Shown one piece after another: positions 1-64,000 of a stretch of DNA of 64,000 bases. The notes under the pieces were generated by a model. That model was not told the DNA's origin and did not search any database. It saw only the letters and a list, made by a program, of their open reading frames with translations. Location of the stretch: positions 25,090 through 89,089 of the forward strand of contig JAFARE010000044.1 in NCBI GenBank assembly GCA_019245575.1. The letters run 5' to 3'. Source of the DNA: Candidatus Dormiibacterota bacterium. Lineage in GTDB: Bacteria > Chloroflexota > Dormibacteria > Aeolococcales > Aeolococcaceae. A program made the position numbers and the translations under genes. Every line of letters starts with the position of its first letter. The first letter of the stretch is position 1.

Positions 1-315
1 GGCGGTGGTCGACGTGGACGAGCTGTGCGAGCCGCTCATGTTGGGACAGGGATGCGCCGAAGGCGCCGGTGTGGCCGCGGCCGACGGCGCGCTCGCCGCC
101 TGCAGCGCGCCCGCGCCACCGCCGTTGTTGCTCGCGGCCGTCACCGCGCTGGTTGCGGCCTGGGCGATGACGAATCCGCCCGCGCCGGCGGCGACGGTCA
201 GCGCGGAAACGATGATCAGGGTGCGGCCGCGGCCCACGCGGCGTGGCGGTGGAGGCGGTGCTTGCTCAGGCGGCGGGGGCGGTGGCGGAGCCCACGTGAA
301 CGTGTCGTGCTCCAT
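1..315 (-). CDS. hypothetical Pro-rich single-pass membrane protein (3' end lies outside the window)
   Basis: Absent from the ORF track because it has no stop codon inside the window. ATG at 315-313 sits 10 nt downstream of GGAGG (reverse complement of 326-330). Translation is MEHDTFTWAPPPPPPPEQAPPPPPRRVGRGRTLIIVSALTVAAGAGGFVIAQAATSAV..., i.e. a Pro-rich head, an Arg-flanked TM helix and an Ala/Ser-rich tail. Third-position G/C is high. It is on the same strand as, and downstream of, the kinase gene. Confidence 0.5.
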   Translation of the reverse strand, partial: MEHDTFTWAPPPPPPPEQAPPPPPRRVGRGRTLIIVSALTVAAGAGGFVIAQAATSAVTAASNNGGGAGALQAASAPSAAATPAPSAHPCPNMSGSHSSSTSTTA

Positions 316-401
316 GCGGTGGTCACCTCCGTGTGGATCCGGACGGTGGCGACGCTAGCGCCGCGCACCTTTCGACAGCGTTACGAGAAACTGGGAAAAA
401 C

Positions 402-1841
402 CTAGGAATTACTTGAGGTTTCGGCGACTATGGCGGGCGCCGGCCCAACCGCCGCAAGCGATTTCGCGGCCAGCGGCAGCTGCACGCGGAAGGTCGCTCC
501 GCCGCCCGGCGTGGGAGCCACACCCACCTTGCCGTGGTGCGCCGCCACCACCGCCGCGACGATGCTCAGCCCCAGTCCGCTGCCGCCGCGGTCGCCGGCG
601 CGGTCCACCTCCACGCGGTGGAAGCGCTCGAAGATGCGCTCCGCCTGCTCGGGCGGCACGCCGGGCCCGTGGTCGATGACGTCGATGACGGCGCGATCAC
701 CTTCCGTGAGCAGCTCTATCTCGATCGGCGACCCTGCGGGCGTGTGCACCAGCGCGTTGCGCATCAGGTTGCCCAGCACCTGGCGCAGGCGCATGTCGTC
801 GCCGGTGACGACCAGCGGCGCGCTCACCCGCGCCGTGATCGGCCGGTCGGGGGCGATCACGTGCGCGTCGGCAACGGCGTCACGCACCAGTGCCTCGAGG
901 TCCACCGACGTGCGCTCGAGCGGACGGCCCTGGTCGAGACGCGCCAGGAGCAGCAGGTCGTCCACCAGGACGCTCATGCGCTTGGTCTCCTCCTCCATCC
1001 GGCGCATGGCGAGGAGCATGTCGCCGCGGTCCATGTCCGGCGCGCGCTGCAGCAGCTCGGCGTAGCCCTGCATCGAGGTCAGCGGGGTGCGCAGCTCGTG
1101 CGACGCGTCGGAGATGAAGTGGCGCAGGCGCTGCTCGTTGCGCTGGCGCTCGGAGAACGCGGCCTCCAGCTGGCTCAGCATGGTGTTCAACGCCAGCCCC
1201 AGCCGCCCTACCTCGGTGGTCTCGGATGACGGCTCCACGCGCCTGCCCAGGTCCGAGGCGACGATGGTGCGCGCCGTCGACGCCATGCGCTCGAGCGGGC
1301 GCAGGCCGCGCCGCACCAGCAGCCACGTCGCCAGCACGACGATCACCGTGATGGCGCCGGAGATGCCCAGCTCCAGCAGCAGCAGGTTGTTCAGCGTCGC
1401 GTTGATGCTGTCGACGGGCACCGCCACCAGCAGCACGTTGCCGCTGCCGTCCACCGCCGGCCCGACATACATGCGATAGCTGTTTATGCCACCCGTGCCC
1501 GAAACATCGCTGAACTTGTTCAGCGTGAGCGCCGACGGCAGCATCGGCCTGGCACTAGTCGCGTAGAACGAAAAGGTGTGCGCGCTGAGGAGCCGGCCAG
1601 ACGGGTCGTAGAGGGCGCCGTACGTGTCCTGCGGGAAGGGATTGGTGTCCGGCCCGCCGGGGCCGCCGAACGCGCTTCCCTCGAGCAGTCGCTCGACCGG
1701 TCCCATGGAGGCCTGGATCTGCGTGTCCACGCCACTGAGCAGCGAGGAGCGCAGCGCGCTGTACGTGGCGATGTCGGCCACCGCCAGCCCGATGATGAAC
1801 AGCGGCGCCAGCGCGATCAGCAGCCGCAGTCGCAGCGACAT
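402..1841 (-). CDS. sensor histidine kinase (TM-HAMP-HisKA-HATPase_c)
   Basis: 479-aa ORF with an N-terminal TM helix (LIALAPLFIIGLAVADIATY), H-box SHELRTPLTSMQGYAELL, and N/G boxes LGNLMRNALVHTP, DHGPGV and GGSGLGLSIV. Its ATG at 1841 directly abuts the stop of the regulator gene (1842-1844). Confidence 0.92.
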   Translation of the reverse strand: MSLRLRLLIALAPLFIIGLAVADIATYSALRSSLLSGVDTQIQASMGPVERLLEGSAFGGPGGPDTNPFPQDTYGALYDPSGRLLSAHTFSFYATSARPMLPSALTLNKFSDVSGTGGINSYRMYVGPAVDGSGNVLLVAVPVDSINATLNNLLLLELGISGAITVIVVLATWLLVRRGLRPLERMASTARTIVASDLGRRVEPSSETTEVGRLGLALNTMLSQLEAAFSERQRNEQRLRHFISDASHELRTPLTSMQGYAELLQRAPDMDRGDMLLAMRRMEEETKRMSVLVDDLLLLARLDQGRPLERTSVDLEALVRDAVADAHVIAPDRPITARVSAPLVVTGDDMRLRQVLGNLMRNALVHTPAGSPIEIELLTEGDRAVIDVIDHGPGVPPEQAERIFERFHRVEVDRAGDRGGSGLGLSIVAAVVAAHHGKVGVAPTPGGGATFRVQLPLAAKSLAAVGPAPAIVAETSSNS

Positions 1842-2537
1842 CTAGGCGTGACGCGGCACGCGCAGGACATAGCCGACGCCGCGCACCGTGTGGATGAGCG
1901 GCGGGTCGACGGTGTCCACCTTGCGGCGCAGATAGCTGATGTACGTCTCCAGCACGCTGGCGTCGCCGCCGAAGTCGTAGTTCCACACATGGTCGAGGAT
2001 CTGCGTGCGCGAGAGCACGCGCCCCGCATTGATGAGCAGGTAGCGCAGCAGCCGGAACTCCGTGCGCGTGAGCTCCACCGGCCGGCCCGCGCGCAGCACC
2101 TCGTGCGTCTCCTCGTTGAGCTCGAGGTCCGAGAGCGTCAGGCGCGCGCTGGTCACCGCGCCGTTCTGCTGCCGGCGCAGCACGACGCGGATGCGCGCCA
2201 CCAGCTCCTCGATGCTGAACGGCTTGGTCACGTAGTCGTCGCCGCCGACGGTGAGCCCGTGCACCTTGTCCTCGGTTGCGTCGCGCGCCGTCAGGAAGAT
2301 GACCGGGACCTTGAGGCCGTCGCCGACAAGCTTCTGCACGAAGGTGAAGCCGTCGTCGTCGGGGAGCCCCACGTCGAGGACGATCAGCTCGGGGCGGAAG
2401 TCCATGACGGCGCGGCGGGCCTCGCGCGCCGTCGGGGCCGTCTGCACGGCGAAGCCCTCGTACTTGAGCGCCATGGCGACCAGGTCGGTGATGGAGCGCT
2501 CGTCATCCACCACGAGCACCCGCGTGAGATCGCTCAT
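1842..2537 (-). CDS. OmpR/PhoB-family response regulator
   Basis: The receiver domain reads VLVVDDERSITDLVAMALKYEGFAVQTA...LIVLDVGLPDDDGF. The C-terminal winged helix reads LTRTEFRLLRYLLINAGRVLSRTQILDHVWNYDF...IHTVRGVGYVL. I place the start at the internal ATG 2537 (MSDLTRVLVVDD); the track ORF extends to 2642 with a non-protein-like leader. Confidence 0.9.
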   Translation of the reverse strand: MSDLTRVLVVDDERSITDLVAMALKYEGFAVQTAPTAREARRAVMDFRPELIVLDVGLPDDDGFTFVQKLVGDGLKVPVIFLTARDATEDKVHGLTVGGDDYVTKPFSIEELVARIRVVLRRQQNGAVTSARLTLSDLELNEETHEVLRAGRPVELTRTEFRLLRYLLINAGRVLSRTQILDHVWNYDFGGDASVLETYISYLRRKVDTVDPPLIHTVRGVGYVLRVPRHA

Positions 2538-2560
2538 GCGGGCAATGTTCGCCCCGAAGC

Positions 2561-2588
2561 CTGGGAAATTGCTGGGAAACGCCTGGGG
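2561..2588. promoter_or_regulatory. 11-bp-phased direct repeats (CTGGGAAA x2 plus CTGGGG), candidate OmpR-type regulator box
   Basis: CTGGGAAA at 2561-2568 and 2572-2579 and CTGGGG at 2583-2588, with starts exactly 11 bp apart. They lie 24-50 bp upstream of the regulator start codon, in the divergent region shared with the CHAP gene. Confidence 0.3.
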
Positions 2589-2764
2589 CCCGACTGAGGC
2601 GGCGGCGCTGTGCGGCCGCACAGGTCCGAACAGTCTCGACAACGCTGTTGCAGGGTCGCGATCGACAGGGGGCTGACGTTGGGCAGCATCGAGGGCAGGC
2701 CGCGGACGAGCCCGGAACCCCTCGCCGGCAGGCCAGCCACATCAGCCCCAAGGACAGGTCATTC

Positions 2765-4945
2765 GTGCGAGTTGTTTCCGGGAGAGTCACTCTCCTGAGC
2801 GCGGTCATGGCGGCCGGACTGGCGATGGGCGCGCACGCGGCGCAGGCCGCGCAGGAGCCGGTTGGCCACACGCCTGACGCGTTGCACGGCCTGCTGGCCA
2901 AAGCGATCGTCGGCCAGAGCGCCTGCCCCAACTACCCCTACGGCTCGACGATCATCCCCGGCACCCAGTGGGCCGCCGGGCTGGGCTTCACCCAGGCCCA
3001 GGACGGGGCGACCCTCGATGTGGAGAGCAACTGGGACGGCATCTCGTGCGTGCGCGGCCCGGACAGCACGGACACGAGCGACCGCTGGGGACTCGACTTT
3101 CAGTGCACCCAGCTGGCGGTGCGCGCCGCCGACGTCGAGTGGGGTGAGGGCGATCAGAGCGCCTGGTACAGCGCCGGCTGGAACGGCAACGCCTACAACA
3201 TGTTCGACGTCGCCCAGAGCCTGCCCCGGCCGCTGACCCCGGTGGCCAACGGGTCGGGCCTGCTGCCCAGCCCCGGCGCCCTGCTGGTCTGGGGCGCCAC
3301 CCCGGGCGACCCTACCGGCCACGTGGCCGTGGTCGAGCGGGTGGACAAGGTGAACCAGGTGGTGTGGTTCGTCAGCCAGAACAGCTACTACGCCGAGTAC
3401 GGCATCCCCTACAGCGGCACGACGCTCGATCCGACGTCGAGCTTCGGCCTTCCCCTGCGCGGCTGGTTGGACGCACCGAGGCCGGCGCGCGGCGTCGTGC
3501 TCCGCTCCGACGGCACGTCGGGCTACACCCTCGACGGCTGGGGAGGCGTGCACGGCTTCGGCTCCGCGCCGCCGGTGACCATCACCGGCTACTGGGCCAA
3601 CTGGGACATCGCGCGCGGGCTGGCGCTGCGACCGGACCAGCAGAGTGGCTACACCCTCGACGGCTACGGAGCGCTGCATTCATTCGGCGGCGCGCCGGCG
3701 TTGCAGACGGGCGTCTACTGGGGCTGGGACATCGCGCGCGGGCTGGTGCTGCGGCGTGACGGCGTCAGCGGCTACGTGCTCGACGGCTGGGGGGGCATCC
3801 ACGCCTTCGGGGGCGCGCCCCCCGTGCAGGGCACGGGCTATTGGTACAGGTGGGACATCGCGCGCAGCATCGTGCTGCGGCCGGACCAGGTGAGCGGCTA
3901 CGTGCTCGACGGCTGGGGCGGCATCCATCCCTTCGGCGGCGCGCCGGCGGTGAGCGGGTTCTCCTACTGGACCGGCTGGGACATCGCCCGCGCCATCACG
4001 CTGGGCGGTGACGGCACCAACCCCAACCTCCCGGCAAACAGTGGCTGGGTGGTGGACGGCTGGGGCGGCGTGCACCCCTACGGCGGTGCGCCGGTGGTGT
4101 CGTTCGCCAACGACCCGTACCTGCCGGCGCACGACATCGCTCGCGGCATCGCGTATGCGCCGCTGATCGGCACCGGCGTGGTGGCGACCGGCGCGTTCTC
4201 CCCGGCCACCTTCGCCGCAACCGGCCCGGCGCGCGCGCTCGTCGCCCGGCCCGCCGGCGGTGGCTACGCGCTCGACGGCTGGGGGGCGGTCACCGCATTC
4301 GGCGGCGCGCCGTCGGTGAACAACGTGACCGGCTTCTGGAAGAACTGGGACATCACCCGCGCCTTCGGGCTGCGCGCCGACGGGGTCAGCGGCTACGTGG
4401 TTGACGCCTACGGCGGGTTCCACGAGTTCGGCGGCGCGCCGGCGATCGCCGCGCCGAGGTACTGGAACGGCTCCGACATGGTCCGTGGATTCGCGCTGCG
4501 CGCCGACGGCGCCAGCGGCTACGTGCTCGACCGCTTCGGCAACGTGTGGGCGTTTGGCGGCGCCCCGACCGTGACCCCGAGCGTGACCTGGACGGACGAC
4601 ACGGCGCGGGCGCTGGTGCTTCGCTCGGACGGCGTCAGCGGCTACGTGCTCGACAAGTTCGGCGGCCTCTGGCCGTTCGGCGGCGCGCCGGCACTTCTCG
4701 GCCCGCCGACGTGGTCCGTGGACACGGCGCGCGCCGTGACGCTGCTGACGGACAGCGCCGGCTACGTGCTCGACAAGGAGGGCGGCGTGCATCCCTTCGG
4801 CGGCGCCCCAGCGGTGCGCGGAGCGCCCGTGTGGACCGGCAACGACGTGGCCCGCGGCCTCGTCCTGGCCCCGGGATCGAGCCTGACGAGCGCCCAGGGA
4901 TCGGTGCTCTACCTGGACGGCGTGATCGCGAACTTCGGCTCGTAG
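2765..4945 (+). CDS. secreted CHAP-domain peptidoglycan hydrolase with a C-terminal array of ~42-aa repeats
   Basis: The track ORF is 2648-4945. GTG at 2765 gives a signal-peptide-like N-terminus (VRVVSGRVTLLSAVMAAGLAMGAHAAQA). CHAP signatures are present: catalytic Cys context DFQCTQLAVRA and His context GHVAVVERV. About 10-11 tandem repeats follow (see the repeat feature). Confidence 0.85.
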   Translation: MRVVSGRVTLLSAVMAAGLAMGAHAAQAAQEPVGHTPDALHGLLAKAIVGQSACPNYPYGSTIIPGTQWAAGLGFTQAQDGATLDVESNWDGISCVRGPDSTDTSDRWGLDFQCTQLAVRAADVEWGEGDQSAWYSAGWNGNAYNMFDVAQSLPRPLTPVANGSGLLPSPGALLVWGATPGDPTGHVAVVERVDKVNQVVWFVSQNSYYAEYGIPYSGTTLDPTSSFGLPLRGWLDAPRPARGVVLRSDGTSGYTLDGWGGVHGFGSAPPVTITGYWANWDIARGLALRPDQQSGYTLDGYGALHSFGGAPALQTGVYWGWDIARGLVLRRDGVSGYVLDGWGGIHAFGGAPPVQGTGYWYRWDIARSIVLRPDQVSGYVLDGWGGIHPFGGAPAVSGFSYWTGWDIARAITLGGDGTNPNLPANSGWVVDGWGGVHPYGGAPVVSFANDPYLPAHDIARGIAYAPLIGTGVVATGAFSPATFAATGPARALVARPAGGGYALDGWGAVTAFGGAPSVNNVTGFWKNWDITRAFGLRADGVSGYVVDAYGGFHEFGGAPAIAAPRYWNGSDMVRGFALRADGASGYVLDRFGNVWAFGGAPTVTPSVTWTDDTARALVLRSDGVSGYVLDKFGGLWPFGGAPALLGPPTWSVDTARAVTLLTDSAGYVLDKEGGVHPFGGAPAVRGAPVWTGNDVARGLVLAPGSSLTSAQGSVLYLDGVIANFGS
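3491..4942 (+). repeat. coding tandem repeat array, unit ~40-45 aa, consensus GYxLDGWGGxHxFGGAP-x(6-9)-W-x2-WDIARG-hxL
   Basis: Units can be read directly, for example SGYTLDGWGGVHGFGSAPPVTITGYWANWDIARGLALRPDQQ, SGYTLDGYGALHSFGGAPALQTGVYWGWDIARGLVLRRDGV, SGYVLDGWGGIHAFGGAPPVQGTGYWYRWDIARSIVLRPDQV, and so on. The DNA core GGCTACGTGCTCGAC recurs at about 3771, 3897, 4518, 4639 and 4761. Confidence 0.9.
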
Positions 4946-4949
4946 CCGC

Positions 4950-5336
4950 TCAGGCCGCGGTGCCGCGGGTGGCGGCGGCCCACACCTCCTCGAGACGGGC
5001 GGGGCTGAACTCGGACTTGGTGATGTAGCCGGACGCGCCCACCTCCTCGGCGCGCGGCTGGTACTCGGCCGCCTCGTACGTCGACAGCACGATCACGACC
5101 GGCGCCGTGCCGTCGCCCGCGGCCAGGATCCGCTGCGTGGCCTCCAGCCCGCTGATGCCGGGCAGGTTCACGTCCATCAACACGAGGTCCGGCTGCAGCT
5201 CCCGCGCGGCGTCGAGCGACGCCTCGCCGGTCTCCACCTCCCCCACCACGTCGAAGCCGCTGGTGGCCTCCACCACCGCTCGTGCCGCCAGCCTGAAGGG
5301 CGCCTGATCGTCGACGATCAGCACCGACACCGTCAT
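4950..5336 (-). CDS. stand-alone response-regulator receiver (CheY-like) protein
   Basis: Start at ATG 5336 (MTVSVLIVDDQAPFRLAARAVVE...DLVLMDVNLPGISGLEATQRI...VIVLSTYE...GASGYITKSEF), 128 aa. The upstream part of track ORF 4950-5642 is not protein-like. Confidence 0.85.
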   Translation of the reverse strand: MTVSVLIVDDQAPFRLAARAVVEATSGFDVVGEVETGEASLDAARELQPDLVLMDVNLPGISGLEATQRILAAGDGTAPVVIVLSTYEAAEYQPRAEEVGASGYITKSEFSPARLEEVWAAATRGTAA

Positions 5337-5411
5337 GACGCCTCCACGATATGCCGCCCGCGCGGTCGCGTCATGGGTGCCTGCACCACAGCTTCCGGCA
5401 TGCTGGCGACC

Positions 5412-6080
5412 ATGGCGCTGCGCTTGGTGCTCGCGGAGGACAACTACCTGGTGCGCGAAGGGGTGCGGCAGCTCCTCGAGGCACAGGACGGGATCGACGT
5501 GGTGGCGGTCTGCGAGGACCTGCCCTCGCTGGAACGCGCCGTGGAGGAGCACGCCCCAGACGTCGTGATGACCGACATCCGCATGCCGCCGAGCCTGCGC
5601 GACGAAGGGCTCCGCGCCGCGGAGCGCCTGCGCGACACGCACCCCGGTGTGGGCGTGGTGGTGTTGAGCCAGTACGCGGAGCCGGAGTACGCGCTCGCGC
5701 TGCTGGAGAAGGGCGCGGCCGGGCGCGCGTACCTGCTGAAGGACCGCGTGTCCGACGTGGGCCAGCTGCTCAACGCGCTGCGCGAGGTGGCCGGCGGCGG
5801 ATCGGTCATCGACCCGGCCGTGGTGGAGGTGCTCGTCGCCGCGCGGAGCCGCGCGCGCGGATCACCGCTGGAGGAGCTCACGCCGCGGGAGCGTGAGGTG
5901 CTGCAGCACATGGCCGAGGGGAAGAACAACGCTGCCATCGCCGAGTCGATGTCGCTGACGGAGCGCGCGGTGGAGAAGCACATCAACTCGATCTTCTCCA
6001 AGCTCGGGCTGTCCGAGGAGACGGCGATCCATCGCCGCGTCAAGGCGACGCTGACGTACCTGGCCGCTACGCAGCGCTGA
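5412..6080 (+). CDS. NarL/LuxR-family response regulator
   Basis: MALRLVLAEDNYLVREGVRQLLE...VVMTDIRMPP is the REC domain. LTPREREVLQHMAEGKNNAAIAESMSLTERAVEKHINSIFSKLGL is the LuxR HTH. Start taken at ATG 5412. Confidence 0.9.
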   Translation: MALRLVLAEDNYLVREGVRQLLEAQDGIDVVAVCEDLPSLERAVEEHAPDVVMTDIRMPPSLRDEGLRAAERLRDTHPGVGVVVLSQYAEPEYALALLEKGAAGRAYLLKDRVSDVGQLLNALREVAGGGSVIDPAVVEVLVAARSRARGSPLEELTPREREVLQHMAEGKNNAAIAESMSLTERAVEKHINSIFSKLGLSEETAIHRRVKATLTYLAATQR

Positions 6081-7398
6081 TCCGGTACGCCACCACGGGC
6101 GCGTGGCGCCCCTTCACCGGCTGCGGCGGCAGCTGCTCCGCGTCGACGGTGTCGTGCAGGGCGCGAAATGCGGGCTCCGTCAACACGATCTCACCGCCCG
6201 AGGCCCACTGCTGCACGCGCTGCGCAAGGTTCACGGCGTCGCCGACGACCGTGTACTCCAGCCGCTCGTCCGAGCCGAGCAGTGCCGCCGCGACGGTCCC
6301 GGTGGAGACGCCGATGCCGAGCTGGAACGGCGGCAGGGCCTCACGTGACCATTCGTCGTTGAGCGCGTTCTGCGCTGCATGCATGGTGCGCGCGCCGCGC
6401 AGCGCGCGGTCGGCGTGGTCATCCTGGGGGAGCGGCGCACCGAAGACCGCCATCACCGCGTCGCCCACGAACTGCATGACCGTTCCGCCCTCGTCGAGGA
6501 TGGCTCGGTTCATCCGCGCGCGGTGCTCGTTCAGCTGGCGCGCCAAGACGGTCGGGTCGGCGTCCTCCGCGATCGTCGAGTAGCCGCGGATGTCCGACAT
6601 CAGCACCGTGACCGTGAGCTCCTCGGTGCGTCCTGTGGCGCGGCCTTCGCGAAGCACCTTCTCCGCCACGCCGCCAGGCAGCAGACGGCTCAACGTGTCG
6701 CCCTGCTCCTCACGCTGCACGATGGCGCTGTGCAACATCTTCAGCTTCTCCAGCGCGGCGCTGGTGCCGCTGCTCGCCTGCTGCGCCAGCTTGAGAAAGA
6801 GCTTGCCGATGTCGTCGTCCACCGCCGCCTGCGTGGTGCGTGACGCGGCCGCGATCGCCTTCACCGGCTTGCCCTCGGCGATCTGCCGCAGCAGCGACTC
6901 CTCACGCGCTGACAGCGCGCCACGCTCGGTGACGGGGCGCATCATCGCCTCGACGATGCGTGGGTCGAGCATCGATCCACCCGTGGACACCGTCTGGATG
7001 GCGCGCACCAGCTGGTCGCCGTCCGCCACGCGGTCCTTGAGCAGGTACGCGTAGCCCGCCGCGTCCTCGCTGAGCAGGGAGATCGCGTACTCCGGCTCGT
7101 CGTACTGCGAGAGGATGACCACGCCGGTGCCGGGCAGCCGCTTGCGCACCTCCTTCGCGCCCTTGATTCCCTCGTCGGTGAATGTCGGTGGCATGCGGAT
7201 GTCGGTCACCACGACCTGTGGCGCCGCGGTCGCCGCGCCGTCGATCAGCCCGTCGTAGTCGGCGGCGACGCCGACAACCTCGATGTCATCGGCCAGTCCG
7301 AGCAGGGCGCGGACGCCCTCACGAACGATGAGGTTGTCGTCGGCCAGGAATACGGTGATCGCCGCGCGGGCCATGGCTGCAGATTGTGACCCGGGCAC
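6067..7398 (-). CDS. REC - LuxR-type HTH - class III adenylate/guanylate cyclase fusion protein
   Basis: The N-terminus (ITVFLADDNLIVREGVRALLG...VVTDIRMPP...AYLLKDRV) is paralogous to the 5412 regulator. The HTH-like segment is LSAREESLLRQIAEGKPVKAIAAASRTTQAAVDDDIGKLFLKL. The cyclase core is VTVLMSDIRGYSTIAE...MQFVGDAVMAVFGAP...IGVSTGTVAAALLGSDERLEYTVVGDAVNLAQRV. An alternative start at ATG 7374 (MARAAITVF) is possible. Confidence 0.88.
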   Translation of the reverse strand: MPGSQSAAMARAAITVFLADDNLIVREGVRALLGLADDIEVVGVAADYDGLIDGAATAAPQVVVTDIRMPPTFTDEGIKGAKEVRKRLPGTGVVILSQYDEPEYAISLLSEDAAGYAYLLKDRVADGDQLVRAIQTVSTGGSMLDPRIVEAMMRPVTERGALSAREESLLRQIAEGKPVKAIAAASRTTQAAVDDDIGKLFLKLAQQASSGTSAALEKLKMLHSAIVQREEQGDTLSRLLPGGVAEKVLREGRATGRTEELTVTVLMSDIRGYSTIAEDADPTVLARQLNEHRARMNRAILDEGGTVMQFVGDAVMAVFGAPLPQDDHADRALRGARTMHAAQNALNDEWSREALPPFQLGIGVSTGTVAAALLGSDERLEYTVVGDAVNLAQRVQQWASGGEIVLTEPAFRALHDTVDAEQLPPQPVKGRHAPVVAYRISAA

Positions 7399-7504
7399 CG
7401 CCTCGTTCCGGCAAGGGCGGCTTCATGCCGGTGCAGGGGGATGCTGCCACCCCTGGCGCGGAGGGGCGCCCGCACGATGGACACGTCTTCCGGAGCGCCC
7501 CATC

Positions 7505-8512
7505 ATGGCGGCCATGACAGAACGGATCGAACGGTCGGTGACATCCATCTCCTGGATTCCGTCGGAGGCCGTCGAGGGGATGACAAAGGCGGCCTTCACA
7601 AGCGGTTTCTCGCACTACGACGACCCGCCACCCGACGTCATCGAGGATCTCGAGGCGCTGCGCGCGGCGGACCGGTTCCGTTTCGCGAACCAGCTCACGG
7701 CGTGGATCGACGTGGACGGCGACCGCATCGTCGACAGCGGCTACACCGGTGGCGGAATGATCGGCGCAACGACGGTGCGGCTGGGACCCAAGGCGATCAC
7801 GTTCGCCGCCGTCCCTCTGCCGGACAAGCAGGAAACGCCCGACGTGGGCGGCACGTGGGCGCGCTTCACGCAGACCGCCGGCGGCCGCACCGGGCTGCCC
7901 GCGCCGCGGCCGGTGCGCTATCCGCCGTTCGTGCAGATCAGCGCGCCGATTGCATGGACGACACTGTCGCTGACCATCCACGCAGACGGGCGCGCCGAGC
8001 ACGCGGTCGCCGGCGCGAGCGCATTTCCGCGCCACTGGATCTACGACGACGGCGGGAAGCTCGTCGCCAAGACCGGGCTGGTGGACTGGAGCGACTGGTT
8101 CGGCAAGGCGTTTGGCAGCCGCACGCCGTGGGGCGGCGAGGATTCGCCCGCGCTGGTCACGCAGGTGGAGACAGCACTGGAGCGTGAGCTGTCGACGCAC
8201 ATCATGCGCGGCGAGCGCAGGCCGCGCATCCGCGAGGTGAAGGCCGGCGCGATGCTCGTGGAGCAGGGCGACGTGGGCACGCAGCTCTACCTCGTGCTCG
8301 ACGGCGTGCTCTCGGTTGAGGTGAGCGGCGAACCGCTGGCACAGGTGGGGCCGGGTGCGGTGCTGGGCGAGCGCGCGCTGCTGGAGAGCGGCGCGCGCAC
8401 GGCGTCACTGCGCGCGGTGACGCAGTGCAGGGTTGCCGAGGTCGAGGGCGACGCCATCGACCCGTCATTCCTGCATGAGCTCGCCGTGGGTCACCGCCGC
8501 GAGCACGGCTGA
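7505..8512 (+). CDS. protein with an unassigned ~230-aa N-terminal domain and a C-terminal cyclic-nucleotide-binding domain
   Basis: Start at ATG 7505 (MAAMTERIERSVTSISWIPSEAVEG). The C-terminal cNMP-binding beta-barrel signature is VKAGAMLVEQGDVGTQLYLVLDGVLSVEVSGEPLAQVGPGAVLGERALLESGARTASLRAVTQCRVAEV. No HTH was seen. Confidence 0.8.
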   Translation: MAAMTERIERSVTSISWIPSEAVEGMTKAAFTSGFSHYDDPPPDVIEDLEALRAADRFRFANQLTAWIDVDGDRIVDSGYTGGGMIGATTVRLGPKAITFAAVPLPDKQETPDVGGTWARFTQTAGGRTGLPAPRPVRYPPFVQISAPIAWTTLSLTIHADGRAEHAVAGASAFPRHWIYDDGGKLVAKTGLVDWSDWFGKAFGSRTPWGGEDSPALVTQVETALERELSTHIMRGERRPRIREVKAGAMLVEQGDVGTQLYLVLDGVLSVEVSGEPLAQVGPGAVLGERALLESGARTASLRAVTQCRVAEVEGDAIDPSFLHELAVGHRREHG

Positions 8513-8517
8513 GGCCG

Positions 8518-10666
8518 ATGCCGTCCAGGTTGCCGTTGTCGCGCGCGCTCGCATGGGGCTGCTCGGGTTTCGCGCTGCTGCTCGGGGCGACCATCATCGC
8601 GCTCGACGCCGTCAACGCACGCTCGATTCACGGCCCCGACCAGGCCAACGTGGTCGAGCTGATCATCACCCTCACGTTCTCCATCGTCGGCGGCATCATC
8701 GCCACGCGTCTGCCACGCAACGCAACCGGATGGCTGTTCCTTGCCATCGCGCTCAACCAGGGCATCTCCGGCGTCGCGGCGCAGTACAGCCTGCTCGCCC
8801 TCGTGACGCATCCCGGATCGGGCCCTGCAGCGCAGTGGGCGATGTGGCTGTACAGCTGGGGCGCCGGCCTCACCTATCCCAACGGGTTCGCTGCCCTTGC
8901 ATTCCTGGTGATCCCCACCGGGCAGCTGCCATCGCGGCGCTGGCGTCCTGTCGTCGCGGTCGACCTCTTCTTCATCGCGGTTCTGCTGGTGCCCAGCATC
9001 CTCGGTCCCGGGCCAATGTCCACGGGCAACACCGCCCTGCCGTCTCTCGCCAACCCGGTTGGTGTCGACGCGCTGGGCTTCTTGACCTCCAACAGCAACC
9101 CGGCGAGCGCAGTCATCTACATTGGCGGCCTCGTTGTCGCGCTCATATGCGCGTCAGCGCCACTGGTCAGAATGCGGCGCGCGCGGCGACGAGCGCGCGC
9201 AGCTCAAGTTGATCGCGTTCACGATCGTCGTGACGACGGCCGTCGTCATCGTCGTCACCATCGCCACGCTCGTCTTTCCCCAGCCCCTGCAGAGCCCGCT
9301 GGTCTGGCTCATTCCCATCGGCCTCGGGTACGGCATCCTGCTGCCAGTGTCGATCGGCGTGGCGGTGTTCAAGTACCGCCTGTACGACTTCGACATCATC
9401 ATCAACCGCGCCCTGGTGTACGGCGCGCTGGCCGTCGTCATCACGGCGGTGTACGTGGGCATCGCGGTGGGATTCGGCGCGCTGGTGGGGAGCGGCGGCA
9501 AGCCCAACCTGGGGCTCTCGATTCTGGCAACGGCGATCGTGTCGGTGGGATTCCAGCCCTTGCGGGCGCGTCTGCAGCGTGTGGCCAACCGCTTGGTGTA
9601 CGGCAAACGCGCGACACCGTACGAGGTGCTGTCTGCATTCTCCAGCCGCGTGTCCGAAGCCTATGCGGGGCACGAGCTCCTGCAGCGCATGGCCACGCTG
9701 CTGGGCGAGGCGACGGGCGCGGACGCCGCCGAGGTCTGGCTGCGCACCGGCGATCACCTGCGCCGCGACGCCGTGTACCCGCTGAGCGCGGCCCCACGCG
9801 ACGTCGTCGCGCTGAACGGGTCGGCGGTGTTGCACATCGAAGGCGCGGCTGTCGTCGTGCCCGTGCAGCACAACGAGGAGCTGCTGGGGGCGCTGACGGT
9901 GACGAAGCGCAGAAGCGAGGAGCTGAGCGTGGTCGAGCGCAAGCTCGTCGACGACCTGGCGCACCAGGCCGGGCTGGTGCTGCGCAACGTGGGCCTGACT
10001 GCGGAGCTCGAGGCGCGGCTGGAGGACCTGCGCGCCTCGCGGCAGCGATTGGTCACCGCGCAGGACGATGAGCGGCGTCGGTTGGAGCGCAACCTGCACG
10101 ACGGCGCGCAGCAGCACCTCGTGGCGTTGAAGGTGAAGCTGGGACTGGCGGGCATGACGGCACGCAAGGATCCGGAGAAGGCCAGTGCTGCGATCGAGCA
10201 GCTGCAGGCGGATGCGGACGAGGCTCTCGAGACGCTGCGCGACCTGGCCCGCGGCATCTATCCGCCGTTGCTGGCCGACAAGGGACTGCCGGCTGCGCTG
10301 CAGGCACAGGCGCGGAAGGCGACGCTGCCGGTGAGCATCGACGCGGACGGCGTCGGCCGCTATCCGCAGGATGTCGAGGCGGCGATGTACTTCTGCTGCC
10401 TCGAGGCGCTGCAGAACGTGCAGAAGTACGCGAAGGCGTCGCAGGTGGTGATCCGGCTGCGCGCGGACGGTGCCGCGCTGCAGGCGGAGGTTGAGGACGA
10501 CGGCGCGGGGTTCGACACCGGGTCGGTGCGCCGCGGAGCAGGGCTGACGAACATGGAGGATCGCATCGACGCGCTGGGCGGCTCCCTGCAGGTGGAGAGC
10601 GCGCCGGGAAAGGGCACAGTGTTGCGCGCATCACTGCCGGTGGAGGGCACGGCGGCTTCGGTCTGA
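8518..10666 (+). pseudogene. membrane sensor histidine kinase (multi-TM sensor - GAF-like - HisKA_3 - HATPase_c) interrupted by a +1 frameshift near 9175-9187
   Basis: Frame A (8518...) encodes multi-TM sensor helices up to ...CASAPLVRMRRAR and then turns into Arg/Ala junk. Frame B (9122...) is junk until ...GDERAQLKLIAFTIVV, then continues with TM helices, the H-box region RLVTAQDDERRRLERNLHDGAQQHL, and the ATP-binding region (EVEDDGAGFD, GAGLTNMEDRIDALGG). The junction lies in the run GCGGCGCGCGCGGCGAC (9174-9190). Confidence 0.75.
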
Positions 10667-10752
10667 CGGCGCGCGGTGTGCACGCTGCGTGGTGTACGTG
10701 GTTCGGTCATTGTCCGCGTCGGGGCGAACAGGTGTTCGGTATCATCGTCTAC

Positions 10753-12027
10753 ATGCGCGAGGCAAAGATGCAGTACGCATGGATTGATGGCTCGATGAGG
10801 GCCGTGCGCGCCGCGCCGGAGATCGCCGAGCTCGGCCGAGCCGTGCACACATATCTTGCGAACACGCGGTCCGCGAGGCACCCCGTCGAGGTCGGCGAGG
10901 ACCTGCGACAACTGCGTCACCTGCAGGATCTGCTCGAGCTCGACTTCTCGCGGCGTGCGGCGGAGTACGCCGCGACCGACCAGGCCGAGCGCGAAGGGTC
11001 TGCCACCGTGCAGGACTGGATCCGTCATGAATGTCGAATGTCGGCAACCGCAGCTGACGCGGCTGTTTGCGCGGGTCAGCAAGCCGCCAACCTGCACCTC
11101 AGCGAGCGGGCTGTCGACCGTGGCGACATCGGCTTCGGGCATTTCGTGTTGATGGCACGCACGGCTCGTGCGCTGGCCGACTCGCCCAGCGGTCAGCCCT
11201 TCGACGAGGCACCCCTGCTCCGTCAGGCGATCGCGCACAGTGTCGGGCGGTTCAGGCACGACTGCGCGCACGCCCGCCATGCCGCCGACGCAAAGGGAGT
11301 CTTGGCCGAGCACGTCGCGGACGTGGAGGCGCGCTATCTGGAGCTGCGATCCGGCGAGGGTGGCGCGTGGTTCCTGCGCGGCTTTCTCGATTCCGTTGGA
11401 GGAGCGACGCTGCGCACCGCCCTTGAGCCGCTGGCTCGGTTCAGCGGCGCGGACGACACGCGCAGCCGCAGCAGGCGGCTCGCCGACGCATTGGTTGAAC
11501 TGTCGGCGCATGCATTGGACACAGGCGCCATCCCCTCGACCCACAGCGTCCGCACGCATCTGCAGCTCACCGCATGCGCTGAGACCCTCGCGGGAACGCC
11601 CGGCGCGCCGGCCGGTGGGCTGGAGCACGCTGGACCGATTCCCGCAGCCACCGTGCAGCGCCTGGCCTGCGATGCGGGGATCACTCGCGTGCTGCTGGAC
11701 GCGAAACAGGCACCGCTGGATGTGAGCCGCGAGCGCCGCCTCCCCGGCGTGTCGACGCGCCGCGCACTCCAGGCACGCGATCGCGGCTGTGTGTGGCCTG
11801 GTTGCGAGCGCCCGGTGTCGTGGACCTCAGCGCATCACATCGTGCATTGGGCGCACGGCGGCAAGACGGAGCTCAACAATTTGGTGCTGATCTGCCACCG
11901 GCATCACTGGATGGTGCACGAGGGCGGCTGGCAGCTCGCGCGGACGCAGGACGGCACGGTGATCAAGCTGCCGCCGGCGCCCGACCGGCAGCCGACGGCC
12001 CGGGCGCCCGACGGCGCCGCGGCGTAG
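10753..12027 (+). CDS. HNH endonuclease with a DUF222-type N-terminal region (REP13E12-like family)
   Basis: The C-terminal HNH signature is RDRGCVWPGCERPVSWTSAHHIVHWAHGGKTELNNLVLICHRHHWMVHEGGW. The long helical N-terminal region is typical of actinobacterial DUF222 proteins. The start is uncertain (ATG 10753 or 10768; the track starts at 10678). Confidence 0.8.
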   Translation: MREAKMQYAWIDGSMRAVRAAPEIAELGRAVHTYLANTRSARHPVEVGEDLRQLRHLQDLLELDFSRRAAEYAATDQAEREGSATVQDWIRHECRMSATAADAAVCAGQQAANLHLSERAVDRGDIGFGHFVLMARTARALADSPSGQPFDEAPLLRQAIAHSVGRFRHDCAHARHAADAKGVLAEHVADVEARYLELRSGEGGAWFLRGFLDSVGGATLRTALEPLARFSGADDTRSRSRRLADALVELSAHALDTGAIPSTHSVRTHLQLTACAETLAGTPGAPAGGLEHAGPIPAATVQRLACDAGITRVLLDAKQAPLDVSRERRLPGVSTRRALQARDRGCVWPGCERPVSWTSAHHIVHWAHGGKTELNNLVLICHRHHWMVHEGGWQLARTQDGTVIKLPPAPDRQPTARAPDGAAA

Positions 12028-12681
12028 TCAGACGCGGCTGCGCAGAGTCTCCAGGCCTTCCCCGCTGAGGTCGCCGAGCGCGGCTTTGCGCCCGGTGATT
12101 GCGAGGATGAGTGATGCTGCAGAGCCACTCACTTCGGGTCCGTCACCTGCGCTCCAGTCGATGTCGGTCGCGTGCAGCTTCAGACCGGCGCTGCGCTGCT
12201 TGCCATGCAACAGCGGTGAGGTCTGGCGCGCGAAGTCCACGACCGCGAGGAGCGTTCCCGGCGCGGTCTCGACGTGCTTACCGAGCGGACGCGCCATGTC
12301 CTCTCCGTGGATCACCGCCTCCGCCAGCCACGTGCTCTTCGGGCCAGGGGGTGACGTCGTGCGGTTCATGGTGTCGCGGTACTGGCGCAGCACCTCGGCC
12401 GTGCTCTGCCCAGCGTGGCGATCAACGCCCTTCTGGTTGAAGGCGTCGAAACGAAAACCGCTGCTGAGAAAGCGCCCGAAGAACTGTCCCGGCGTGATCG
12501 TGTGCGTCTCCACGCAGTGACCGGCCACGTCGCGCACGCGCCACCCGCCGCACAACGATGCCGTGTTCCACTCCTCCTCCGTCAGCGTCCCGAGCATCGC
12601 GCCGACCTTCTCGCGGTGCTCGTGGATCAACGGCCACAGCTCAGTCGCGCTCAATGCCTTCGCAGTCGTGGACATCGCCAA
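12028..12681 (-). CDS. maleylpyruvate isomerase-family, mycothiol-dependent enzyme-like (DinB/MDMPI_N) protein
   Basis: N-terminal signature ELWPLIHEHREKVGAMLGTLTEEEWNTASLCGGWRVRDVAGHCVE. 217 aa. Its stop abuts the stop of the HNH gene, with a convergent gap of 0 bp. Confidence 0.75.
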   Translation of the reverse strand: MAMSTTAKALSATELWPLIHEHREKVGAMLGTLTEEEWNTASLCGGWRVRDVAGHCVETHTITPGQFFGRFLSSGFRFDAFNQKGVDRHAGQSTAEVLRQYRDTMNRTTSPPGPKSTWLAEAVIHGEDMARPLGKHVETAPGTLLAVVDFARQTSPLLHGKQRSAGLKLHATDIDWSAGDGPEVSGSAASLILAITGRKAALGDLSGEGLETLRSRV

Positions 12682-12793
12682 TCACCACCTCACGTCTCAT
12701 GTCGCCGTCACTCGACTTCCTGCGGCCGCCCATTGTATCGACGCATGCAACGGTGCGAAGGGCCGGCCACGCGCTGCGGCCGGCCCCACGCAG

Positions 12794-13108
12794 TCACATG
12801 ACGTCGAACGTCTCCGCCACCTCGATGCTGCCGCCGTTCTGGAGCACGGGGCATCCCCGAGCGAGCTCGACGGCGCCGTCGATGCTCTCAGCCTCGACGA
12901 TGCTGTATCCGCTGAGCGGGTTGGCGCCTCCGCCCTGCACCACCGAGCCGTTGCTGATGGTGCGGCTCTGCCCCACGGGATTGCCCGGGTCCTTGATCGC
13001 GCCGCCGGCCTTCTGGAACCACTCGCCCCAGGCAGCCAGCACCGCGTTGCGCTCCTCGTCGGTCTCGGCCATCCGGCCGCCGTGATACGCCAGAAGGTAC
13101 TTGGCCAT
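12794..13108 (-). CDS. YciI-like (DGPF-type) protein
   Basis: Start at ATG 13108 (MAKYLLAYHGGRMAETDEERNAVLAAWGEWFQKAGGAIKDPGNPVG...GYSIVEAESIDGAVELARGCP), 104 aa. Confidence 0.8.
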   Translation of the reverse strand: MAKYLLAYHGGRMAETDEERNAVLAAWGEWFQKAGGAIKDPGNPVGQSRTISNGSVVQGGGANPLSGYSIVEAESIDGAVELARGCPVLQNGGSIEVAETFDVM

Positions 13109-13184
13109 GGTCACCACACTCCTTTCATGTTGCCGTTGGTTGATTGGGTCGACTCCCGGGATCCACATGAATGACGTCCGCTGG

Positions 13185-14489
13185 TTACACCTCACCGAGC
13201 GCGCGCCGGCCGGACATGCCGGCGTCGCTCAGTTCCGCGCCCTCGCCACCGCTCTCCACACGGCGACGGATGAGCTCGCGCTCGGCTGGGTTCTGCGTCA
13301 GCTCCAGCGCCCGCGCGTCCGCCTCGCGCGCTTCGTCATGACGTCCGAACGCGCGCAGCAGCTCCGCACGCGTCGCGTGGTAGAGGTGATACCGATCCAG
13401 CGCCGGCGCCAGCGCCTCCACCTCCTCCATTGCGGCCGCAGCTCCGCCCACGTGCCACAGGGCGATGGCACGATTCAAGCGCACCACCGGCCCCGGAGCG
13501 AAGCGCAGCAGCGCCCCGTACAACGCGAGGATCTCCGGCCAGTCGGTCGCCTCGTACGACGGCGCTTCTGCGTGCGTCGCGGCGATCGCCGCCTGCAGCC
13601 AGTACGGCCCCGGTGAACCGAGACGTCGCGCCCGTTCCAGCAGCGCCGCCGCGGACGCGATGGTGTCGCCGTCCCACAGCGCGCGGTCCTGGTCGCGCAG
13701 CAGCACGAGTGCGCCGCCGGCGTCGAACCGCGCCGCCCGGCGTGCCTCGTGCAGCTGCATGAGCGCGAGCAGCGACATCACCTCGGGCTCATCCGGCAGC
13801 AGCCGGTCGACGAGCCGACAGAGCCACAGCGCATCCGCGCACAGGTCCCGGGCGGTGCTGCGCTCCGGCCCGCTGCTCAGGTAGCCCTCGTTGTAGACGA
13901 GATACAGCATCGCCAGCACCTGCGTGAGCCGCTCGGGCAGCATCTCCGCATTCGGCACGCGATACGGAATGTGCGCCTCGACGATCTTGCGCTTGGCTCG
14001 CACGATGCGCTGCGCCATCGTCGCTTCGCTCACAAGGAATGCGCGCGCGATCTCGGCCGTCGTCATCCCCATCACCGCGCGCAGCGTCAGCGCAACCTGC
14101 GCCTCACGCGCGATCGCCGGGTGGCAGCACGTGAACACGAGGCGCAGGCGGTCGTCCGGCTCGCCCTCGCTCGAGCCTGACGCCATCGACATCAGCAGCT
14201 CCAGCTTCTCCCGGTAGCGGGTCTCGCGCCGCAATCGGTCGATGCCGCGGCGCCGGGCCGCCTGCAGCAGCCACGCGCCGGGCCGGTCGGGCAGGCCGTC
14301 GCGGGGCCACGTGCGCAGCGCCGCCTCGATGGCGTCCTGCACCAGGTCCTCGGCGAGGTCGAGGTCGCCCAGCTGCCGCGTGAGCTCGGCGCAGATCGCA
14401 CCCGCCTCCTCGCGGAAGACGGCGCTGATGGCATCGGCTGCGCCGCCGCCACCGGCCGTGACATCGATCGACATCGGCCCCCCGCTCAC
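13185..14489 (-). CDS. ECF-type RNA polymerase sigma factor with a long C-terminal TPR-like extension (COG4941-type)
   Basis: Sigma region 2 is DLAEDLVQDAIEAALRTWPRDGLPDRPGAWLLQAARRRGIDRLRRE. Region 4 is VMGMTTAEIARAFLVSEATMAQRIVRAKRKI. A ~230-aa helical C-terminal extension follows. GTG 14489 overlaps the stop of the upstream YciI gene (GTGA). Confidence 0.88.
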   Translation of the reverse strand: MSGGPMSIDVTAGGGGAADAISAVFREEAGAICAELTRQLGDLDLAEDLVQDAIEAALRTWPRDGLPDRPGAWLLQAARRRGIDRLRRETRYREKLELLMSMASGSSEGEPDDRLRLVFTCCHPAIAREAQVALTLRAVMGMTTAEIARAFLVSEATMAQRIVRAKRKIVEAHIPYRVPNAEMLPERLTQVLAMLYLVYNEGYLSSGPERSTARDLCADALWLCRLVDRLLPDEPEVMSLLALMQLHEARRAARFDAGGALVLLRDQDRALWDGDTIASAAALLERARRLGSPGPYWLQAAIAATHAEAPSYEATDWPEILALYGALLRFAPGPVVRLNRAIALWHVGGAAAAMEEVEALAPALDRYHLYHATRAELLRAFGRHDEAREADARALELTQNPAERELIRRRVESGGEGAELSDAGMSGRRALGEV

Positions 14490-14845
14490 ATCCCCATCTC
14501 GCCGTGCTCGACGATGGGGCGGATCTCCACTGCATGGTCGTGCGCCGGCCAGCGCTGCGCGATCGCGATCGCCTCATCGAGATCCTCAGCCTCGATGATG
14601 GTGAACCCGCCGATGCCCTCCTTCGTCTCCATGAAGGGCCCGTCGGTCACGAGCGGCTTGCCCTCGGCCCAGCGCACGGTCGTCGCGGTGGTCATCGGCT
14701 GCAGCTCGGCGCCCGGGTTCGCGATCTTCCCGTTCGATCCGAGGTCCATGAAGAACCGGTTGATCGACTGGTAGACGTCACCGTGGTCGGGCCTGGACAG
14801 GAATCCCTCCTCGTCCTCGCGAATGAACATGAGCGCGTACTTCAT
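14486..14845 (-). CDS. YciI-like protein with the DGPF(M)ETKE motif
   Basis: MKYALMFIREDEEG...GKPLVTDGPFMETKEGIGGFTIIEAEDLDEAIAIAQRWP, 119 aa. Confidence 0.88.
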   Translation of the reverse strand: MKYALMFIREDEEGFLSRPDHGDVYQSINRFFMDLGSNGKIANPGAELQPMTTATTVRWAEGKPLVTDGPFMETKEGIGGFTIIEAEDLDEAIAIAQRWPAHDHAVEIRPIVEHGEMGM

Positions 14846-14921
14846 CGGGCTGCACCTCCAACGTCTTCATGGCGTGCCTCGATAGTGACGACGAACGAGC
14901 CCAAGCGAAATCGACAGCCGC

Positions 14922-15323
14922 CTAGCGGCGGTTGTGAAACTCGACGGTCCAGCGCCACTCGCTGCCGTCGTCCGCGTTCCACCAGGCGCGCAGCAGCCCC
15001 ACCTCGCCCCCCGGCAGGATCACGGGCCGCCCCAGGTCGGTTTCGTCCGGCCACACGTCCTCACGGCTGACGGCGCCGTTGCGTATCACCAGGCGTGCCA
15101 TCGGCAGCGAGCGCTGGGCGCGCAGGTCGTCGCCCCGCGCCACCAACGCCCCGTCCGCCGTGCGGACCTCCACCGAGACGCGCTCGGGCAGCGCATGGGC
15201 CACCACCACGTCGGCCGGCGCCAGCTTGCCCCGAGCGAACTCGAGCCCCATGCTCGCGGCGGTCGTCTCCCGCAGCTCCCAGACGTGCGGGCCGCCGTCG
15301 GTGTGCGCTTGCTGCGCGGTCAT
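14922..15323 (-). CDS. hypothetical protein
   Basis: 133-aa ORF with ordinary composition (MTAQQAHTDGGPHVWELRETTAASMGLEFARGKL...LRAWWNADDGSEWRWTVEFHNRR) and high GC3. No family recognised. Confidence 0.6.
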   Translation of the reverse strand: MTAQQAHTDGGPHVWELRETTAASMGLEFARGKLAPADVVVAHALPERVSVEVRTADGALVARGDDLRAQRSLPMARLVIRNGAVSREDVWPDETDLGRPVILPGGEVGLLRAWWNADDGSEWRWTVEFHNRR

Positions 15324-15412
15324 CGCGCACCACTCTAGGCGCTCGTCACCCGCGCGAAAGTGATAGCCTCGGTATCAATATTGGCGATAACGGAGGTGTG
15401 GAGATGGCAACC

Positions 15413-15655
15413 ACCAAGCAGAGAAACCGGATGCCGGAATCCGCCTTCGCCTTTCCCGAGCAGCGCAAGGAGCCGCTCAGCGACGCGAGCCATGTGCGCA
15501 ACGCGATCGCCCGCTTCGACCAGGTCGAGGATGTGAGTGACGCCGAGCGCGATCGCGCCTGGAAGCGGATCCTGGCGGCGGCGCGCCAGTTCGACGTCGA
15601 GGTGTCGGAGAAGAGCTGGCGCGACTTGATGCCGGGCGGCAAGACGAGGCGCTGA
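15413..15655 (+). CDS. small hypothetical protein (80 aa)
   Basis: ATG 15413 is preceded by GGAGG (15401-15405). Sequence MATTKQRNRMPESAFAFPEQRKEPLSDASHVRNAIARFDQVEDVSDAERDRAWKRILAAARQFDVEV. The rest of track ORF 15095-15655 upstream is Pro/Arg junk. Confidence 0.7.
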   Translation, partial: TKQRNRMPESAFAFPEQRKEPLSDASHVRNAIARFDQVEDVSDAERDRAWKRILAAARQFDVEVSEKSWRDLMPGGKTRR

Positions 15656-15680
15656 CCTCGAGACGCGGCACCATGCGCGT

Positions 15681-16262
15681 GTGCCGCTGACCGACCACGA
15701 CGCACGCGAGGGGGAGCTCCGCGCCGCCACGATCGGCGGCGAGCCGGAGCGGCTCGACGGGCCGGTGCACCTCGCCGAGTACGACCCCGCCTGGCCCGCG
15801 CAGTTCCTGGCCCACGCGGAACGCATCCGTGAAGCGCTCGGCGCGCGCGCCCTCGCCGTCGAGCACGCGGGGTCAACCGCGGTTCCCGGTCTGGCCGCCA
15901 AGCCGGTCATCGATATCGTGCTCTCCGTGGCGGACTCACGCGATGAGGCAGCGTACGTCCCGGCGCTCGAGGCGGCCGGCTACACGCTTCGCATCCGCGA
16001 GCCCGGCTGGTACGAGCACCGTCTGCTGCGCGGCACGGCGCCTGCCGCCAACGTGCACGTGTTCTCGTCGGGCTGCCCGGAGGTCGCAAGGATGCTCGCC
16101 CTCCGCGACCGGCTCCGCGCCAGCGAGGCAGATCGGGCGCTCTACGAGAGCGCGAAGCGGGACCTCGCGGCGCGCACCTGGCGCTACATGCAGGACTATG
16201 CGGACGCCAAGAGCGCGGTGGTGGCCGGGGTCGTGCGCCGCGCCGGCGTCGATCCCTCCTGA
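15681..16262 (+). CDS. GrpB-family protein
   Basis: LAEYDPAWPAQFLAHAERIREALG...VEHAGSTAVPGLAAKPVIDIVLSV...YEHRLLRG...VHVFSSGCPEVARMLALRDRLRA...YADAKSAVV. Confidence 0.82.
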   Translation: MPLTDHDAREGELRAATIGGEPERLDGPVHLAEYDPAWPAQFLAHAERIREALGARALAVEHAGSTAVPGLAAKPVIDIVLSVADSRDEAAYVPALEAAGYTLRIREPGWYEHRLLRGTAPAANVHVFSSGCPEVARMLALRDRLRASEADRALYESAKRDLAARTWRYMQDYADAKSAVVAGVVRRAGVDPS

Positions 16263-16379
16263 TGCAGACGCATCACGCGAACGCCAGAGGCACCCCCGAT
16301 AATCGCCCAGGGGTAGATCCGGCAGTGGTGCCGCGCCTCGTGCTGTCCGTCGGAACCGGGGAGAGGTTGGGGGCTGAAC

Positions 16380-19073
16380 GTGAGGGGTTCGGGAACACTC
16401 GCGCGGCTGGCATGCGTCAGCGCAGCGCTGTCCACCGTGGTCATGATGACGGCGGCCGACTGGCCGCAGTTCCTCGGCGACCCGTCCAAGGACGGCGCCG
16501 GACAGGACACGACGCTCTCGGTGACGAATGCGCCACAGCTGAGCAAACTGTGGAACTACACCACGGGTGGCGTCGTCGCACCGTCGGCCAGTGTGGCCAC
16601 CGAGACCATCAACGGCACGTCCACACCAGTCGCGTACGTCGGCTCCTGGGACGGCAACGAGTACGCGCTCAACGCGAACACCGGCGCGCTCATCTGGAAG
16701 ACATACCTCGGAATCACGTCGAGCACGACCTGCAAGGCGCCGCCCAGCGCCGGCATCAGCTCGGCGGCGGCCATCTTCAACGGGGTCGTCTACGTGGGCG
16801 GGAGCGATCCCAGTGGCGGCACCAATTCCCAGTGGTTCGCGCTGGACGCAACCACCGGCAGCATCCTCTGGTCCGTTCCCACCGGCAACGACAGCACGAG
16901 TGGCGGCCATTACAACTGGGCCAGCCCCCTGATCGTCACGGATCCGAACGGCAAGCACTACGCATACGTCGGCATCTCCAGCTTCGGTGACTGCCCGCTG
17001 GTGCAGGGTCAGCTGCTGCAGGTGGACCTGGACGCGCACGCCATCGTGCACACCTGGGACGCCGTGGCCAACGGCCACGTTGGCGGCGGCATCTGGACGT
17101 CACCCGCGTATGACGCGCAGAACAACGAGGTCTGGGTCACCACCGGCACGATCGCGGGAAGTGGCACCACATTCCAGTATGAGGAGGCCATCGTCGCGCT
17201 CAACGCGAGCAACATCTGCGCCAACTCGTCAACGCCGACTGCCGCGACGTGCGGGGCCACGGCCGGCACGAGCGCAGCCAAGTTCTGGCAGCTCCCGCCG
17301 GGCGACCGCGTGAACGACTCCGACTGGGGCACCACACCAACGGTCTACACCGACGAGAACGGCAACCAGATGGTCGCCGCCATCAACAAGAACGGCTTCG
17401 CGTACGCGTGGAACCGCCAAACGCTCAACGCGGCCGGCACGCAGTCGTGGGTGTGGAAGAAGCAGGTCGACACCGGCGGCGTGTGCCCCACGTGCGGTGA
17501 CGGGAGCGTCTCCTCAGGCGCGTACGACTCCATCAACCACATGCTCTTCCTGTCAGGCGGCCATACAACCATCAACGGCACGGCGGTCAACGGCTTCGTG
17601 AGGGCCCTCGACCCGGCCACGGGCAGCTTCATCTGGGAGCACGGGATGTCGAATCCCGTCATCCCGGCGCTCGCGTACGACAACGGCGTCGTCGCGGTCG
17701 GCGCAGGTGCGACCTTCAGCGTTCTCAACTCGTCGACCGGAGCGGCGCTGTACAGCACGAATCCTGGGTCGGGCACGTTCTACGGCGCACCCAGCTTTGG
17801 GGACGGTGAGATCTTCATCGGCTCGACCAACAAGAACGAGTACGCCTTCGGCATCCCCGGCGGCAGCCCGCCGCCACCGCCCACATGTCCCACGGGGTGG
17901 AACTGCAACGACATCGGCGGCGCGCTGCCCGCGGGTACTCAGTCGAGCAGCGGCAACTCCTGGACGGTCACCGGAGGGGGTGCTGACATCTGGGGCACGA
18001 GCGACCAGTTCCACTACGTCTGGCGCTCGATGACCAACAACAACAGCGTCAGCGCGCACATTGCCTCGCTTACCGGCACCAATCTCAGCACCTGGGCCAA
18101 GGCCGGCGTGATGCTGCGCACCACGACCGATCCGGGATCGCCGTATTACGCTGCGTACGTCACGCCGGGCAACGGCATCGCTGTGCAGTACCGCACCGCA
18201 CAGGGCGGCACAGCAGTGATGCCGCCCGCGCAGGCCGGCACCATCCCGACCTACCTCGAGGTCGCGGACACAGCGGACTCGCTCACCGCGTACACGTCGC
18301 CCGACGGCGTCACATGGACAGCCATCGCCGGTTCGACCATCACGCTGCCTCTGGGCACGTCGATCACCGGTGGTGTGGCGCTGACATCGCACCAGCAGGG
18401 CGTCGCAGCGACGCTCGGCGTCGACAGCGTCACCGTGCAGAGCACCGGAGGCGCGCCGCCGCCCCCACCCGGTTGCCCCACCAGCTGGAACTGCGCTGAC
18501 ATCGGAGGGGTGTTCCCTCCCGATCCGGCCGGCAGTGAGTCGCTGAGCGCGGGTGCCTGGAACATCACCGGCTCCGGCGGCGATATCTTCGGGACCTCAG
18601 ACCAGTTCCACTACGTGTGGCAGCAGCCGAACCTGGGAAGCAACGAGACCATGGTCGCCCACCTCGACACTCAGACCGTGACGAACGCTTGGGCCAAGGC
18701 GGGCATCATGTTCCGGCTGAACACCGATCCAACCAACGGCGCAGGCTCGCCGCAGTACTCCATGATGGTGACGCCGAGCCACGGCATCATCGTCGAGTGG
18801 CGTGCCGCTCAGGGCGCGACGACGGCGCGCATCGCGACCATCGCAACCGGGGTCGCCCCCGCCTGGCTCAAGATCACGCGAACGGTGGACAGCAACAACG
18901 TCTCGACATTCAGCGCATTCACCTCCACCGACGGCATCAACTGGACGCCGATGGCCGGCTCGGTGGTCACAAGCACGACGGTGACCGGTGCGATGTACGA
19001 GGGCCTCGCCGTGACGTCGCACCAGTGGAACGCACTGAGCACCGTCACCATGGACAGCGTTACCGCGCAGTAA
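16380..19073 (+). CDS. secreted PQQ-like beta-propeller repeat protein with two C-terminal concanavalin/DUF1349-like lectin-type domains
   Basis: Signal-like N-terminus, then ADWPQFLGDPSKDG and repeated xYVGSxDGxxYALxAxTGxxxW blades. Two ~190-aa copies follow of (G)PPPPP-x-CPT-x-WNC-x-DIGG...GADIWGTSDQFHYVW...WAKAGxMxR...VTSHQ, at about 17880-18440 and 18470-19070. Confidence 0.85.
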   Translation: MRGSGTLARLACVSAALSTVVMMTAADWPQFLGDPSKDGAGQDTTLSVTNAPQLSKLWNYTTGGVVAPSASVATETINGTSTPVAYVGSWDGNEYALNANTGALIWKTYLGITSSTTCKAPPSAGISSAAAIFNGVVYVGGSDPSGGTNSQWFALDATTGSILWSVPTGNDSTSGGHYNWASPLIVTDPNGKHYAYVGISSFGDCPLVQGQLLQVDLDAHAIVHTWDAVANGHVGGGIWTSPAYDAQNNEVWVTTGTIAGSGTTFQYEEAIVALNASNICANSSTPTAATCGATAGTSAAKFWQLPPGDRVNDSDWGTTPTVYTDENGNQMVAAINKNGFAYAWNRQTLNAAGTQSWVWKKQVDTGGVCPTCGDGSVSSGAYDSINHMLFLSGGHTTINGTAVNGFVRALDPATGSFIWEHGMSNPVIPALAYDNGVVAVGAGATFSVLNSSTGAALYSTNPGSGTFYGAPSFGDGEIFIGSTNKNEYAFGIPGGSPPPPPTCPTGWNCNDIGGALPAGTQSSSGNSWTVTGGGADIWGTSDQFHYVWRSMTNNNSVSAHIASLTGTNLSTWAKAGVMLRTTTDPGSPYYAAYVTPGNGIAVQYRTAQGGTAVMPPAQAGTIPTYLEVADTADSLTAYTSPDGVTWTAIAGSTITLPLGTSITGGVALTSHQQGVAATLGVDSVTVQSTGGAPPPPPGCPTSWNCADIGGVFPPDPAGSESLSAGAWNITGSGGDIFGTSDQFHYVWQQPNLGSNETMVAHLDTQTVTNAWAKAGIMFRLNTDPTNGAGSPQYSMMVTPSHGIIVEWRAAQGATTARIATIATGVAPAWLKITRTVDSNNVSTFSAFTSTDGINWTPMAGSVVTSTTVTGAMYEGLAVTSHQWNALSTVTMDSVTAQ

Positions 19074-19133
19074 CAGCGGCGTTCCCAATCCGGAGCTTGC
19101 CAATCCCCGTTTTGTCACCGACCCTCGTGGTCG

Positions 19134-21359
19134 ATGGGGCAGATGGGGGGGCCCAGGGGGCCGGGGTTTGTTCGCGCGCTCGAAGCGCTGCTGCTGGTGG
19201 GCACCGTGATGGTGCTCGCCGGTGCGGACTGGCCGTCATATCTGGGTGACGGCCAGCGCGACGGCGCGGCCGCGGACACCAGCATCTCCCCGGCGAACGC
19301 GTCGCAGCTGACCACGCTCTGGAGCTTCAAGACCGACGGCCCGATCGCCACCACGCCCGCCGTGGTCGGCGGTGTGGCCTACGTCGGCTCCTGGGACGGC
19401 TATGAGTACGCGCTCGACGCAGTCACCGGTGCGATGCGCTGGAAGACCTACCTCGGCGTCACAAACGTCCCGCCGTGCAACCCGCCGGTCATGGGCATCA
19501 CCTCGTCGGCGACCGTGCAGAACGGCGTCGTGTACGTGGGCGGCGGCGGCTCCAACTGGTACGCGCTGGACGCGAACACCGGCGCCATCCTGTGGTCGGT
19601 GCCCACCGGCGACAACTCCGCATCTGGTGGCCACTACAACTGGTCCAGCCCGCTGATCCTCACCGCCGCCGACCGCAACACCTACGCCTACATCGGCGTC
19701 TCCAGCGACTGCGACAGCCCGCTCGTGCAGGGCCAGTTGATCCAGGTCGACGTCAACACGCACGCGGTGGTGCACACCTTCAAGGTGGTGCCCGACGGGC
19801 ACATCGGCGGCGGCATCTGGACCTCGCCCGCGGCCGACCCGGCCACGAACCGGGTGTACGTCACCACCGGGACCATCGCCGGCTCCGACACCGCGTCTGC
19901 GCAGCAGCATTCCGAGGCGATCCTCGCGCTGGACGCGAGCAATGTGTGCAGCGCGGATCCCGCGTGCGGGACGCCACTCGACGCGTGGCAGGTGCCGCCG
20001 TCCGCGCGCACGACCGACTCCGACTGGGGCACGACGCCCACGCTGTTCACCGATGAGAACGGCAACCCGCTGGTCGCCGCGATCAACAAAAACGGCATCG
20101 CCTACGTGTGGAACCGGGGCAACCTCGCCGCCGGGCCCGTGTGGCAGACCCAGATCGCCGTGGGTGGCGAGTGCCCGCAGTGCGGCAACGGCAGCGTCTC
20201 GTCGGGCGCGTTCGGCGGCGGCGCGCTGTACCTCGCCGGCGGCAACACGACGATCAACGGCGCCGCGGCAAAGGGATCGGTGCGCGCGTTCGACCCCGCC
20301 ACAGGAAACATCGTCTGGCAGCACGCAGCAGCCGGCGTCGTCATCCCGGCGCTGGCGTACGACAACGGACTCGTCATTGACGGCGCCGGCGCGACCCTCG
20401 AGGTGCTGAGCGCGAGCACCGGCAGCAGGCTCTTCAGCTTCACCGCAGCCAAGGTGTTCTACGGCGCGCCGAGCGTGGCCAACGGCGAGATGTTCGCCGG
20501 CTCTGTCGACGGCAACCTGTACGCGTTCGGCCTGCCCAGCATGAACAGCGGAGGCCCTCCGCCCACCGCGGGCTACACGCTCGACGGCCTGGGCGGCGTC
20601 CATCCGTATGGCGGGGCGCCCAGCATCGCCGCGAGCGCGTACTGGCCCAACTGGGACATCGCGCGCGGTCTCGCGCTCCGTCCCGACCGGGTGAGCGGGT
20701 ACACGCTCGACGGCTGGGGCGGCCTGCATGCCGACGGCGCCGCACCCGCGATCACCAATGGACCGTACTGGCAGGGCTGGGACATCGCGCGCGGCGTGGT
20801 CATCGACACGTGCGACGGCGACACATCGGGCGGCAGCGGCTACGTGCTCGACGGATGGGGCGGCGTGCACGCGTTCGGCACCGCTCCGGCGGTCGACATC
20901 TCGATGTGGCGCGAGGACTGGGACATCGCCCGTGGCATCGTCCTCAACCCGTGCTCGAGCAGCCCCACCAGCGGCTACGTGCTCGACGGCTGGGGTGGGC
21001 TGCACCCGTTCCAGACGCACGGCGCGGCGCCGATCGCAACGCCGGCCGTGTCGGCGTGGTGGGCGCACTGGGACATCGCGCGCGGCATCGTCATCACGTC
21101 GGCCGGATCCGGATACGTGCTCGACGGCTACGGCGGGGTGCATCCATTCGGTGGCGCCGGCGCGCTCACGGCATCCGCGTACTTCAGCGGCCAGGACATC
21201 GCGCGCACCGTGACGTACAGCGCCGCGCTCAACGGCGGCTACGTGCTCGACTCGTACGGCGGGCTGCACCCGTGGTGGATCAACGGCCAGGGGCCGATCG
21301 CGAATCCGTACAACCCGAACCACTGGGGCTGGGCGATCGCGCGCGGCGAAGCGCAGTAG
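19134..21359 (+). CDS. secreted PQQ-like beta-propeller repeat protein (paralogue of 16380-19073) with six C-terminal GYxLDGWGG...WDIARG repeats
   Basis: The N-terminal ~470 aa align by eye with the previous gene, for example VAYVGSWDGYEYALDAVTGAMRWKTYLG and SDWGTTPTLFTDENGNPLVAAINKNGIAYVWNR. The C-terminus carries the same repeat type as the CHAP protein. Confidence 0.88.
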   Translation: MGQMGGPRGPGFVRALEALLLVGTVMVLAGADWPSYLGDGQRDGAAADTSISPANASQLTTLWSFKTDGPIATTPAVVGGVAYVGSWDGYEYALDAVTGAMRWKTYLGVTNVPPCNPPVMGITSSATVQNGVVYVGGGGSNWYALDANTGAILWSVPTGDNSASGGHYNWSSPLILTAADRNTYAYIGVSSDCDSPLVQGQLIQVDVNTHAVVHTFKVVPDGHIGGGIWTSPAADPATNRVYVTTGTIAGSDTASAQQHSEAILALDASNVCSADPACGTPLDAWQVPPSARTTDSDWGTTPTLFTDENGNPLVAAINKNGIAYVWNRGNLAAGPVWQTQIAVGGECPQCGNGSVSSGAFGGGALYLAGGNTTINGAAAKGSVRAFDPATGNIVWQHAAAGVVIPALAYDNGLVIDGAGATLEVLSASTGSRLFSFTAAKVFYGAPSVANGEMFAGSVDGNLYAFGLPSMNSGGPPPTAGYTLDGLGGVHPYGGAPSIAASAYWPNWDIARGLALRPDRVSGYTLDGWGGLHADGAAPAITNGPYWQGWDIARGVVIDTCDGDTSGGSGYVLDGWGGVHAFGTAPAVDISMWREDWDIARGIVLNPCSSSPTSGYVLDGWGGLHPFQTHGAAPIATPAVSAWWAHWDIARGIVITSAGSGYVLDGYGGVHPFGGAGALTASAYFSGQDIARTVTYSAALNGGYVLDSYGGLHPWWINGQGPIANPYNPNHWGWAIARGEAQ
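20571..21356 (+). repeat. coding tandem repeat array, six units of the GYxLDGWGGxHxFGxAP...WDIARG type
   Basis: Units include GYTLDGLGGVHPYGGAPSIAASAYWPNWDIARGLALRPDRVS, GYTLDGWGGLHADGAAPAITNGPYWQGWDIARGVVI..., GYVLDGWGGVHAFGTAPAVDISMWREDWDIARGIVL... and GYVLDSYGGLHPWW...WAIARGEAQ. The DNA core GG(C/A)TACGTGCTCGAC occurs at about 20839, 20974, 21112 and 21238. Confidence 0.9.
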
Positions 21360-21401
21360 GCCGTCGTCGCGCCTGCGCGACACAGCCGTAGACTGGAGTC
21401 G

Positions 21402-23495
<2,094 letters not shown>

Positions 23496-23507
23496 CTGCG
23501 CGAACCG

Positions 23508-25187
23508 TCAGGTCGGCTGCACGAAGGGAGTGCTCGGCGCCAGACCCAGGTCGTTCTGCAGGTTGTTGATCGCACTCTGCGCGCGCGCCTCGTCGCCGGT
23601 GAACTGGCTCGTGGTCAGGCCCTGACCCGCGCTGCGCAGGTCGCCGATCAGCGCCGCGTCAGCATTGGTCAGGCCGTGCACGTCCGAGGACATCGCCCCG
23701 GGAAACGGCATCGTCAGCAGCGCGTTGTCAAACGCCTGGATGGCCTCGGCGTACGTGCTATCGTAGCCCGACTCGTTGCTCGGCGTGTCCGCGCCCTGCT
23801 GCAGCAGCGAATCCACCTGCGACACCCACACGCTCGTGGCCGCGTTGCGCCGGCCCGCCGCCTGGCGGTACTGCTGCCGCAAGCCACTGAGGTCGGCGGC
23901 CACGGGTGCGAGTGACGGTGCGTGCGACGGCTGCGCCGGGCCGGGCGACGGTGATCTGCCCAGCAGGACGGCGACGACGACGACCAGCACAACCAGCCCG
24001 GCCGCGACGGCGACGAGCCATGCCCAGCGCGTGCGCCGTGACGCGGCACCCGGCGACGGCGCCGGCGGCGGTGCGGGTGAGCGAGCGGATCTCGGCTCGG
24101 GCGCGAGGACAGGCTCGGGTGGCGGTGGCGGAGGCGGCAGCGGCGCCGCTTCCACATCGAGGCTTGCGGAGCCGCCGTTCCGCTGCGCGGATTCGGAGAC
24201 CTGCAGCGGCGCCGTGGCGAGCGGAACACCGAGCTCGGTGAGCAGGCGCTGCATGTAGTCGAGGTACTCGGTGGGGCTGAAGTGATGCGTGCACTGATAG
24301 CCGATGTAGTCCTGCGAGTTGGCGTCGGACATGTTGAGCAGGAACGTCTGCTCGCGGTTGCAGCTGCCGCAGTGCGCGAAGATGAGGAAGGGGTGCACGC
24401 TCAGCAGCGGCCGGAACTCGCTAGCCCTGTCGAGCAGGTACAGCTGCTTGTCCGGATACGCGTCCGCCAGCAGCACCGGGTTCGGCGCCGCGCGCGGGCT
24501 CTGACCGGTGAGATGCGTGACCACGTGACGGTAGCGGTGCGCGCCCTGCGGGTCGAACTCGAGGGTCACGCTGCGCACGTACACCAGGCGGTACTCGGCG
24601 AGCGCGCTCATGTGCAGATACAGCTCGCGCAGCGCCGGCGCGAGCAGGCCGGCGGCAATGGCGCGGTCGTGTGGACTCGGCCTCGCACCGTGCGCCAGCC
24701 GGTTGCGATAGCCGATGAGCAGGTCGAAGAACTGCTGCGTGGTCACACTCGTTGCATCACCCGCGCCGGCGCGGTATCCCATGGCGGCCATCGCGCTGGA
24801 CAGGCTCTGCGTCGCCGCGAGCACGGCCCCCTGGTGGCGCATGCGATAGAAGGAGTCGAGCTCCGGAATCGCCATCGCGCGCCCGCTGCGCCGGTACAGA
24901 CCCAGGATGTCGCGCAGCCAGCCGTTCCAGTGTCCCAGGCTGGGCCGCTGGATCTCGGCGAGCTCGGCGTTGATGCGCGCGTCGCCGGTGTGGTCGTGAA
25001 AGTACTGCGCCAGCGCGATCGTCGCGCAGTACTTCAGGGTTACCTCGAACAGGTCGAGCAGGTACTCGTGCGCCTCCACCGGATCCGGCGCCTGGAACTG
25101 GGCGCGGTCGTATGTGGCCACCAGCGGGTACGGATAGCGGTCGCAGATCTCCTGGTCGACGCGCTCCAGCTCGTCGCCCGCGATCAC
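23508..25187 (-). CDS. hypothetical single-pass membrane protein: cytoplasmic helical domain with an RNxxxH (HEPN-like) motif, a Cys/His cluster, a poly-Pro linker, a TM helix and an extracytoplasmic tail
   Basis: Start proposed at GTG 25187-25185, overlapping the upstream stop TGA 25186-25184 (GTGA); the track ORF extends to 25280. Motifs: FFDLLIGYRNRLAHGARPS (24690-24707 encodes RNRLAH), FAHCGSCNREQ...YQCTHHF, PLPPPPPPPEP, and TM WAWLVAVAAGLVVLVVVVAVLLG. GC3 is high and composition is normal. Confidence 0.8.
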   Translation of the reverse strand: MIAGDELERVDQEICDRYPYPLVATYDRAQFQAPDPVEAHEYLLDLFEVTLKYCATIALAQYFHDHTGDARINAELAEIQRPSLGHWNGWLRDILGLYRRSGRAMAIPELDSFYRMRHQGAVLAATQSLSSAMAAMGYRAGAGDATSVTTQQFFDLLIGYRNRLAHGARPSPHDRAIAAGLLAPALRELYLHMSALAEYRLVYVRSVTLEFDPQGAHRYRHVVTHLTGQSPRAAPNPVLLADAYPDKQLYLLDRASEFRPLLSVHPFLIFAHCGSCNREQTFLLNMSDANSQDYIGYQCTHHFSPTEYLDYMQRLLTELGVPLATAPLQVSESAQRNGGSASLDVEAAPLPPPPPPPEPVLAPEPRSARSPAPPPAPSPGAASRRTRWAWLVAVAAGLVVLVVVVAVLLGRSPSPGPAQPSHAPSLAPVAADLSGLRQQYRQAAGRRNAATSVWVSQVDSLLQQGADTPSNESGYDSTYAEAIQAFDNALLTMPFPGAMSSDVHGLTNADAALIGDLRSAGQGLTTSQFTGDEARAQSAINNLQNDLGLAPSTPFVQPT

Positions 25188-26755
25188 GTCCGCAAGCTCC
25201 TGCTGAGCACCCGGTAGAGCAGCACGCCGAGCCCGAAGCCCGTCACGCCCACGGCGAGGCTGAGCACCATGTCGTACCACTGGATGCCGGCGGGCCCGGC
25301 ATGCGCCACTGCGTTGCGCACCACGGCGACGTTGACGGCGGAGTTCACCAGGATGAACAGCCAGACGGGGACTCCCACGAGGAACCCGATGCGGTTGAAG
25401 CGCCGCTCCGTCGCCTTCATCCGGGCCTCGCGCCGCTCGGCGGCGGCACCGGCGCGTTCGCGCTCACGCAGCTCGAGGTCGGTGTGCATCTCGCGAACCT
25501 CGGCGCTCACCTGCTCGTAGAGCTGCGTGATCTGGAATGTGCGCAGCCAGTGCTCGTAGTAGCGATGGTGGTGCTCCTCCTGCATCGTCTGCGGGAAATA
25601 CCCCTGCGCGGTGAAGGCGAGGAGCGCGTCATGGATGCGGGCAAAAGCCGTCGCCCGGGCCGCGGCGGTGGCGCCGCTCACCCAGTGGCGCGACACGTCC
25701 TGGGAGAGCTTCATCAGCACGAACCGCTGCTGCAGCGCGAGCAGGAAGAGCAGGAAGTACTGGCGCTCGATGTGCGCCGGCAGCGTGCCGCGAAAGAACG
25801 GATCGGCGGGGGCGTCGCGCGCCAGGAACCCTCCCCCGTTGAGCGAGAAGAAGAACCATTGACGTTCCGCGTACTCCATCACTGCCGTGCCGGGCTGGTC
25901 GCCGGGGCGCGCGTCCTGGTCGGCGTGGAAGAAGTTGCGCAAGCGGTACAGCGTGCGCGCGCCGTCGGTCGCGTCGCCGCCGTCGATGTAGACCGACGGG
26001 TAGGGCAGCAGCACACCCGGCACGAAGATCTCCCGCCACCACCGTGACGGCTGCTCGCCGCTCGCTGCCTGTTCGAGCAAGCCACCGAGGATCTCGCCGA
26101 GATATCTCGCCGCCCCGGGCGCGGCGGCGGCCCCGGCGACGGGCGGGAAGTACGCAGCCGCGGCGGCGTGACCGTCGCCGTCGGGCTGCACGCGCCGCTC
26201 CGCGCGCAGGCTCGGAGCCCGCTCGCCGGCGGCGAAGCGGAAGTGGTGGATGAAGTCGAACCAGTCTCGCGGTGAGTCCGAGAGCGGCTGCGCTCGCACC
26301 GCCAGGAAGCCCACGCCGTGCCGGAACAGGGCGAGCTCGACGCCGTGCAGCGCGAACGCGATGTCGCTGTGGGGCGTGTGCAGCGTCCATGCCGCCCCAC
26401 CATGCGCCCGTCCTCCGCCGAGCCCGGCCGGCGACCGCAGCGCATCCTCGTCCATCCGCCACAGCGCGGCGGCGCGGGGAGTTCCGTCCGTGGGCTGCAG
26501 AAACTCGGCGACATGCGCGAGCAGGTCGGTGGTGGGGAACTGCTGCTGCCGCCACACGCTCAGCGGGCGCCGGCCCGTCCAGACAGATCCCTCGACCGCG
26601 GCCGCGCGCTCCGCGAAGGTTCGGCCGTCGAAGGTGAACGGCTGCACGAACCGGAGCGCCGACGCCTCTCGGTCCACCACGGCCGAATCGGGCTCCATGG
26701 CGGACGCTGCGGTGCGTGGCGGCGCCGCCGCCAGATCCGCCTGTTCGACGCTCAC
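25184..26755 (-). CDS. hypothetical protein with a large cytoplasmic domain, a coiled coil and a C-terminal two-TM hairpin (CorA/RMD1-like layout, no GMN motif)
   Basis: 523-aa ORF with very high GC3 and normal composition (FDGRTFAERAAAVEGSVWTG..., RQYFLLFLLALQQRFVLMKLSQDVS, YFPQTMQEEHHHRYYEHWLRTFQITQLYEQV). The coiled coil is EVREMHTDLELRERERAGAAAERREARMKATERRFNR. TM1 is IGFLVGVPVWLFILVNSAVNVAVV and TM2 is MVLSLAVGVTGFGLGVLLY. The start is GTG 26755 or ATG 26698. Confidence 0.8.
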   Translation of the reverse strand: MSVEQADLAAAPPRTAASAMEPDSAVVDREASALRFVQPFTFDGRTFAERAAAVEGSVWTGRRPLSVWRQQQFPTTDLLAHVAEFLQPTDGTPRAAALWRMDEDALRSPAGLGGGRAHGGAAWTLHTPHSDIAFALHGVELALFRHGVGFLAVRAQPLSDSPRDWFDFIHHFRFAAGERAPSLRAERRVQPDGDGHAAAAAYFPPVAGAAAAPGAARYLGEILGGLLEQAASGEQPSRWWREIFVPGVLLPYPSVYIDGGDATDGARTLYRLRNFFHADQDARPGDQPGTAVMEYAERQWFFFSLNGGGFLARDAPADPFFRGTLPAHIERQYFLLFLLALQQRFVLMKLSQDVSRHWVSGATAAARATAFARIHDALLAFTAQGYFPQTMQEEHHHRYYEHWLRTFQITQLYEQVSAEVREMHTDLELRERERAGAAAERREARMKATERRFNRIGFLVGVPVWLFILVNSAVNVAVVRNAVAHAGPAGIQWYDMVLSLAVGVTGFGLGVLLYRVLSRSLRT

Positions 26756-26815
26756 GTCCCCCGCTCCACCTCACGTACGGTGCGGTCCGGGGGCTCGCGC
26801 GACCGGCCGCGCGCC

Positions 26816-26842
26816 ATTATAGGCGCGGGTTCAGGGCGTCAA
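26816..26842 (-). promoter_or_regulatory. candidate sigma-70-type promoter (TTGACG-15 nt-TATAAT) for the 26755-23508 operon; the -10 box sits in the loop of a 6-bp palindrome
   Basis: On the minus strand, TTGACG is at 26842-26837 (overlapping the BKACE stop codon) and TATAAT at 26821-16. This is a rare AT island in this GC-rich sequence. On the plus strand, CGCGCC-ATTATA-GGCGCG (26810-26827) can alternatively form a hairpin. The 15-nt spacer is shorter than the 17-nt optimum. Confidence 0.4.
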
Positions 26843-27606
26843 TCGCGCCCCGCGAGGCGGGCGGAGGCGTCCAGCGCGCGGCCTGCACGGCGCGCCAGCT
26901 CCGCGGCCGCCGCAACCAGCGTCGCGTTGCTCGCAGCGATGCTCCCGTCGGGCATGACCAGCGTGTCCTCGAAACCGACGCGCACGTCGTGGCCGCGCTC
27001 CATGGCTGCGACGATCACGGTCCACGCGGTGATGTCTCCCCCGTGGTGCAGGCGCGGCGTCTCGGCCAAGCCATCGTCCAGGATGGCATCGATCGCACCC
27101 GCGAGCTGCAGCGCTTCCGCCGGGCTCTGCGCCGACTCCACCTCGACCAACACGCGAACGCACGCGGTGTCGATGCCCTCGTCGACGAGCAGGCGCGCAT
27201 CGGCCAGCGACCACACGCCGGCTTCGACACCGACCCCGCGCGCATTGAGCAGCTCGATCATCTGCAGCGCGCCCTCCTCACCGAGGTTGACCGATGCCAC
27301 GTCGGGCAGCGCGGTCCAGGCGCGCACCGCTGCCAGGCGCAGCTCCGCGTCGGGCACGATCCACGCCGCCGTCGTCACCCCGATCTGCACACCGGGGCAC
27401 GCGGCGCGTATCGCCTCGACTGCGCGACCCACGTCCGCGGCCGCAAGTGTCTCTCGCGCGCTCGCGTCGCGTGGGTGCACGTGCACACTCGCGGCGCCGG
27501 CGCGCACGCATGCGAGGGCGTCGTCGGCGATCGCCGCGGCCGTGACCGGCACGCCGGCGTGCTCGGCTCGAGACCGCGCGCCGTTGAGGCAGGCCTGGAT
27601 CAGCAC
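26839..27606 (-). CDS. 3-keto-5-aminohexanoate cleavage enzyme-family (BKACE/DUF849) protein
   Basis: (V/M)LIQACLNGARSRAEHAGVPVTAAAIADDALACVRAGAASVHVHPRD... is the typical BKACE N-terminus. 255 aa, GTG start at 27606. Confidence 0.8.
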   Translation of the reverse strand: MLIQACLNGARSRAEHAGVPVTAAAIADDALACVRAGAASVHVHPRDASARETLAAADVGRAVEAIRAACPGVQIGVTTAAWIVPDAELRLAAVRAWTALPDVASVNLGEEGALQMIELLNARGVGVEAGVWSLADARLLVDEGIDTACVRVLVEVESAQSPAEALQLAGAIDAILDDGLAETPRLHHGGDITAWTVIVAAMERGHDVRVGFEDTLVMPDGSIAASNATLVAAAAELARRAGRALDASARLAGRD

Positions 27607-27623
27607 GCCGGAGATAATGCCGT

Positions 27624-28103
27624 GTGATGGACTTCGACGTCGTCATCGAGATCCCGCGCGGCAGCCGCAACAAGTACACGGTCGACCATGCGACCGGCGC
27701 CGTCATGTTGGAGCGCACGATGTGGACGGCGAGCCGGTATCCCATCGACTACGGCTTCATCCCCGGGACACTCGGCCAGGACGGCGATCCGATGGACGCA
27801 CTGGTCATCCTCGACGAGCCGGCGTTCCCCGGCTGCCATGTGCGCTGCCGCGCCGTCGCGATGCTGCACATGGAGGACCAGGCGGGCGGTGACGACAAGA
27901 TTCTGGCCGTGCCAACCTGGGACCGCGCCCGGCCCTGGGACGGCGTGCGCGACATCCCCCGCACCACGCGCGAGGAGATCGAGCACTTCTTCGAGGTGTA
28001 CAAGGACCTTGACCCCGGCAGCTTCAGCCGGGTGCGCGGATGGCGAGGCCGCACGGCGGCGGAACGCGCGCTCGAGCAGGCGTTCAAGCGCCACGGCCGC
28101 TGA
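27624..28103 (+). CDS. ppa: inorganic pyrophosphatase (family I)
   Basis: MDFDVVIEIPRGSRNKYTVDH...YPIDYGFIPGTLGQDGDPMDALVI...GGDDKILAVP. The likely start is ATG 27627; the track starts at GTG 27624. Confidence 0.93.
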   Translation: MMDFDVVIEIPRGSRNKYTVDHATGAVMLERTMWTASRYPIDYGFIPGTLGQDGDPMDALVILDEPAFPGCHVRCRAVAMLHMEDQAGGDDKILAVPTWDRARPWDGVRDIPRTTREEIEHFFEVYKDLDPGSFSRVRGWRGRTAAERALEQAFKRHGR

Positions 28104-28105
28104 AT

Positions 28106-28510
28106 CTAGGCGGGCAGTTCCTCGCTGATCAGGCGCAGGGTCGTCGCGGTCAGGTCCGCCGGCGTTGTGTGCGCCTTCACCAGGAACTCGCGCGCCCCCA
28201 GGCGAAGGCTCTGCGCCACCAGCTGCGGCTCGCTGTAGTTGGACAGCACCACAACGGGAATCGCCGCGGTAGCGGCGTGCGCGCGCAGCCGCTCCAGCAC
28301 CTCGAGGCCACCGATGCCGGGCAGGCCGAGGTCCAAGAAGATGACGTCCGGCGACTCCTCCAGCGCCAGCGCCAACGCGTCCTCGCCGCAGCGCGCGGTG
28401 ATGACGCTGTAGCCGTGCGCGATGAGATAGATGCGGTACATGTCGGTGAGCTGGTCGTCGTCGTCGACCAGCAGCACGCGGAGGGTGCCCGTCACCTCAG
28501 CGGTTGCCAC
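28106..28510 (-). CDS. stand-alone receiver (CheY-like) response regulator
   Basis: LRVLLVDDDDQLTDMYRIYLIAHGYSVITARCGEDALALA...VIFLDLGLPGIGGLEVLERLR...VVVLSNY. Its start overlaps the 3' end of the upstream kinase gene by 14 nt. Confidence 0.88.
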   Translation of the reverse strand: MATAEVTGTLRVLLVDDDDQLTDMYRIYLIAHGYSVITARCGEDALALALEESPDVIFLDLGLPGIGGLEVLERLRAHAATAAIPVVVLSNYSEPQLVAQSLRLGAREFLVKAHTTPADLTATTLRLISEELPA

Positions 28511-30275
28511 CGGCCGCCTCCCTCAGGCTGCGCGGCAGCCGCAGTGTGAACGTGCTCCCCTCACCCGGGCGGGACTCCACGAAGATGTCGCCACCCTGCA
28601 GCAGCGCGAGGTTGCGCGAGAGGTACAGGCCCAACCCGGTTCCCATCACCTCGGACGCAGCGCCGGTGTCGATGCGGCTGAACGGCTGGAACAGCTTCGT
28701 CAGGTCGGATTCGGCGATGCCAACACCCTCGTCGGTGACCGCGATCGCGACCCAGCCGGGCTCCTCGCTCACCTGCACACGCACATCGCCGCCGTCGGGC
28801 GAGTACTTGATGGCGTTGGACACCAGGTTGCCCACGATCGTCTCCACCTTCTCGGCGTCTGCCCGCACCATCACCTCCCCGGTCGCGCCCATGATCACGC
28901 GCCGCGGACGCGGGCCGGTGCCGTCGACCGAATGCACCACATCCGCCACAAGCTGATCCACGCGCACCTCGGCGAGGTCAGGCGGAGGCGACGCATCCTC
29001 CATGCGGCTGGCGGTGAGCAGCCGGTCCACCAGGTCGTTCATCTGGGTCATGCGCGACGACAGCAGCGGCACGATGTTCGCCGCCGCGGCAGGCAGCTCC
29101 CCCAGGGTCTGGTCCTCGAGCATCGACAGATATCCCGTCACCAGGGTGATCGGCGTGCGCAACTCGTGTGATGCGAGCTGCAGGAACTCCGACTTCTGCC
29201 GCTCCAGGTCGGCCATGCGGCTCGCGTGCGCCTGCAGCCGCGTGCGCTCATCCGACTCCAGGCGGCGCACGCGCTGCTGCGCTTCAAACCCCTGCCACAC
29301 CAGCGCCGACGCGCGCGCCGCCAGCCGCATGATCCACTCGTCCTGCGTGGTGAACCCGCGGCGTGAGTCGTACGCGGCCAGCACGCCGATGGGCCCTGCC
29401 GCGGTGCGCCAGGGCACGGCCAGCTGGTCGCGCAGCCCGAGCTCCCGCAGCAGACCGTCCATCACCGGACCCGCCCCGCCCTCGGCGACCGTGTGACGCA
29501 GCGCGGCTCCCGCGTACACGAGCTCGGCCAGCGCGTCGTCGCCCGGAGCGGGCACGCGCAGCCGCATCTTCGCCAGCGCCACCTGGGTGAAGCCGAATGC
29601 CCGCGGATGCGGTTCGAGCCTGCCGTCGGCGATGTGCCAGAACACGGCGCGGTGGGCCTCGACCAGGCCTGCGACCGTCTCGCTCATCTTGCCGAAGAAA
29701 TCAGCGGCGTCCTCGCTGGTGGCCACGAACTGCGTCATCAGCAGCAGCGTCTCCAGCCCTCGCGCCTGCGCCCGGCGCACGTCCTCCACGAGCCGCGCGT
29801 TGCGCAGCGCGAGCACGGCGAGGATGCCGAGCTGCTGCATCTCGTCGAGCTCCGTCATCTCGAACCGCTGGTCGGCCCTGCGGCTGAAGATGAGCACGCC
29901 GCCCACGCGGGTGCCCAGCGGCAGCGGGACGATGGCGGTGTGATGCATCTCCTCCAACGACGCCTGCAGCTGCGGATCGATGCGGCCGCCCTCGGCGAGG
30001 CTGCCGCCGGTGACGATGCGTCTCGTCTCCACCGCGCTGCGCAGCAGCGGCTGGTCGTCGAGGTACGTCATGGGAAACTCGCGCCCGATGAATGCCGGCG
30101 CCCCGCCCGGCTGATAGCTCGCCTCGACGCGCAGCACGTCCTGGTCAAGGCTCGTCAGCGTGCAGCGGTCGGCGCCCGTGTGCTGGCACGCGACCGCCAC
30201 CAGTCGAAGCATCACCTCGTGCGGGTCCGCACCCGACACGAGGTCGAGGCCGATGGTGCTGACGACGTCCTTCAC
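28497..30275 (-). CDS. GAF-domain sensor histidine kinase (GAF-GAF-HisKA-HATPase_c), cytoplasmic
   Basis: H-box ERQKSEFLQLASHELRTPITLVTGYLSML. ATP-binding boxes LVSNAIKYSPDGG, TDEGVGIA and GTGLGLYLSRNL. The two N-terminal GAF-like regions are ...ADRCTLTSLDQDVLRVEASY... and ...AVFWHIADGRLEPH.... Confidence 0.9.
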   Translation of the reverse strand: MKDVVSTIGLDLVSGADPHEVMLRLVAVACQHTGADRCTLTSLDQDVLRVEASYQPGGAPAFIGREFPMTYLDDQPLLRSAVETRRIVTGGSLAEGGRIDPQLQASLEEMHHTAIVPLPLGTRVGGVLIFSRRADQRFEMTELDEMQQLGILAVLALRNARLVEDVRRAQARGLETLLLMTQFVATSEDAADFFGKMSETVAGLVEAHRAVFWHIADGRLEPHPRAFGFTQVALAKMRLRVPAPGDDALAELVYAGAALRHTVAEGGAGPVMDGLLRELGLRDQLAVPWRTAAGPIGVLAAYDSRRGFTTQDEWIMRLAARASALVWQGFEAQQRVRRLESDERTRLQAHASRMADLERQKSEFLQLASHELRTPITLVTGYLSMLEDQTLGELPAAAANIVPLLSSRMTQMNDLVDRLLTASRMEDASPPPDLAEVRVDQLVADVVHSVDGTGPRPRRVIMGATGEVMVRADAEKVETIVGNLVSNAIKYSPDGGDVRVQVSEEPGWVAIAVTDEGVGIAESDLTKLFQPFSRIDTGAASEVMGTGLGLYLSRNLALLQGGDIFVESRPGEGSTFTLRLPRSLREAAGGNR

Positions 30276-30297
30276 GGCTGTGCTCGCTGCGACGTCG

Positions 30298-31347
30298 TCA
30301 GCGCGCGCCGACGCGCGACAGCTCGGCCGCGCCGGGACAGAGCCGTTCGTACGGAATCGAGACGAGCGGTTCGCGCGAGGAGTTGGCGGTCTCGTGCAGG
30401 TCGGGCGGGGCCTCGTCGACGTAGAGCAGCCCGGTGAGCACCTCGCCCCGCGCCAGCGCCTCCTGCAGGTAGGCGGTCACCGCGGCGCGGTCTGTGGGGT
30501 CGTATCCCGCCGGCACGGAGCGGAAGCGAACCGTCGCGCCGTCGTGCATCACCACCCACGCGGCGCCGTTCTCCGGGATCGTTGCCTCGATCGCCGGCTC
30601 GGGCGGCACGAAGTCAGTCTCCGTGACCCTGACCTCGTGCTGCCGGGTGAAGAGGTAGCTCTTGGTGGATCCCTCGTGGTCGTTGAACGTCACGCACGGA
30701 GAGATGACGTCCACCACCGCGAGACCGCGGTGCGCGAGCGCGGACTTGAGAATCGGCACCAGCTGCTCCTTGTCTCCGGAGAAGCTGCGCGCCAGGAAGG
30801 TCGCGCCCGCGCTCAGCCCCAGCAGCATCGCGTCGATGGGCGCCAGCCGGTTGCTGGCGCCACCCTTCGCCGTCGAACCCACGTCTGCCGAGGCTGAGAA
30901 CTGGCCCTTGGTGAGGCCATAGACGCCGTTGTTCTCCAGCACGTACAGCATGCGCAGGTTGCGCCGCATCAGGTGGCCGAGATGCCCCAGCCCGATGGAC
31001 AGCGAGTCCCCGTCGCCGGAGATGCCGATGACCGTCAGGTCGCGGTTGGCCGCGCTGGCACCCGTGGCGATCGGCGGCATGCGACCGTGCGCGGAGTTGA
31101 ACCCGTGCGCGCCGCGCGCGAAGTACGCGGTGGTCTTGCCCGAGCAGCCGATGCCGCTCAGCTTGGCGATCATGTGCGGTGGGATCGCCAGCTCCCACAG
31201 CGCGTGGACCAGCGCGGCGGTGATGGAGTCGTGGCCGCAGCCGGCGCAGAGCGTGGACATCGCGCCCTCGTAGTCGCGCTGCGTCAGGCCCCGGCTGTTC
31301 TGCGCGGCCGCGGGGTGGGTCACGGAGGGCTTCACGATCGATGGCAC
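30298..31347 (-). CDS. korB: 2-oxoacid:ferredoxin oxidoreductase, beta (TPP-binding) subunit
   Basis: Start at GTG 31347, 1 nt after the korA stop (31351-31349). Sequence (V)PSIVKPSVTHP...LCAGCGHDSITAALVHAL...GIGCSGKTTAYF...GISGDGDSLSIGLGHL. The track ORF (to 31803) overlaps korA in another frame. Confidence 0.9.
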   Translation of the reverse strand: MPSIVKPSVTHPAAAQNSRGLTQRDYEGAMSTLCAGCGHDSITAALVHALWELAIPPHMIAKLSGIGCSGKTTAYFARGAHGFNSAHGRMPPIATGASAANRDLTVIGISGDGDSLSIGLGHLGHLMRRNLRMLYVLENNGVYGLTKGQFSASADVGSTAKGGASNRLAPIDAMLLGLSAGATFLARSFSGDKEQLVPILKSALAHRGLAVVDVISPCVTFNDHEGSTKSYLFTRQHEVRVTETDFVPPEPAIEATIPENGAAWVVMHDGATVRFRSVPAGYDPTDRAAVTAYLQEALARGEVLTGLLYVDEAPPDLHETANSSREPLVSIPYERLCPGAAELSRVGAR

Positions 31348-31348
31348 G

Positions 31349-33190
31349 TCAGGCTCCCAGCTGCGCCGTGATGCTGTCGACGACGTCGGCGGCGCTGAGC
31401 GGATAGCCGCCGTACACGAGCACGGAGCGCAGCCTGTCCTTCGGCACCGGCGTCTCCAGGACCAGCAGTGAGCGGAGCTGCGCGTCGCGGTTCTGCTCCA
31501 CAACGAACAGCAGGTCGTGCTTGTCGAGGAAATCCTCGACGGCGGGGCCGAACGGGAAGCCGCGCACCCGCAGAAAGTCGAGCGCGATGCCGCGCTGCTC
31601 GAGGATCTGCAGCGCCTCACGCACGGCGAGGTCGCAGCCGCCCACGGTGACGACCCCGGCGCGCGCCCCCTCGCGCAGCTCGATCGCCGGCTCGGGCATT
31701 GCGCGCGCAGCGGAGCGGTGCTTGTGCGCCAGGCGATCGACCACCGCCTGGTACTCGTCCGGCGTCTCCGTGTACGCGCCCTCGCGCGTGTGCCCCGAGC
31801 CACGCGTGAAGTACGCGCCCTTCTCGCTCACGCCGGGGAGTGTGCGCGGCGTCACGAAGTCCGCGTCCTCGTTGTCGTAGCGGTGGAAGACGCTGATGTC
31901 CTCCAGCTCATCCGCGCCCAGCACCCGGCCGCGGTCCGGCCGGTACGAGTCGTCCCAGGTGAGGGTCGGGGTAACCCAGTCGTTCATGCCGATGTCGAGG
32001 TCGGACAGCATGATCACCGGGGTCTGGAACCGCTCCGCCAGGTCGAACGCCTTGACGGCGAGCTCGAAGCACTCCGTCGGGTTGCACGGGAACAGGAGGA
32101 TGTGCTTGGTGTCACCGTGCGACGCGTACGCGCAGGCAAGGATGTCGCCCTGCTGCGTGCGCGTCGGCATGCCGGTGGACGGACCCACGCGCTGCACGTC
32201 GACGATCACCGCCGGGATCTCGGCGTAGTAGCCCATGCCGAGCAGCTCGTTCATCAGCGATATGCCCGGGCCCGACGTCGACGTGAACGCGCGCGCTCCC
32301 GCCCAGGAGGCCCCGAGCACGATCCCGATGGACGCCAGCTCGTCCTCCGCCTGCACAACGAGATAGTCGTTGCGCCCTGTTTCGGGGTCGCGCCGGTAGC
32401 GTTCGCAGAATCGCGTGAACGCATCCATCAGCGAGGTCGACGGTGTGATCGGGTACCACGCCGCGACGGTGGCGCCTGCGTACACGCAGCCCAGCGCAGC
32501 CGCGGTGTTGCCGTCGATCAGCATGAGGTCGTCGTACTTCTCCATGCGCTCGACGTGGCAGTCGATGGGGCACTCGAAATGCTCCAGCGCATAGTCGTAG
32601 CCCAGTCGCAGCGCGCGCTGATTCGACTCGCGCAGCTTCTCCTTGCCCGCGAAGCGCTCGGTGAGCAGGTCGCTGATGATCTCCATGTCGATGCCGAGGA
32701 CCGCGACGAGCGCTCCCGCATAGGCGATGTTCTTCATCAGGATGCGCTCGCGCGCTCCCCGGAACGCCTCGTTGACCATGCGTGCCAGGGGCACGCCGAG
32801 GTAGGTGACGTCGTTGCGCACCAGCAGCTGGTCGAGCGGCCAGCTCGAGTCGTACAGCAGGAAGCCGCCGGAGCGCACCTCGCGGATGTCCGCCGCATAC
32901 GTCTGCGCGTTCATCGCGACCATCACGTCGTACTCTCGCGCGCGGGCCACGAACCCCGTCTTGTTGACCCGGATCTCGTACCACGTCGGCAGGCCCTGGA
33001 TGTTGGAGGGAAACAGGTTCTTGCCGGAGACGGGAACACCCATGCGGAACATGGCCCGCATCAGCAGGTTGTTGGCGCTGGACGAGCCGGTCCCGTTGAC
33101 GTTGGCGAGCTTGACGGCGAAGTCGTTGACACGCGGTGCGACACCGTCCGCCGCGCCCCCGGCCTCCGTCCCCGGCAGCGTGACCGCCAT
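31349..33190 (-). CDS. korA: 2-oxoacid:ferredoxin oxidoreductase, alpha subunit
   Basis: Start at ATG 33190, overlapping the upstream stop (ATGA). Sequence MAVTLPGTEAGG...FAVKLANVNGTGSSSANNLLMRAMFRMGVPVSGKNLFPSNIQGLPTWYEIRV...AWYPITPSTSL. 613 aa. Confidence 0.9.
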   Translation of the reverse strand: MAVTLPGTEAGGAADGVAPRVNDFAVKLANVNGTGSSSANNLLMRAMFRMGVPVSGKNLFPSNIQGLPTWYEIRVNKTGFVARAREYDVMVAMNAQTYAADIREVRSGGFLLYDSSWPLDQLLVRNDVTYLGVPLARMVNEAFRGARERILMKNIAYAGALVAVLGIDMEIISDLLTERFAGKEKLRESNQRALRLGYDYALEHFECPIDCHVERMEKYDDLMLIDGNTAAALGCVYAGATVAAWYPITPSTSLMDAFTRFCERYRRDPETGRNDYLVVQAEDELASIGIVLGASWAGARAFTSTSGPGISLMNELLGMGYYAEIPAVIVDVQRVGPSTGMPTRTQQGDILACAYASHGDTKHILLFPCNPTECFELAVKAFDLAERFQTPVIMLSDLDIGMNDWVTPTLTWDDSYRPDRGRVLGADELEDISVFHRYDNEDADFVTPRTLPGVSEKGAYFTRGSGHTREGAYTETPDEYQAVVDRLAHKHRSAARAMPEPAIELREGARAGVVTVGGCDLAVREALQILEQRGIALDFLRVRGFPFGPAVEDFLDKHDLLFVVEQNRDAQLRSLLVLETPVPKDRLRSVLVYGGYPLSAADVVDSITAQLGA

Positions 33191-34995
33191 CAGGCCACCC
33201 CCGCCGGCTCTGCGGTCATGAGCGTGATCGGCAACGTGAGCTCGAACTTCTGCATGTCCCACGCAGCCGTGGGGCAGCGCTCCGCGCAGAGCCCACAGTG
33301 CACGCACACGTCCTCGTCCTTGACCATAACGCGGCCGGTTTGGGGCAGCGCCGCCGACACGAACAGGGCCTGCTCGGGGTTGGCCGCGGGCGCGGAGAGG
33401 CGGGTGCGGAGATCGTCCTCCTCACCCCCCGTGGTGATGGTGAGGCACTGCACGGGGCAGATGTCGATGCACGCGTCGCACTCGATGCAGAGCGGCGCGT
33501 TGAACACCGTCTGCACGTCGCAGTTGAGGCAGCGCTGCACCTCGCGCGCCGTCTGCTCGGCGGAGAACCCCAGCTCGACCTCGATGTTCAGCTTCTGGAA
33601 TCGCCGCGTCAGCTCGACGTGCGTCATCTGCTGCCGCGGCGACGGGTTGTAGTCGTTGTGGTAGCTCCACTCGGTGAGCCCCATCTTCTGGCTCACCAGG
33701 TTCATATGCTGCGGCGGGCGCTCCGTCAGCGGCATCCCGCTGCAGTGGTTGTTGATGGAGATCGCAGCCTGGTGCGCGTGCTCCACCGCCCAGATGATGT
33801 TCTTGGGGCCCCACGCGGAGTCGCCGCCGAAGAACACGCCGGGCAGCGACGACTGCATGGTCACGGGGTCCACCACCGGCATGTCCCACTCCCCCGCCTC
33901 CATGCCCAGGTCGCGCTCGATCCAGGGGAACGCGTTCTCCTGGCCGATGGCGAGGATCACGTCGTCGCAGGGGAAGAACACCGTTTCCAGCACCTTCGAG
34001 TGGCGCGCGCCCTCGTCCCACTCGAGGCGCTCGAACTCCATGCCCGTGAGCCGGCCATCCTCCACGACGAACCGCGTGGGTGAATGGTTGACCACGATGT
34101 GCACGCCCTCTTCCTCGGCGTCGTCGAGCTCCCAGGGCGACGCCTTGAAGTACGGGCGCGGCCGCCGCGCCATCACCTTGATGTCCGTGCCGCCGAGGCG
34201 AAGCGAGGAGCGGCAGCAGTCCATCGCCGTGTTGCCCACGCCGATGATCAGGACGTGCTCGCCGATCGACTCGACGTGCTCAAAGGCGATGGATGAAAGC
34301 CAGTCGATGCCGATGTGGATGCGGTCTGTATCGCGCCTCCCGGGCAGCTCGAGGTCCTTGCCGCGAGGTGCGCCGCTGCCCACGAAGATGGCGTCGTATC
34401 CCTCGCCCATCAGCGCGCGCAGACTCGTGACCGGCGTGTTGTACCGGATGTCCACGCCCATCCCGAGGATGACGTCGATCTCCTCGTCGAGCACCTCGGC
34501 GGGGAGACGAAATGCGGGAATGTTGGTGCGCATCAGGCCGCCGGGCTTGTCCAGCTGCTCGTACATCACGACCTCGTAGCCCAGTGGCAGCAGGTCGTTG
34601 GCCACGGCCAGTGAGGCGGGGCCGGCGCCGATGCACGCGATGCGCTTGCCGTTCTTGGCGGAGGGGATCCGCGGCATCCGCGCGCTCACATCGCCGCGCA
34701 GATCGGCGGCCACGCGCTTGAGCCGGCAGATGGCGACCGGTGTGCCGTCGACGCGCGTGCGCCGGCAGGCCGGCTCGCAGGGACGGTCGCAGGTGCGGCC
34801 CAGGATCGCGGGGAACACATTCGACTCGCGGTTGAGCATGTAGGCGTCGGCGTACCGACCCTGCGCGATGAGCCGAATGTATTCCGGGACATTGGTGTGA
34901 GCGGGGCACGCCCACTGGCAGTCCACGACCCGGTGAAAGTAGGTCGGGTCCGCCGTGTCGGTGGGTTTCAGGTTGCTGGCTCCATCCCGTCGCAT
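33190..34995 (-). CDS. GltD-like NAD(P)H-dependent FAD oxidoreductase fused to a C-terminal 2x[4Fe-4S] ferredoxin domain
   Basis: N-terminal Fe-S region CQWACPAHTNVPEYIRLIAQGRYADAYMLNRESNVFPAILGRTCDRPCEPAC. Dinucleotide fold KRIACIGAGPASLAVANDL. C-terminal region CLNCDVQ...CIECDACIDICPVQC...CVHCGLCAERCP. Confidence 0.85.
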   Translation of the reverse strand: MRRDGASNLKPTDTADPTYFHRVVDCQWACPAHTNVPEYIRLIAQGRYADAYMLNRESNVFPAILGRTCDRPCEPACRRTRVDGTPVAICRLKRVAADLRGDVSARMPRIPSAKNGKRIACIGAGPASLAVANDLLPLGYEVVMYEQLDKPGGLMRTNIPAFRLPAEVLDEEIDVILGMGVDIRYNTPVTSLRALMGEGYDAIFVGSGAPRGKDLELPGRRDTDRIHIGIDWLSSIAFEHVESIGEHVLIIGVGNTAMDCCRSSLRLGGTDIKVMARRPRPYFKASPWELDDAEEEGVHIVVNHSPTRFVVEDGRLTGMEFERLEWDEGARHSKVLETVFFPCDDVILAIGQENAFPWIERDLGMEAGEWDMPVVDPVTMQSSLPGVFFGGDSAWGPKNIIWAVEHAHQAAISINNHCSGMPLTERPPQHMNLVSQKMGLTEWSYHNDYNPSPRQQMTHVELTRRFQKLNIEVELGFSAEQTAREVQRCLNCDVQTVFNAPLCIECDACIDICPVQCLTITTGGEEDDLRTRLSAPAANPEQALFVSAALPQTGRVMVKDEDVCVHCGLCAERCPTAAWDMQKFELTLPITLMTAEPAGVA

Positions 34996-35035
34996 CGGCG
35001 AAAGACCTTGAAAAGCGATTCAATTGTGCCACGCC

Positions 35036-36178
35036 ATGCAGAACCCAGAGGTCGTCGTGGTGGGGCTCGGCGCGATGGGAGCGTTGACGCTCTGGCGGCT
35101 CGCCGCGCGGGGTGTGGCTGCCCTTGGCGTCGACCGTTTCGCGCCGCCGCACGACCGCGGCTCCTCGCACGGCGGGTCCCGGATCATTCGCACCGCGTAC
35201 TCCGAGGGCGCGTTCTACGTGCCGCTGCTGCAGGAGGCGTGGACCCTCTGGGACGAGCTGGAGCGGGCGTCGGGCACCCGGCTGATCCACCCCAGCGGGG
35301 CGCTGATGATCGGCGGCCCCGACAGCGACGTGGTGCGCGGAGCGCTGGAGAGCGCGCGCAGCCACGGGCTCGCCCACGAGCTGTTCGAGGCAGGCGCGGC
35401 TCGCGCGCGCTGGCCGCAGCACGTGCTCGGCGGCAACGAGGTCGCCCTCTTCGAGCCGCGCGCCGGCGCGCTGCTGCCCGAGGCCGCCGTGGGCGCCGCC
35501 CTGGATGCGGCCCGGGCCCGTGGCGCCGGGGTGCTCACCGGGCGCCGCGTCGCCGGGATCGAGTGCGGCGATCGCGAGGTCATGGTGGGCCTGGACGGCG
35601 GGGACACGCTCACCTGCCGCCACTGCGTGGTCGCTGCCGGTCCGTGGACCGGAGCGCTGCTCCCCGAGCTCTCCGCATCGCTCGAGGTGGAGCGCCAGGT
35701 GGTGGCATGGCTTCCGGTCGACGACCCGGCGATGTTCGGCCCGGAGCGGTTCCCCGTCTTCCTCCGCCAGCTGCCCGACGGCCGGTACCGCTACGGCATC
35801 CCCAGCCTGGACGGGGCCACGATCAAGGTGGCGGTGCACCACGAGGGGGCACGCACCGCGCCGGACGCGCTCCTTCGGGAGGCCGGCCCGTCGGACCTCG
35901 GGCCCGTCGTCGAGTTCGCCCGCACGGCGCTGCGCGGGGTCCGCCCCGAGATCGCCCGCTCGTCGGTCTGCATGTACACGAACACTCCGGACGAGCGGTT
36001 CATGCTCGGCGCCCTGCCCGGCCGGCCCGGGCTCACCGTGGTCGGCGGGTGCAGCGGACACAGCTTCAAGTTCTCGGCGATCCTCGGCGACGTCGCGGCC
36101 GACCTCGCCGTCGACGGGAGCACGCGCCGGGACGTGGCCGCGTTCGACCCAGCGCGCCTGGTCGGGGTGCCCCGGTAG
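35036..36178 (+). CDS. FAD-dependent monomeric sarcosine / N-methyltryptophan oxidase-like oxidoreductase
   Basis: MQNPEVVVVGLGAMGALTLWRLAARGVAALGVDRFAPPHDRGSSHGGSRIIRTAYSEG... plus C-terminal GGCSGHSFKF. Start at ATG 35036 (the track has TTG 35024). Confidence 0.82.
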   Translation: MQNPEVVVVGLGAMGALTLWRLAARGVAALGVDRFAPPHDRGSSHGGSRIIRTAYSEGAFYVPLLQEAWTLWDELERASGTRLIHPSGALMIGGPDSDVVRGALESARSHGLAHELFEAGAARARWPQHVLGGNEVALFEPRAGALLPEAAVGAALDAARARGAGVLTGRRVAGIECGDREVMVGLDGGDTLTCRHCVVAAGPWTGALLPELSASLEVERQVVAWLPVDDPAMFGPERFPVFLRQLPDGRYRYGIPSLDGATIKVAVHHEGARTAPDALLREAGPSDLGPVVEFARTALRGVRPEIARSSVCMYTNTPDERFMLGALPGRPGLTVVGGCSGHSFKFSAILGDVAADLAVDGSTRRDVAAFDPARLVGVPR

Positions 36179-36197
36179 ACCCGGGTAGCATCCGGCC

Positions 36198-36713
36198 GTG
36201 GGAGTGAGACGGCCGGCGGCGTGCCTGCTGCCGGCGGCGGCAGCGCTGGCCCTGGCCGCGTGCGGCTCGTCGAGTGGCCCTGCCCTGTTCTCCCCCGACG
36301 CGTCGCTGGGCGGCACCACACTGAACGGCTCACAGCTCAACACCGCCGACCTGTCGGGCCACGTGGTCGTGGTGGTGTTCTGGGGCTCCTACAGCGCGCC
36401 CTGCCGCGCCGACCAGGCGCGGCTCAACGCGGTGTACGCGCATTGGGCGCCGAAAGGGGTCCGCTTCGTGGGCGTCGACATGCTCGATGACCAGAACGCG
36501 GCCCGCGCGTATGCGCAGCAGCTGCACGTCCCATACGAGAGCGTGGTCGACAAGCACGCGTCAGTGGCAGCCGGCTTTCTCATCTCGGCGGCGCCGGCGC
36601 TCGTCTTCATCGACAAACGCGGCCGGGTCACGGACCGCGTGTACGGAGGCCTCGACGTCATGGGCGACCCCGAGCTGGACCAGCAGCTGGTGCACCTCAC
36701 GTCGGCGACCTGA
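36198..36713 (+). CDS. TlpA/ResA-like thioredoxin-fold lipoprotein with SxxC in place of CxxC
   Basis: Lipobox LALAAC. The redoxin core is GHVVVVVFWGSYSAPCRADQARLNAVY...VRFVGVDMLD. The first active-site Cys position reads Ser (YSAPC). Confidence 0.78.
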   Translation: MGVRRPAACLLPAAAALALAACGSSSGPALFSPDASLGGTTLNGSQLNTADLSGHVVVVVFWGSYSAPCRADQARLNAVYAHWAPKGVRFVGVDMLDDQNAARAYAQQLHVPYESVVDKHASVAAGFLISAAPALVFIDKRGRVTDRVYGGLDVMGDPELDQQLVHLTSAT

Positions 36714-36822
36714 CGCCTTAGGCCCGCGCAAGGTTTGCGCCGGAGCCGGCGTTAAGGGCTCTAGACGCGCCAAAGGCTGCAACAAACGGCGCGAGTCAGG
36801 AAAGCAGGAGGAGGCAATTCCC

Positions 36823-38061
36823 TTGAAACGTATGCTCGCGGTCCCAGCAGTGGCCGCCGCCGGAGTGTTCGCGGCGACAGCCGGCCAGGCTGTGGCGGGC
36901 GCGTCGGCGTCGACCCCCTATCACCAGCCGGCGATCATGTTCAACATCCAGAACACCGCGGCGATCAACGGCAACACGACGGTCGTCAAGCCGGCGATCC
37001 AGCCGCCGCCCGTGCTCGCGTGCCTGCCGGTGACACCGCCGTCTCCCGTGCCCGGGTGCGTTCCCCCGGCGCCTCCCGCCGGCGAGCCGTGGCCCGGCAA
37101 CATGGCGTACTTCGGTGGCCACGTGCAGCTCAGCCCGAAGATCTACATGGTCTTCTACGGCTGGGGCGAGAAGGGTGCGTTCAGCACATGCACGCGTCCC
37201 AAGGGTGACCCAGTCACCTGCGATCCCGACGGCGCCGGCCAGCGCATGATCAACTTCGTGTCGCAGCTCGGCGGCACGACGTGGGCCGGCACCCAGACGC
37301 AGTACTACGAGACGGTCAACCAGAACGGCAACACGTACAACCTGCACATCGGCAATCCGGCCAATCAGCTGAAGGGAATCTGGATCGACAACAGCACGGC
37401 GCCCATCGACCCCAAGGACACGGCGCCGACGGCTCCGGGACACACGTACACCAAGCTCGCGCAGGAGGCGCAGCGCGCGGTCTCGCACTTCCGCGTCAGC
37501 GACCTGCTCAACAGCCAGTTCCTCATCATCCAGCCGCAGAACTTCTCGGATCCCGAGGCAGCGTCGGCCGGCTACTGCGCGTGGCACGACTACACGCAGC
37601 CCGGTATCGAGAACGGCATCTACAACACCGTGAAGGCGGGCATCTCATTCACCAACATGCCATACGTGCTGAACCAGGGCACGAGCTGCGGTGAGAACAG
37701 CCTGAACGCCGGCGCGGCCGGCAAGCTCGACGGCCAGTCGATCGTGCTCGGTCACGAGATCGAGGAGACTGTGACTGACCCGGGCGCCGAGGACGTGGTG
37801 AACGGCCAGAATCTCGGCGGCTGGTACGACGTCAACCAGTACGAGAACGGCGACAAGTGCGCCTGGGTCGGCGCTGACCCGGTGTGGCTGTCCACCGGCA
37901 GCGGTCCCGAGCCGGTGCCGGGTGTGCCGGGTGAGCTCGGCACCATGGTGGGCAACGCCAACGGACATCCGGGCCAGACCTTCCCGGTGCAGGCCCTGTG
38001 GAGCAATGACGCGGCCGGTGGCGCGGGCTACTGCGCGGGCGCCGGCACGGACCTGCCCTGA
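36823..38061 (+). CDS. secreted hypothetical protein, possibly EXORDIUM/PHI-1-like (HExxE-containing)
   Basis: The strong SD AGGAGGAGG (36806-36814) lies 8 nt before TTG 36823 and 17 nt before ATG 36832. Signal peptide MLAVPAVAAAGVFAATAGQAVAGA. Motifs YMVFYGWG, GYCAWHDYT and LGHEIEETVTDPG...GGWYD...GDKCAW. The upstream part of track ORF 36487-38061 is junk. Confidence 0.7.
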   Translation: MKRMLAVPAVAAAGVFAATAGQAVAGASASTPYHQPAIMFNIQNTAAINGNTTVVKPAIQPPPVLACLPVTPPSPVPGCVPPAPPAGEPWPGNMAYFGGHVQLSPKIYMVFYGWGEKGAFSTCTRPKGDPVTCDPDGAGQRMINFVSQLGGTTWAGTQTQYYETVNQNGNTYNLHIGNPANQLKGIWIDNSTAPIDPKDTAPTAPGHTYTKLAQEAQRAVSHFRVSDLLNSQFLIIQPQNFSDPEAASAGYCAWHDYTQPGIENGIYNTVKAGISFTNMPYVLNQGTSCGENSLNAGAAGKLDGQSIVLGHEIEETVTDPGAEDVVNGQNLGGWYDVNQYENGDKCAWVGADPVWLSTGSGPEPVPGVPGELGTMVGNANGHPGQTFPVQALWSNDAAGGAGYCAGAGTDLP

Positions 38062-38105
38062 CCAACAGCCGCTCCTGCGGAAGCGGTGAACCCAGCCCCC
38101 CTCAG

Positions 38106-38138
38106 AGAGGGCCCCAGTTTCGGGGCCCTCTTCTCTTT
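38106..38138 (+). terminator. intrinsic terminator hairpin between convergent genes
   Basis: AGAGGGCCCC (38106-38115) pairs perfectly with GGGGCCCTCT (38122-38131) around the loop AGTTTC, followed by TCTCTTT. It sits in the 80-bp gap between the stop at 38061 (+) and the stop at 38142 (-). Confidence 0.7.
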
Positions 38139-38141
38139 GAC

Positions 38142-38675
38142 TCACATCACGAGCAGCGCGGAGTGCGGTGAGCGGAGTCGCGCGGCGCCGTGCAAACCGG
38201 CGAGCTCGATGAGAAAGCTGAGCCCCACGACAGCGCCGCCGGCCCGCTCCACCAACGCCGCAGCGGCGGCCGCGGTTCCACCCGTCGCCAGCAGGTCGTC
38301 GACGATCAGCGTGCGCTGCCCGCGCGCCATCGCGTCCGCGTGCACTTCGAGCACCGCTTCGCCGTACTCCAGCTCGTACGAAACGGACAGCGTTGCGCGC
38401 GGGAGGCGGCCACTCTTGCGCACCGGCACGAATCCGGCGCCGAGAATGTCGGCGACGATGCCACCGAGGATGAAGCCGCGCGACTCGATGCCGGCCACGA
38501 CAGCGACGCCGGTCTCGCGGTACGGCGCCGCCATCAACATCGCGGTGTCATGCAGCGCCGCCGCATCGCCAAGCAGCGCGGTGATGTCTCTGAACATGAT
38601 GCCCGCGCGCGGGAAGTCCGGCACGTCGACGATCAGCGCGCGCAAACGGTCCAGCGTCGACTCGTCCGCGGCCAC
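38142..38675 (-). CDS. apt: adenine phosphoribosyltransferase
   Basis: VPDFPRAGIMFRDITALLGD...VAGIESRGFILGG...VPVRKSGRLP...RTLIVDDLLATGGTAAAAAALV (PRPP-binding motif). Confidence 0.93.
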   Translation of the reverse strand: MAADESTLDRLRALIVDVPDFPRAGIMFRDITALLGDAAALHDTAMLMAAPYRETGVAVVAGIESRGFILGGIVADILGAGFVPVRKSGRLPRATLSVSYELEYGEAVLEVHADAMARGQRTLIVDDLLATGGTAAAAAALVERAGGAVVGLSFLIELAGLHGAARLRSPHSALLVM

Positions 38676-38698
38676 GGCCGCAGGAGTGTAGCCGAGCG

Positions 38699-40552
38699 CT
38701 ACGCGGCGGTCGTGCGCGGCGCCACGACGACGGCGTCGCCGCCGGCGCGCTTCGCCTGGTACATGGCGACGTCGGCCGCGCGCGCCACCTCGTCGAGGGT
38801 GCGCCCGTGCTCGGGGAACAGCGCGAGCCCGATCGACCCGGTCACAACGGGCAACCCCTCCGCGGGCGGCGGCAGCTCCGCCAGCGACGCGCGCACCGCC
38901 TCGGCGACGCGGAGCGCGCCCTCCATGCCGCTGTTCGGCAGCATCAGCAGGAACTCCTCACCGCCGTAGCGAACCACCGCGTCCCCCTGGCGCATCACCG
39001 CGCGCAGCGCGCGTGCAGTGGCGCGCAACGCTGTGTCACCGGCCGCATGTCCCGCCACGTCGTTGATGCGCTTGAAGGCGTCGAGGTCCACCAGGAGCAC
39101 CGCGATCTGGCTGCCGGCTCGCGCGCTCTGCGCGGCTTCGCGCGGCGCGATCTCGTTCCACCAGCGGATGTTGAGCAACCCGGTGAGGCTGTCGGTGAAT
39201 GCGCGTCGCTCCAGCTCCGCGTACAGCTCGGCGTTGCGCCACGCGGCGGCGGCGATGTACCCGATCAGCGCGCAGCGCTCGAGGTCCTCCTCGCTGAAGC
39301 GGTCGAGTCCGTCGCGCCAGAGGTCGAGGATGCCGAGGCGATGGTCACCGGCGATGAGCGGGACCGCGAGCAGCGACTCCTCCATGCGCTCCGTGCCGGG
39401 AATGGTGGTGGCGGCCGGATGGGTGTCGGTGTCGGCGCAGCGATACGGCACGGCCTGGGCGAACGCCCAGCCGGTGATGCCCTCGTTCATCGAGTTGTCC
39501 ATCTCGGCGAGCCCCTCCATGCCAGTGCCCGCGGCGACGCGGGGCACGAGGCGATGGCGGTGCCAGTCGGCTTCGAAGATCGCCAGGCGGTCGGCCGGCG
39601 TCACCTGGATCACGAGCTCGGCCGCGATGCGCAGGATGCGGTCCGAGTCGTGCTCTGCCTGCAGCCCGCGGGCAGCCTCGCCGATGAGGCGGGAGAAGGT
39701 GCGCTCGTCGACGGTCGAGTCGTTGTCCACCGGCAGCGACGTCAGCAGGAGCGGGGCGTTCAGCGCGGCGCCGCGCTCCTCCAGCACGCGGATGTCGCGG
39801 CCACGAAACCACGTGTCGGTGACCGCGTCGTCGCCGTCTTCGGCGAGGTCCGCGCGCAACACCACAGGACGGGCCAGGTGCGGGCCCACCCCGTACTGCA
39901 CGCCGAGACCGGCGACGGCCAGCGCCTGCGCGCCCTCGACGATGCCGCGCGCGATCAGGCGGCCGCCCAGGCGCGACACGAACGTCACGGTGGCGGCCAG
40001 CTCGGCCTTGGCCACCTCATCGTGCAGGCGGCCCGAGATGCGCGGGTCGAGGAACACGAAGCCCGGCCGCACCGCCGCGACCAGCGTGTGGCCCAGGAGC
40101 GCCAGCGATGCGGTGTCGAGCGCGACGTGGAAGCCGGCGTCGCGCAGGTGCTCCAGCCGGGACATGCCCGTGTCGTCGAGCCGGCTCGCCTCAAGCTCGT
40201 GCACAAGCCACGCGATCTCGCCAGGGATGGCGCCGCACGCGCGCACGCGGGCCATCGGGTCGAATGCCGGCGACGAGAGCAGCGCGCCGCTGAGCGGCAC
40301 GAACACCACCGCCGGGCCGGCGTGCTGCGCCATGCACACCGCCGCGTCGATGAGCGCGTCCTCGTCGCCCGCGCCGGCCGGGCGCGGCAGCGCCTCGTAC
40401 CCGATGGCGACCCGGTCGACGATGTCCTGGACGGGCTGCAGCGCAACCCCCACCGGGGCGTCGACCAGGGCGGCCGCGCGGTCGGCGCTGCCTGGCTCGA
40501 GAAGCGTCATTGGTGCGCCGCTCATGCTAGGCGCGGCCGGCCGCACCCACAC
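38699..40552 (-). CDS. EAL-like (probably degenerate) - GAF - GGDEF diguanylate cyclase
   Basis: N-terminal LQPVQDIVDRVAIGYEALPRP (EAL-type). Central GAF (...LAIFEADWHRHRLVPRVAAG...). C-terminal LTGLLNIRWW...VLLVDLDAFKRINDVAGHAAGD...RYGGEEFLLML. The start is uncertain (several in-frame Met near 40510-40552). Confidence 0.85.
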   Translation of the reverse strand: MWVRPAAPSMSGAPMTLLEPGSADRAAALVDAPVGVALQPVQDIVDRVAIGYEALPRPAGAGDEDALIDAAVCMAQHAGPAVVFVPLSGALLSSPAFDPMARVRACGAIPGEIAWLVHELEASRLDDTGMSRLEHLRDAGFHVALDTASLALLGHTLVAAVRPGFVFLDPRISGRLHDEVAKAELAATVTFVSRLGGRLIARGIVEGAQALAVAGLGVQYGVGPHLARPVVLRADLAEDGDDAVTDTWFRGRDIRVLEERGAALNAPLLLTSLPVDNDSTVDERTFSRLIGEAARGLQAEHDSDRILRIAAELVIQVTPADRLAIFEADWHRHRLVPRVAAGTGMEGLAEMDNSMNEGITGWAFAQAVPYRCADTDTHPAATTIPGTERMEESLLAVPLIAGDHRLGILDLWRDGLDRFSEEDLERCALIGYIAAAAWRNAELYAELERRAFTDSLTGLLNIRWWNEIAPREAAQSARAGSQIAVLLVDLDAFKRINDVAGHAAGDTALRATARALRAVMRQGDAVVRYGGEEFLLMLPNSGMEGALRVAEAVRASLAELPPPAEGLPVVTGSIGLALFPEHGRTLDEVARAADVAMYQAKRAGGDAVVVAPRTTAA

Positions 40553-40632
40553 TCGGGCGTGGACGTCGTTGCGGCGGTTCCATCAAGTCGTTTCGGACGG
40601 CGGCGCGGATTCCGACGAGTGTCACGCCCGCG

Positions 40633-42972
<2,340 letters not shown>

Positions 42973-42979
42973 GGGGAGG

Positions 42980-43753
42980 TCATACCACCGGCCGCGCAAT
43001 CCCAAGCGACGCGCCAGGGTCCGAGACCAGCTCGGCGACAGCGGCCGCCGCACCGTCGGTCAGGAGCCACACCCGGAGCTCGCGGCCCGTCAGCTCGGCA
43101 CACAGCTCCACCTGGTCGCCGCGGTCGACCGGCCGGCGGTGCTCCAGCACGGCGCGGCCGGCAAACCCGCCCGTCTCAGCTCCCAGCGCCTCCTCCACCG
43201 CCTGCCAGTAGACCGCGTTGTTCACATGGCCCAGGATGTCCACGTCGCTGGCGCGGACCGGCCATGGCGCCCGGCTCGCGCCGGCCGGCGCATCCGGGGC
43301 GAGCTGCAGCTTCACGGACACACGCCGTCCGGCGCCGTCGCCGTAGACATGCCGGTAGGTCTCCGGCACCAGGGCGGGGCGCATCGTCCTGCCGTTGACC
43401 AGCACCCACGTCGTCTCCGCCTCGAGGCGCCCGGCGCGGTCACCGTCGATCCGGGTGCGCCGCGCCGCCCAGCGCGGCCCGAACCCGCCCGACCACGTGG
43501 CCAGCTCCACGAACTGGTCGCCCTGGAACGGCGCGCGGACCTCGATCTCCGTGCGCCGCACAATCCAGACGTTGTCCCCGTCGTCGAGGCGCGCGTCGGC
43601 CACGTCGTCGGTGGCGACGTCCTGGATGTAGCGCGCCGCGGCGTCGAGCCGCAGGCGGCCGGCGGCGTCGGCGTCGGAGAGGCGGATGCGGCGCCGGGCG
43701 CGGAACACGCGCGCGCCGTCAGCGGGCGGAAGCACCACCGAGTGGTAGCACAT
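42980..43753 (-). CDS. acyl-ACP thioesterase-like (double hot-dog) protein
   Basis: FRARRRIRLSDADAAGRLRLDAAARYIQDVATDD...WIVRRTEIEV...VRASDVDILGHVNNAVYWQAVEEAL. 257 aa. Confidence 0.75.
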   Translation of the reverse strand: MCYHSVVLPPADGARVFRARRRIRLSDADAAGRLRLDAAARYIQDVATDDVADARLDDGDNVWIVRRTEIEVRAPFQGDQFVELATWSGGFGPRWAARRTRIDGDRAGRLEAETTWVLVNGRTMRPALVPETYRHVYGDGAGRRVSVKLQLAPDAPAGASRAPWPVRASDVDILGHVNNAVYWQAVEEALGAETGGFAGRAVLEHRRPVDRGDQVELCAELTGRELRVWLLTDGAAAAVAELVSDPGASLGIARPVV

Positions 43754-43822
43754 GCCCCGCCGCGACCCGGCAGGTGAGGGCCGGCGCGCCGCCGGCCCTC
43801 TGAGCTTGCGGCTCCGCCTGGA

Positions 43823-44128
43823 TCAGGGAACCGTCGGGACCTGTCCGGCGTTCTCCTGCGCCTCACGGGCGGCGCTCTCCCCCGCCTCGTGGGTGGGGTT
43901 CTCGTTGGGCACGAAGTGCGCCGGCGCCGGGGCGGCGCTGCCCGAGCCCGAACTGGCCGACCCCGAGCCTGCGGATGCACTCGGGCTGGCGGTGCTGGTG
44001 GCGGCGTGTGAGATGAGGAAGCCACCGGCGAAAGCGCCGGTTGCCAGCCCCACGGCGATGGCCGCCGTCGCGCTGCGGCGGGCGATCCACCGGCGCGGCG
44101 TCTGCGCGACGCTGTCGTCGGGTGCCAT
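43823..44128 (-). CDS. small membrane-anchored hypothetical protein
   Basis: MAPDDSVAQTPRRWIARRSATAAIAVGLATGAFAGGFLISHAATSTASPSASAGSG...HFVPNENPTHEAGESAAREAQENAG. The anchor segment GGFLISHAATS resembles GGFVIAQAATS of the partial gene at 1-315. Confidence 0.6.
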   Translation of the reverse strand: MAPDDSVAQTPRRWIARRSATAAIAVGLATGAFAGGFLISHAATSTASPSASAGSGSASSGSGSAAPAPAHFVPNENPTHEAGESAAREAQENAGQVPTVP

Positions 44129-44430
44129 TGGTTGTCACTCCTTTTCTTGTGGTTGTCGATTGGTTGGCGATGCGAGCTGATTGCGTGCGCATGCACACCG
44201 GTTGATGTCAGGGGTTTGGCTACATCGGTCTGCCCTCCGCGAGCGGCGCCGGCCTTGTTTGCATGCGCACAGCCTCGCGGCGCAGGCTGAACGTCAGCCC
44301 TGCCGGCGCTGTGAATGGCCTGTGAATCCGACGCGCCGGCACGGCGGCGTGGCAGAGTCACGACCTGTCACGCGCGGCCGGGCTGCTCCGGGCCGGCTGA
44401 CCAGGAACCAATGAGAGAGGACGACGTCAC

Positions 44431-45435
44431 GTGAATGAGCGCGCGGCTGCCGCGATCAGCGTGCAGCAGCTGCACAAATCGTTCGGCAAGGTGCACGCGC
44501 TTCGAGGCATCGATTTCACGGTGCCGCGGGGCACGGTGATGGGGGTGCTCGGCCCCAACGGCGCGGGCAAGACAACCGCCGTGCGCGTGCTCACGACGCT
44601 GTTGCTGCCGGACTCCGGCACAGCGAGCATCGAGGGTCACGACGTCGTGCGCGAGGCCGCCGCGGTGCGGCGGCTCATCGGACTCGCGGGCCAGGCGACG
44701 GCGATCCAGATCGAGCTGACGGGGCGCGAGAACCTCGAGATCATGGGACGGCTGCGCCATCTGAGTTGGAGCGACGTGCGCACGCGCGGTCAGGAGCTGC
44801 TGGACCGCTTCGACCTGCTCGAGGCGGCAGACCGGCCCGCGAAGACCTATTCGGGCGGCATGCAGCGCCGTCTCGACCTTGCCGCGAGCCTGTTGGGGGA
44901 TCCGGCGGTGCTGTTTCTCGACGAGCCGACCACCGGGCTCGATCCCCACGGCCGCCTGCAGATGTGGTCGATCATCCGCGAGCTCGCGCAGCACGGCACG
45001 ACGATCCTGCTCACCACGCAGTACCTGGACGAAGCCGACGAGCTGGCCAACACGATCATCGTCATCGAGCGCGGCCAGGTCATCGCACAGGGGACGTCCG
45101 ATGAGCTCAAGGACCGGGTCGGCGGCGACGTGCTCGAATTCACGGTCGTCGACAAGTCGCGTGTCGACGACGCCGTGCGCGCGGTGGCAGGCCTCAGCGA
45201 CACAGACGCGATCGTCGACGCTGAGACGGGCCGGGTCGCGCTGCGCGTGGGCCATCGCGGCTCGCAGGCGCTCGTGCAGGCGGTGCGCGCGCTGGACACG
45301 GTGCACACCGAGACGGCAGGGCTTGCGCTGCGCCGTCCGTCGCTCGACGACGTGTTCCTCGCGGTCACGGGCCATGCCGCCGAGGCCGACGGCGAGCAGC
45401 CCCCGTCACGCGGTCGCGGCCGCAGGAGGATGTGA
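44431..45435 (+). CDS. ABC transporter ATP-binding protein (DrrA-like, ABC-2 exporter)
   Basis: Walker A GPNGAGKTT, signature YSGGMQRRL and Walker B VLFLDEPTTGLD. Overlaps the permease gene by ATGA. Confidence 0.92.
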   Translation: MNERAAAAISVQQLHKSFGKVHALRGIDFTVPRGTVMGVLGPNGAGKTTAVRVLTTLLLPDSGTASIEGHDVVREAAAVRRLIGLAGQATAIQIELTGRENLEIMGRLRHLSWSDVRTRGQELLDRFDLLEAADRPAKTYSGGMQRRLDLAASLLGDPAVLFLDEPTTGLDPHGRLQMWSIIRELAQHGTTILLTTQYLDEADELANTIIVIERGQVIAQGTSDELKDRVGGDVLEFTVVDKSRVDDAVRAVAGLSDTDAIVDAETGRVALRVGHRGSQALVQAVRALDTVHTETAGLALRRPSLDDVFLAVTGHAAEADGEQPPSRGRGRRRM

Positions 45436-46262
45436 GCATGGCGACGCTCGCCGCCGCAGACGTCACGCCCGATGCCGCGCAGCTGCTGCGCTGGGCGTTG
45501 AGCGACGCGTTCGTCATCACGCGTCGCAACCTGCTCGTGTGGCTGCGCGTGCCCGCGTACATCGTGTTCACCATCGTGCAGCCGGTGATCTTCGTGCTGC
45601 TGTTCCGCTACGTCTTCGGCGGCGCCATTCGGGTTGCAACCCCTGGCGGCTATGTCAGCTACCTGATGCCAGGGATAATCGGGCAGACGGCGGCCTTCGC
45701 ATGCTTCGCGACGGCGATTGCCCTCGCGGTGGAGGCGCAGGCAGGCGTCATCGATCGCCTGCGTTCCCTGCCCATGGCGCGCTCTGCCGTGCTCCTCGGC
45801 CGGCTGATGGCGGACGGCGTGCGGATGCTGATCACCATCCTCGTGATCCTGGCGGTCGGCTACGCGGTGGGGTTTCGCTTCCAGAACGGCGTGCTGCCGG
45901 CCATCGGCATGGTCGTGCTCGCCGAAGCGTTTGGCGTCACCATCTGCTGCGTCGCGTGCTTCATCGGCCTGGTGATCAAGGACCAGGAGGCGGTGCAGGC
46001 CTTCGGACTGATCTGGCTCTTCCCGTTGACATTTGTGAGCTCGGCATTCGTGCCCATCCAGTCGATGCCCGACTGGATGCAGGCGTTCGCGAACAACCAG
46101 CCGATCACGCTCGTGATCAACGCGATGCGCGCGCTCGCCCTGGGCAACCAGCCCGGCGCGCCACCGCTGAATCCCAACCTCTGGGAAGCGATCGTGTGGC
46201 TCGCCGGCATCCTGATCGTGTTCGGCCCGCTCGCCGTGCGCGCCTACCGCCGCGTCAGCTGA
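45432..46262 (+). CDS. ABC-2 type transporter permease (DrrB-like)
   Basis: 276 aa with six hydrophobic segments. It is translationally coupled to the ATPase gene. Confidence 0.88.
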   Translation: MSMATLAAADVTPDAAQLLRWALSDAFVITRRNLLVWLRVPAYIVFTIVQPVIFVLLFRYVFGGAIRVATPGGYVSYLMPGIIGQTAAFACFATAIALAVEAQAGVIDRLRSLPMARSAVLLGRLMADGVRMLITILVILAVGYAVGFRFQNGVLPAIGMVVLAEAFGVTICCVACFIGLVIKDQEAVQAFGLIWLFPLTFVSSAFVPIQSMPDWMQAFANNQPITLVINAMRALALGNQPGAPPLNPNLWEAIVWLAGILIVFGPLAVRAYRRVS

Positions 46263-46265
46263 AGC

Positions 46266-46910
46266 GTGGACATCCTCCGGCTCGACCTCGGCACGATCAA
46301 CGTCGTCGACGACCCGTGGCCGGTGCACGGCTTCGTCGTGCTGCACGAGTCGCTCGGGCCCGTTCTTGTGGACACCGGCTGCGGCGGGCCCGATGGGCTG
46401 CTGCGTCAGTACCGCGTGGTGAACCGCCGCGTGGCGGATGCGCTCGCGGCGCACTCACTGAGCCCGGCTGACGTGCGCCTCGTGGTCAACACCCACCTGC
46501 ACTTCGACCACTGCGGGCAGAACCCGGCGTTCCCCCACGCGCGCATGCTGGTGCAGCGCCGCGAACGCGAGCGTGTGCAGCGTGACGAACCCGACATCGA
46601 GGAGTGGCTCACCACCGCGGGCGTGAAGTTCGAATTGGTCGACGGCGATGTGGAGCTGGCCGACGGCCTGCGCATCGTGGCCACGCCGGGACACACCAGC
46701 GGGCATCAGTGCGTGATCGCATCGACGCCGCACGGCAGCGACCTGTTCGTGGGAGACGCGGCCATGCGGCGGTCGGTGTGGGACTCACCCACGCCGCACA
46801 ACCTGCCGCCGCTGCAGGCCGCGGACCTGGACTCATGGCAGTCGTCGCTGCAGCGGCTGCGCGCGTTAACCCCGGACCGCGTTCACTTCTGTCACGACGC
46901 GGCCACCTGA
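46266..46910 (+). CDS. MBL-fold metallo-hydrolase
   Basis: VVNTHLHFDHCGQN (HxHxDH motif), ATPGHTSGH and a C-terminal HFCHD. GTG start. Confidence 0.85.
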   Translation: MDILRLDLGTINVVDDPWPVHGFVVLHESLGPVLVDTGCGGPDGLLRQYRVVNRRVADALAAHSLSPADVRLVVNTHLHFDHCGQNPAFPHARMLVQRRERERVQRDEPDIEEWLTTAGVKFELVDGDVELADGLRIVATPGHTSGHQCVIASTPHGSDLFVGDAAMRRSVWDSPTPHNLPPLQAADLDSWQSSLQRLRALTPDRVHFCHDAAT

Positions 46911-46912
46911 GA

Positions 46913-47431
46913 TCACGGCGCGGCGTCGCGCAGAAAGCGCGCGATACGGTCCAGCGCGTCGTCGAGAACGGGCGCAAGTCCATGGCCCACGCGGGGATAT
47001 GTGTGCAGCTCCGCGCGCGGGATGAGTCGCGCCGCATCGCGCAGCAGCGCGGCGCGAGCGAATGGATCGGCGTCGCCTGAGAGCAGCAGCGTGGGGCACG
47101 TGATGCGGCTCCAGTGCTCCGTGCGCAGGTCATCGGGATGCCCCGGCCTGTGCAGGGGATAGCTGAGCAGCACCAGCGCGGCGGGAGTGGGAGCGTCTCC
47201 CGACGCTGCCAGCATGCTCGCCACGCGTCCACCGTACGAGTGGCCACCGGTCGAGGAGCCCGGCGGGGCGGCCGCCAGCAGCCGCGCGAACACGGGCACC
47301 GCTCGCTCCGCATTGCCCTTGGGCAGCGTGATCGCGCGGGCGCCGATCCCCCGCAGCCGCAGACCGTCGACGTGCGGCCGCATGCTCGCGGCCGTCCCCG
47401 AGGCGCCGTGCGCCAGCAGCAGCTCAGCCAT
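46913..47431 (-). CDS. alpha/beta-fold hydrolase (COG3571-like)
   Basis: Start at ATG 47431. Sequence MAELLLAHGASGTAASMRPHV...GGHSYGGRVASM...LLSYPLHRPG...TLLLSGDADPF...GHGL. 172 aa. The upstream part of the track ORF is junk. Confidence 0.78.
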   Translation of the reverse strand: MAELLLAHGASGTAASMRPHVDGLRLRGIGARAITLPKGNAERAVPVFARLLAAAPPGSSTGGHSYGGRVASMLAASGDAPTPAALVLLSYPLHRPGHPDDLRTEHWSRITCPTLLLSGDADPFARAALLRDAARLIPRAELHTYPRVGHGLAPVLDDALDRIARFLRDAAP

Positions 47432-48239
47432 GGGCGTCCTCCGCAGGCGTCGCTCCGGCGCCGGCCGCAGGCCAGCGCCGCAGCACGCCCAGCGTGATCG
47501 CCTGCACGACCGCGGCGCACGCGGCGGCGGCGAGGTACGCGACCGGCAGCGGGGCCGGCTCGAGCAGCGGCGCCAGCACCGCGAAGAACCCGGCGCAGGC
47601 AAAGAGCCCCCACAGGAAGCCACGCGCCGCCTCCACGGCCGCGCCGGCCCCCTCCAGCCGGTGCGGAAACACGATGAAGATGGCGCCGAACAGCGGCATC
47701 GGCGAGATCAGACCGGCCAGCGCCGGGCCCACCGCGGGCGCCATCGCCGTGATCACCACCACGACCGCGGTCGCGATCGCCCCTCGCAGCACGACGTCCC
47801 AGACTGCCGGCAGGGTGCGCAGTCGCGGCGGCTGCGCCGCAATCTCCCGGGGCGGCAGCAGTGTCAATGCGAGCACAACCGCGCCGGTCACGATTGCCAG
47901 CGCGGGCAGCACCGTGAGATTGAGCGTGTTCAACCCGGCCGTGGCGATCACGAAGGCGATGCCACCCGCGGCCGGCGCCGCGAGCCAGCGCAGGCGCACC
48001 GCAACCCACGCATAGGCGAGCGCGAAGGCGGCCTGCGACGCGGTGCCCGCCAGCACGCCGACCGCGGTGGTGGCGGCGAACCGCGTGCCCCGGTCCGCGG
48101 CGAGGAAGGCGACCACCGGCGCGGAGGTATAGGGAATCGCCGCAAGCCAGGCCCCCCGAGTCGCGCCCCACCGCCGCGTCGCGAGCGTGAGCAGAGCGAT
48201 GGCGAGCGGCGTGACGGTCAGCTTGAGCGCCAGCAGCAC
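47424..48239 (-). CDS. polytopic integral membrane protein, unassigned
   Basis: 271 aa, hydrophobic almost throughout (at least 7 predicted helices by eye). It overlaps the downstream hydrolase start by 8 nt. Confidence 0.65.
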   Translation of the reverse strand: MLLALKLTVTPLAIALLTLATRRWGATRGAWLAAIPYTSAPVVAFLAADRGTRFAATTAVGVLAGTASQAAFALAYAWVAVRLRWLAAPAAGGIAFVIATAGLNTLNLTVLPALAIVTGAVVLALTLLPPREIAAQPPRLRTLPAVWDVVLRGAIATAVVVVITAMAPAVGPALAGLISPMPLFGAIFIVFPHRLEGAGAAVEAARGFLWGLFACAGFFAVLAPLLEPAPLPVAYLAAAACAAVVQAITLGVLRRWPAAGAGATPAEDAHG

Positions 48240-48518
48240 CGGGGCATCTTGGCGGCTTGCCTACACTGGCTGCGTGCTCGGGCTGATCGTGCTCCTCGTC
48301 GCCGCGGTGGGCATCGGCGTGCTGCTCTGGTGGGGCACCGGCCTGCCGCCGACGCGCCCGCGGCCCGGCAGCCGCAGCCGCGGCGAGCCCTACGTGGCCG
48401 TGCACCGCCGCCTCGCCCAGCGCCGGCGTCGGGGTTAAGGGTCGGCAAAGCACCGAAAGGAACCGGCCGCGCCGGCCGTCTTGCTCTGTGGAAGGCATCC
48501 ACATCAGTGAGGCGAACG

Positions 48519-49688
48519 ATGCAATCTGGACTGCTCGCGCGCGGCGCGCTCGTCGCTGCCGCGCTCTGCCTCGGTGCGACGGTCCACGCTTCAGCGGCCC
48601 AGGGCCTCGAGGGCGTGCCGCACCTCGACCACATTGGAGTGCTCGTGCTGGAGAACGAATCCTTCAGCTCGACGTGGGGCGCATCCAGCCCGGCGACGTA
48701 CCTCAACTCGCTGGTGCCCGGCGGCGCCTTCGCCGACATGTACTACGGGACCGGTCATGTGAGCCTCGACAACTACATCGCCATGACCAGCGGACAGGGA
48801 TGGCAGCCGTCGACGGGCAGCGACTGCGCAAGCCAGAACCTGTTCCAGTGCTCGCAGATCGTGTCGACCCCGAGCAGCACCAACATCGCCGACCAGGTCG
48901 AGGGCGCCTCCGGCACGTGGAAGGGCTACATGGACTCGGCGCCGAGCACGTGCTTCCACGGCGACGCGTCAGCCACGGCCACACCGCCCGACCCGTACCA
49001 GGGCGACAGCGCGGCAGCACCCGCGGGGAACTACGCGGACCGGCACGATCCCTTCGTCTACTACAGCGACATCCTGAGCAACCAGACGCGCTGCGACGCG
49101 CACGTGGTGCCGTACACGCAACTCACGACCGACATCGGTGGCAATACGCTGCCCAACTTCTTCTTCATCACGCCGGACACGTGTCACGACGGCCACGACT
49201 CGCCCTGCGCCGCCGGGAGCCCCGTGCCATCGTGCGGCGCGCGCAACGCTGCGGCCGGCGGCCTGGTCTCGGCCGACTGCTGGCTGGCGGCCAGCCTCCC
49301 CTCGATCGTCACCTACCTCACGGCGCACAACGGCGTGCTGCTGATCACGTTCGACGAGGGCGCAACCAGTGACACGAGCGGATGCTGCACCGGCGGGCCA
49401 GGGGGCGCCGCGGGCTTCGGCGGACGCGTCGGTCTGCTGGCGCTCGGCGCGGGCGTGGCCACCGGGACGGTGACGCACCACAGCTACGACCACGCATCGC
49501 TGCTGCGCACGGTCGAGGATGCGCTCGGCATCAGCACGTACCTGGGCAACGCCGCCACCGCGACACCGATGGCCGACCTCTTCACGCAGCCGGGCACCAA
49601 TGCGCCCGAGGTTCCGCTTGTCGTCGCGATTCCCATGGTCGGCGGCGCAGCGCTGATGGCCGCGCGCCGCCGCACGCGCCGGGCATGA
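48519..49688 (+). CDS. secreted phosphoesterase-family (PLC/acid phosphatase, PF04185-like) protein with a C-terminal TM-Arg tail
   Basis: ATG 48519 follows GAGG. Signal MQSGLLARGALVAAALCLGATVHASA. Then HIGVLVLENESFSSTWG. C-terminus ...NAPEVPLVVAIPMVGGAALMAARRRTRRA. The track ORF 47187-49688 is junk upstream of 48519. Confidence 0.82.
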   Translation: MQSGLLARGALVAAALCLGATVHASAAQGLEGVPHLDHIGVLVLENESFSSTWGASSPATYLNSLVPGGAFADMYYGTGHVSLDNYIAMTSGQGWQPSTGSDCASQNLFQCSQIVSTPSSTNIADQVEGASGTWKGYMDSAPSTCFHGDASATATPPDPYQGDSAAAPAGNYADRHDPFVYYSDILSNQTRCDAHVVPYTQLTTDIGGNTLPNFFFITPDTCHDGHDSPCAAGSPVPSCGARNAAAGGLVSADCWLAASLPSIVTYLTAHNGVLLITFDEGATSDTSGCCTGGPGGAAGFGGRVGLLALGAGVATGTVTHHSYDHASLLRTVEDALGISTYLGNAATATPMADLFTQPGTNAPEVPLVVAIPMVGGAALMAARRRTRRA

Positions 49689-51226
49689 GCACGCCCCTCT
49701 TCGAACGGCGCTTCGGCAGGCGCGGCTTCCTCAAGGTCTCGGCGGCGCTCGCGGCCGCGAGCCTGGCACCCGCGGGAGTGGTGGACGTGCGTCGCGCGCT
49801 TGCCGCGGGAACACTGCGGCAACCCGGAAGCCTCCCCTTCCCTTCCAGGCCGGCCGGTGTGCCGCAGCCGGACCTCGCGCCCGAATTGGCCAACATCGAC
49901 CACATCATCATGGTGATGATGGAGAACCACTCCTTCGACAACTACTTCGGTCTGCTGCCGTATCACGTGCCGGCGCTCGCCGGCCAGGTGGACGGGTGGC
50001 CGCAGCTCGATGCAAATGGCGTGCCCACCGCGACGCAGGTGGACAACAACGGCGTGACGCAGCGCGCGCATCCGATGCCGGACGGATGCCAGCCGCACGG
50101 CGTCAGCCAGAGCTGGAGCTCCAGCCACCGCGCGTACGACGGCGGCCTGATGGACGGGTTCCTGCGGGAGAGCTCCACCGACGCCATCGGCTACTGGGAC
50201 GAGACACTGCTGCCGTTCTACTACTCGCTGGCATCGAGCTTCCCGGTGTGCGACCGCTACTTCTGCTCCACCCTCTGCCAGACGTATCCGAATCGCGTGT
50301 TCTCCATGGCCGCGACCGCGGCCGGCCTGGTGAGCACGGACACGCCGCCACCCACGGTCACGCCCGCCAACGGCCACATCTTCGACGTGCTCACCGCCCA
50401 CGGGATCGGCTGGGCCGACTACTACAGCGAGCTGCCGTCGCCAGGTTTGTTCGGCGCGGCGTGGGCCGCGTCGCAGCAGGGCACGCACCTGTTCGGGCCG
50501 TTCGGCAGCCCGGAGGCGACCATCGCCGCGTTCGCGGCCGCGTGCAACGGCGGCACGCTGCCACCCGTCGTGATGGTCGAGACGGATTACCAGTGGGGCA
50601 GTGAGGAGAACCCGCAGAACATCCAGGTCGGGCAGACATTCGTTGCCGGCGTGGTCAACGCGCTGATGAGCTCACCTGCATGGGCGACGTCGCTGCTGAT
50701 CTTCACGTACGACGAGCACGGCGGCTACTACGACCACGTGTCCCCGCCGGCAGCGCTCAACCCCGGTGACGGGTCGCATCCCAACATCGCCACGACCTAC
50801 GGCGACGACTACACGCGCTACGGGTTTCGCGTGCCCACTGTGATCGTGTCGCCGTGGGCACGGAGCGGATTCACGTCGCACACGGTGTACGACCACACGT
50901 CGTGGCTGGCGACCATCGAGCGCAAGTTCAACCTGCCCGCGCTCACGCTCCGCGATGCCAACGCGAATCCGCTGGACGACTGCCTGGTGAGCAGCGGACC
51001 GGCGCCGTTCGCCACACCGCCGGCGCTCGCCACGGCGCCACTGCGCACCGAGGCGGATTCGATCGCGTGCGAACAGAACGGCAGCGACCCGATCCCCTCG
51101 AGCGGCGCGCCCGAGGCGCCGCTGACCCCGCTGCTGGCGGGCGCGGCGGCGGTGGGCGGTGCGGCCGCGATCGCGCTGCGCCGGGCACGTGGCGAGAGTC
51201 GCGACCTCCCTGCAGACGTCCGCTGA
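49685..51226 (+). CDS. Tat-secreted phosphoesterase-family (phospholipase C / acid phosphatase-like) protein with a C-terminal TM-Arg tail
   Basis: ATG 49685 overlaps the previous stop (ATGA). Tat motif FGRRGFLKVSAALAAASLA. Then HIIMVMMENHSFDNYFG and FTYDEHGGYYDHVSPP. C-terminus ...GAPEAPLTPLLAGAAAVGGAAAIALRRARGE.... Confidence 0.85.
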   Translation: MSTPLFERRFGRRGFLKVSAALAAASLAPAGVVDVRRALAAGTLRQPGSLPFPSRPAGVPQPDLAPELANIDHIIMVMMENHSFDNYFGLLPYHVPALAGQVDGWPQLDANGVPTATQVDNNGVTQRAHPMPDGCQPHGVSQSWSSSHRAYDGGLMDGFLRESSTDAIGYWDETLLPFYYSLASSFPVCDRYFCSTLCQTYPNRVFSMAATAAGLVSTDTPPPTVTPANGHIFDVLTAHGIGWADYYSELPSPGLFGAAWAASQQGTHLFGPFGSPEATIAAFAAACNGGTLPPVVMVETDYQWGSEENPQNIQVGQTFVAGVVNALMSSPAWATSLLIFTYDEHGGYYDHVSPPAALNPGDGSHPNIATTYGDDYTRYGFRVPTVIVSPWARSGFTSHTVYDHTSWLATIERKFNLPALTLRDANANPLDDCLVSSGPAPFATPPALATAPLRTEADSIACEQNGSDPIPSSGAPEAPLTPLLAGAAAVGGAAAIALRRARGESRDLPADVR

Positions 51227-51320
51227 GCGGCGTACACTTGACCGTGGCTCTAGAGCGGTGGATGCCCCCACTGTCTGGACGGCCAGGGGTCTCGCGGGCT
51301 TGCGAGATCGCGACCGGGTC

Positions 51321-51377
51321 GGGCGCCGCGGCTGCCGCAAGGCAGCCGGCGCCCGGCGCTCATTTCTTTATTCGTTT
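51321..51377 (+). terminator. intrinsic terminator (GC stem, GCAA loop, T-rich tail)
   Basis: GGGCGCCG(CG)GCTGCC - GCAA - GGCAGCCGGCGCCC (51321-51354), followed by CATTTCTTTATTCGTTT. It lies in the gap between convergent genes ending at 51226 (+) and 51386 (-). Confidence 0.65.
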
Positions 51378-51385
51378 CGGCGTGA

Positions 51386-54019
51386 TCAGCAGATGAACGC
51401 TGTTTGCCCGGCGATGCTGTCGAACATGTCCTTGGCCATGCCCTGCAGTACGGCGTTCTGCGCGTACCAGGTGCTGCCGCCGCTGTTCGACACGCCGTTC
51501 TCGTAGCTCAGCAGCTTGCTGATCGTCATGCAGGTGGCGCCGCCGAACGCCGTGCTCGAGTTGCCGAACGTTCCCCCGCACGTGCTCGTGCCGCCGCTCC
51601 CGTCGAGCATCGCGCACACGTGCGTCACGTCGACGTTGACGTTTCCAATCGCCCCGTGCGGCGTGCTGAACTTGGTGCCACCGCTGCCGCCGCCGAAATA
51701 GACGTCGAGCGCAGCGGACAGCATCTCCCCCTTCAGCAGCAGGTTCGTCGTGTGGTTCGACGCCGTCGCGGCGCGCACGACGGCGCCCACGTACGACGCG
51801 ACACTGCTGCACGACGCTGACGAGCGCAGATCCTGGAACGGCCGGAAGGTGCGCAGCCAGGCGCCCGACTTGCATACGCCGCCGCTCGACGACCCACCGC
51901 TGACGATGCCCTGACCCGAATCTCCCATCCAGAAGGCCATGGGCTGCGCACCGGTGTTCACCGGGCCGAGGGTCAGCTCGCTCAGCGTCCCGGACACGGA
52001 GCTCGCGTCGTTCGCATCGCCGGCGTAGGTCGCCACGATGCTGTGCGAGCCGCGTGTCGTATACGTCACGGTGCACGTCGCTGTGGCCGTGGCGCTGAGA
52101 GGCACCGCAGCGCACGCGCTGATCACGTGGCCGGAATCGGCGAAGGCCAGGGTCCCGGTGGGCGTGCCGGCGCCCGGTGCGTTGACCACCACCGCGGCGG
52201 CATACGTCACCGGCTGGTTTGACGCCACGGGGTTCACCGTCGCGCTCGCGGCTGTGGTGGTGGCGTCCATGCCCACCGCCTGCGACACCGCCCCAACCGA
52301 GGACACGAAATCGGCGTCGCCGGAGTACGCGGCCGCGATTGTGTGCGTGCCGGCTGCCGGTTGCGCGTACGTGCAAGAGGCGGTCAGCCCACTGCTGAGC
52401 GGCTGCGCCGAGCAGGCGCTGATGACGACGCCGTCGTCGCTGAACGCGACCGTGCCCGTGGGGGTGCCCGCCGTGCTGGAACCGGCCGCCACCGTTGCGC
52501 TGTACACCACCGGTTGTCCGCGCAGCGGCATGGTTGGCGATGCTGTGACACCGGTGCTGCTCGTCGCCTGCGTAACCTGCTCGGTCAGCTGCGCCGTCGA
52601 TCCTGCGTAGGCGGCGCTGCCCGCATATGTGGCGCTGAACGCGTGGGCTCCCACGCTCAGCGCGGGCGTGGTGATGCTGGCCGCACCCGTGCTGTCGAGC
52701 GTCACGCTGCCCAGGCTCGTAGCCCCGTCAGCGAAGCTCACCGAGCCATCCGGCGTGCCGGCGCCCCCCGCGCTCACCGTGGCGGTCAGCGTGACCGTGT
52801 CGCCCACGGTTGCCGGGTTCGATGATGCCGCCAGTGCGGTTGACGTCACCGGCAGCGGAGTCGGCGTGGGCGTCGGTGTCGGTGTCGGCGTCGGCGTGGG
52901 GGTCGGCGTCGGCGTGGGCGTGGGCGGCGCAACCTGCAGCGCCCAGCGGAGCATCACCGCCTCGGTCGGGTCGCCGTCCTGCACGTCATACGGCCCGGTG
53001 CTCCCCTTGTGCCAGATGAGGAAACCGGCGGCGCCGCCGTTGAAGGCGAAGCCGAGCTTCGTGTCGAACTCCGAAGCGCGCTGGAGGCCGCTGTCGTTCA
53101 GAGCGCCCTCACCCACGAACAGCGGCTTGTTCAGTGCCGCGCACTGCTGCTGCCGCACCGCGAAGCCGTTCCACTGATCGCCCTCGTTGTCGGGCCCCCA
53201 GTAGTCGTGCACCTCGCAGAGGTCGACGGCGCCGGCGTGCACGTACTGATAGGCGGCGCCCTGCGTGCCGCACTGCCCGCCGCCCATCGTGCCGAGGCTG
53301 ACCAGGTGATCCGGATCGACCTGCTTGATGGCGCCGGTGACGTCGTCGGCGAAGGACCGCAGCGCATTCTCGCCCGCGGTGTTGTCGCACGTGCCGTCGG
53401 GCGCGGTGGTCTCGGCTTCGTTGATCAGCTGCCAGAACGCGATGCGCGGGTCACCGGCGTAGTGCGTGGCCATCCGCACCGCGAAGTCCCTGTAGGACAG
53501 CGGGTAGCCTGGGTCAGGCGCGAGGTACCCACTCTGGTACCAGGTCAGCGGGTGCTGCGGACGGTTGTACTCACACGAGCCCCACTCGTTGCCCAGCACC
53601 GGGATGACCATGATGCCGTGCGCAGCGGCCGCGCTGAGCACTGCGTCGTACTGCGAGAAGTTGTTGGGATCGCCGTTCTGGTAGGACTGGAAGAACCAGG
53701 TGCGCATGACCGTGCTGCCCACCTGGTCGTGCGCCTCCTGCATGACGTGGTCGCGGTACGCATCGGTCTGCGCGCCGCCGCACTGGAAGCCGGCGGTCGT
53801 CGACGGCAGCAGGTAGTCGTTGAAGCCGGTGAAGCGGAAGGGCGCGCCGTTGAGCGTGAGCTGCGTGCCGCTCGCCTGGATGAAGCCGCTTCCCGCCGCT
53901 GTGCGCACCGTGAACGCGGCGCCCACGACGAGCGCGACCGCAGTCGCAGTGATTGCCAGCGCAGCAGCGCGATTGGGGCGGCGCCTGCGATACCGGCGCC
54001 AATCGACGATCTGATGCAT
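51386..54019 (-). CDS. secreted GH5-type glycoside hydrolase (mannanase/cellulase-like) - (PT)n linker - four Ig-like repeats - C-terminal domain
   Basis: Signal anchor AALAITATAVALVVGAAF. GH5 blocks MRTWFFQSY, VIPVLGNEWG, WQLINEAET (acid/base NE) and LFVGEGAL (nucleophile). Linker PTPTPTPTPTPTPTPTPTPTPTP. Four ~85-aa units of the type ...TLTATV...GTPTGTVAFSDDG...AAYSGDA. Confidence 0.85.
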   Translation of the reverse strand: MHQIVDWRRYRRRRPNRAAALAITATAVALVVGAAFTVRTAAGSGFIQASGTQLTLNGAPFRFTGFNDYLLPSTTAGFQCGGAQTDAYRDHVMQEAHDQVGSTVMRTWFFQSYQNGDPNNFSQYDAVLSAAAAHGIMVIPVLGNEWGSCEYNRPQHPLTWYQSGYLAPDPGYPLSYRDFAVRMATHYAGDPRIAFWQLINEAETTAPDGTCDNTAGENALRSFADDVTGAIKQVDPDHLVSLGTMGGGQCGTQGAAYQYVHAGAVDLCEVHDYWGPDNEGDQWNGFAVRQQQCAALNKPLFVGEGALNDSGLQRASEFDTKLGFAFNGGAAGFLIWHKGSTGPYDVQDGDPTEAVMLRWALQVAPPTPTPTPTPTPTPTPTPTPTPTPLPVTSTALAASSNPATVGDTVTLTATVSAGGAGTPDGSVSFADGATSLGSVTLDSTGAASITTPALSVGAHAFSATYAGSAAYAGSTAQLTEQVTQATSSTGVTASPTMPLRGQPVVYSATVAAGSSTAGTPTGTVAFSDDGVVISACSAQPLSSGLTASCTYAQPAAGTHTIAAAYSGDADFVSSVGAVSQAVGMDATTTAASATVNPVASNQPVTYAAAVVVNAPGAGTPTGTLAFADSGHVISACAAVPLSATATATCTVTYTTRGSHSIVATYAGDANDASSVSGTLSELTLGPVNTGAQPMAFWMGDSGQGIVSGGSSSGGVCKSGAWLRTFRPFQDLRSSASCSSVASYVGAVVRAATASNHTTNLLLKGEMLSAALDVYFGGGSGGTKFSTPHGAIGNVNVDVTHVCAMLDGSGGTSTCGGTFGNSSTAFGGATCMTISKLLSYENGVSNSGGSTWYAQNAVLQGMAKDMFDSIAGQTAFIC
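52859..52927 (-). repeat. hexanucleotide tandem repeat encoding the (Pro-Thr)n linker
   Basis: The plus strand reads GGCGTG/GGCGTC/GGTGTC repeated about 11 times, equal to (PT)n on the minus strand. Confidence 0.9.
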
Positions 54020-54289
54020 TGCTGGTTTGGGAGGCGGGGACGTGGTCAGCGATTGCGTGGAGGGTTATCCCCGAATGCGCGCCGACGCTGTGTGAGCGAT
54101 CGCAATGGACGACACGACCTAACGCAGAGCCCCCGTGCGGGTCAGGTGTTGCGCGCAACTCTACGTCAGCGCCGGCGCGACCTCAAACGAGAAATGTAAA
54201 TACCGCGGCCGCGCAAATACGTCACTGATTGCAGACGCGTTACACGCTGCGATACGTCGCTCAGTCCGAACTCTCTTCGCAGGGATCGG

Positions 54290-55282
54290 TCACGTCCGGC
54301 TTGAGCGTTTCTCATCGTAGTAGCGGCGCCAGATGAGCCGGTGGATCGGTATCCACCGCGGCAGGTCGCGAAGGCCGGGAATGAACGGCACCAGCACGAG
54401 CAGCAGGGTGAGCACCCCCATGACGACGATGACGCCCAGGTCAGCATTGCTCGAGCTCACGCCGACGAAGCCGTGCGACGCATCCCGGTTGAACGGCGCC
54501 ACCTGGTACCACATCGTGTACAGCCACAGCCACGCCTGTCCGGGATAGCGCCCCGTCTCGTTCATCATCCCCCACTGCGTCCCCGTGAGCGCCTGGTCCT
54601 GGGCAAGGCCGGACAGGTATCCGCCGTCGCCCATGAACAGGAGCGGCGCCGTGTAATCCGTCTGGTAGAAGTGCGCGCTGGCGAGCAGCAAGCCATCCAG
54701 CGCGCCGTTCTGCGCCAGGTTCAAGAGGTCGTCCATCAGGACGGGCACCGGACCGTAGTCGCCGGAGGCGATGGTGACGGTGCCGTTCGCATTGGCCGTC
54801 GCGTTGCCCAGCGCATTTGTGTACGCGGTGAGCCACTTGGCCCGCTGGTCACCGCTCGCGGACTGGTACGTGCTGAGGGCGGTGTTGAGCGCGGCGTTTT
54901 TGCCCGAGGAGAGTTGCAGCGGCGTCATGACGAATTCACCCGCCGAATCCACCGGTTGGTGCACCCCGGCCCACACCTCCGGCTGGAAGAAGCCCCACGT
55001 CTGCGTCGACCCGTTGTTGCTGTTGTACGGCGGCCCATAGCCCGAGCTGACGCTGTTCCCGGACAGCTCCGCGGCGGCCGTTGTGACGAAGTCGACTGGA
55101 TCGCTGCGCGACCAGCTCTGGATCGTGACCGCCGGGACATCCGGCGATGAGAGCACCGCCGAGAGGATGAGGATGACGATGAGGGTCCCGGCCATCGCGA
55201 GCGCGAGCTCCTTCACCAGGTCGTACGGCACCATGCGGACATCGCGGTAGTACGCCGCCTTGTCGTAGCGCCGGCGCCTCAT
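54290..55282 (-). CDS. hypothetical bitopic membrane protein with a large extracytoplasmic domain, coupled to cytochrome b
   Basis: ATG 55282 overlaps the cytochrome b stop (ATGA). Sequence MRRRRYDKAAYYRDVRMVPYDLVKELALAMAGTLIVILILSAVL... with a second TM near the C-terminus (LGVIVVMGVLTLLLVLVPFIPGL). The track ORF upstream of 55282 is junk. Confidence 0.75.
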   Translation of the reverse strand: MRRRRYDKAAYYRDVRMVPYDLVKELALAMAGTLIVILILSAVLSSPDVPAVTIQSWSRSDPVDFVTTAAAELSGNSVSSGYGPPYNSNNGSTQTWGFFQPEVWAGVHQPVDSAGEFVMTPLQLSSGKNAALNTALSTYQSASGDQRAKWLTAYTNALGNATANANGTVTIASGDYGPVPVLMDDLLNLAQNGALDGLLLASAHFYQTDYTAPLLFMGDGGYLSGLAQDQALTGTQWGMMNETGRYPGQAWLWLYTMWYQVAPFNRDASHGFVGVSSSNADLGVIVVMGVLTLLLVLVPFIPGLRDLPRWIPIHRLIWRRYYDEKRSSRT

Positions 55283-56115
55283 TGCGCCACTCCCGGCGCC
55301 GGGTCGGCCGTGACCGGCGGTGCGCCGAGCGGACGCACGACGCCGCGCATGCGCACCTGCACCACGTGCACCACGACGAGGATGGTGACCAGGATCGGCA
55401 GCAGCATCACATGGATGCCGAGCATCTGGCCGAAGTTCAGCGGATTGAAGAACACACCGGACCCGCTGGCGTTGATCGCGTCCTTCGCGTTCACCGCGAT
55501 CCACTGCGAGTCGAAGTTCTGCTGCGCCAGGTAGCCGGTGAAGGCCGTGACGATGCTGACAGCGAAGATGACGACACCGATCATCCACGTCTGCGCGCGG
55601 CCGTCACGCCATCCGGCCCCCCAATACTGGCCCCAGAGGTGCAGCACCATGAAGATGAAGAACATCTGCACCGACCAGAAGTGCAGGCTGTTGACGAAGT
55701 GGCCCTGGGGTGAGACGTGCCACCACTGCGGACCCTCGAACGCCAAGACCAGGCCGCTCAACACCACCCACACGAGCGCGGCGATGGTGACGACGCCGAA
55801 CACGTAGACCCAGGAGCCGACGTAGTACGGCTGCCGTGTGGGCAAGAGCTCGAGCAGCGGTAAGCGGCGGTCGATGGTGCGCCGTACTGCGTTGGTCCAG
55901 CCGCCGGCCGGATCGTCGGGTGTTGCTGTGGCCGGCACTGCAACCGGCTGAACAGCCGGGTCCGCCGAGTGCTCCACGACTCGCGCCTTGCGGTGGCCCG
56001 GCAGCGGGACCACCAGTGCCAGCGCGAAGAGCACGAGCATCACGCCGATCAGCACGAGGTTGGGCAGCGAGATGAGGATGAATCCCCAGTGGACGTACGG
56101 CGCTGGCTGGTCCAT
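55279..56115 (-). CDS. cytochrome b (N-terminal/b6-type domain) protein
   Basis: FVNSLHFWSVQMFFIFMVLHLWGQYW...QTWMIGVVIFAVSIVTAFTGYLAQQ...GIHVMLLPILVTILVVVHVVQVR, with His pairs in TM helices as expected for bis-haem cytochrome b. 278 aa. Confidence 0.82.
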   Translation of the reverse strand: MDQPAPYVHWGFILISLPNLVLIGVMLVLFALALVVPLPGHRKARVVEHSADPAVQPVAVPATATPDDPAGGWTNAVRRTIDRRLPLLELLPTRQPYYVGSWVYVFGVVTIAALVWVVLSGLVLAFEGPQWWHVSPQGHFVNSLHFWSVQMFFIFMVLHLWGQYWGAGWRDGRAQTWMIGVVIFAVSIVTAFTGYLAQQNFDSQWIAVNAKDAINASGSGVFFNPLNFGQMLGIHVMLLPILVTILVVVHVVQVRMRGVVRPLGAPPVTADPAPGVAQ

Positions 56116-56646
56116 TCAGTGCTCCTCCTGGAATCCCGTGGTCTCGGCGCTGCCCTCGCTGGTCACGGCTGCTTCGAACTCCGCGCGCTCCATGCGCTCA
56201 TAGAGAAAGCAGATCTCCGAGTCGGTCAGCCGCTCCGACAGGCGCTGGAGCACCTCCTCCTCGAGACGCAGATGCGCCTTGACGATGTCGACCAGGCGTC
56301 CGAGCACGCCGCTCAGCTCCGGCGGCACAGCTCGCTCCGCGGTGACGCGGTGCCTGAGCTCGGTCAGGTCTTGCACGAGCCCGTCGATGTAGCGATGCTC
56401 CCCCGCCATTCGTTCGCCGAGCTCCACGCCGAGCACGCGCGCCACCTCGCGATAGAAGACGCGCTCCTCCGCTCCCGCGTGTGGCGCGACCTCGTGGCGC
56501 AGGAAGACAAGCGCGTCGTCCAGCTCCTTTCGTACCTGCTGAGGCTGCATCTCCGGCAGCCGGTCGCGGAACGCGCCGACGGCGTCGATGCCGGCGTGCA
56601 GCCTGTCGTTCTGACGTCTGATGCTCTCGGTTGCCGCAATCCCCAT
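56116..56646 (-). CDS. hemerythrin-like (HHE cation-binding) domain protein
   Basis: LVFLRHEVAPHAGAEERVFY...MAGEHRYIDGLV...VKAHLRLEEEVL carries the H/E ligand pattern of hemerythrin-type four-helix bundles. Its stop abuts the cytochrome b ATG (56115). Confidence 0.78.
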   Translation of the reverse strand: MGIAATESIRRQNDRLHAGIDAVGAFRDRLPEMQPQQVRKELDDALVFLRHEVAPHAGAEERVFYREVARVLGVELGERMAGEHRYIDGLVQDLTELRHRVTAERAVPPELSGVLGRLVDIVKAHLRLEEEVLQRLSERLTDSEICFLYERMERAEFEAAVTSEGSAETTGFQEEH

Positions 56647-56649
56647 CAG

Positions 56650-56892
56650 TCACGCGCCCCCGGCGCACATGACGGGCACCGGGCACTCGTCTTCTCCTGC
56701 GCTCACCGACCGCGACCAGCGCGGGCTGAGGTCGCTCTTCAGCAGCAACAGCTCGCGACCGGCGCAGGGAACGCGCCCGCCGCCGGGAGCTCGCGGGCAC
56801 CGTCCGCTGCCATCCGGGCCGGAGCACGTTTCGGTCGCCGTCTGCCACAGCGGATCGACGATGAGGAACATGGTGTCGGCGCCCGGTGTCAT
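56650..56892 (-). CDS. small Cys-rich hypothetical protein (80 aa), first gene of the hemerythrin/cytochrome b operon
   Basis: ATG 56892 follows the strong SD AAGGAGGG (reverse complement of 56901-56908). Sequence MTPGADTMFLIVDPLWQTATETCSGPDGSGRCPRAPGGGRVPCAGRELLLLKSD...ECPVPVMCAGGA. GC3 is high from this ATG onward and lower upstream. The stop is 3 nt before the hemerythrin start. Confidence 0.6.
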   Translation of the reverse strand: MTPGADTMFLIVDPLWQTATETCSGPDGSGRCPRAPGGGRVPCAGRELLLLKSDLSPRWSRSVSAGEDECPVPVMCAGGA

Positions 56893-57041
56893 CGTGGCGG
56901 CCCTCCTTGTCAGTGACGTTGTGCTTGCAAGCCTGCCGCTCGCGAAGGCCACGGGTGTAGGGGCGTTGGTCACTCGGAAGGGCGTCCGCGCTGTGACGTT
57001 GGACCCTGGCGGCACCACATGAAAGGACGCAGAGTCCGGAC

Positions 57042-57296
57042 ATGAACGCAACACCGCTCATCACACTCGACGAGGCCGGCGGCTCTGAACTTCAGCGATG
57101 CGCGGGCCCAGCCACGGACGGGTCGTGTCCGCGCGTCGCAATCGGCCATCTTCTCCCCTGCGCTGGGCACGTGCTCATCGCAGCGGCCCCGGATGCGCTG
57201 CCCTACACGGTCCCTGGACGAGCCACGCTCTGCCCCGTGACCTTGGCGTCCGCACTGGCGGTGCCCAGCGACACGACCTTCAACGCTCGAGGCTGA
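57042..57296 (+). CDS. small Cys-rich hypothetical protein (84 aa), paralogue of 56650-56892, upstream of the GAF kinase
   Basis: MNATPLITLDEAGGSELQRCAGPATDGSCPRVAIGHLLPCAGHVLIAAAPD...LCPV. It shares identical spacing C-x8-C-P-R-x7-P-C-A-G with the divergent gene. GC3 is moderately high and the SD is weak. Confidence 0.45.
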   Translation: MNATPLITLDEAGGSELQRCAGPATDGSCPRVAIGHLLPCAGHVLIAAAPDALPYTVPGRATLCPVTLASALAVPSDTTFNARG

Positions 57297-57342
57297 CCCG
57301 AGCCGCCCGAGTGCGCCTGCGGTCGCGAGTACGATTCGGCCG

Positions 57343-58476
57343 GTGGAGGATGTCCGCCGTGTGCTCGATGCCGTGGTCGCCATTTCGTCGGACCTCAACC
57401 TGGAAGCGGTCCTGCGTCGCATCGTCCGAGCGGCGGCCAAGCTCTCCGGCGCTCGCTACGCCGCGCTCGGCGTTCTGGCCCCTTCATCAACCGAAGGCGG
57501 GATCCAATTTGCAGAGTTCGTCTCGGAAGGTCTCGACCAGGCCACCATGGCGCGAATCGGTCAATGCCCACACGGGCGAGGGATCCTCGGGCTGCTGATC
57601 AGCGAGCCTCAGGCCCTCCGCCTGCACGACCTGACTGTTCACCCGCGCTCATACGGCTTCCCGGGCGGGCATCCAGCGATGCGCACCTTCCTCGGCGTGC
57701 CCATTCGCATTCGCGAGCAGGTCTTCGGCAACCTGTATCTCACCGAGAAGGAAGGGGGCCGTGACTTCAGCCCTCGCGACGAGGAAATGGTCGTCGGCCT
57801 CGCCGGCGCGGCGGCCGTGGCCGTTGAGAATGCGCGCCTGCACCAACGCGTCAGCGAACTTGCGGTGCTCCAGGACCGCGAGCGCATTGCCCGCGACCTG
57901 CATGACACCGTCATTCAACGTCTCTTCGCCACGGGCATGTCCTTGCAGGGCATGGCTCGGCTGACCGATGACGTCCAGGTGGGCGACCGGATTCAGGGCG
58001 CAGTCGACGAGCTCGACGACACGATTCGCGACATTCGTGGGGTCATCTTCGCGCTGCAGGCGCACGAGCGAGGCGAGCAGAGCGTGCGGGTCGCGGTGCT
58101 GATGCTGGCCGGGGAGATGGCGCCGACCCTCGGCCTCGAGCCGCGCGTGCATTTCGACGGCCCCGTGGATGCCGTGATTGGGGCGAAGCTGGGCGAGCAT
58201 CTGATCGCCTCGCTGCGCGAGCTGTTGACCAACGTGGCAAGACATGCTCGGGCGAGCGCGGTGGACGTACATCTCCGCGTCGGTGCGGACATCTCCTTGA
58301 CGGTGACGGACGACGGGGTCGGGTTTGAGCCGCGGGATGCGCCGGGGCATGGCGTTCGCAATCTGCATCGGCGTGCTCGAGCGCTCGGCGGGACGTTTGC
58401 TGTCTCCGCTGGGAAGCATGGCGGCACGGTTGCGTCGCTGCGCGTTCCGCGCGACGCAGTGGAGGCCTCGGACTGA
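57343..58476 (+). CDS. GAF-domain sensor histidine kinase (HisKA_3 type, DevS/DosT-like C-terminal half), soluble
   Basis: GAF domain: LEAVLRRIVRAAAKLSGARYAALGVL...GILGLLISEPQALRLHDL...FLGVPIRIREQVFGNLYLTEK. H-box RERIARDLHDTVIQRLFA. ATP-binding region NVARHARAS and TDDGVGF. GTG start. Confidence 0.88.
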   Translation: MEDVRRVLDAVVAISSDLNLEAVLRRIVRAAAKLSGARYAALGVLAPSSTEGGIQFAEFVSEGLDQATMARIGQCPHGRGILGLLISEPQALRLHDLTVHPRSYGFPGGHPAMRTFLGVPIRIREQVFGNLYLTEKEGGRDFSPRDEEMVVGLAGAAAVAVENARLHQRVSELAVLQDRERIARDLHDTVIQRLFATGMSLQGMARLTDDVQVGDRIQGAVDELDDTIRDIRGVIFALQAHERGEQSVRVAVLMLAGEMAPTLGLEPRVHFDGPVDAVIGAKLGEHLIASLRELLTNVARHARASAVDVHLRVGADISLTVTDDGVGFEPRDAPGHGVRNLHRRARALGGTFAVSAGKHGGTVASLRVPRDAVEASD

Positions 58477-58494
58477 TCGGCAGCGGGCGGAGCC

Positions 58495-58974
58495 TTACAC
58501 CGCGCTCAAGACAAGCGATCCTGCGCCGCTGAGCATCGCGGCTACCCCGGTCAAGAAGGCTCGCACGCTCGCCTCGGCGACGCGATGGAGCAGCAGGCGA
58601 TCGGCCGCGTCGCCGAGGACAGAAAAGGGCGGGTCGTACCGCCCCATGAGTGTGATCTGGGTCGCATCGTCGCCCATCGGCGCGATCTCCAGGTCCGCGT
58701 CAAGCCGGGGGAAGAGCACCGTTGCACCGGTGGCCCACCAATTGATGGGCAGCACCAGGCGGTCGCTCCGCCGGTACGCCGACCCCACATCGACCTCGAT
58801 CCGCTTTCCCAACGAGGGGTGAGCCGGCAGTGGTGTCAGACGCATCGACAGCCGTTCGCCCTCGCGATAGGCCGCATCCGCGCTCGGGCCGAAGAGCGCC
58901 TTCGGATTAGCGAGGATCGCCGCGACGATCTCGCCGTATGGACGCGCCACCTGCACGAAGTCATGGATCAGCAC
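58495..58974 (-). CDS. hypothetical protein (possibly SRPBCC-like)
   Basis: Proposed GTG start at 58974 (VLIHDFVQVARPYGEIVAAILANPKALF...LFPRLDADLEIAPMGDDATQITLMGRYDPPFSVLGDAADRLLLHRVAEASVRAFL). The functional guess is weak. Confidence 0.55.
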   Translation of the reverse strand: MLIHDFVQVARPYGEIVAAILANPKALFGPSADAAYREGERLSMRLTPLPAHPSLGKRIEVDVGSAYRRSDRLVLPINWWATGATVLFPRLDADLEIAPMGDDATQITLMGRYDPPFSVLGDAADRLLLHRVAEASVRAFLTGVAAMLSGAGSLVLSAV

Positions 58975-59116
58975 AGCGCGAGATCGTGCGCCTGACGGGG
59001 TGCGGAGGCCAGGGCGGAAGGACACGACGCCGTGGGACCAACGCCCCTGTTTGGTGTGCAGGCTGGGTCGGCACACTTCCCGATGTGCCGCAGCGCGAGG
59101 CGTATCGTCCAGTCAG

Positions 59117-59791
59117 ATGACAACGCATCGGATCCGCGTCCTCCTGTGCGACGACCATGAGCTCGTGCGACGCGGATTGCGTGGGCTGCTTCAGTCGGAC
59201 CTCACGATCGATGTCGTCGGCGAGGCTGCGACCGCTGACCAGGCTGTGCGGGCCGCAGGCAAGCTGCAGCCCGATATTGTCGTCATGGACGTGCGGATGC
59301 CTGGCAGGTCGGGCATCGAAGCATGCCGCGACATTCGGGCGCAGCGCGCGGACACGCGCGTCCTCATCCTCACCTCCTTCGCCGATGACGAGGCGCTGTT
59401 CGGTGCGATCATGGCCGGCGCGTCCGGATACGTGCTCAAGCAGATCAAGGGCAATGAGCTGCTCGACGGCATCCACAAGGTCGCGGCAGGACAGTCGCTG
59501 CTCGACCCGTCCATGACGTCGAGGGTCATGGCGCGCATTCGCGGCGGCGCCGAGGCCGCCGAGGCCGGCGGCATCGCCGACCTGACGCCGCAGGAGCACC
59601 GGATCGTCGACCTCGTCGCCGAAGGGCTGACCAACCGCCAGATCGGCGAGCGCATGCATCTCGCCGAAAAGACGGTGAAGAACTACGTGAGCAACCTGCT
59701 GATGAAGCTGGGGCTGGCCCGCCGCGCCCAGGTGGCCGCGTTCATGGCCAGGCAGCGTCGTGGGTCCGACGCGCAGAACTGGGGCGACTGA
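59117..59791 (+). CDS. NarL/LuxR-family response regulator (DevR-like)
   Basis: MTTHRIRVLLCDDHELVRRGLRGLL...IVVMDVRMPGRSGIEACRDI...LTSF is the REC domain. LTPQEHRIVDLVAEGLTNRQIGERMHLAEKTVKNYVSNLLMKLGL is the HTH. Confidence 0.9.
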   Translation: MTTHRIRVLLCDDHELVRRGLRGLLQSDLTIDVVGEAATADQAVRAAGKLQPDIVVMDVRMPGRSGIEACRDIRAQRADTRVLILTSFADDEALFGAIMAGASGYVLKQIKGNELLDGIHKVAAGQSLLDPSMTSRVMARIRGGAEAAEAGGIADLTPQEHRIVDLVAEGLTNRQIGERMHLAEKTVKNYVSNLLMKLGLARRAQVAAFMARQRRGSDAQNWGD

Positions 59792-59797
59792 CCCGGC

Positions 59798-60025
59798 TCA
59801 CCCCTCGCTGCCGCCCGTTGCTTCTCGGTAGCAGATCCACCGTCGCACGCGGTTCGTGACGGCGACCGCGTCCGCGTAGCGGCAGCGCTCCGCGCCGGGC
59901 GCGTCGGAGTGCTCCGAGAGCGGCCTGTAGAAGCGGCACGCAGCGACCGTCTCCTGCGAGAACGGGCAGCCACGCCCGCGCGCCTCTGCCGCGCCGGTCT
60001 CCGCCGCCTGCCTCATCCCTGTCAT
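59798..60025 (-). CDS. small four-Cys hypothetical protein (75 aa)
   Basis: MTGMRQAAETGAAEARGRGCPFSQETVAACRFYRPLSEHSDAPGAERCRYADAVAVTNRVRRWICYREA, with high GC3 throughout. The stop lies 6 nt from the stop of the convergent regulator gene. Confidence 0.5.
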   Translation of the reverse strand: MTGMRQAAETGAAEARGRGCPFSQETVAACRFYRPLSEHSDAPGAERCRYADAVAVTNRVRRWICYREATGGSEG

Positions 60026-60183
60026 CCGGACCAGTGTTCTTGGCCCGTCAAAGCGATGCCAGGGCCGTTAGTCCCTACGGGATTGCGCCTGCCGACCCTA
60101 TCGCCTCGGCGGCGCGCGCCAGAACATGGTGTCGGCACCACACGGTGAACATCGAATCCAACAAAAGAACTGGGAGAACGGCA

Positions 60184-60777
60184 ATGACAAAGGGATTGCG
60201 GTGGCGAGTCCTGGTCCTGCAGGTGGGGCTCATCGGCATCTTCGCATTTGCTGCAGGAATGCTCTTCTGGGGAGGCAGCTTCAGCCAGAGCACGATCCAG
60301 TCGCAGCTCACCGCCCAGAAGATCACGTGCCCGGCTGCCAACACCCCGGCCATCACCTCGCTGCCGGCTGCCGACGCGGCTGCGATGACGGCGTATGCCG
60401 GGCAGCAGCTGACGACCGGGCCGCAGGCGGAGGTCTATGCGGATCACTTCATCAAGGTGCACCTGGGTGAGGTGGCAGGCGGCCTGACCTATTCCCAGGT
60501 GAGCGCGCTGGCCATGGCGCAGCCGGCCAACACCAAGCTCGCGGGCGAAGTGCAGACGCTGTTCCGCGGTGAGACGCTCCGCGGCCTCCTGCTCAACGCG
60601 TACGGCTGGTGGACAGTTGGGTCGGTGGCGATCTACGCCGGGATCGGCATGACCGTGGCTTCGGCGGCCGTGTTGCTGGCACTGCTCTTTGAGCTGTACC
60701 GCTGGCGGCGGTCGAGCATCGCCGAGCGCGTGGTCGCTGTTGACACAGTGCATACTCAGGTCGGACGCGCGGCCTGA
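60184..60777 (+). CDS. hypothetical membrane protein (two TM helices flanking an extracytoplasmic domain)
   Basis: ATG 60184 follows GGGAGA. Sequence MTKGLRWRVLVLQVGLIGIFAFAAGMLFW...; C-terminal TM WWTVGSVAIYAGIGMTVASAAVLLALLF. Confidence 0.7.
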   Translation: MTKGLRWRVLVLQVGLIGIFAFAAGMLFWGGSFSQSTIQSQLTAQKITCPAANTPAITSLPAADAAAMTAYAGQQLTTGPQAEVYADHFIKVHLGEVAGGLTYSQVSALAMAQPANTKLAGEVQTLFRGETLRGLLLNAYGWWTVGSVAIYAGIGMTVASAAVLLALLFELYRWRRSSIAERVVAVDTVHTQVGRAA

Positions 60778-60787
60778 CTCCAAGGCT

Positions 60788-60866
60788 CTGCGGCCGTCCC
60801 CCGACGGCCGCAGCCCCGCGACGAGCGGTCCGCCGGCGGTGTGCCGGCGGGCCGTTCTTCAAATTT
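60788..60866. terminator. two GC-rich hairpins between convergent genes, the second followed by a T-rich tract
   Basis: Hairpin 1 is CTGCGGCCGTC (60788-60798) paired with GACGGCCGCAG (60803-60813). Hairpin 2 is CCGCCGGC (60830-60837) paired with GCCGGCGG (60843-60850), followed by GTTCTTCAAATTT. Confidence 0.55.
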
Positions 60867-60881
60867 CGCGGCGCTCGATCG

Positions 60882-61682
60882 CTAGCCCAGCCAGCCGTCC
60901 ACCGGCGGCCTGCCGGTCAGTCGCGAGAAGTCGCCGTCGTCGCGTATCGCGCTGAGCGCCGACATCACCGCCGTCACCGCGACCCACGTCAGCGACCCGC
61001 CCAGGCTCACACGGCGCACGCCTGCATCGGCCAGATCGCGCATGCGCATGCCGGGCAGCGCCAGCACGTTGACGGGACGTGCGGTCGACGCGCACACCTC
61101 GCGAATGTCGTCGAGGTTGCGCAGCCCCGGCGCATACAGCACGTCGGCGCCCGCGTCCTGGAATGCTTGCAGGCGCCTGATCGTGTCGCGCACGTCGTCG
61201 CGGCCGCGGATGTGGTTCTCGGCGCGTGCGGTCAGCATGAACGGGAATCCCAGGCTGTGTGCCGCTTGCACTGCGGCCGCAACACGATCGACCGCGTGCT
61301 CAATGTCGTAGATCCCGTCATCGGGGTCGAAGTCCTCGATGGATCCGCCGACCGCACCTGCCTCGGCGGCGCGCAGCACAGCACGCGCCGCGCTCTCCGG
61401 ATCGGCCCCGTAGCCGTTCTCCAGGTCTGCGGAGACGGGAAGGTCGACGGCCGCGTCGACCGCCTGGATGTGCGCCGCGACCTCCTCCAGCGTGGTTCGT
61501 CCGTCGCGCCGGCCGAGCGTGAATGCGAACCCGGAGCTGGTCGTGGCGAGGGCGGAGAATCCCATTCCCGCGAGCACCCGGGCAGAGCCGGCATCCCAGG
61601 GATTGGGGATGACGAAGGCGTTGCCCTTGTGCAGGGCGCTGAACGCCGCTGCCTTCTTCGCTTGAACGTCGGGAAGTGTCAT
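60882..61682 (-). CDS. isocitrate lyase / PEP mutase-family enzyme (2-methylisocitrate lyase-like)
   Basis: Start at ATG 61682. Sequence MTLPDVQAKKAAAFSALHKGNAFVIPNPWDAGSARVLAGMGFSALATTSSGFA...VSADLENGYG...GGSIED. The track ORF upstream of 61682 is junk. Confidence 0.85.
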   Translation of the reverse strand: MTLPDVQAKKAAAFSALHKGNAFVIPNPWDAGSARVLAGMGFSALATTSSGFAFTLGRRDGRTTLEEVAAHIQAVDAAVDLPVSADLENGYGADPESAARAVLRAAEAGAVGGSIEDFDPDDGIYDIEHAVDRVAAAVQAAHSLGFPFMLTARAENHIRGRDDVRDTIRRLQAFQDAGADVLYAPGLRNLDDIREVCASTARPVNVLALPGMRMRDLADAGVRRVSLGGSLTWVAVTAVMSALSAIRDDGDFSRLTGRPPVDGWLG

Positions 61683-61703
61683 GGCATATATTCGCGTCCG
61701 CAC

Positions 61704-62684
61704 GTGAGAGCAGCCGTCTACGAGCGCTACGGGCCGCCCGAAGTCTTGCACATCGCCGATGTGCCCCGGCCGCGACCGAACAACGACGAGATCCTGGTCA
61801 TGGTCCGCTACTCGACGGTGAACCGACTCGACTGCCACACGCGCGAGGCCAACCGAAGCAACGGCGTCGCGGTGTCGCTGCTCAGCCGCGCGGTCTCGGG
61901 CATTCCACGGCCGCGCCAGCCGATTCTCGGCACCGAGTTCGCCGGCACGGTCGCCGCCGTCGGTCCCGCGGTCATCGGCTTTCGCGTCGGCGACACGGTG
62001 TTCGGCAACACCGGGCTGCGGTTCCGCTGCCACGCGGAGTACATGTGCGTCAGCGAGCAGGCTCGGGTCGGAACCATGCCTGCCGGCGGGTCCTTCGATG
62101 AGTTCGCAGCGGTGACCGATGGGGCCTTCAATGCCCTCTGGTGCCTGCGCCAGGCGGACATTCGCAAGGGAAGCCGCGTGCTCGTGTACGGCGCATCTGG
62201 AGCGATCGGGACGGCGGGCGTGCAGATGGCCGCCCACTTCGGCGCCGATGTCACCGCGGTGTGCGGCCCCAACGCGCTCGACCTCGTGGAATCGCTGGGC
62301 GCCTCGCATGTGATCGACTACACGCGCGATGACTTCACGCACAACGGCGAGACCTACAACGTGATCTTCGACGCGGTGGGCAAGCACTCCTTCAAGCGCT
62401 GCAAGGCCTCACTCGAGCACGGCGGATGCTTCCTCGCGACCGATGGCTTTCGCAACGTGCTGCTGGCGCTCAAGCGGTTCGGCGACAAGCGGGTGCGCAT
62501 GGCCCTGCCGCCCCGCTATCCGAGGACCGATGTGGTGTTCCTTCGCGAGCTGATGGAGGCCGGCGAGTACCGCGCGGTGATCGACCGTCAGTATCCGCTG
62601 GACGACGTCGTCGAGGCGGCGCGGTACGTCGAGACGCAGCAGAAGGTGGGAAACGTCGTCCTGAGGATCGCCGACGCAGCGTAG
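61704..62684 (+). CDS. zinc-type/MDR-family NAD(P)-dependent oxidoreductase (quinone oxidoreductase-like)
   Basis: GTG 61704. Sequence (V)RAAVYERYGPPEVLHIADVPRPRPNNDEILVMV..., Rossmann motif VLVYGASGAIGTAGVQMA, and C-terminal QKVGNVVLRI. Confidence 0.85.
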   Translation: MRAAVYERYGPPEVLHIADVPRPRPNNDEILVMVRYSTVNRLDCHTREANRSNGVAVSLLSRAVSGIPRPRQPILGTEFAGTVAAVGPAVIGFRVGDTVFGNTGLRFRCHAEYMCVSEQARVGTMPAGGSFDEFAAVTDGAFNALWCLRQADIRKGSRVLVYGASGAIGTAGVQMAAHFGADVTAVCGPNALDLVESLGASHVIDYTRDDFTHNGETYNVIFDAVGKHSFKRCKASLEHGGCFLATDGFRNVLLALKRFGDKRVRMALPPRYPRTDVVFLRELMEAGEYRAVIDRQYPLDDVVEAARYVETQQKVGNVVLRIADAA

Positions 62685-62700
62685 CCGGACCTGAAAGCCG

Positions 62701-63141
62701 TCAGGACTTGTTGGCGCTCCACGAGCCCGACTGGCCGTTGGCGACGTCCGTGTAGGAGCCGGACATGCTGTTGCCCGAAACCGTCCCGGTGTACGTCACC
62801 ACGCCGACCGCGCCGAAGCTGATCATGCTGCCGCTCACGCCGCCGTTGATGTGCAGGTTGTCCTGCGGCGACGACAGCATGATCGTTCCGTTCAGCGCGC
62901 CGTTGCTCTGCGTCCAGGTGAGGGTGAAGGTGCCGTTGAACGGTCCGCTGTACTGCCCGGTCCAGGTGCCGGAGAGGTCCACCGTGGCCGGCGCCAGGCT
63001 CTGCGTCGGCGGCAGCGTCTGTGCGGCGGAGCTCGTGGGCGCCGCCGTCGGCGTCGTGGCCGACGAGGATTCGCCGCACGCCGCCAGCGCGCCGGCACAT
63101 GCAGCCACACCGATCGCAAGGATTGTCTTGCCGTTGATCAC
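62701..63141 (-). CDS. small lipoprotein, unassigned
   Basis: GTG 63141. Sequence (V)INGKTILAIGVAACAGALAACGESS (lipobox LAAC), followed by a beta-rich Gly/Ser/Thr domain. Confidence 0.7.
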   Translation of the reverse strand: MINGKTILAIGVAACAGALAACGESSSATTPTAAPTSSAAQTLPPTQSLAPATVDLSGTWTGQYSGPFNGTFTLTWTQSNGALNGTIMLSSPQDNLHINGGVSGSMISFGAVGVVTYTGTVSGNSMSGSYTDVANGQSGSWSANKS

Positions 63142-63175
63142 GTCATGTCCTCCAAAGTCACGCGTTGCAATTGAT

Positions 63176-63748
63176 TTACCCGGAGCACGTCCAGGTGATG
63201 GTCCCGCTCTCGTTCCCGTTGCCCGACCCCGACAGCTGATAGAGACTGTCGAACGACGCGCTGCCCGAGCCGTCTGATTTGACCGTGGCGTTGATCGTCG
63301 AGTTGTTCTGCGGCAGGAAGCTGTCGCTCCCGATCGAGACACCGCCCGCCATCCTCGCGGTGTACGTCCCCGGGCCGTGGAAGCTCGTCGCCGCGACGGT
63401 GAGGAGGTACGTGACGCTCTTTCCGTTGACCATGGTGTTCTGCCCCGAGGGGACCTCGAAGGGCCGGTTGGCATTCACGAGCGTCGCGTAGTCGGAGCAG
63501 GACGAGAAGCCGCTGCCCGTCTGGCTGTCCTGAAAGGAGCCCTGCAGCGAGTCCTGGCCGGTGAAGTTCACCTGCACGGTGAACGTGGGGTTCGACCCGC
63601 CGCCTCCGCCATTGCCGCCGTTGGACCCGTTGCTGCTCGAGGACCCGCCGGACGACTGCGTCGCAGTGCTGTTGCCGCCGACGCTGCACCCGGCGAGTGC
63701 CGCGGCGAGCGCCGCCGCGTACACGGTGCCCTTCAACGATCCGACCAT
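63176..63748 (-). CDS. lipoprotein, unassigned
   Basis: ATG 63748. Sequence MVGSLKGTVYAAALAAALAGCSVGG (lipobox LAGC), a Gly/Ser/Asn-rich linker, then a beta-rich domain ending TWTCSG. Confidence 0.72.
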   Translation of the reverse strand: MVGSLKGTVYAAALAAALAGCSVGGNSTATQSSGGSSSSNGSNGGNGGGGGSNPTFTVQVNFTGQDSLQGSFQDSQTGSGFSSCSDYATLVNANRPFEVPSGQNTMVNGKSVTYLLTVAATSFHGPGTYTARMAGGVSIGSDSFLPQNNSTINATVKSDGSGSASFDSLYQLSGSGNGNESGTITWTCSG

Positions 63749-63753
63749 GACCG

Positions 63754-64000
63754 TCACCTCTCGATTTCCTCGCGTTGGTTGCCGGTCCATGGCGAGCTGG
63801 ACGCTTCAAGAATCCGTTCGAAGGGGATCTCCGCGTGCTCGGCGACGCGGCGCACCGACGCCTCGGGCCCCTCGAACCGGCAGAGCACCACCTCGTCCTC
63901 GCGCATGAGCAGCGAGCCGAGGTACCGCACCTCGCCGCCGTCCTGAGCGAGCGATGCGACGCTCGCCGTCACGCGCTCGTCGAGCGCGCGCAGGTCGGAC
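63754..64000 (-). CDS. hypothetical protein, 5' end outside the window
   Basis: The frame stays open upstream of the track start (63972) to the window edge (...SDLRALDERVTASVASLAQDGGEVRYLGSLLMREDEVVLCRFEGPEASVRRVAEHAEIPFERILEA). No family recognised. Confidence 0.5.
   Translation of the reverse strand, partial: SDLRALDERVTASVASLAQDGGEVRYLGSLLMREDEVVLCRFEGPEASVRRVAEHAEIPFERILEASSSPWTGNQREEIER

Follow-up and report, generated by a model that had tools for sequence, protein, structure and literature searches.

A CorA-like membrane protein encoded together with a probable HEPN-like partner at a locus without CRISPR-Cas genes

What is the role of two overlapping membrane-protein genes that sit among housekeeping genes? 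The pair lies in a 64-kb stretch of DNA (the window), and the original prediction described it as an orphan module, neither gene of which could be placed in a family. Both genes (Table 1) carry a coding signal, with GC3 of 0.90 (gene 1) and 0.87 (gene 2) against GC2 of about 0.50, and numerous homologues were found for each protein at E < 1e-80; these are therefore real genes rather than chance ORFs. The start of gene 2 is supported by a database protein of identical sequence and length (P0001) and by agreement among homologue N-termini. The stop codon of gene 1 (TGA, 25186-25184) falls inside the start codon of gene 2 (GTG, 25187-25185), as had been described, and among the called genes of related loci a 4-nt overlap recurs in L001 and L004, with one of 16 nt in L003. 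As read from the sequence, this GTGA overlap is a predicted translational coupling by which the two genes would be co-translated. The flanks are housekeeping as originally stated (nadE, BKACE, ppa), with a response regulator and a GAF histidine kinase, in a region of normal composition. No mobile element, CRISPR array, tRNA or defence island was found at the window copy, nor was any cas gene (cas10, cmr or csx1 homologue) or CRISPR array found within the 64-kb window.

Table 1. Features of the gene pair (positions in the window).
Feature	Residues (aa)	Position (nt)	Strand	Basis
Gene 1, CorA-like membrane protein	523 aa	25184..26755	-	PADLOC CorA-like profiles; AF2; Foldseek
Gene 1 cytoplasmic alpha/beta domain	27-313	25817..26677	-	PDLC01175 covers aa 24-344; AF2 beta-rich
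Gene 1 helical stalk, including FTAQGYFPQTMQEEHHHRYY and Arg/Glu-rich helix	319-456	25388..25801	-	AF2 helices
Gene 1 TM helix 1, without GMN	455-480	25316..25393	-	Hydropathy scan and motif search
Gene 1 TM helix 2	494-518	25202..25276	-	Hydropathy scan; AF2 helix 491-522
AGGAG, Shine-Dalgarno-like, within gene 1		25197..25201	-	9 nt 5' of gene 2 GTG
GTGA start/stop overlap of gene 1 and gene 2		25184..25187	-	Read from sequence; same 4-nt overlap in L001, L004
Gene 2, single-pass membrane protein, g2N module at N-terminus	559 aa	23508..25187	-	ORF; P0001 identical
Gene 2 helical domain, probably HEPN-like	1-198	24594..25187	-	AF2 pLDDT 89, nine helices; invariant residues
Gene 2 RNRLAH, Rx4H motif	161-166	24690..24707	-	Conservation in family alignments
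Gene 2 beta-rich domain with Cys/His cluster	199-322	24222..24593	-	AF2 strands 201-303
Gene 2 Pro-rich linker	323-387	24027..24221	-	Low confidence, pLDDT <50 from aa 325
Gene 2 TM helix	~388-412	23952..24026	-	Hydropathy peak 3.35
Gene 2 extracytoplasmic tail	413-559 (147 aa)	23511..23951	-	No Pfam family

Gene 1 is not an orphan. It was matched by three PADLOC CorA-like profiles (PDLC01175, E 3.3e-39; PDLC01043, E 7.5e-16; PDLC01174, E 1.9e-11), by which it belongs to a CorA-like family listed there among the accessory effectors of type III CRISPR systems. The predicted CorA ground plan without GMN also held: Foldseek of the AF2 model (pLDDT 89.3) against the PDB returned CorA at all of ranks 1 to 18, weakly (E 0.012-0.1, ~330 aligned columns), and PF01544, the family of canonical CorA/ZntB channels, was present in two homologues. 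In contrast to those channels, gene 1 itself had no Pfam match, PF01544 included, and no GMN or GxN motif, and its cytoplasmic domain is larger and different; a proposed likeness to RMD1/DUF155 likewise drew no Pfam match. Gene 1 is a CorA-superfamily protein whose large cytoplasmic domain is followed by a long stalk and two TM helices, without the Mg2+ selectivity motif; by analogy it is presumably pentameric, and it would act as a pore. Its alpha/beta domain is a putative ligand- or partner-sensing domain, in which S32, D77, R173 and N274 are conserved alike in CRISPR-linked copies, in copies linked to g2N (as we call the N-terminal module of gene 2, residues 1 to 322) and in other copies. 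The stalk region comprises long AF2 helices (319-359, 364-384, 394-406, 409-473) and the motif FTAQGYFPQTMQEEHHHRYY (aa 381-400, nt 25556-25615), of which Q389, Q392, H396, H397, R398 and Y400 are at least 94% conserved in all three context groups. The Arg/Glu-rich helix (aa 418-455), anticipated as a coiled coil, and the C-terminal TM hairpin were both located, and P463 in TM helix 1, a proline position conserved with canonical CorA, is invariant.

A genome scan yielded 56 related loci. Of these, 8 cyanobacterial ones have the CorA-like gene ahead of genes for a CARF-HEPN Csx1-like protein, Cas10b (E 0), Cmr3 and Cmr4, and 6 others have Csx1 after it, most of these also with a WYL gene upstream; gene 1 is 35-40% identical to the cyanobacterial proteins encoded beside Cas10b, Cmr3, Cmr4 and Csx1. 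The shared plan of large cytoplasmic domain, stalk and two-TM CorA-type C-terminus extends to the type III CRISPR CorA of the SAM-AMP-activated Bacteroides fragilis Cmr system, which binds SAM-AMP, cannot provide immunity without its TM domain, is toxic if expressed on its own and belongs to effectors described as obligately associated with degradative enzymes (PMC10600005). The window pair differs in lacking not only cas10, cmr and an array but also any NrN, DEDD or SAM-lyase gene, its partner being a single-pass g2N membrane protein. A second parallel is found in the Actinomyces CorA clade, associated with the HEPN protein Csm6-2 and twice fused to it (PMC11229360), and in the cyanobacterial CorA-like/Csx1-like pairs: in each, a CorA-like gene adjoins a gene for an Rx4H-motif protein, mostly in the same order and on one strand. 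The HEPN partner there, however, carries a CARF sensor for Cas10 products, whereas the sensor would be the TM helix and extracytoplasmic tail in the window gene 2 and FHA, WD40, TPR, kinase or STAND parts in its relatives. Furthermore, hhalign detected no similarity when g2N was compared with the Csx1-like HEPN proteins from the CRISPR loci, and the two pairings of CorA with HEPN may therefore be analogous rather than homologous.

Gene 2 follows the predicted plan, its Cys/His cluster, poly-Pro linker, single TM helix and tail all having been located, and the RRTR just before the TM helix places the N-terminus in the cytoplasm. The g2N module matched no family in Pfam, NCBIfam or PADLOC; it is nonetheless a conserved, confidently folded domain (AF2 pLDDT 89, pTM 0.88) with 2,834 cluster representatives at E<=1e-3, in which it is nearly always N-terminal. 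Within its helical domain E48, K52, R81-P-S-L-G85, W87, R161, N162 and H166 are invariant. The RNxxxH motif, already singled out in the original prediction, proved near-invariant (R, N and H at least 90% in alignments A1, A4 and A7; R and N also in A5), spaced as Rx4H in close relatives and as Rx5H (YRNxxxGHG) in distant ones. Five HEPN-type Pfam families (HEPN_RiboL-PSP, HEPN_MAE_28990, Abi_C, HEPN_Apea, HEPN_Swt1) were among 24 weak matches, all over the motif region, all under the curated cut-offs and from 2 of the 20 members scanned. At the level of the fold the HEPN-like assignment is not confirmed, the g2N model having retrieved nothing from PDB or BFVD at E<=0.001 (Foldseek). The domain is probably HEPN-like and RNase-like, and we infer for it a HEPN fold and catalysis. 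In the adjoining beta-rich domain, which had only weak OB/SSB-like Foldseek matches, the cluster comprises CGSC (aa 273-276) and C-T-H-H (aa 299-302; nt 24282-24371 together), with C273, C276, C299 and H301 at least 90% conserved in the close family. Some proteins contain tandem double copies of g2N, as would be expected of a domain that works as a dimer.

Beyond this module, the sensor parts are swapped between relatives. Fusion partners among 37 long members were TPR (17), protein kinase (13), beta-propeller (~5) and NB-ARC (4), and among the closest relatives FHA, zinc ribbon, WD40, DUF1080 and LGFP. Only 58-62% of gene 2 aligns with its closest relatives (P0002-P0004), the N-terminal module being 72-75% identical, and a homologue search with the tail found none. 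Gene 2 therefore appears to combine a constant head with a variable, lineage-specific tail, a putative input domain.

Every close gene 2 homologue with enough flank had an adjoining CorA-like gene, directly beside the g2N gene in L001, L002/L044, L003/L008, L004, L006, L007, L009, L012, L061-L064 and L067-L069. A broader HMM also found a g2N-like domain in the CorA neighbour of L010, L011, L016, L018, L035, L040 and L042, and in that of L019, a NACHT protein; over all contexts, an RNxxxH protein adjoins the CorA-like gene in ~36 of ~55 loci. Pairwise distances of the CorA-like and g2N proteins correlate (Spearman 0.89, 12 loci), and the window gene 1 falls within a monophyletic g2N-linked clade. 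As a unit, the pair occurs repeatedly across several bacterial phyla without CRISPR genes close by, and we found no description of it. For distant g2N proteins the available flanks contained no CorA-like gene; the module is therefore not bound to CorA in every case.

We give an even chance to the reading that the pair is a CRISPR-independent, co-translated two-gene membrane effector, in which a sensor and HEPN-like module is coupled to a CorA-type pore. The abortive-infection or defence role originally suggested is a putative one, and no defence island was found around the window copy. Counting against the reading are the housekeeping flanks there, the sub-threshold HEPN matches with no Foldseek match to back them, and the distant g2N proteins that have no CorA-like gene in their available flanks. 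A functional analogy is offered by Cas13b-Csx28, in which HEPN RNase activity triggers a membrane pore that is encoded by a gene of its own and slows cell growth (bioRxiv 10.1101/2021.11.02.466367), although Csx28 is unrelated to CorA and Cas13b, unlike the window pair, is RNA-guided. STAND/NLR-type and kinase/TPR conflict proteins with N-terminal effector domains, together with nucleotide-responsive 2TM SLATT effectors (PMC7159879), offer a further parallel: an unvarying N-terminal module joined to changing repeat, NTPase or kinase parts, a 2-TM effector encoded by a separate gene, and a distribution over Chloroflexi, cyanobacteria, Planctomycetota and Acidobacteriota; in contrast, g2N lies outside Pfam, NCBIfam and PADLOC, the window gene 2 has no NTPase or repeats, only a TM helix and a tail, and the membrane partner is CorA-type and not SLATT.

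Of the alternatives, the strongest, though unlikely, is a housekeeping signalling or ion-homeostasis module without immunity, in which the CorA-like protein would form a regulated cation channel and gene 2 would supply its regulatory subunit, through which envelope cues or Ser/Thr-kinase signalling act on ion flux or transport. The absent GMN selectivity motif and the fact that the characterised relatives of gene 1 are CRISPR effectors only (PMC10600005) argue against it, whereas the housekeeping flanks, normal composition and lack of mobile elements agree with it, as do solitary CorA-like copies among metabolic genes in Fimbriimonadales. PADLOC, which had matched gene 1, gave only kinase profiles among the matches listed (25 families) for 104 neighbour proteins of related loci, again in keeping with such a role; each of these profiles was matched by the same six neighbour proteins. 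In Dormibacteraeota relatives, g2N is fused N-terminally to an FHA-FHA-ABC_tran-ABC2_membrane protein beside a Ser/Thr kinase gene, a layout that resembles mycobacterial Rv1747/PknF, an FHA-FHA-ABC exporter with its cognate Ser/Thr kinase; the likeness is confined to these relatives, the window gene 2 having no FHA or ABC domains. This fusion and its kinase are equally compatible with envelope or transport regulation. Also against the housekeeping reading, the near-invariant RNxxxH suggests catalysis and not a purely regulatory subunit, fast replacement of C-terminal parts and NB-ARC/NACHT fusions are typical of immune receptors, and genes for a PemK toxin and a Uma2 nuclease adjoin the pair in two loci.

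Less likely again, gene 1 could open in response to a diffusible SAM-AMP- or cOA-like nucleotide whose source lies elsewhere in the genome, such as a type III CRISPR system outside a window of only 64 kb, with gene 2 as a signal-degrading off-switch like NrN, DEDD or SAM-AMP lyase. HEPN domains of some Csm6 proteins are indeed reported degraders of cyclic oligoadenylates. The cytoplasmic and stalk polar motifs common to CRISPR-linked and g2N-linked copies fit a shared ligand site, and the toxicity of CRISPR CorA alone and its obligate degradative partners (PMC10600005) point the same way. However, no cas10, cmr or csx1 homologue or CRISPR array was found in the 8-10 kb flanks of g2N-linked loci any more than in the window, distant-branch g2N proteins mostly lack a CorA-like gene, and fusion of g2N to so many sensor and signalling parts (kinase, TPR, WD40, NB-ARC, FHA) is what one expects of an effector under input control rather than of a housekeeping off-switch.

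HEPN toxins are commonly paired with a co-translated restraining partner, and the least probable alternative makes the HEPN-like RNase the sole effector, a sensor-controlled toxin, with the CorA-like protein as membrane scaffold or antitoxin-like inhibitor instead of pore. The gene overlap would favour fixed stoichiometry, and g2N, being widespread without CorA, can work alone; yet in gene 1 the TM hairpin, P463 and stalk motifs are as well conserved as in CRISPR-linked copies, which need the TM domain for immunity (PMC10600005), and a conserved channel-like protein of 523 aa is large for a mere inhibitor.

For the sensor-controlled pore that we favour, we infer a defence or stress role, a gating mechanism and a direction of signalling from gene 2 to gene 1. 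The TM helix of gene 2 would hold the cytoplasmic HEPN-like and Cys/His beta module at the membrane, with the tail outside the cell. A cue would be sensed by the variable part, which in the window copy would be that tail and in relatives FHA domains read by the neighbouring Ser/Thr kinase, WD40, zinc ribbons, TPR or a STAND NTPase. The constant module, once activated, would open the CorA-like pore, either by touching it directly or by means of a small product that its predicted RNase activity releases, and the ensuing ion leakage or membrane depolarisation would stop growth, as has been suggested for the CorA effector of CRISPR systems. The core pairing of a CorA-type pore beside a HEPN-motif protein is also known from some type III CRISPR loci; here it occurs without CRISPR-Cas, where the pair is probably a stress- or infection-triggered membrane effector.

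Both minus-strand open reading frames of the original prediction were found as claimed, with 523 aa for gene 1 and 559 aa, counted from a GTG, for gene 2. GC3 was 0.90 in gene 1 and 0.87 in gene 2 versus a GC2 of about 0.50, and a GC3 this far above GC2 in DNA of 70% GC is a signature of real genes. Direct reading of the sequence also bore out the GTGA overlap, in which the gene 1 stop (TGA) falls within the gene 2 start (GTG); an AGGAG is located 9 nt upstream of this GTG. The frame of gene 2 extends further, to a longer ORF beginning at 25280, and the 559-aa start was retained because an identical 559-aa database protein (P0001) and the N termini of homologues agree with it. A promoter and terminator scan gave no usable signal in the 70% GC DNA. 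The flanks are housekeeping genes, as had been proposed (nadE, BKACE, and ppa), together with a response regulator and a GAF histidine kinase. No tRNA, CRISPR-like array, or second copy of either gene was observed within the 64-kb window, and tblastn of the same 64 kb with Cas10b, Cmr3, Cmr4, Csx1, and WYL proteins returned nothing below E 0.02.

Coordinates of the gene pair, of other features of the window, and of features in related loci (L numbers)
Feature	Location	Positions	Strand	Remark
Gene 1, CorA-like membrane protein	Window	25184-26755	-	523 aa
Gene 2, single-pass membrane protein	Window	23508-25187	-	559 aa
GTGA overlap	Window	25187-25184	-	
Tail of gene 2	Window	23511-23951	-	aa 413-559
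PQQ/beta-propeller paralogue	Window	2648-4945	+	
PQQ/beta-propeller paralogue	Window	16380-19073	+	PQQ_2 Pfam match (scanned)
PQQ/beta-propeller paralogue	Window	19134-21359	+	PQQ_2 Pfam match (scanned); ~42-aa repeat in translation
Tandem repeat, TRF period 126/249 nt	Window	3530-3992		~42-aa repeat
ECF-type sigma factor	Window	13185-14489	-	C-terminal DUF6596 domain
PemK-family toxin gene and small upstream ORF	L001	7728-8284		Directly upstream of pair
Uma2-family endonuclease gene	L002	14297-14857		Directly downstream of pair
Two tandem CorA-like paralogues	L018	7953-11051		Second very divergent (E 5e-14)
Apparent CorA-g2N fusion	L057	8835-10406		CorA-like C terminus, then g2N helical domain
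Protein with two g2N copies (P0086)	L079	165-5753		
Protein with two g2N copies (P0085)	L080	5995-11082		
Long CRISPR-linked CorA-like protein	L029	3429-5756		
Long CRISPR-linked CorA-like protein	L030	251-2674		
Long CRISPR-linked CorA-like protein	L032	7977-10583		
Long CRISPR-linked CorA-like protein	L033	7995-10583		
Long CRISPR-linked CorA-like protein	L038	371-2614		

Elsewhere in the window, the ECF-type sigma factor is unrelated to the gene pair. Three paralogous PQQ/beta-propeller proteins are also encoded, at least two of which carry, in the C-terminal half, tandem repeats of about 42 aa ("LDGWGGxHxFG...WDIARG").

Gene 1 encodes a membrane protein that belongs, within the CorA superfamily, to the CRISPR-effector family. 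It had been described as an orphan without a recognizable family, which did not hold: the PADLOC "CorA-like" profile PDLC01175, derived like its sister profiles from type III CRISPR accessory genes, matched aa 24-344 at E 3.3e-39, and PDLC01043 (E 7.5e-16) and PDLC01174 (E 1.9e-11) matched the stalk. Pfam and NCBIfam held no family for it. The predicted Arg/Glu-rich helix, the two C-terminal transmembrane (TM) helices (aa 455-480 and 494-518), and the lack of a GMN signature were all recovered, and an AlphaFold2 (AF2) model (pLDDT 89.3) showed a cytoplasmic domain rich in beta structure, along with long helices and a hairpin of helices. Together with hydropathy, the model upheld the proposed CorA ground plan of a large soluble N-terminal domain followed by a C-terminal stalk and a two-TM hairpin. 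A Foldseek search of the PDB with this model placed CorA structures at all of ranks 1 to 18, with weak E values (0.012 to 0.1) over about 330 aligned columns. PDB sequence searches with profiles of both proteins gave no relevant match, the only ones being WD40 proteins aligned to the fused tails of homologues. Likeness to RMD1/DUF155, the other family initially suggested, was rejected for want of a DUF155 Pfam match at E<=1. A canonical CorA Mg2+/Co2+ channel was likewise rejected (no GMN or GxN after aa 440), as was membership in PF01544, which did not match gene 1 even at E<=1 and matched only the homologues P0066 and P0071.

A scan of one genome per species yielded 56 loci related to gene 1, with heuristic gene calls on mostly short contigs, spanning Dormibacteraeota, Armatimonadota, cyanobacteria, Acidobacteriota, Planctomycetota, Desulfobacterales, Chloroflexi, and others. 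Eight cyanobacterial loci carry the CorA-like gene followed by a CARF-HEPN Csx1-like gene, Cas10b (E 0), Cmr3, and Cmr4; in six further loci the CorA-like gene is followed by Csx1, most of them also having a WYL gene upstream. The CRISPR-adjacent protein of one such locus, L023, matched PDLC01175 at E 6e-121. Gene 1 is 35 to 40% identical to the CRISPR-adjacent proteins and has the motifs QWFxxSLNGGGF, FTAQGYF, and MQxEHHHR in common with them, the polar residues of which show the same degree of conservation whether the CorA-like copy is CRISPR-linked, g2N-linked, or neither (g2N being our label for the N-terminal module of gene 2, aa 1 to 322). Some CRISPR-linked cyanobacterial CorA-like proteins are long (745 to 870 aa; listed in the table), with an extra 250 to 350 aa outside the profile match; Pfam had no match in the one scanned, from L029.

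The pair is conserved as a unit in other genomes, the CorA-like gene adjoining a g2N gene whichever side the search began from. From the side of gene 2, a CorA-like gene lies directly upstream in every homologue of at least 45% identity with upstream DNA (L061-L064 and L067-L069). From the side of gene 1, the same adjacency was seen in L001, L002/L044 (where two WD40 paralogues precede the CorA-like gene), L003/L008, L004, L006, L007, L009, and L012, and the 4-nt overlap recurs in L001 and L004. A broader HMM detected a g2N-like domain in the neighbor of the CorA-like gene in Fervidibacter (L010, L011, and L016), Planctomycetota (L018), Desulfobacteraceae (L019, a NACHT protein), Thiodictyon (L035), Aminicenantales (L040), and Anaerolineae (L042). 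Counting any RNxxxH protein, Csx1-like proteins included, about 36 of about 55 loci have one adjoining the CorA-like gene, and we estimate the chance expectation at roughly 8% per neighbor. In a neighbor-joining tree, gene 1 of the window falls inside a monophyletic g2N-linked clade and the main cyanobacterial CRISPR clade stands apart, with one CRISPR-linked copy (L023) nested among the g2N-linked ones. Pairwise distances of the two proteins correlate over 12 loci (Spearman 0.89), which is consistent with inheritance as a unit; shared species history contributes to this value. Distant g2N proteins (L071, L074, L075, and L080-L082) had no CorA-like gene in the flanks available, so the module works in other settings as well. 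An apparent CorA-g2N fusion in the MAG locus L057 was set aside: frameshifts split its CorA part, and the fusion may be an assembly artifact. The two tandem CorA-like paralogues of L018 adjoin a gene on the opposite strand for a protein of 2,072 aa that contains a g2N-like domain.

What is conserved in gene 2 is confined to its first ~322 residues. The features proposed for the protein were all present: an RNRLAH motif (aa 161-166), a CGSC...C-T-H-H cluster, a poly-Pro linker, one TM helix (about aa 388-412), and a 147-aa tail. Among homologues, the region after g2N is exchanged for a TM helix and tail, FHA, zinc ribbons, WD40, DUF1080, or LGFP. A search with the tail of gene 2 alone found no homologue, a weak negative given that the identical full-length P0001 was missed too. 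Gene 1 is translationally coupled to a single-pass protein with a constant, catalytic-looking cytoplasmic head and a distal part freely exchanged between lineages.

No usable family match for gene 2 came from Pfam, NCBIfam, or PADLOC, the stray matches being to PDC-M05B (E 0.032) and to an anti-sigma factor profile (NCBIfam NF052375); the latter was rejected, as it scored 22.6 bits against a cutoff of 100 and covered the low-complexity Pro-rich linker and TM helix (aa 339-454). A profile search with g2N returned 2,834 sequences, each representing a cluster at 50% identity, and 1,152 of them reached E<=1e-10; they are proteins of 300 to 2,250 aa in which the module is nearly always N-terminal. 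Among 37 long members, the fusion partners were TPR (17), protein kinase (13), beta-propellers (about 5), and NB-ARC (4). Invariant in the close family are E48, K52, R81-P-S-L-G85, W87, R161, N162, and H166, and C273, C276, C299, and H301 are conserved in at least 90%. Two proteins, P0086 and P0085, carry two tandem g2N copies (about aa 4-307 and 414-714), as expected if the module works as a dimer, like HEPN domains. In the Dormibacteraeota loci L003/L008, L004, L006, L007, and L012, g2N is fused to FHA-FHA-ABC_tran-ABC2_membrane in proteins of about 1,200 aa; L001 has a separate ABC transporter after the g2N gene, and in all of these loci a Ser/Thr kinase gene adjoins on the opposite strand. 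We take this layout to resemble that of mycobacterial Rv1747/PknF.

Is the helical domain of g2N a HEPN domain? In the AF2 model (pLDDT 89, pTM 0.88), the first domain (aa 1-198) consists of nine helices and is followed by a beta domain (aa 201-303) and a short helix; the RNRLAH motif, of the Rx4-6H type, sits at the end of helix 150-165, ahead of helix 172-192. In three comparison sets of homologues (A1, A4, and A7), conservation of at least 90% extends to R, N, and H, and in a fourth (A5) to R and N. All three residues remain above 90% among distant members, with the spacing shifting from Rx4H in close relatives to Rx5H there. When 20 diverse g2N modules were scanned individually against Pfam, 5 of the 24 weakly matched families were of HEPN type (HEPN_RiboL-PSP, HEPN_MAE_28990, HEPN_Swt1, HEPN_Apea, and Abi_C). 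These matches, all subthreshold, came from 2 of the 20 modules, and the best, to HEPN_RiboL-PSP, had E 0.0017 and 18.7 bits against a curated cutoff of 28.4. In the two members whose coordinates were examined, every HEPN match fell on the motif region, within the C-terminal profile part holding Rx4-6H. The window's own gene 2 matched no HEPN profile in Pfam. Foldseek searches of PDB and BFVD with g2N returned nothing at E<=0.001 and no HEPN structure, the beta domain drawing only weak OB/SSB-like matches, and hhalign of the g2N profile with the Csx1-like CARF-HEPN proteins of CRISPR-linked loci gave a probability of 0.1, which lends no support to shared ancestry of these two HEPN partner types. 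The HEPN-like assignment of the original prediction therefore stands in part, on the motif and the subthreshold matches, but not on any profile above threshold or Foldseek structure; we take the domain to be HEPN-like on that footing, not by fold.

A PADLOC scan of 104 neighbor proteins from 12 related loci had only Ser/Thr kinase profiles (PD-T4-6, mad6, MkoA, and C3a189) among the 25 families listed, the same six neighbor proteins lying behind each, and we treat these matches as generic kinase similarity. The PemK-family toxin gene in L001 and the Uma2-family endonuclease gene in L002 were the only defense- or toxin-antitoxin-like neighbors seen.

In the working that we propose, the exchanged distal part of gene 2 would be the input, the g2N head a transducer or enzyme, and the CorA-like protein the output pore: the HEPN-type partner, once activated by its own sensor, would open the pore, either by touching it or by way of a small product derived from RNA. 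The polar motifs of the CorA-like cytoplasmic domain are conserved whatever the context, which speaks for a gating site that all copies share. The pair could instead form a housekeeping regulated channel, in keeping with its flanks in the window and with the FHA-FHA-ABC transporter and kinase fusions of g2N in Dormibacteraeota, though we consider this unlikely. A ligand made elsewhere might also open gene 1, with gene 2 as the enzyme that degrades it. No signal-degrading enzyme (NrN/DHH, DEDD, or SAM-AMP lyase) was present beside gene 1 among the neighbors checked by Pfam, and the sole gene coupled to it is gene 2, itself without a Pfam family. The sensor-swapping pattern argues that gene 2 acts upstream of gene 1 and is not a mere off-switch, and we find this alternative distinctly unlikely. 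That the predicted RNase is the sole effector, with the CorA-like protein as scaffold or inhibitor, seems improbable.

The CorA of Bacteroides fragilis is a SAM-AMP-binding protein whose TM domain is required for immunity and whose expression on its own is toxic; the authors of that work proposed a channel opened by its ligand (PMC10600005). In Actinomyces, a divergent CorA clade lacks enzymes that degrade SAM-AMP; its members are found in association with the HEPN protein Csm6-2 and in two cases are fused to it (PMC11229360). For some CorA clades the activator is described as unknown (PMC12669027), and gating outside the SAM-AMP clade as open (PMC11229360, PMC12669027). Type III CRISPR CorA has a homologous profile and the same domain plan as gene 1 but sits beside cas10, whereas gene 1 has neither cas genes nor an array within 64 kb. 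The literature searched, which leaves out most subscription-journal papers, describes the CorA effector only as a type III CRISPR accessory and yielded no description of a CRISPR-independent CorA and HEPN-like pair. The gene 1 family is already known, as are, in kind, HEPN heads on bacterial receptors. For the CRISPR-free pair and for g2N as an N-terminal module, we found no description in Pfam, NCBIfam, PADLOC, or that literature, and we regard the pair as a CorA effector of CRISPR type that has been rewired, its HEPN-like partner being non-CRISPR and equipped with a sensor.

A wider generalization, which we hold to be doubtful, is that a CorA-type pore and a HEPN RNase make up a conserved effector pair with exchangeable sensors, in which the pore is gated by the HEPN protein or its small RNase product and not only by Cas10-made SAM-AMP. 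On that view, a single death or dormancy switch would be wired in two ways, as CARF-HEPN with CorA (in CRISPR) and as TM/FHA/WD40/TPR/kinase/STAND parts with g2N and CorA, and g2N would supply bacterial immune receptors with a new HEPN-type effector head. At the level of the pair itself, the conserved association, free of CRISPR, with another partner that bears a sensor amounts to a natural experiment in which a putative pore would be drivable without Cas10, in a two-gene system small enough for reconstitution. The g2N module is a large N-terminal family (about 2,800 clusters at 50% identity) with a catalytic-looking RNxxxH and kinase, TPR, WD40, and STAND receptor fusions. If it is an immune or stress effector, it would add a new input-to-pore wiring and may help explain the HEPN neighbors of CorA genes in several CRISPR loci; if it regulates a housekeeping channel, the pair would still represent a new class of regulated CorA-superfamily channel.
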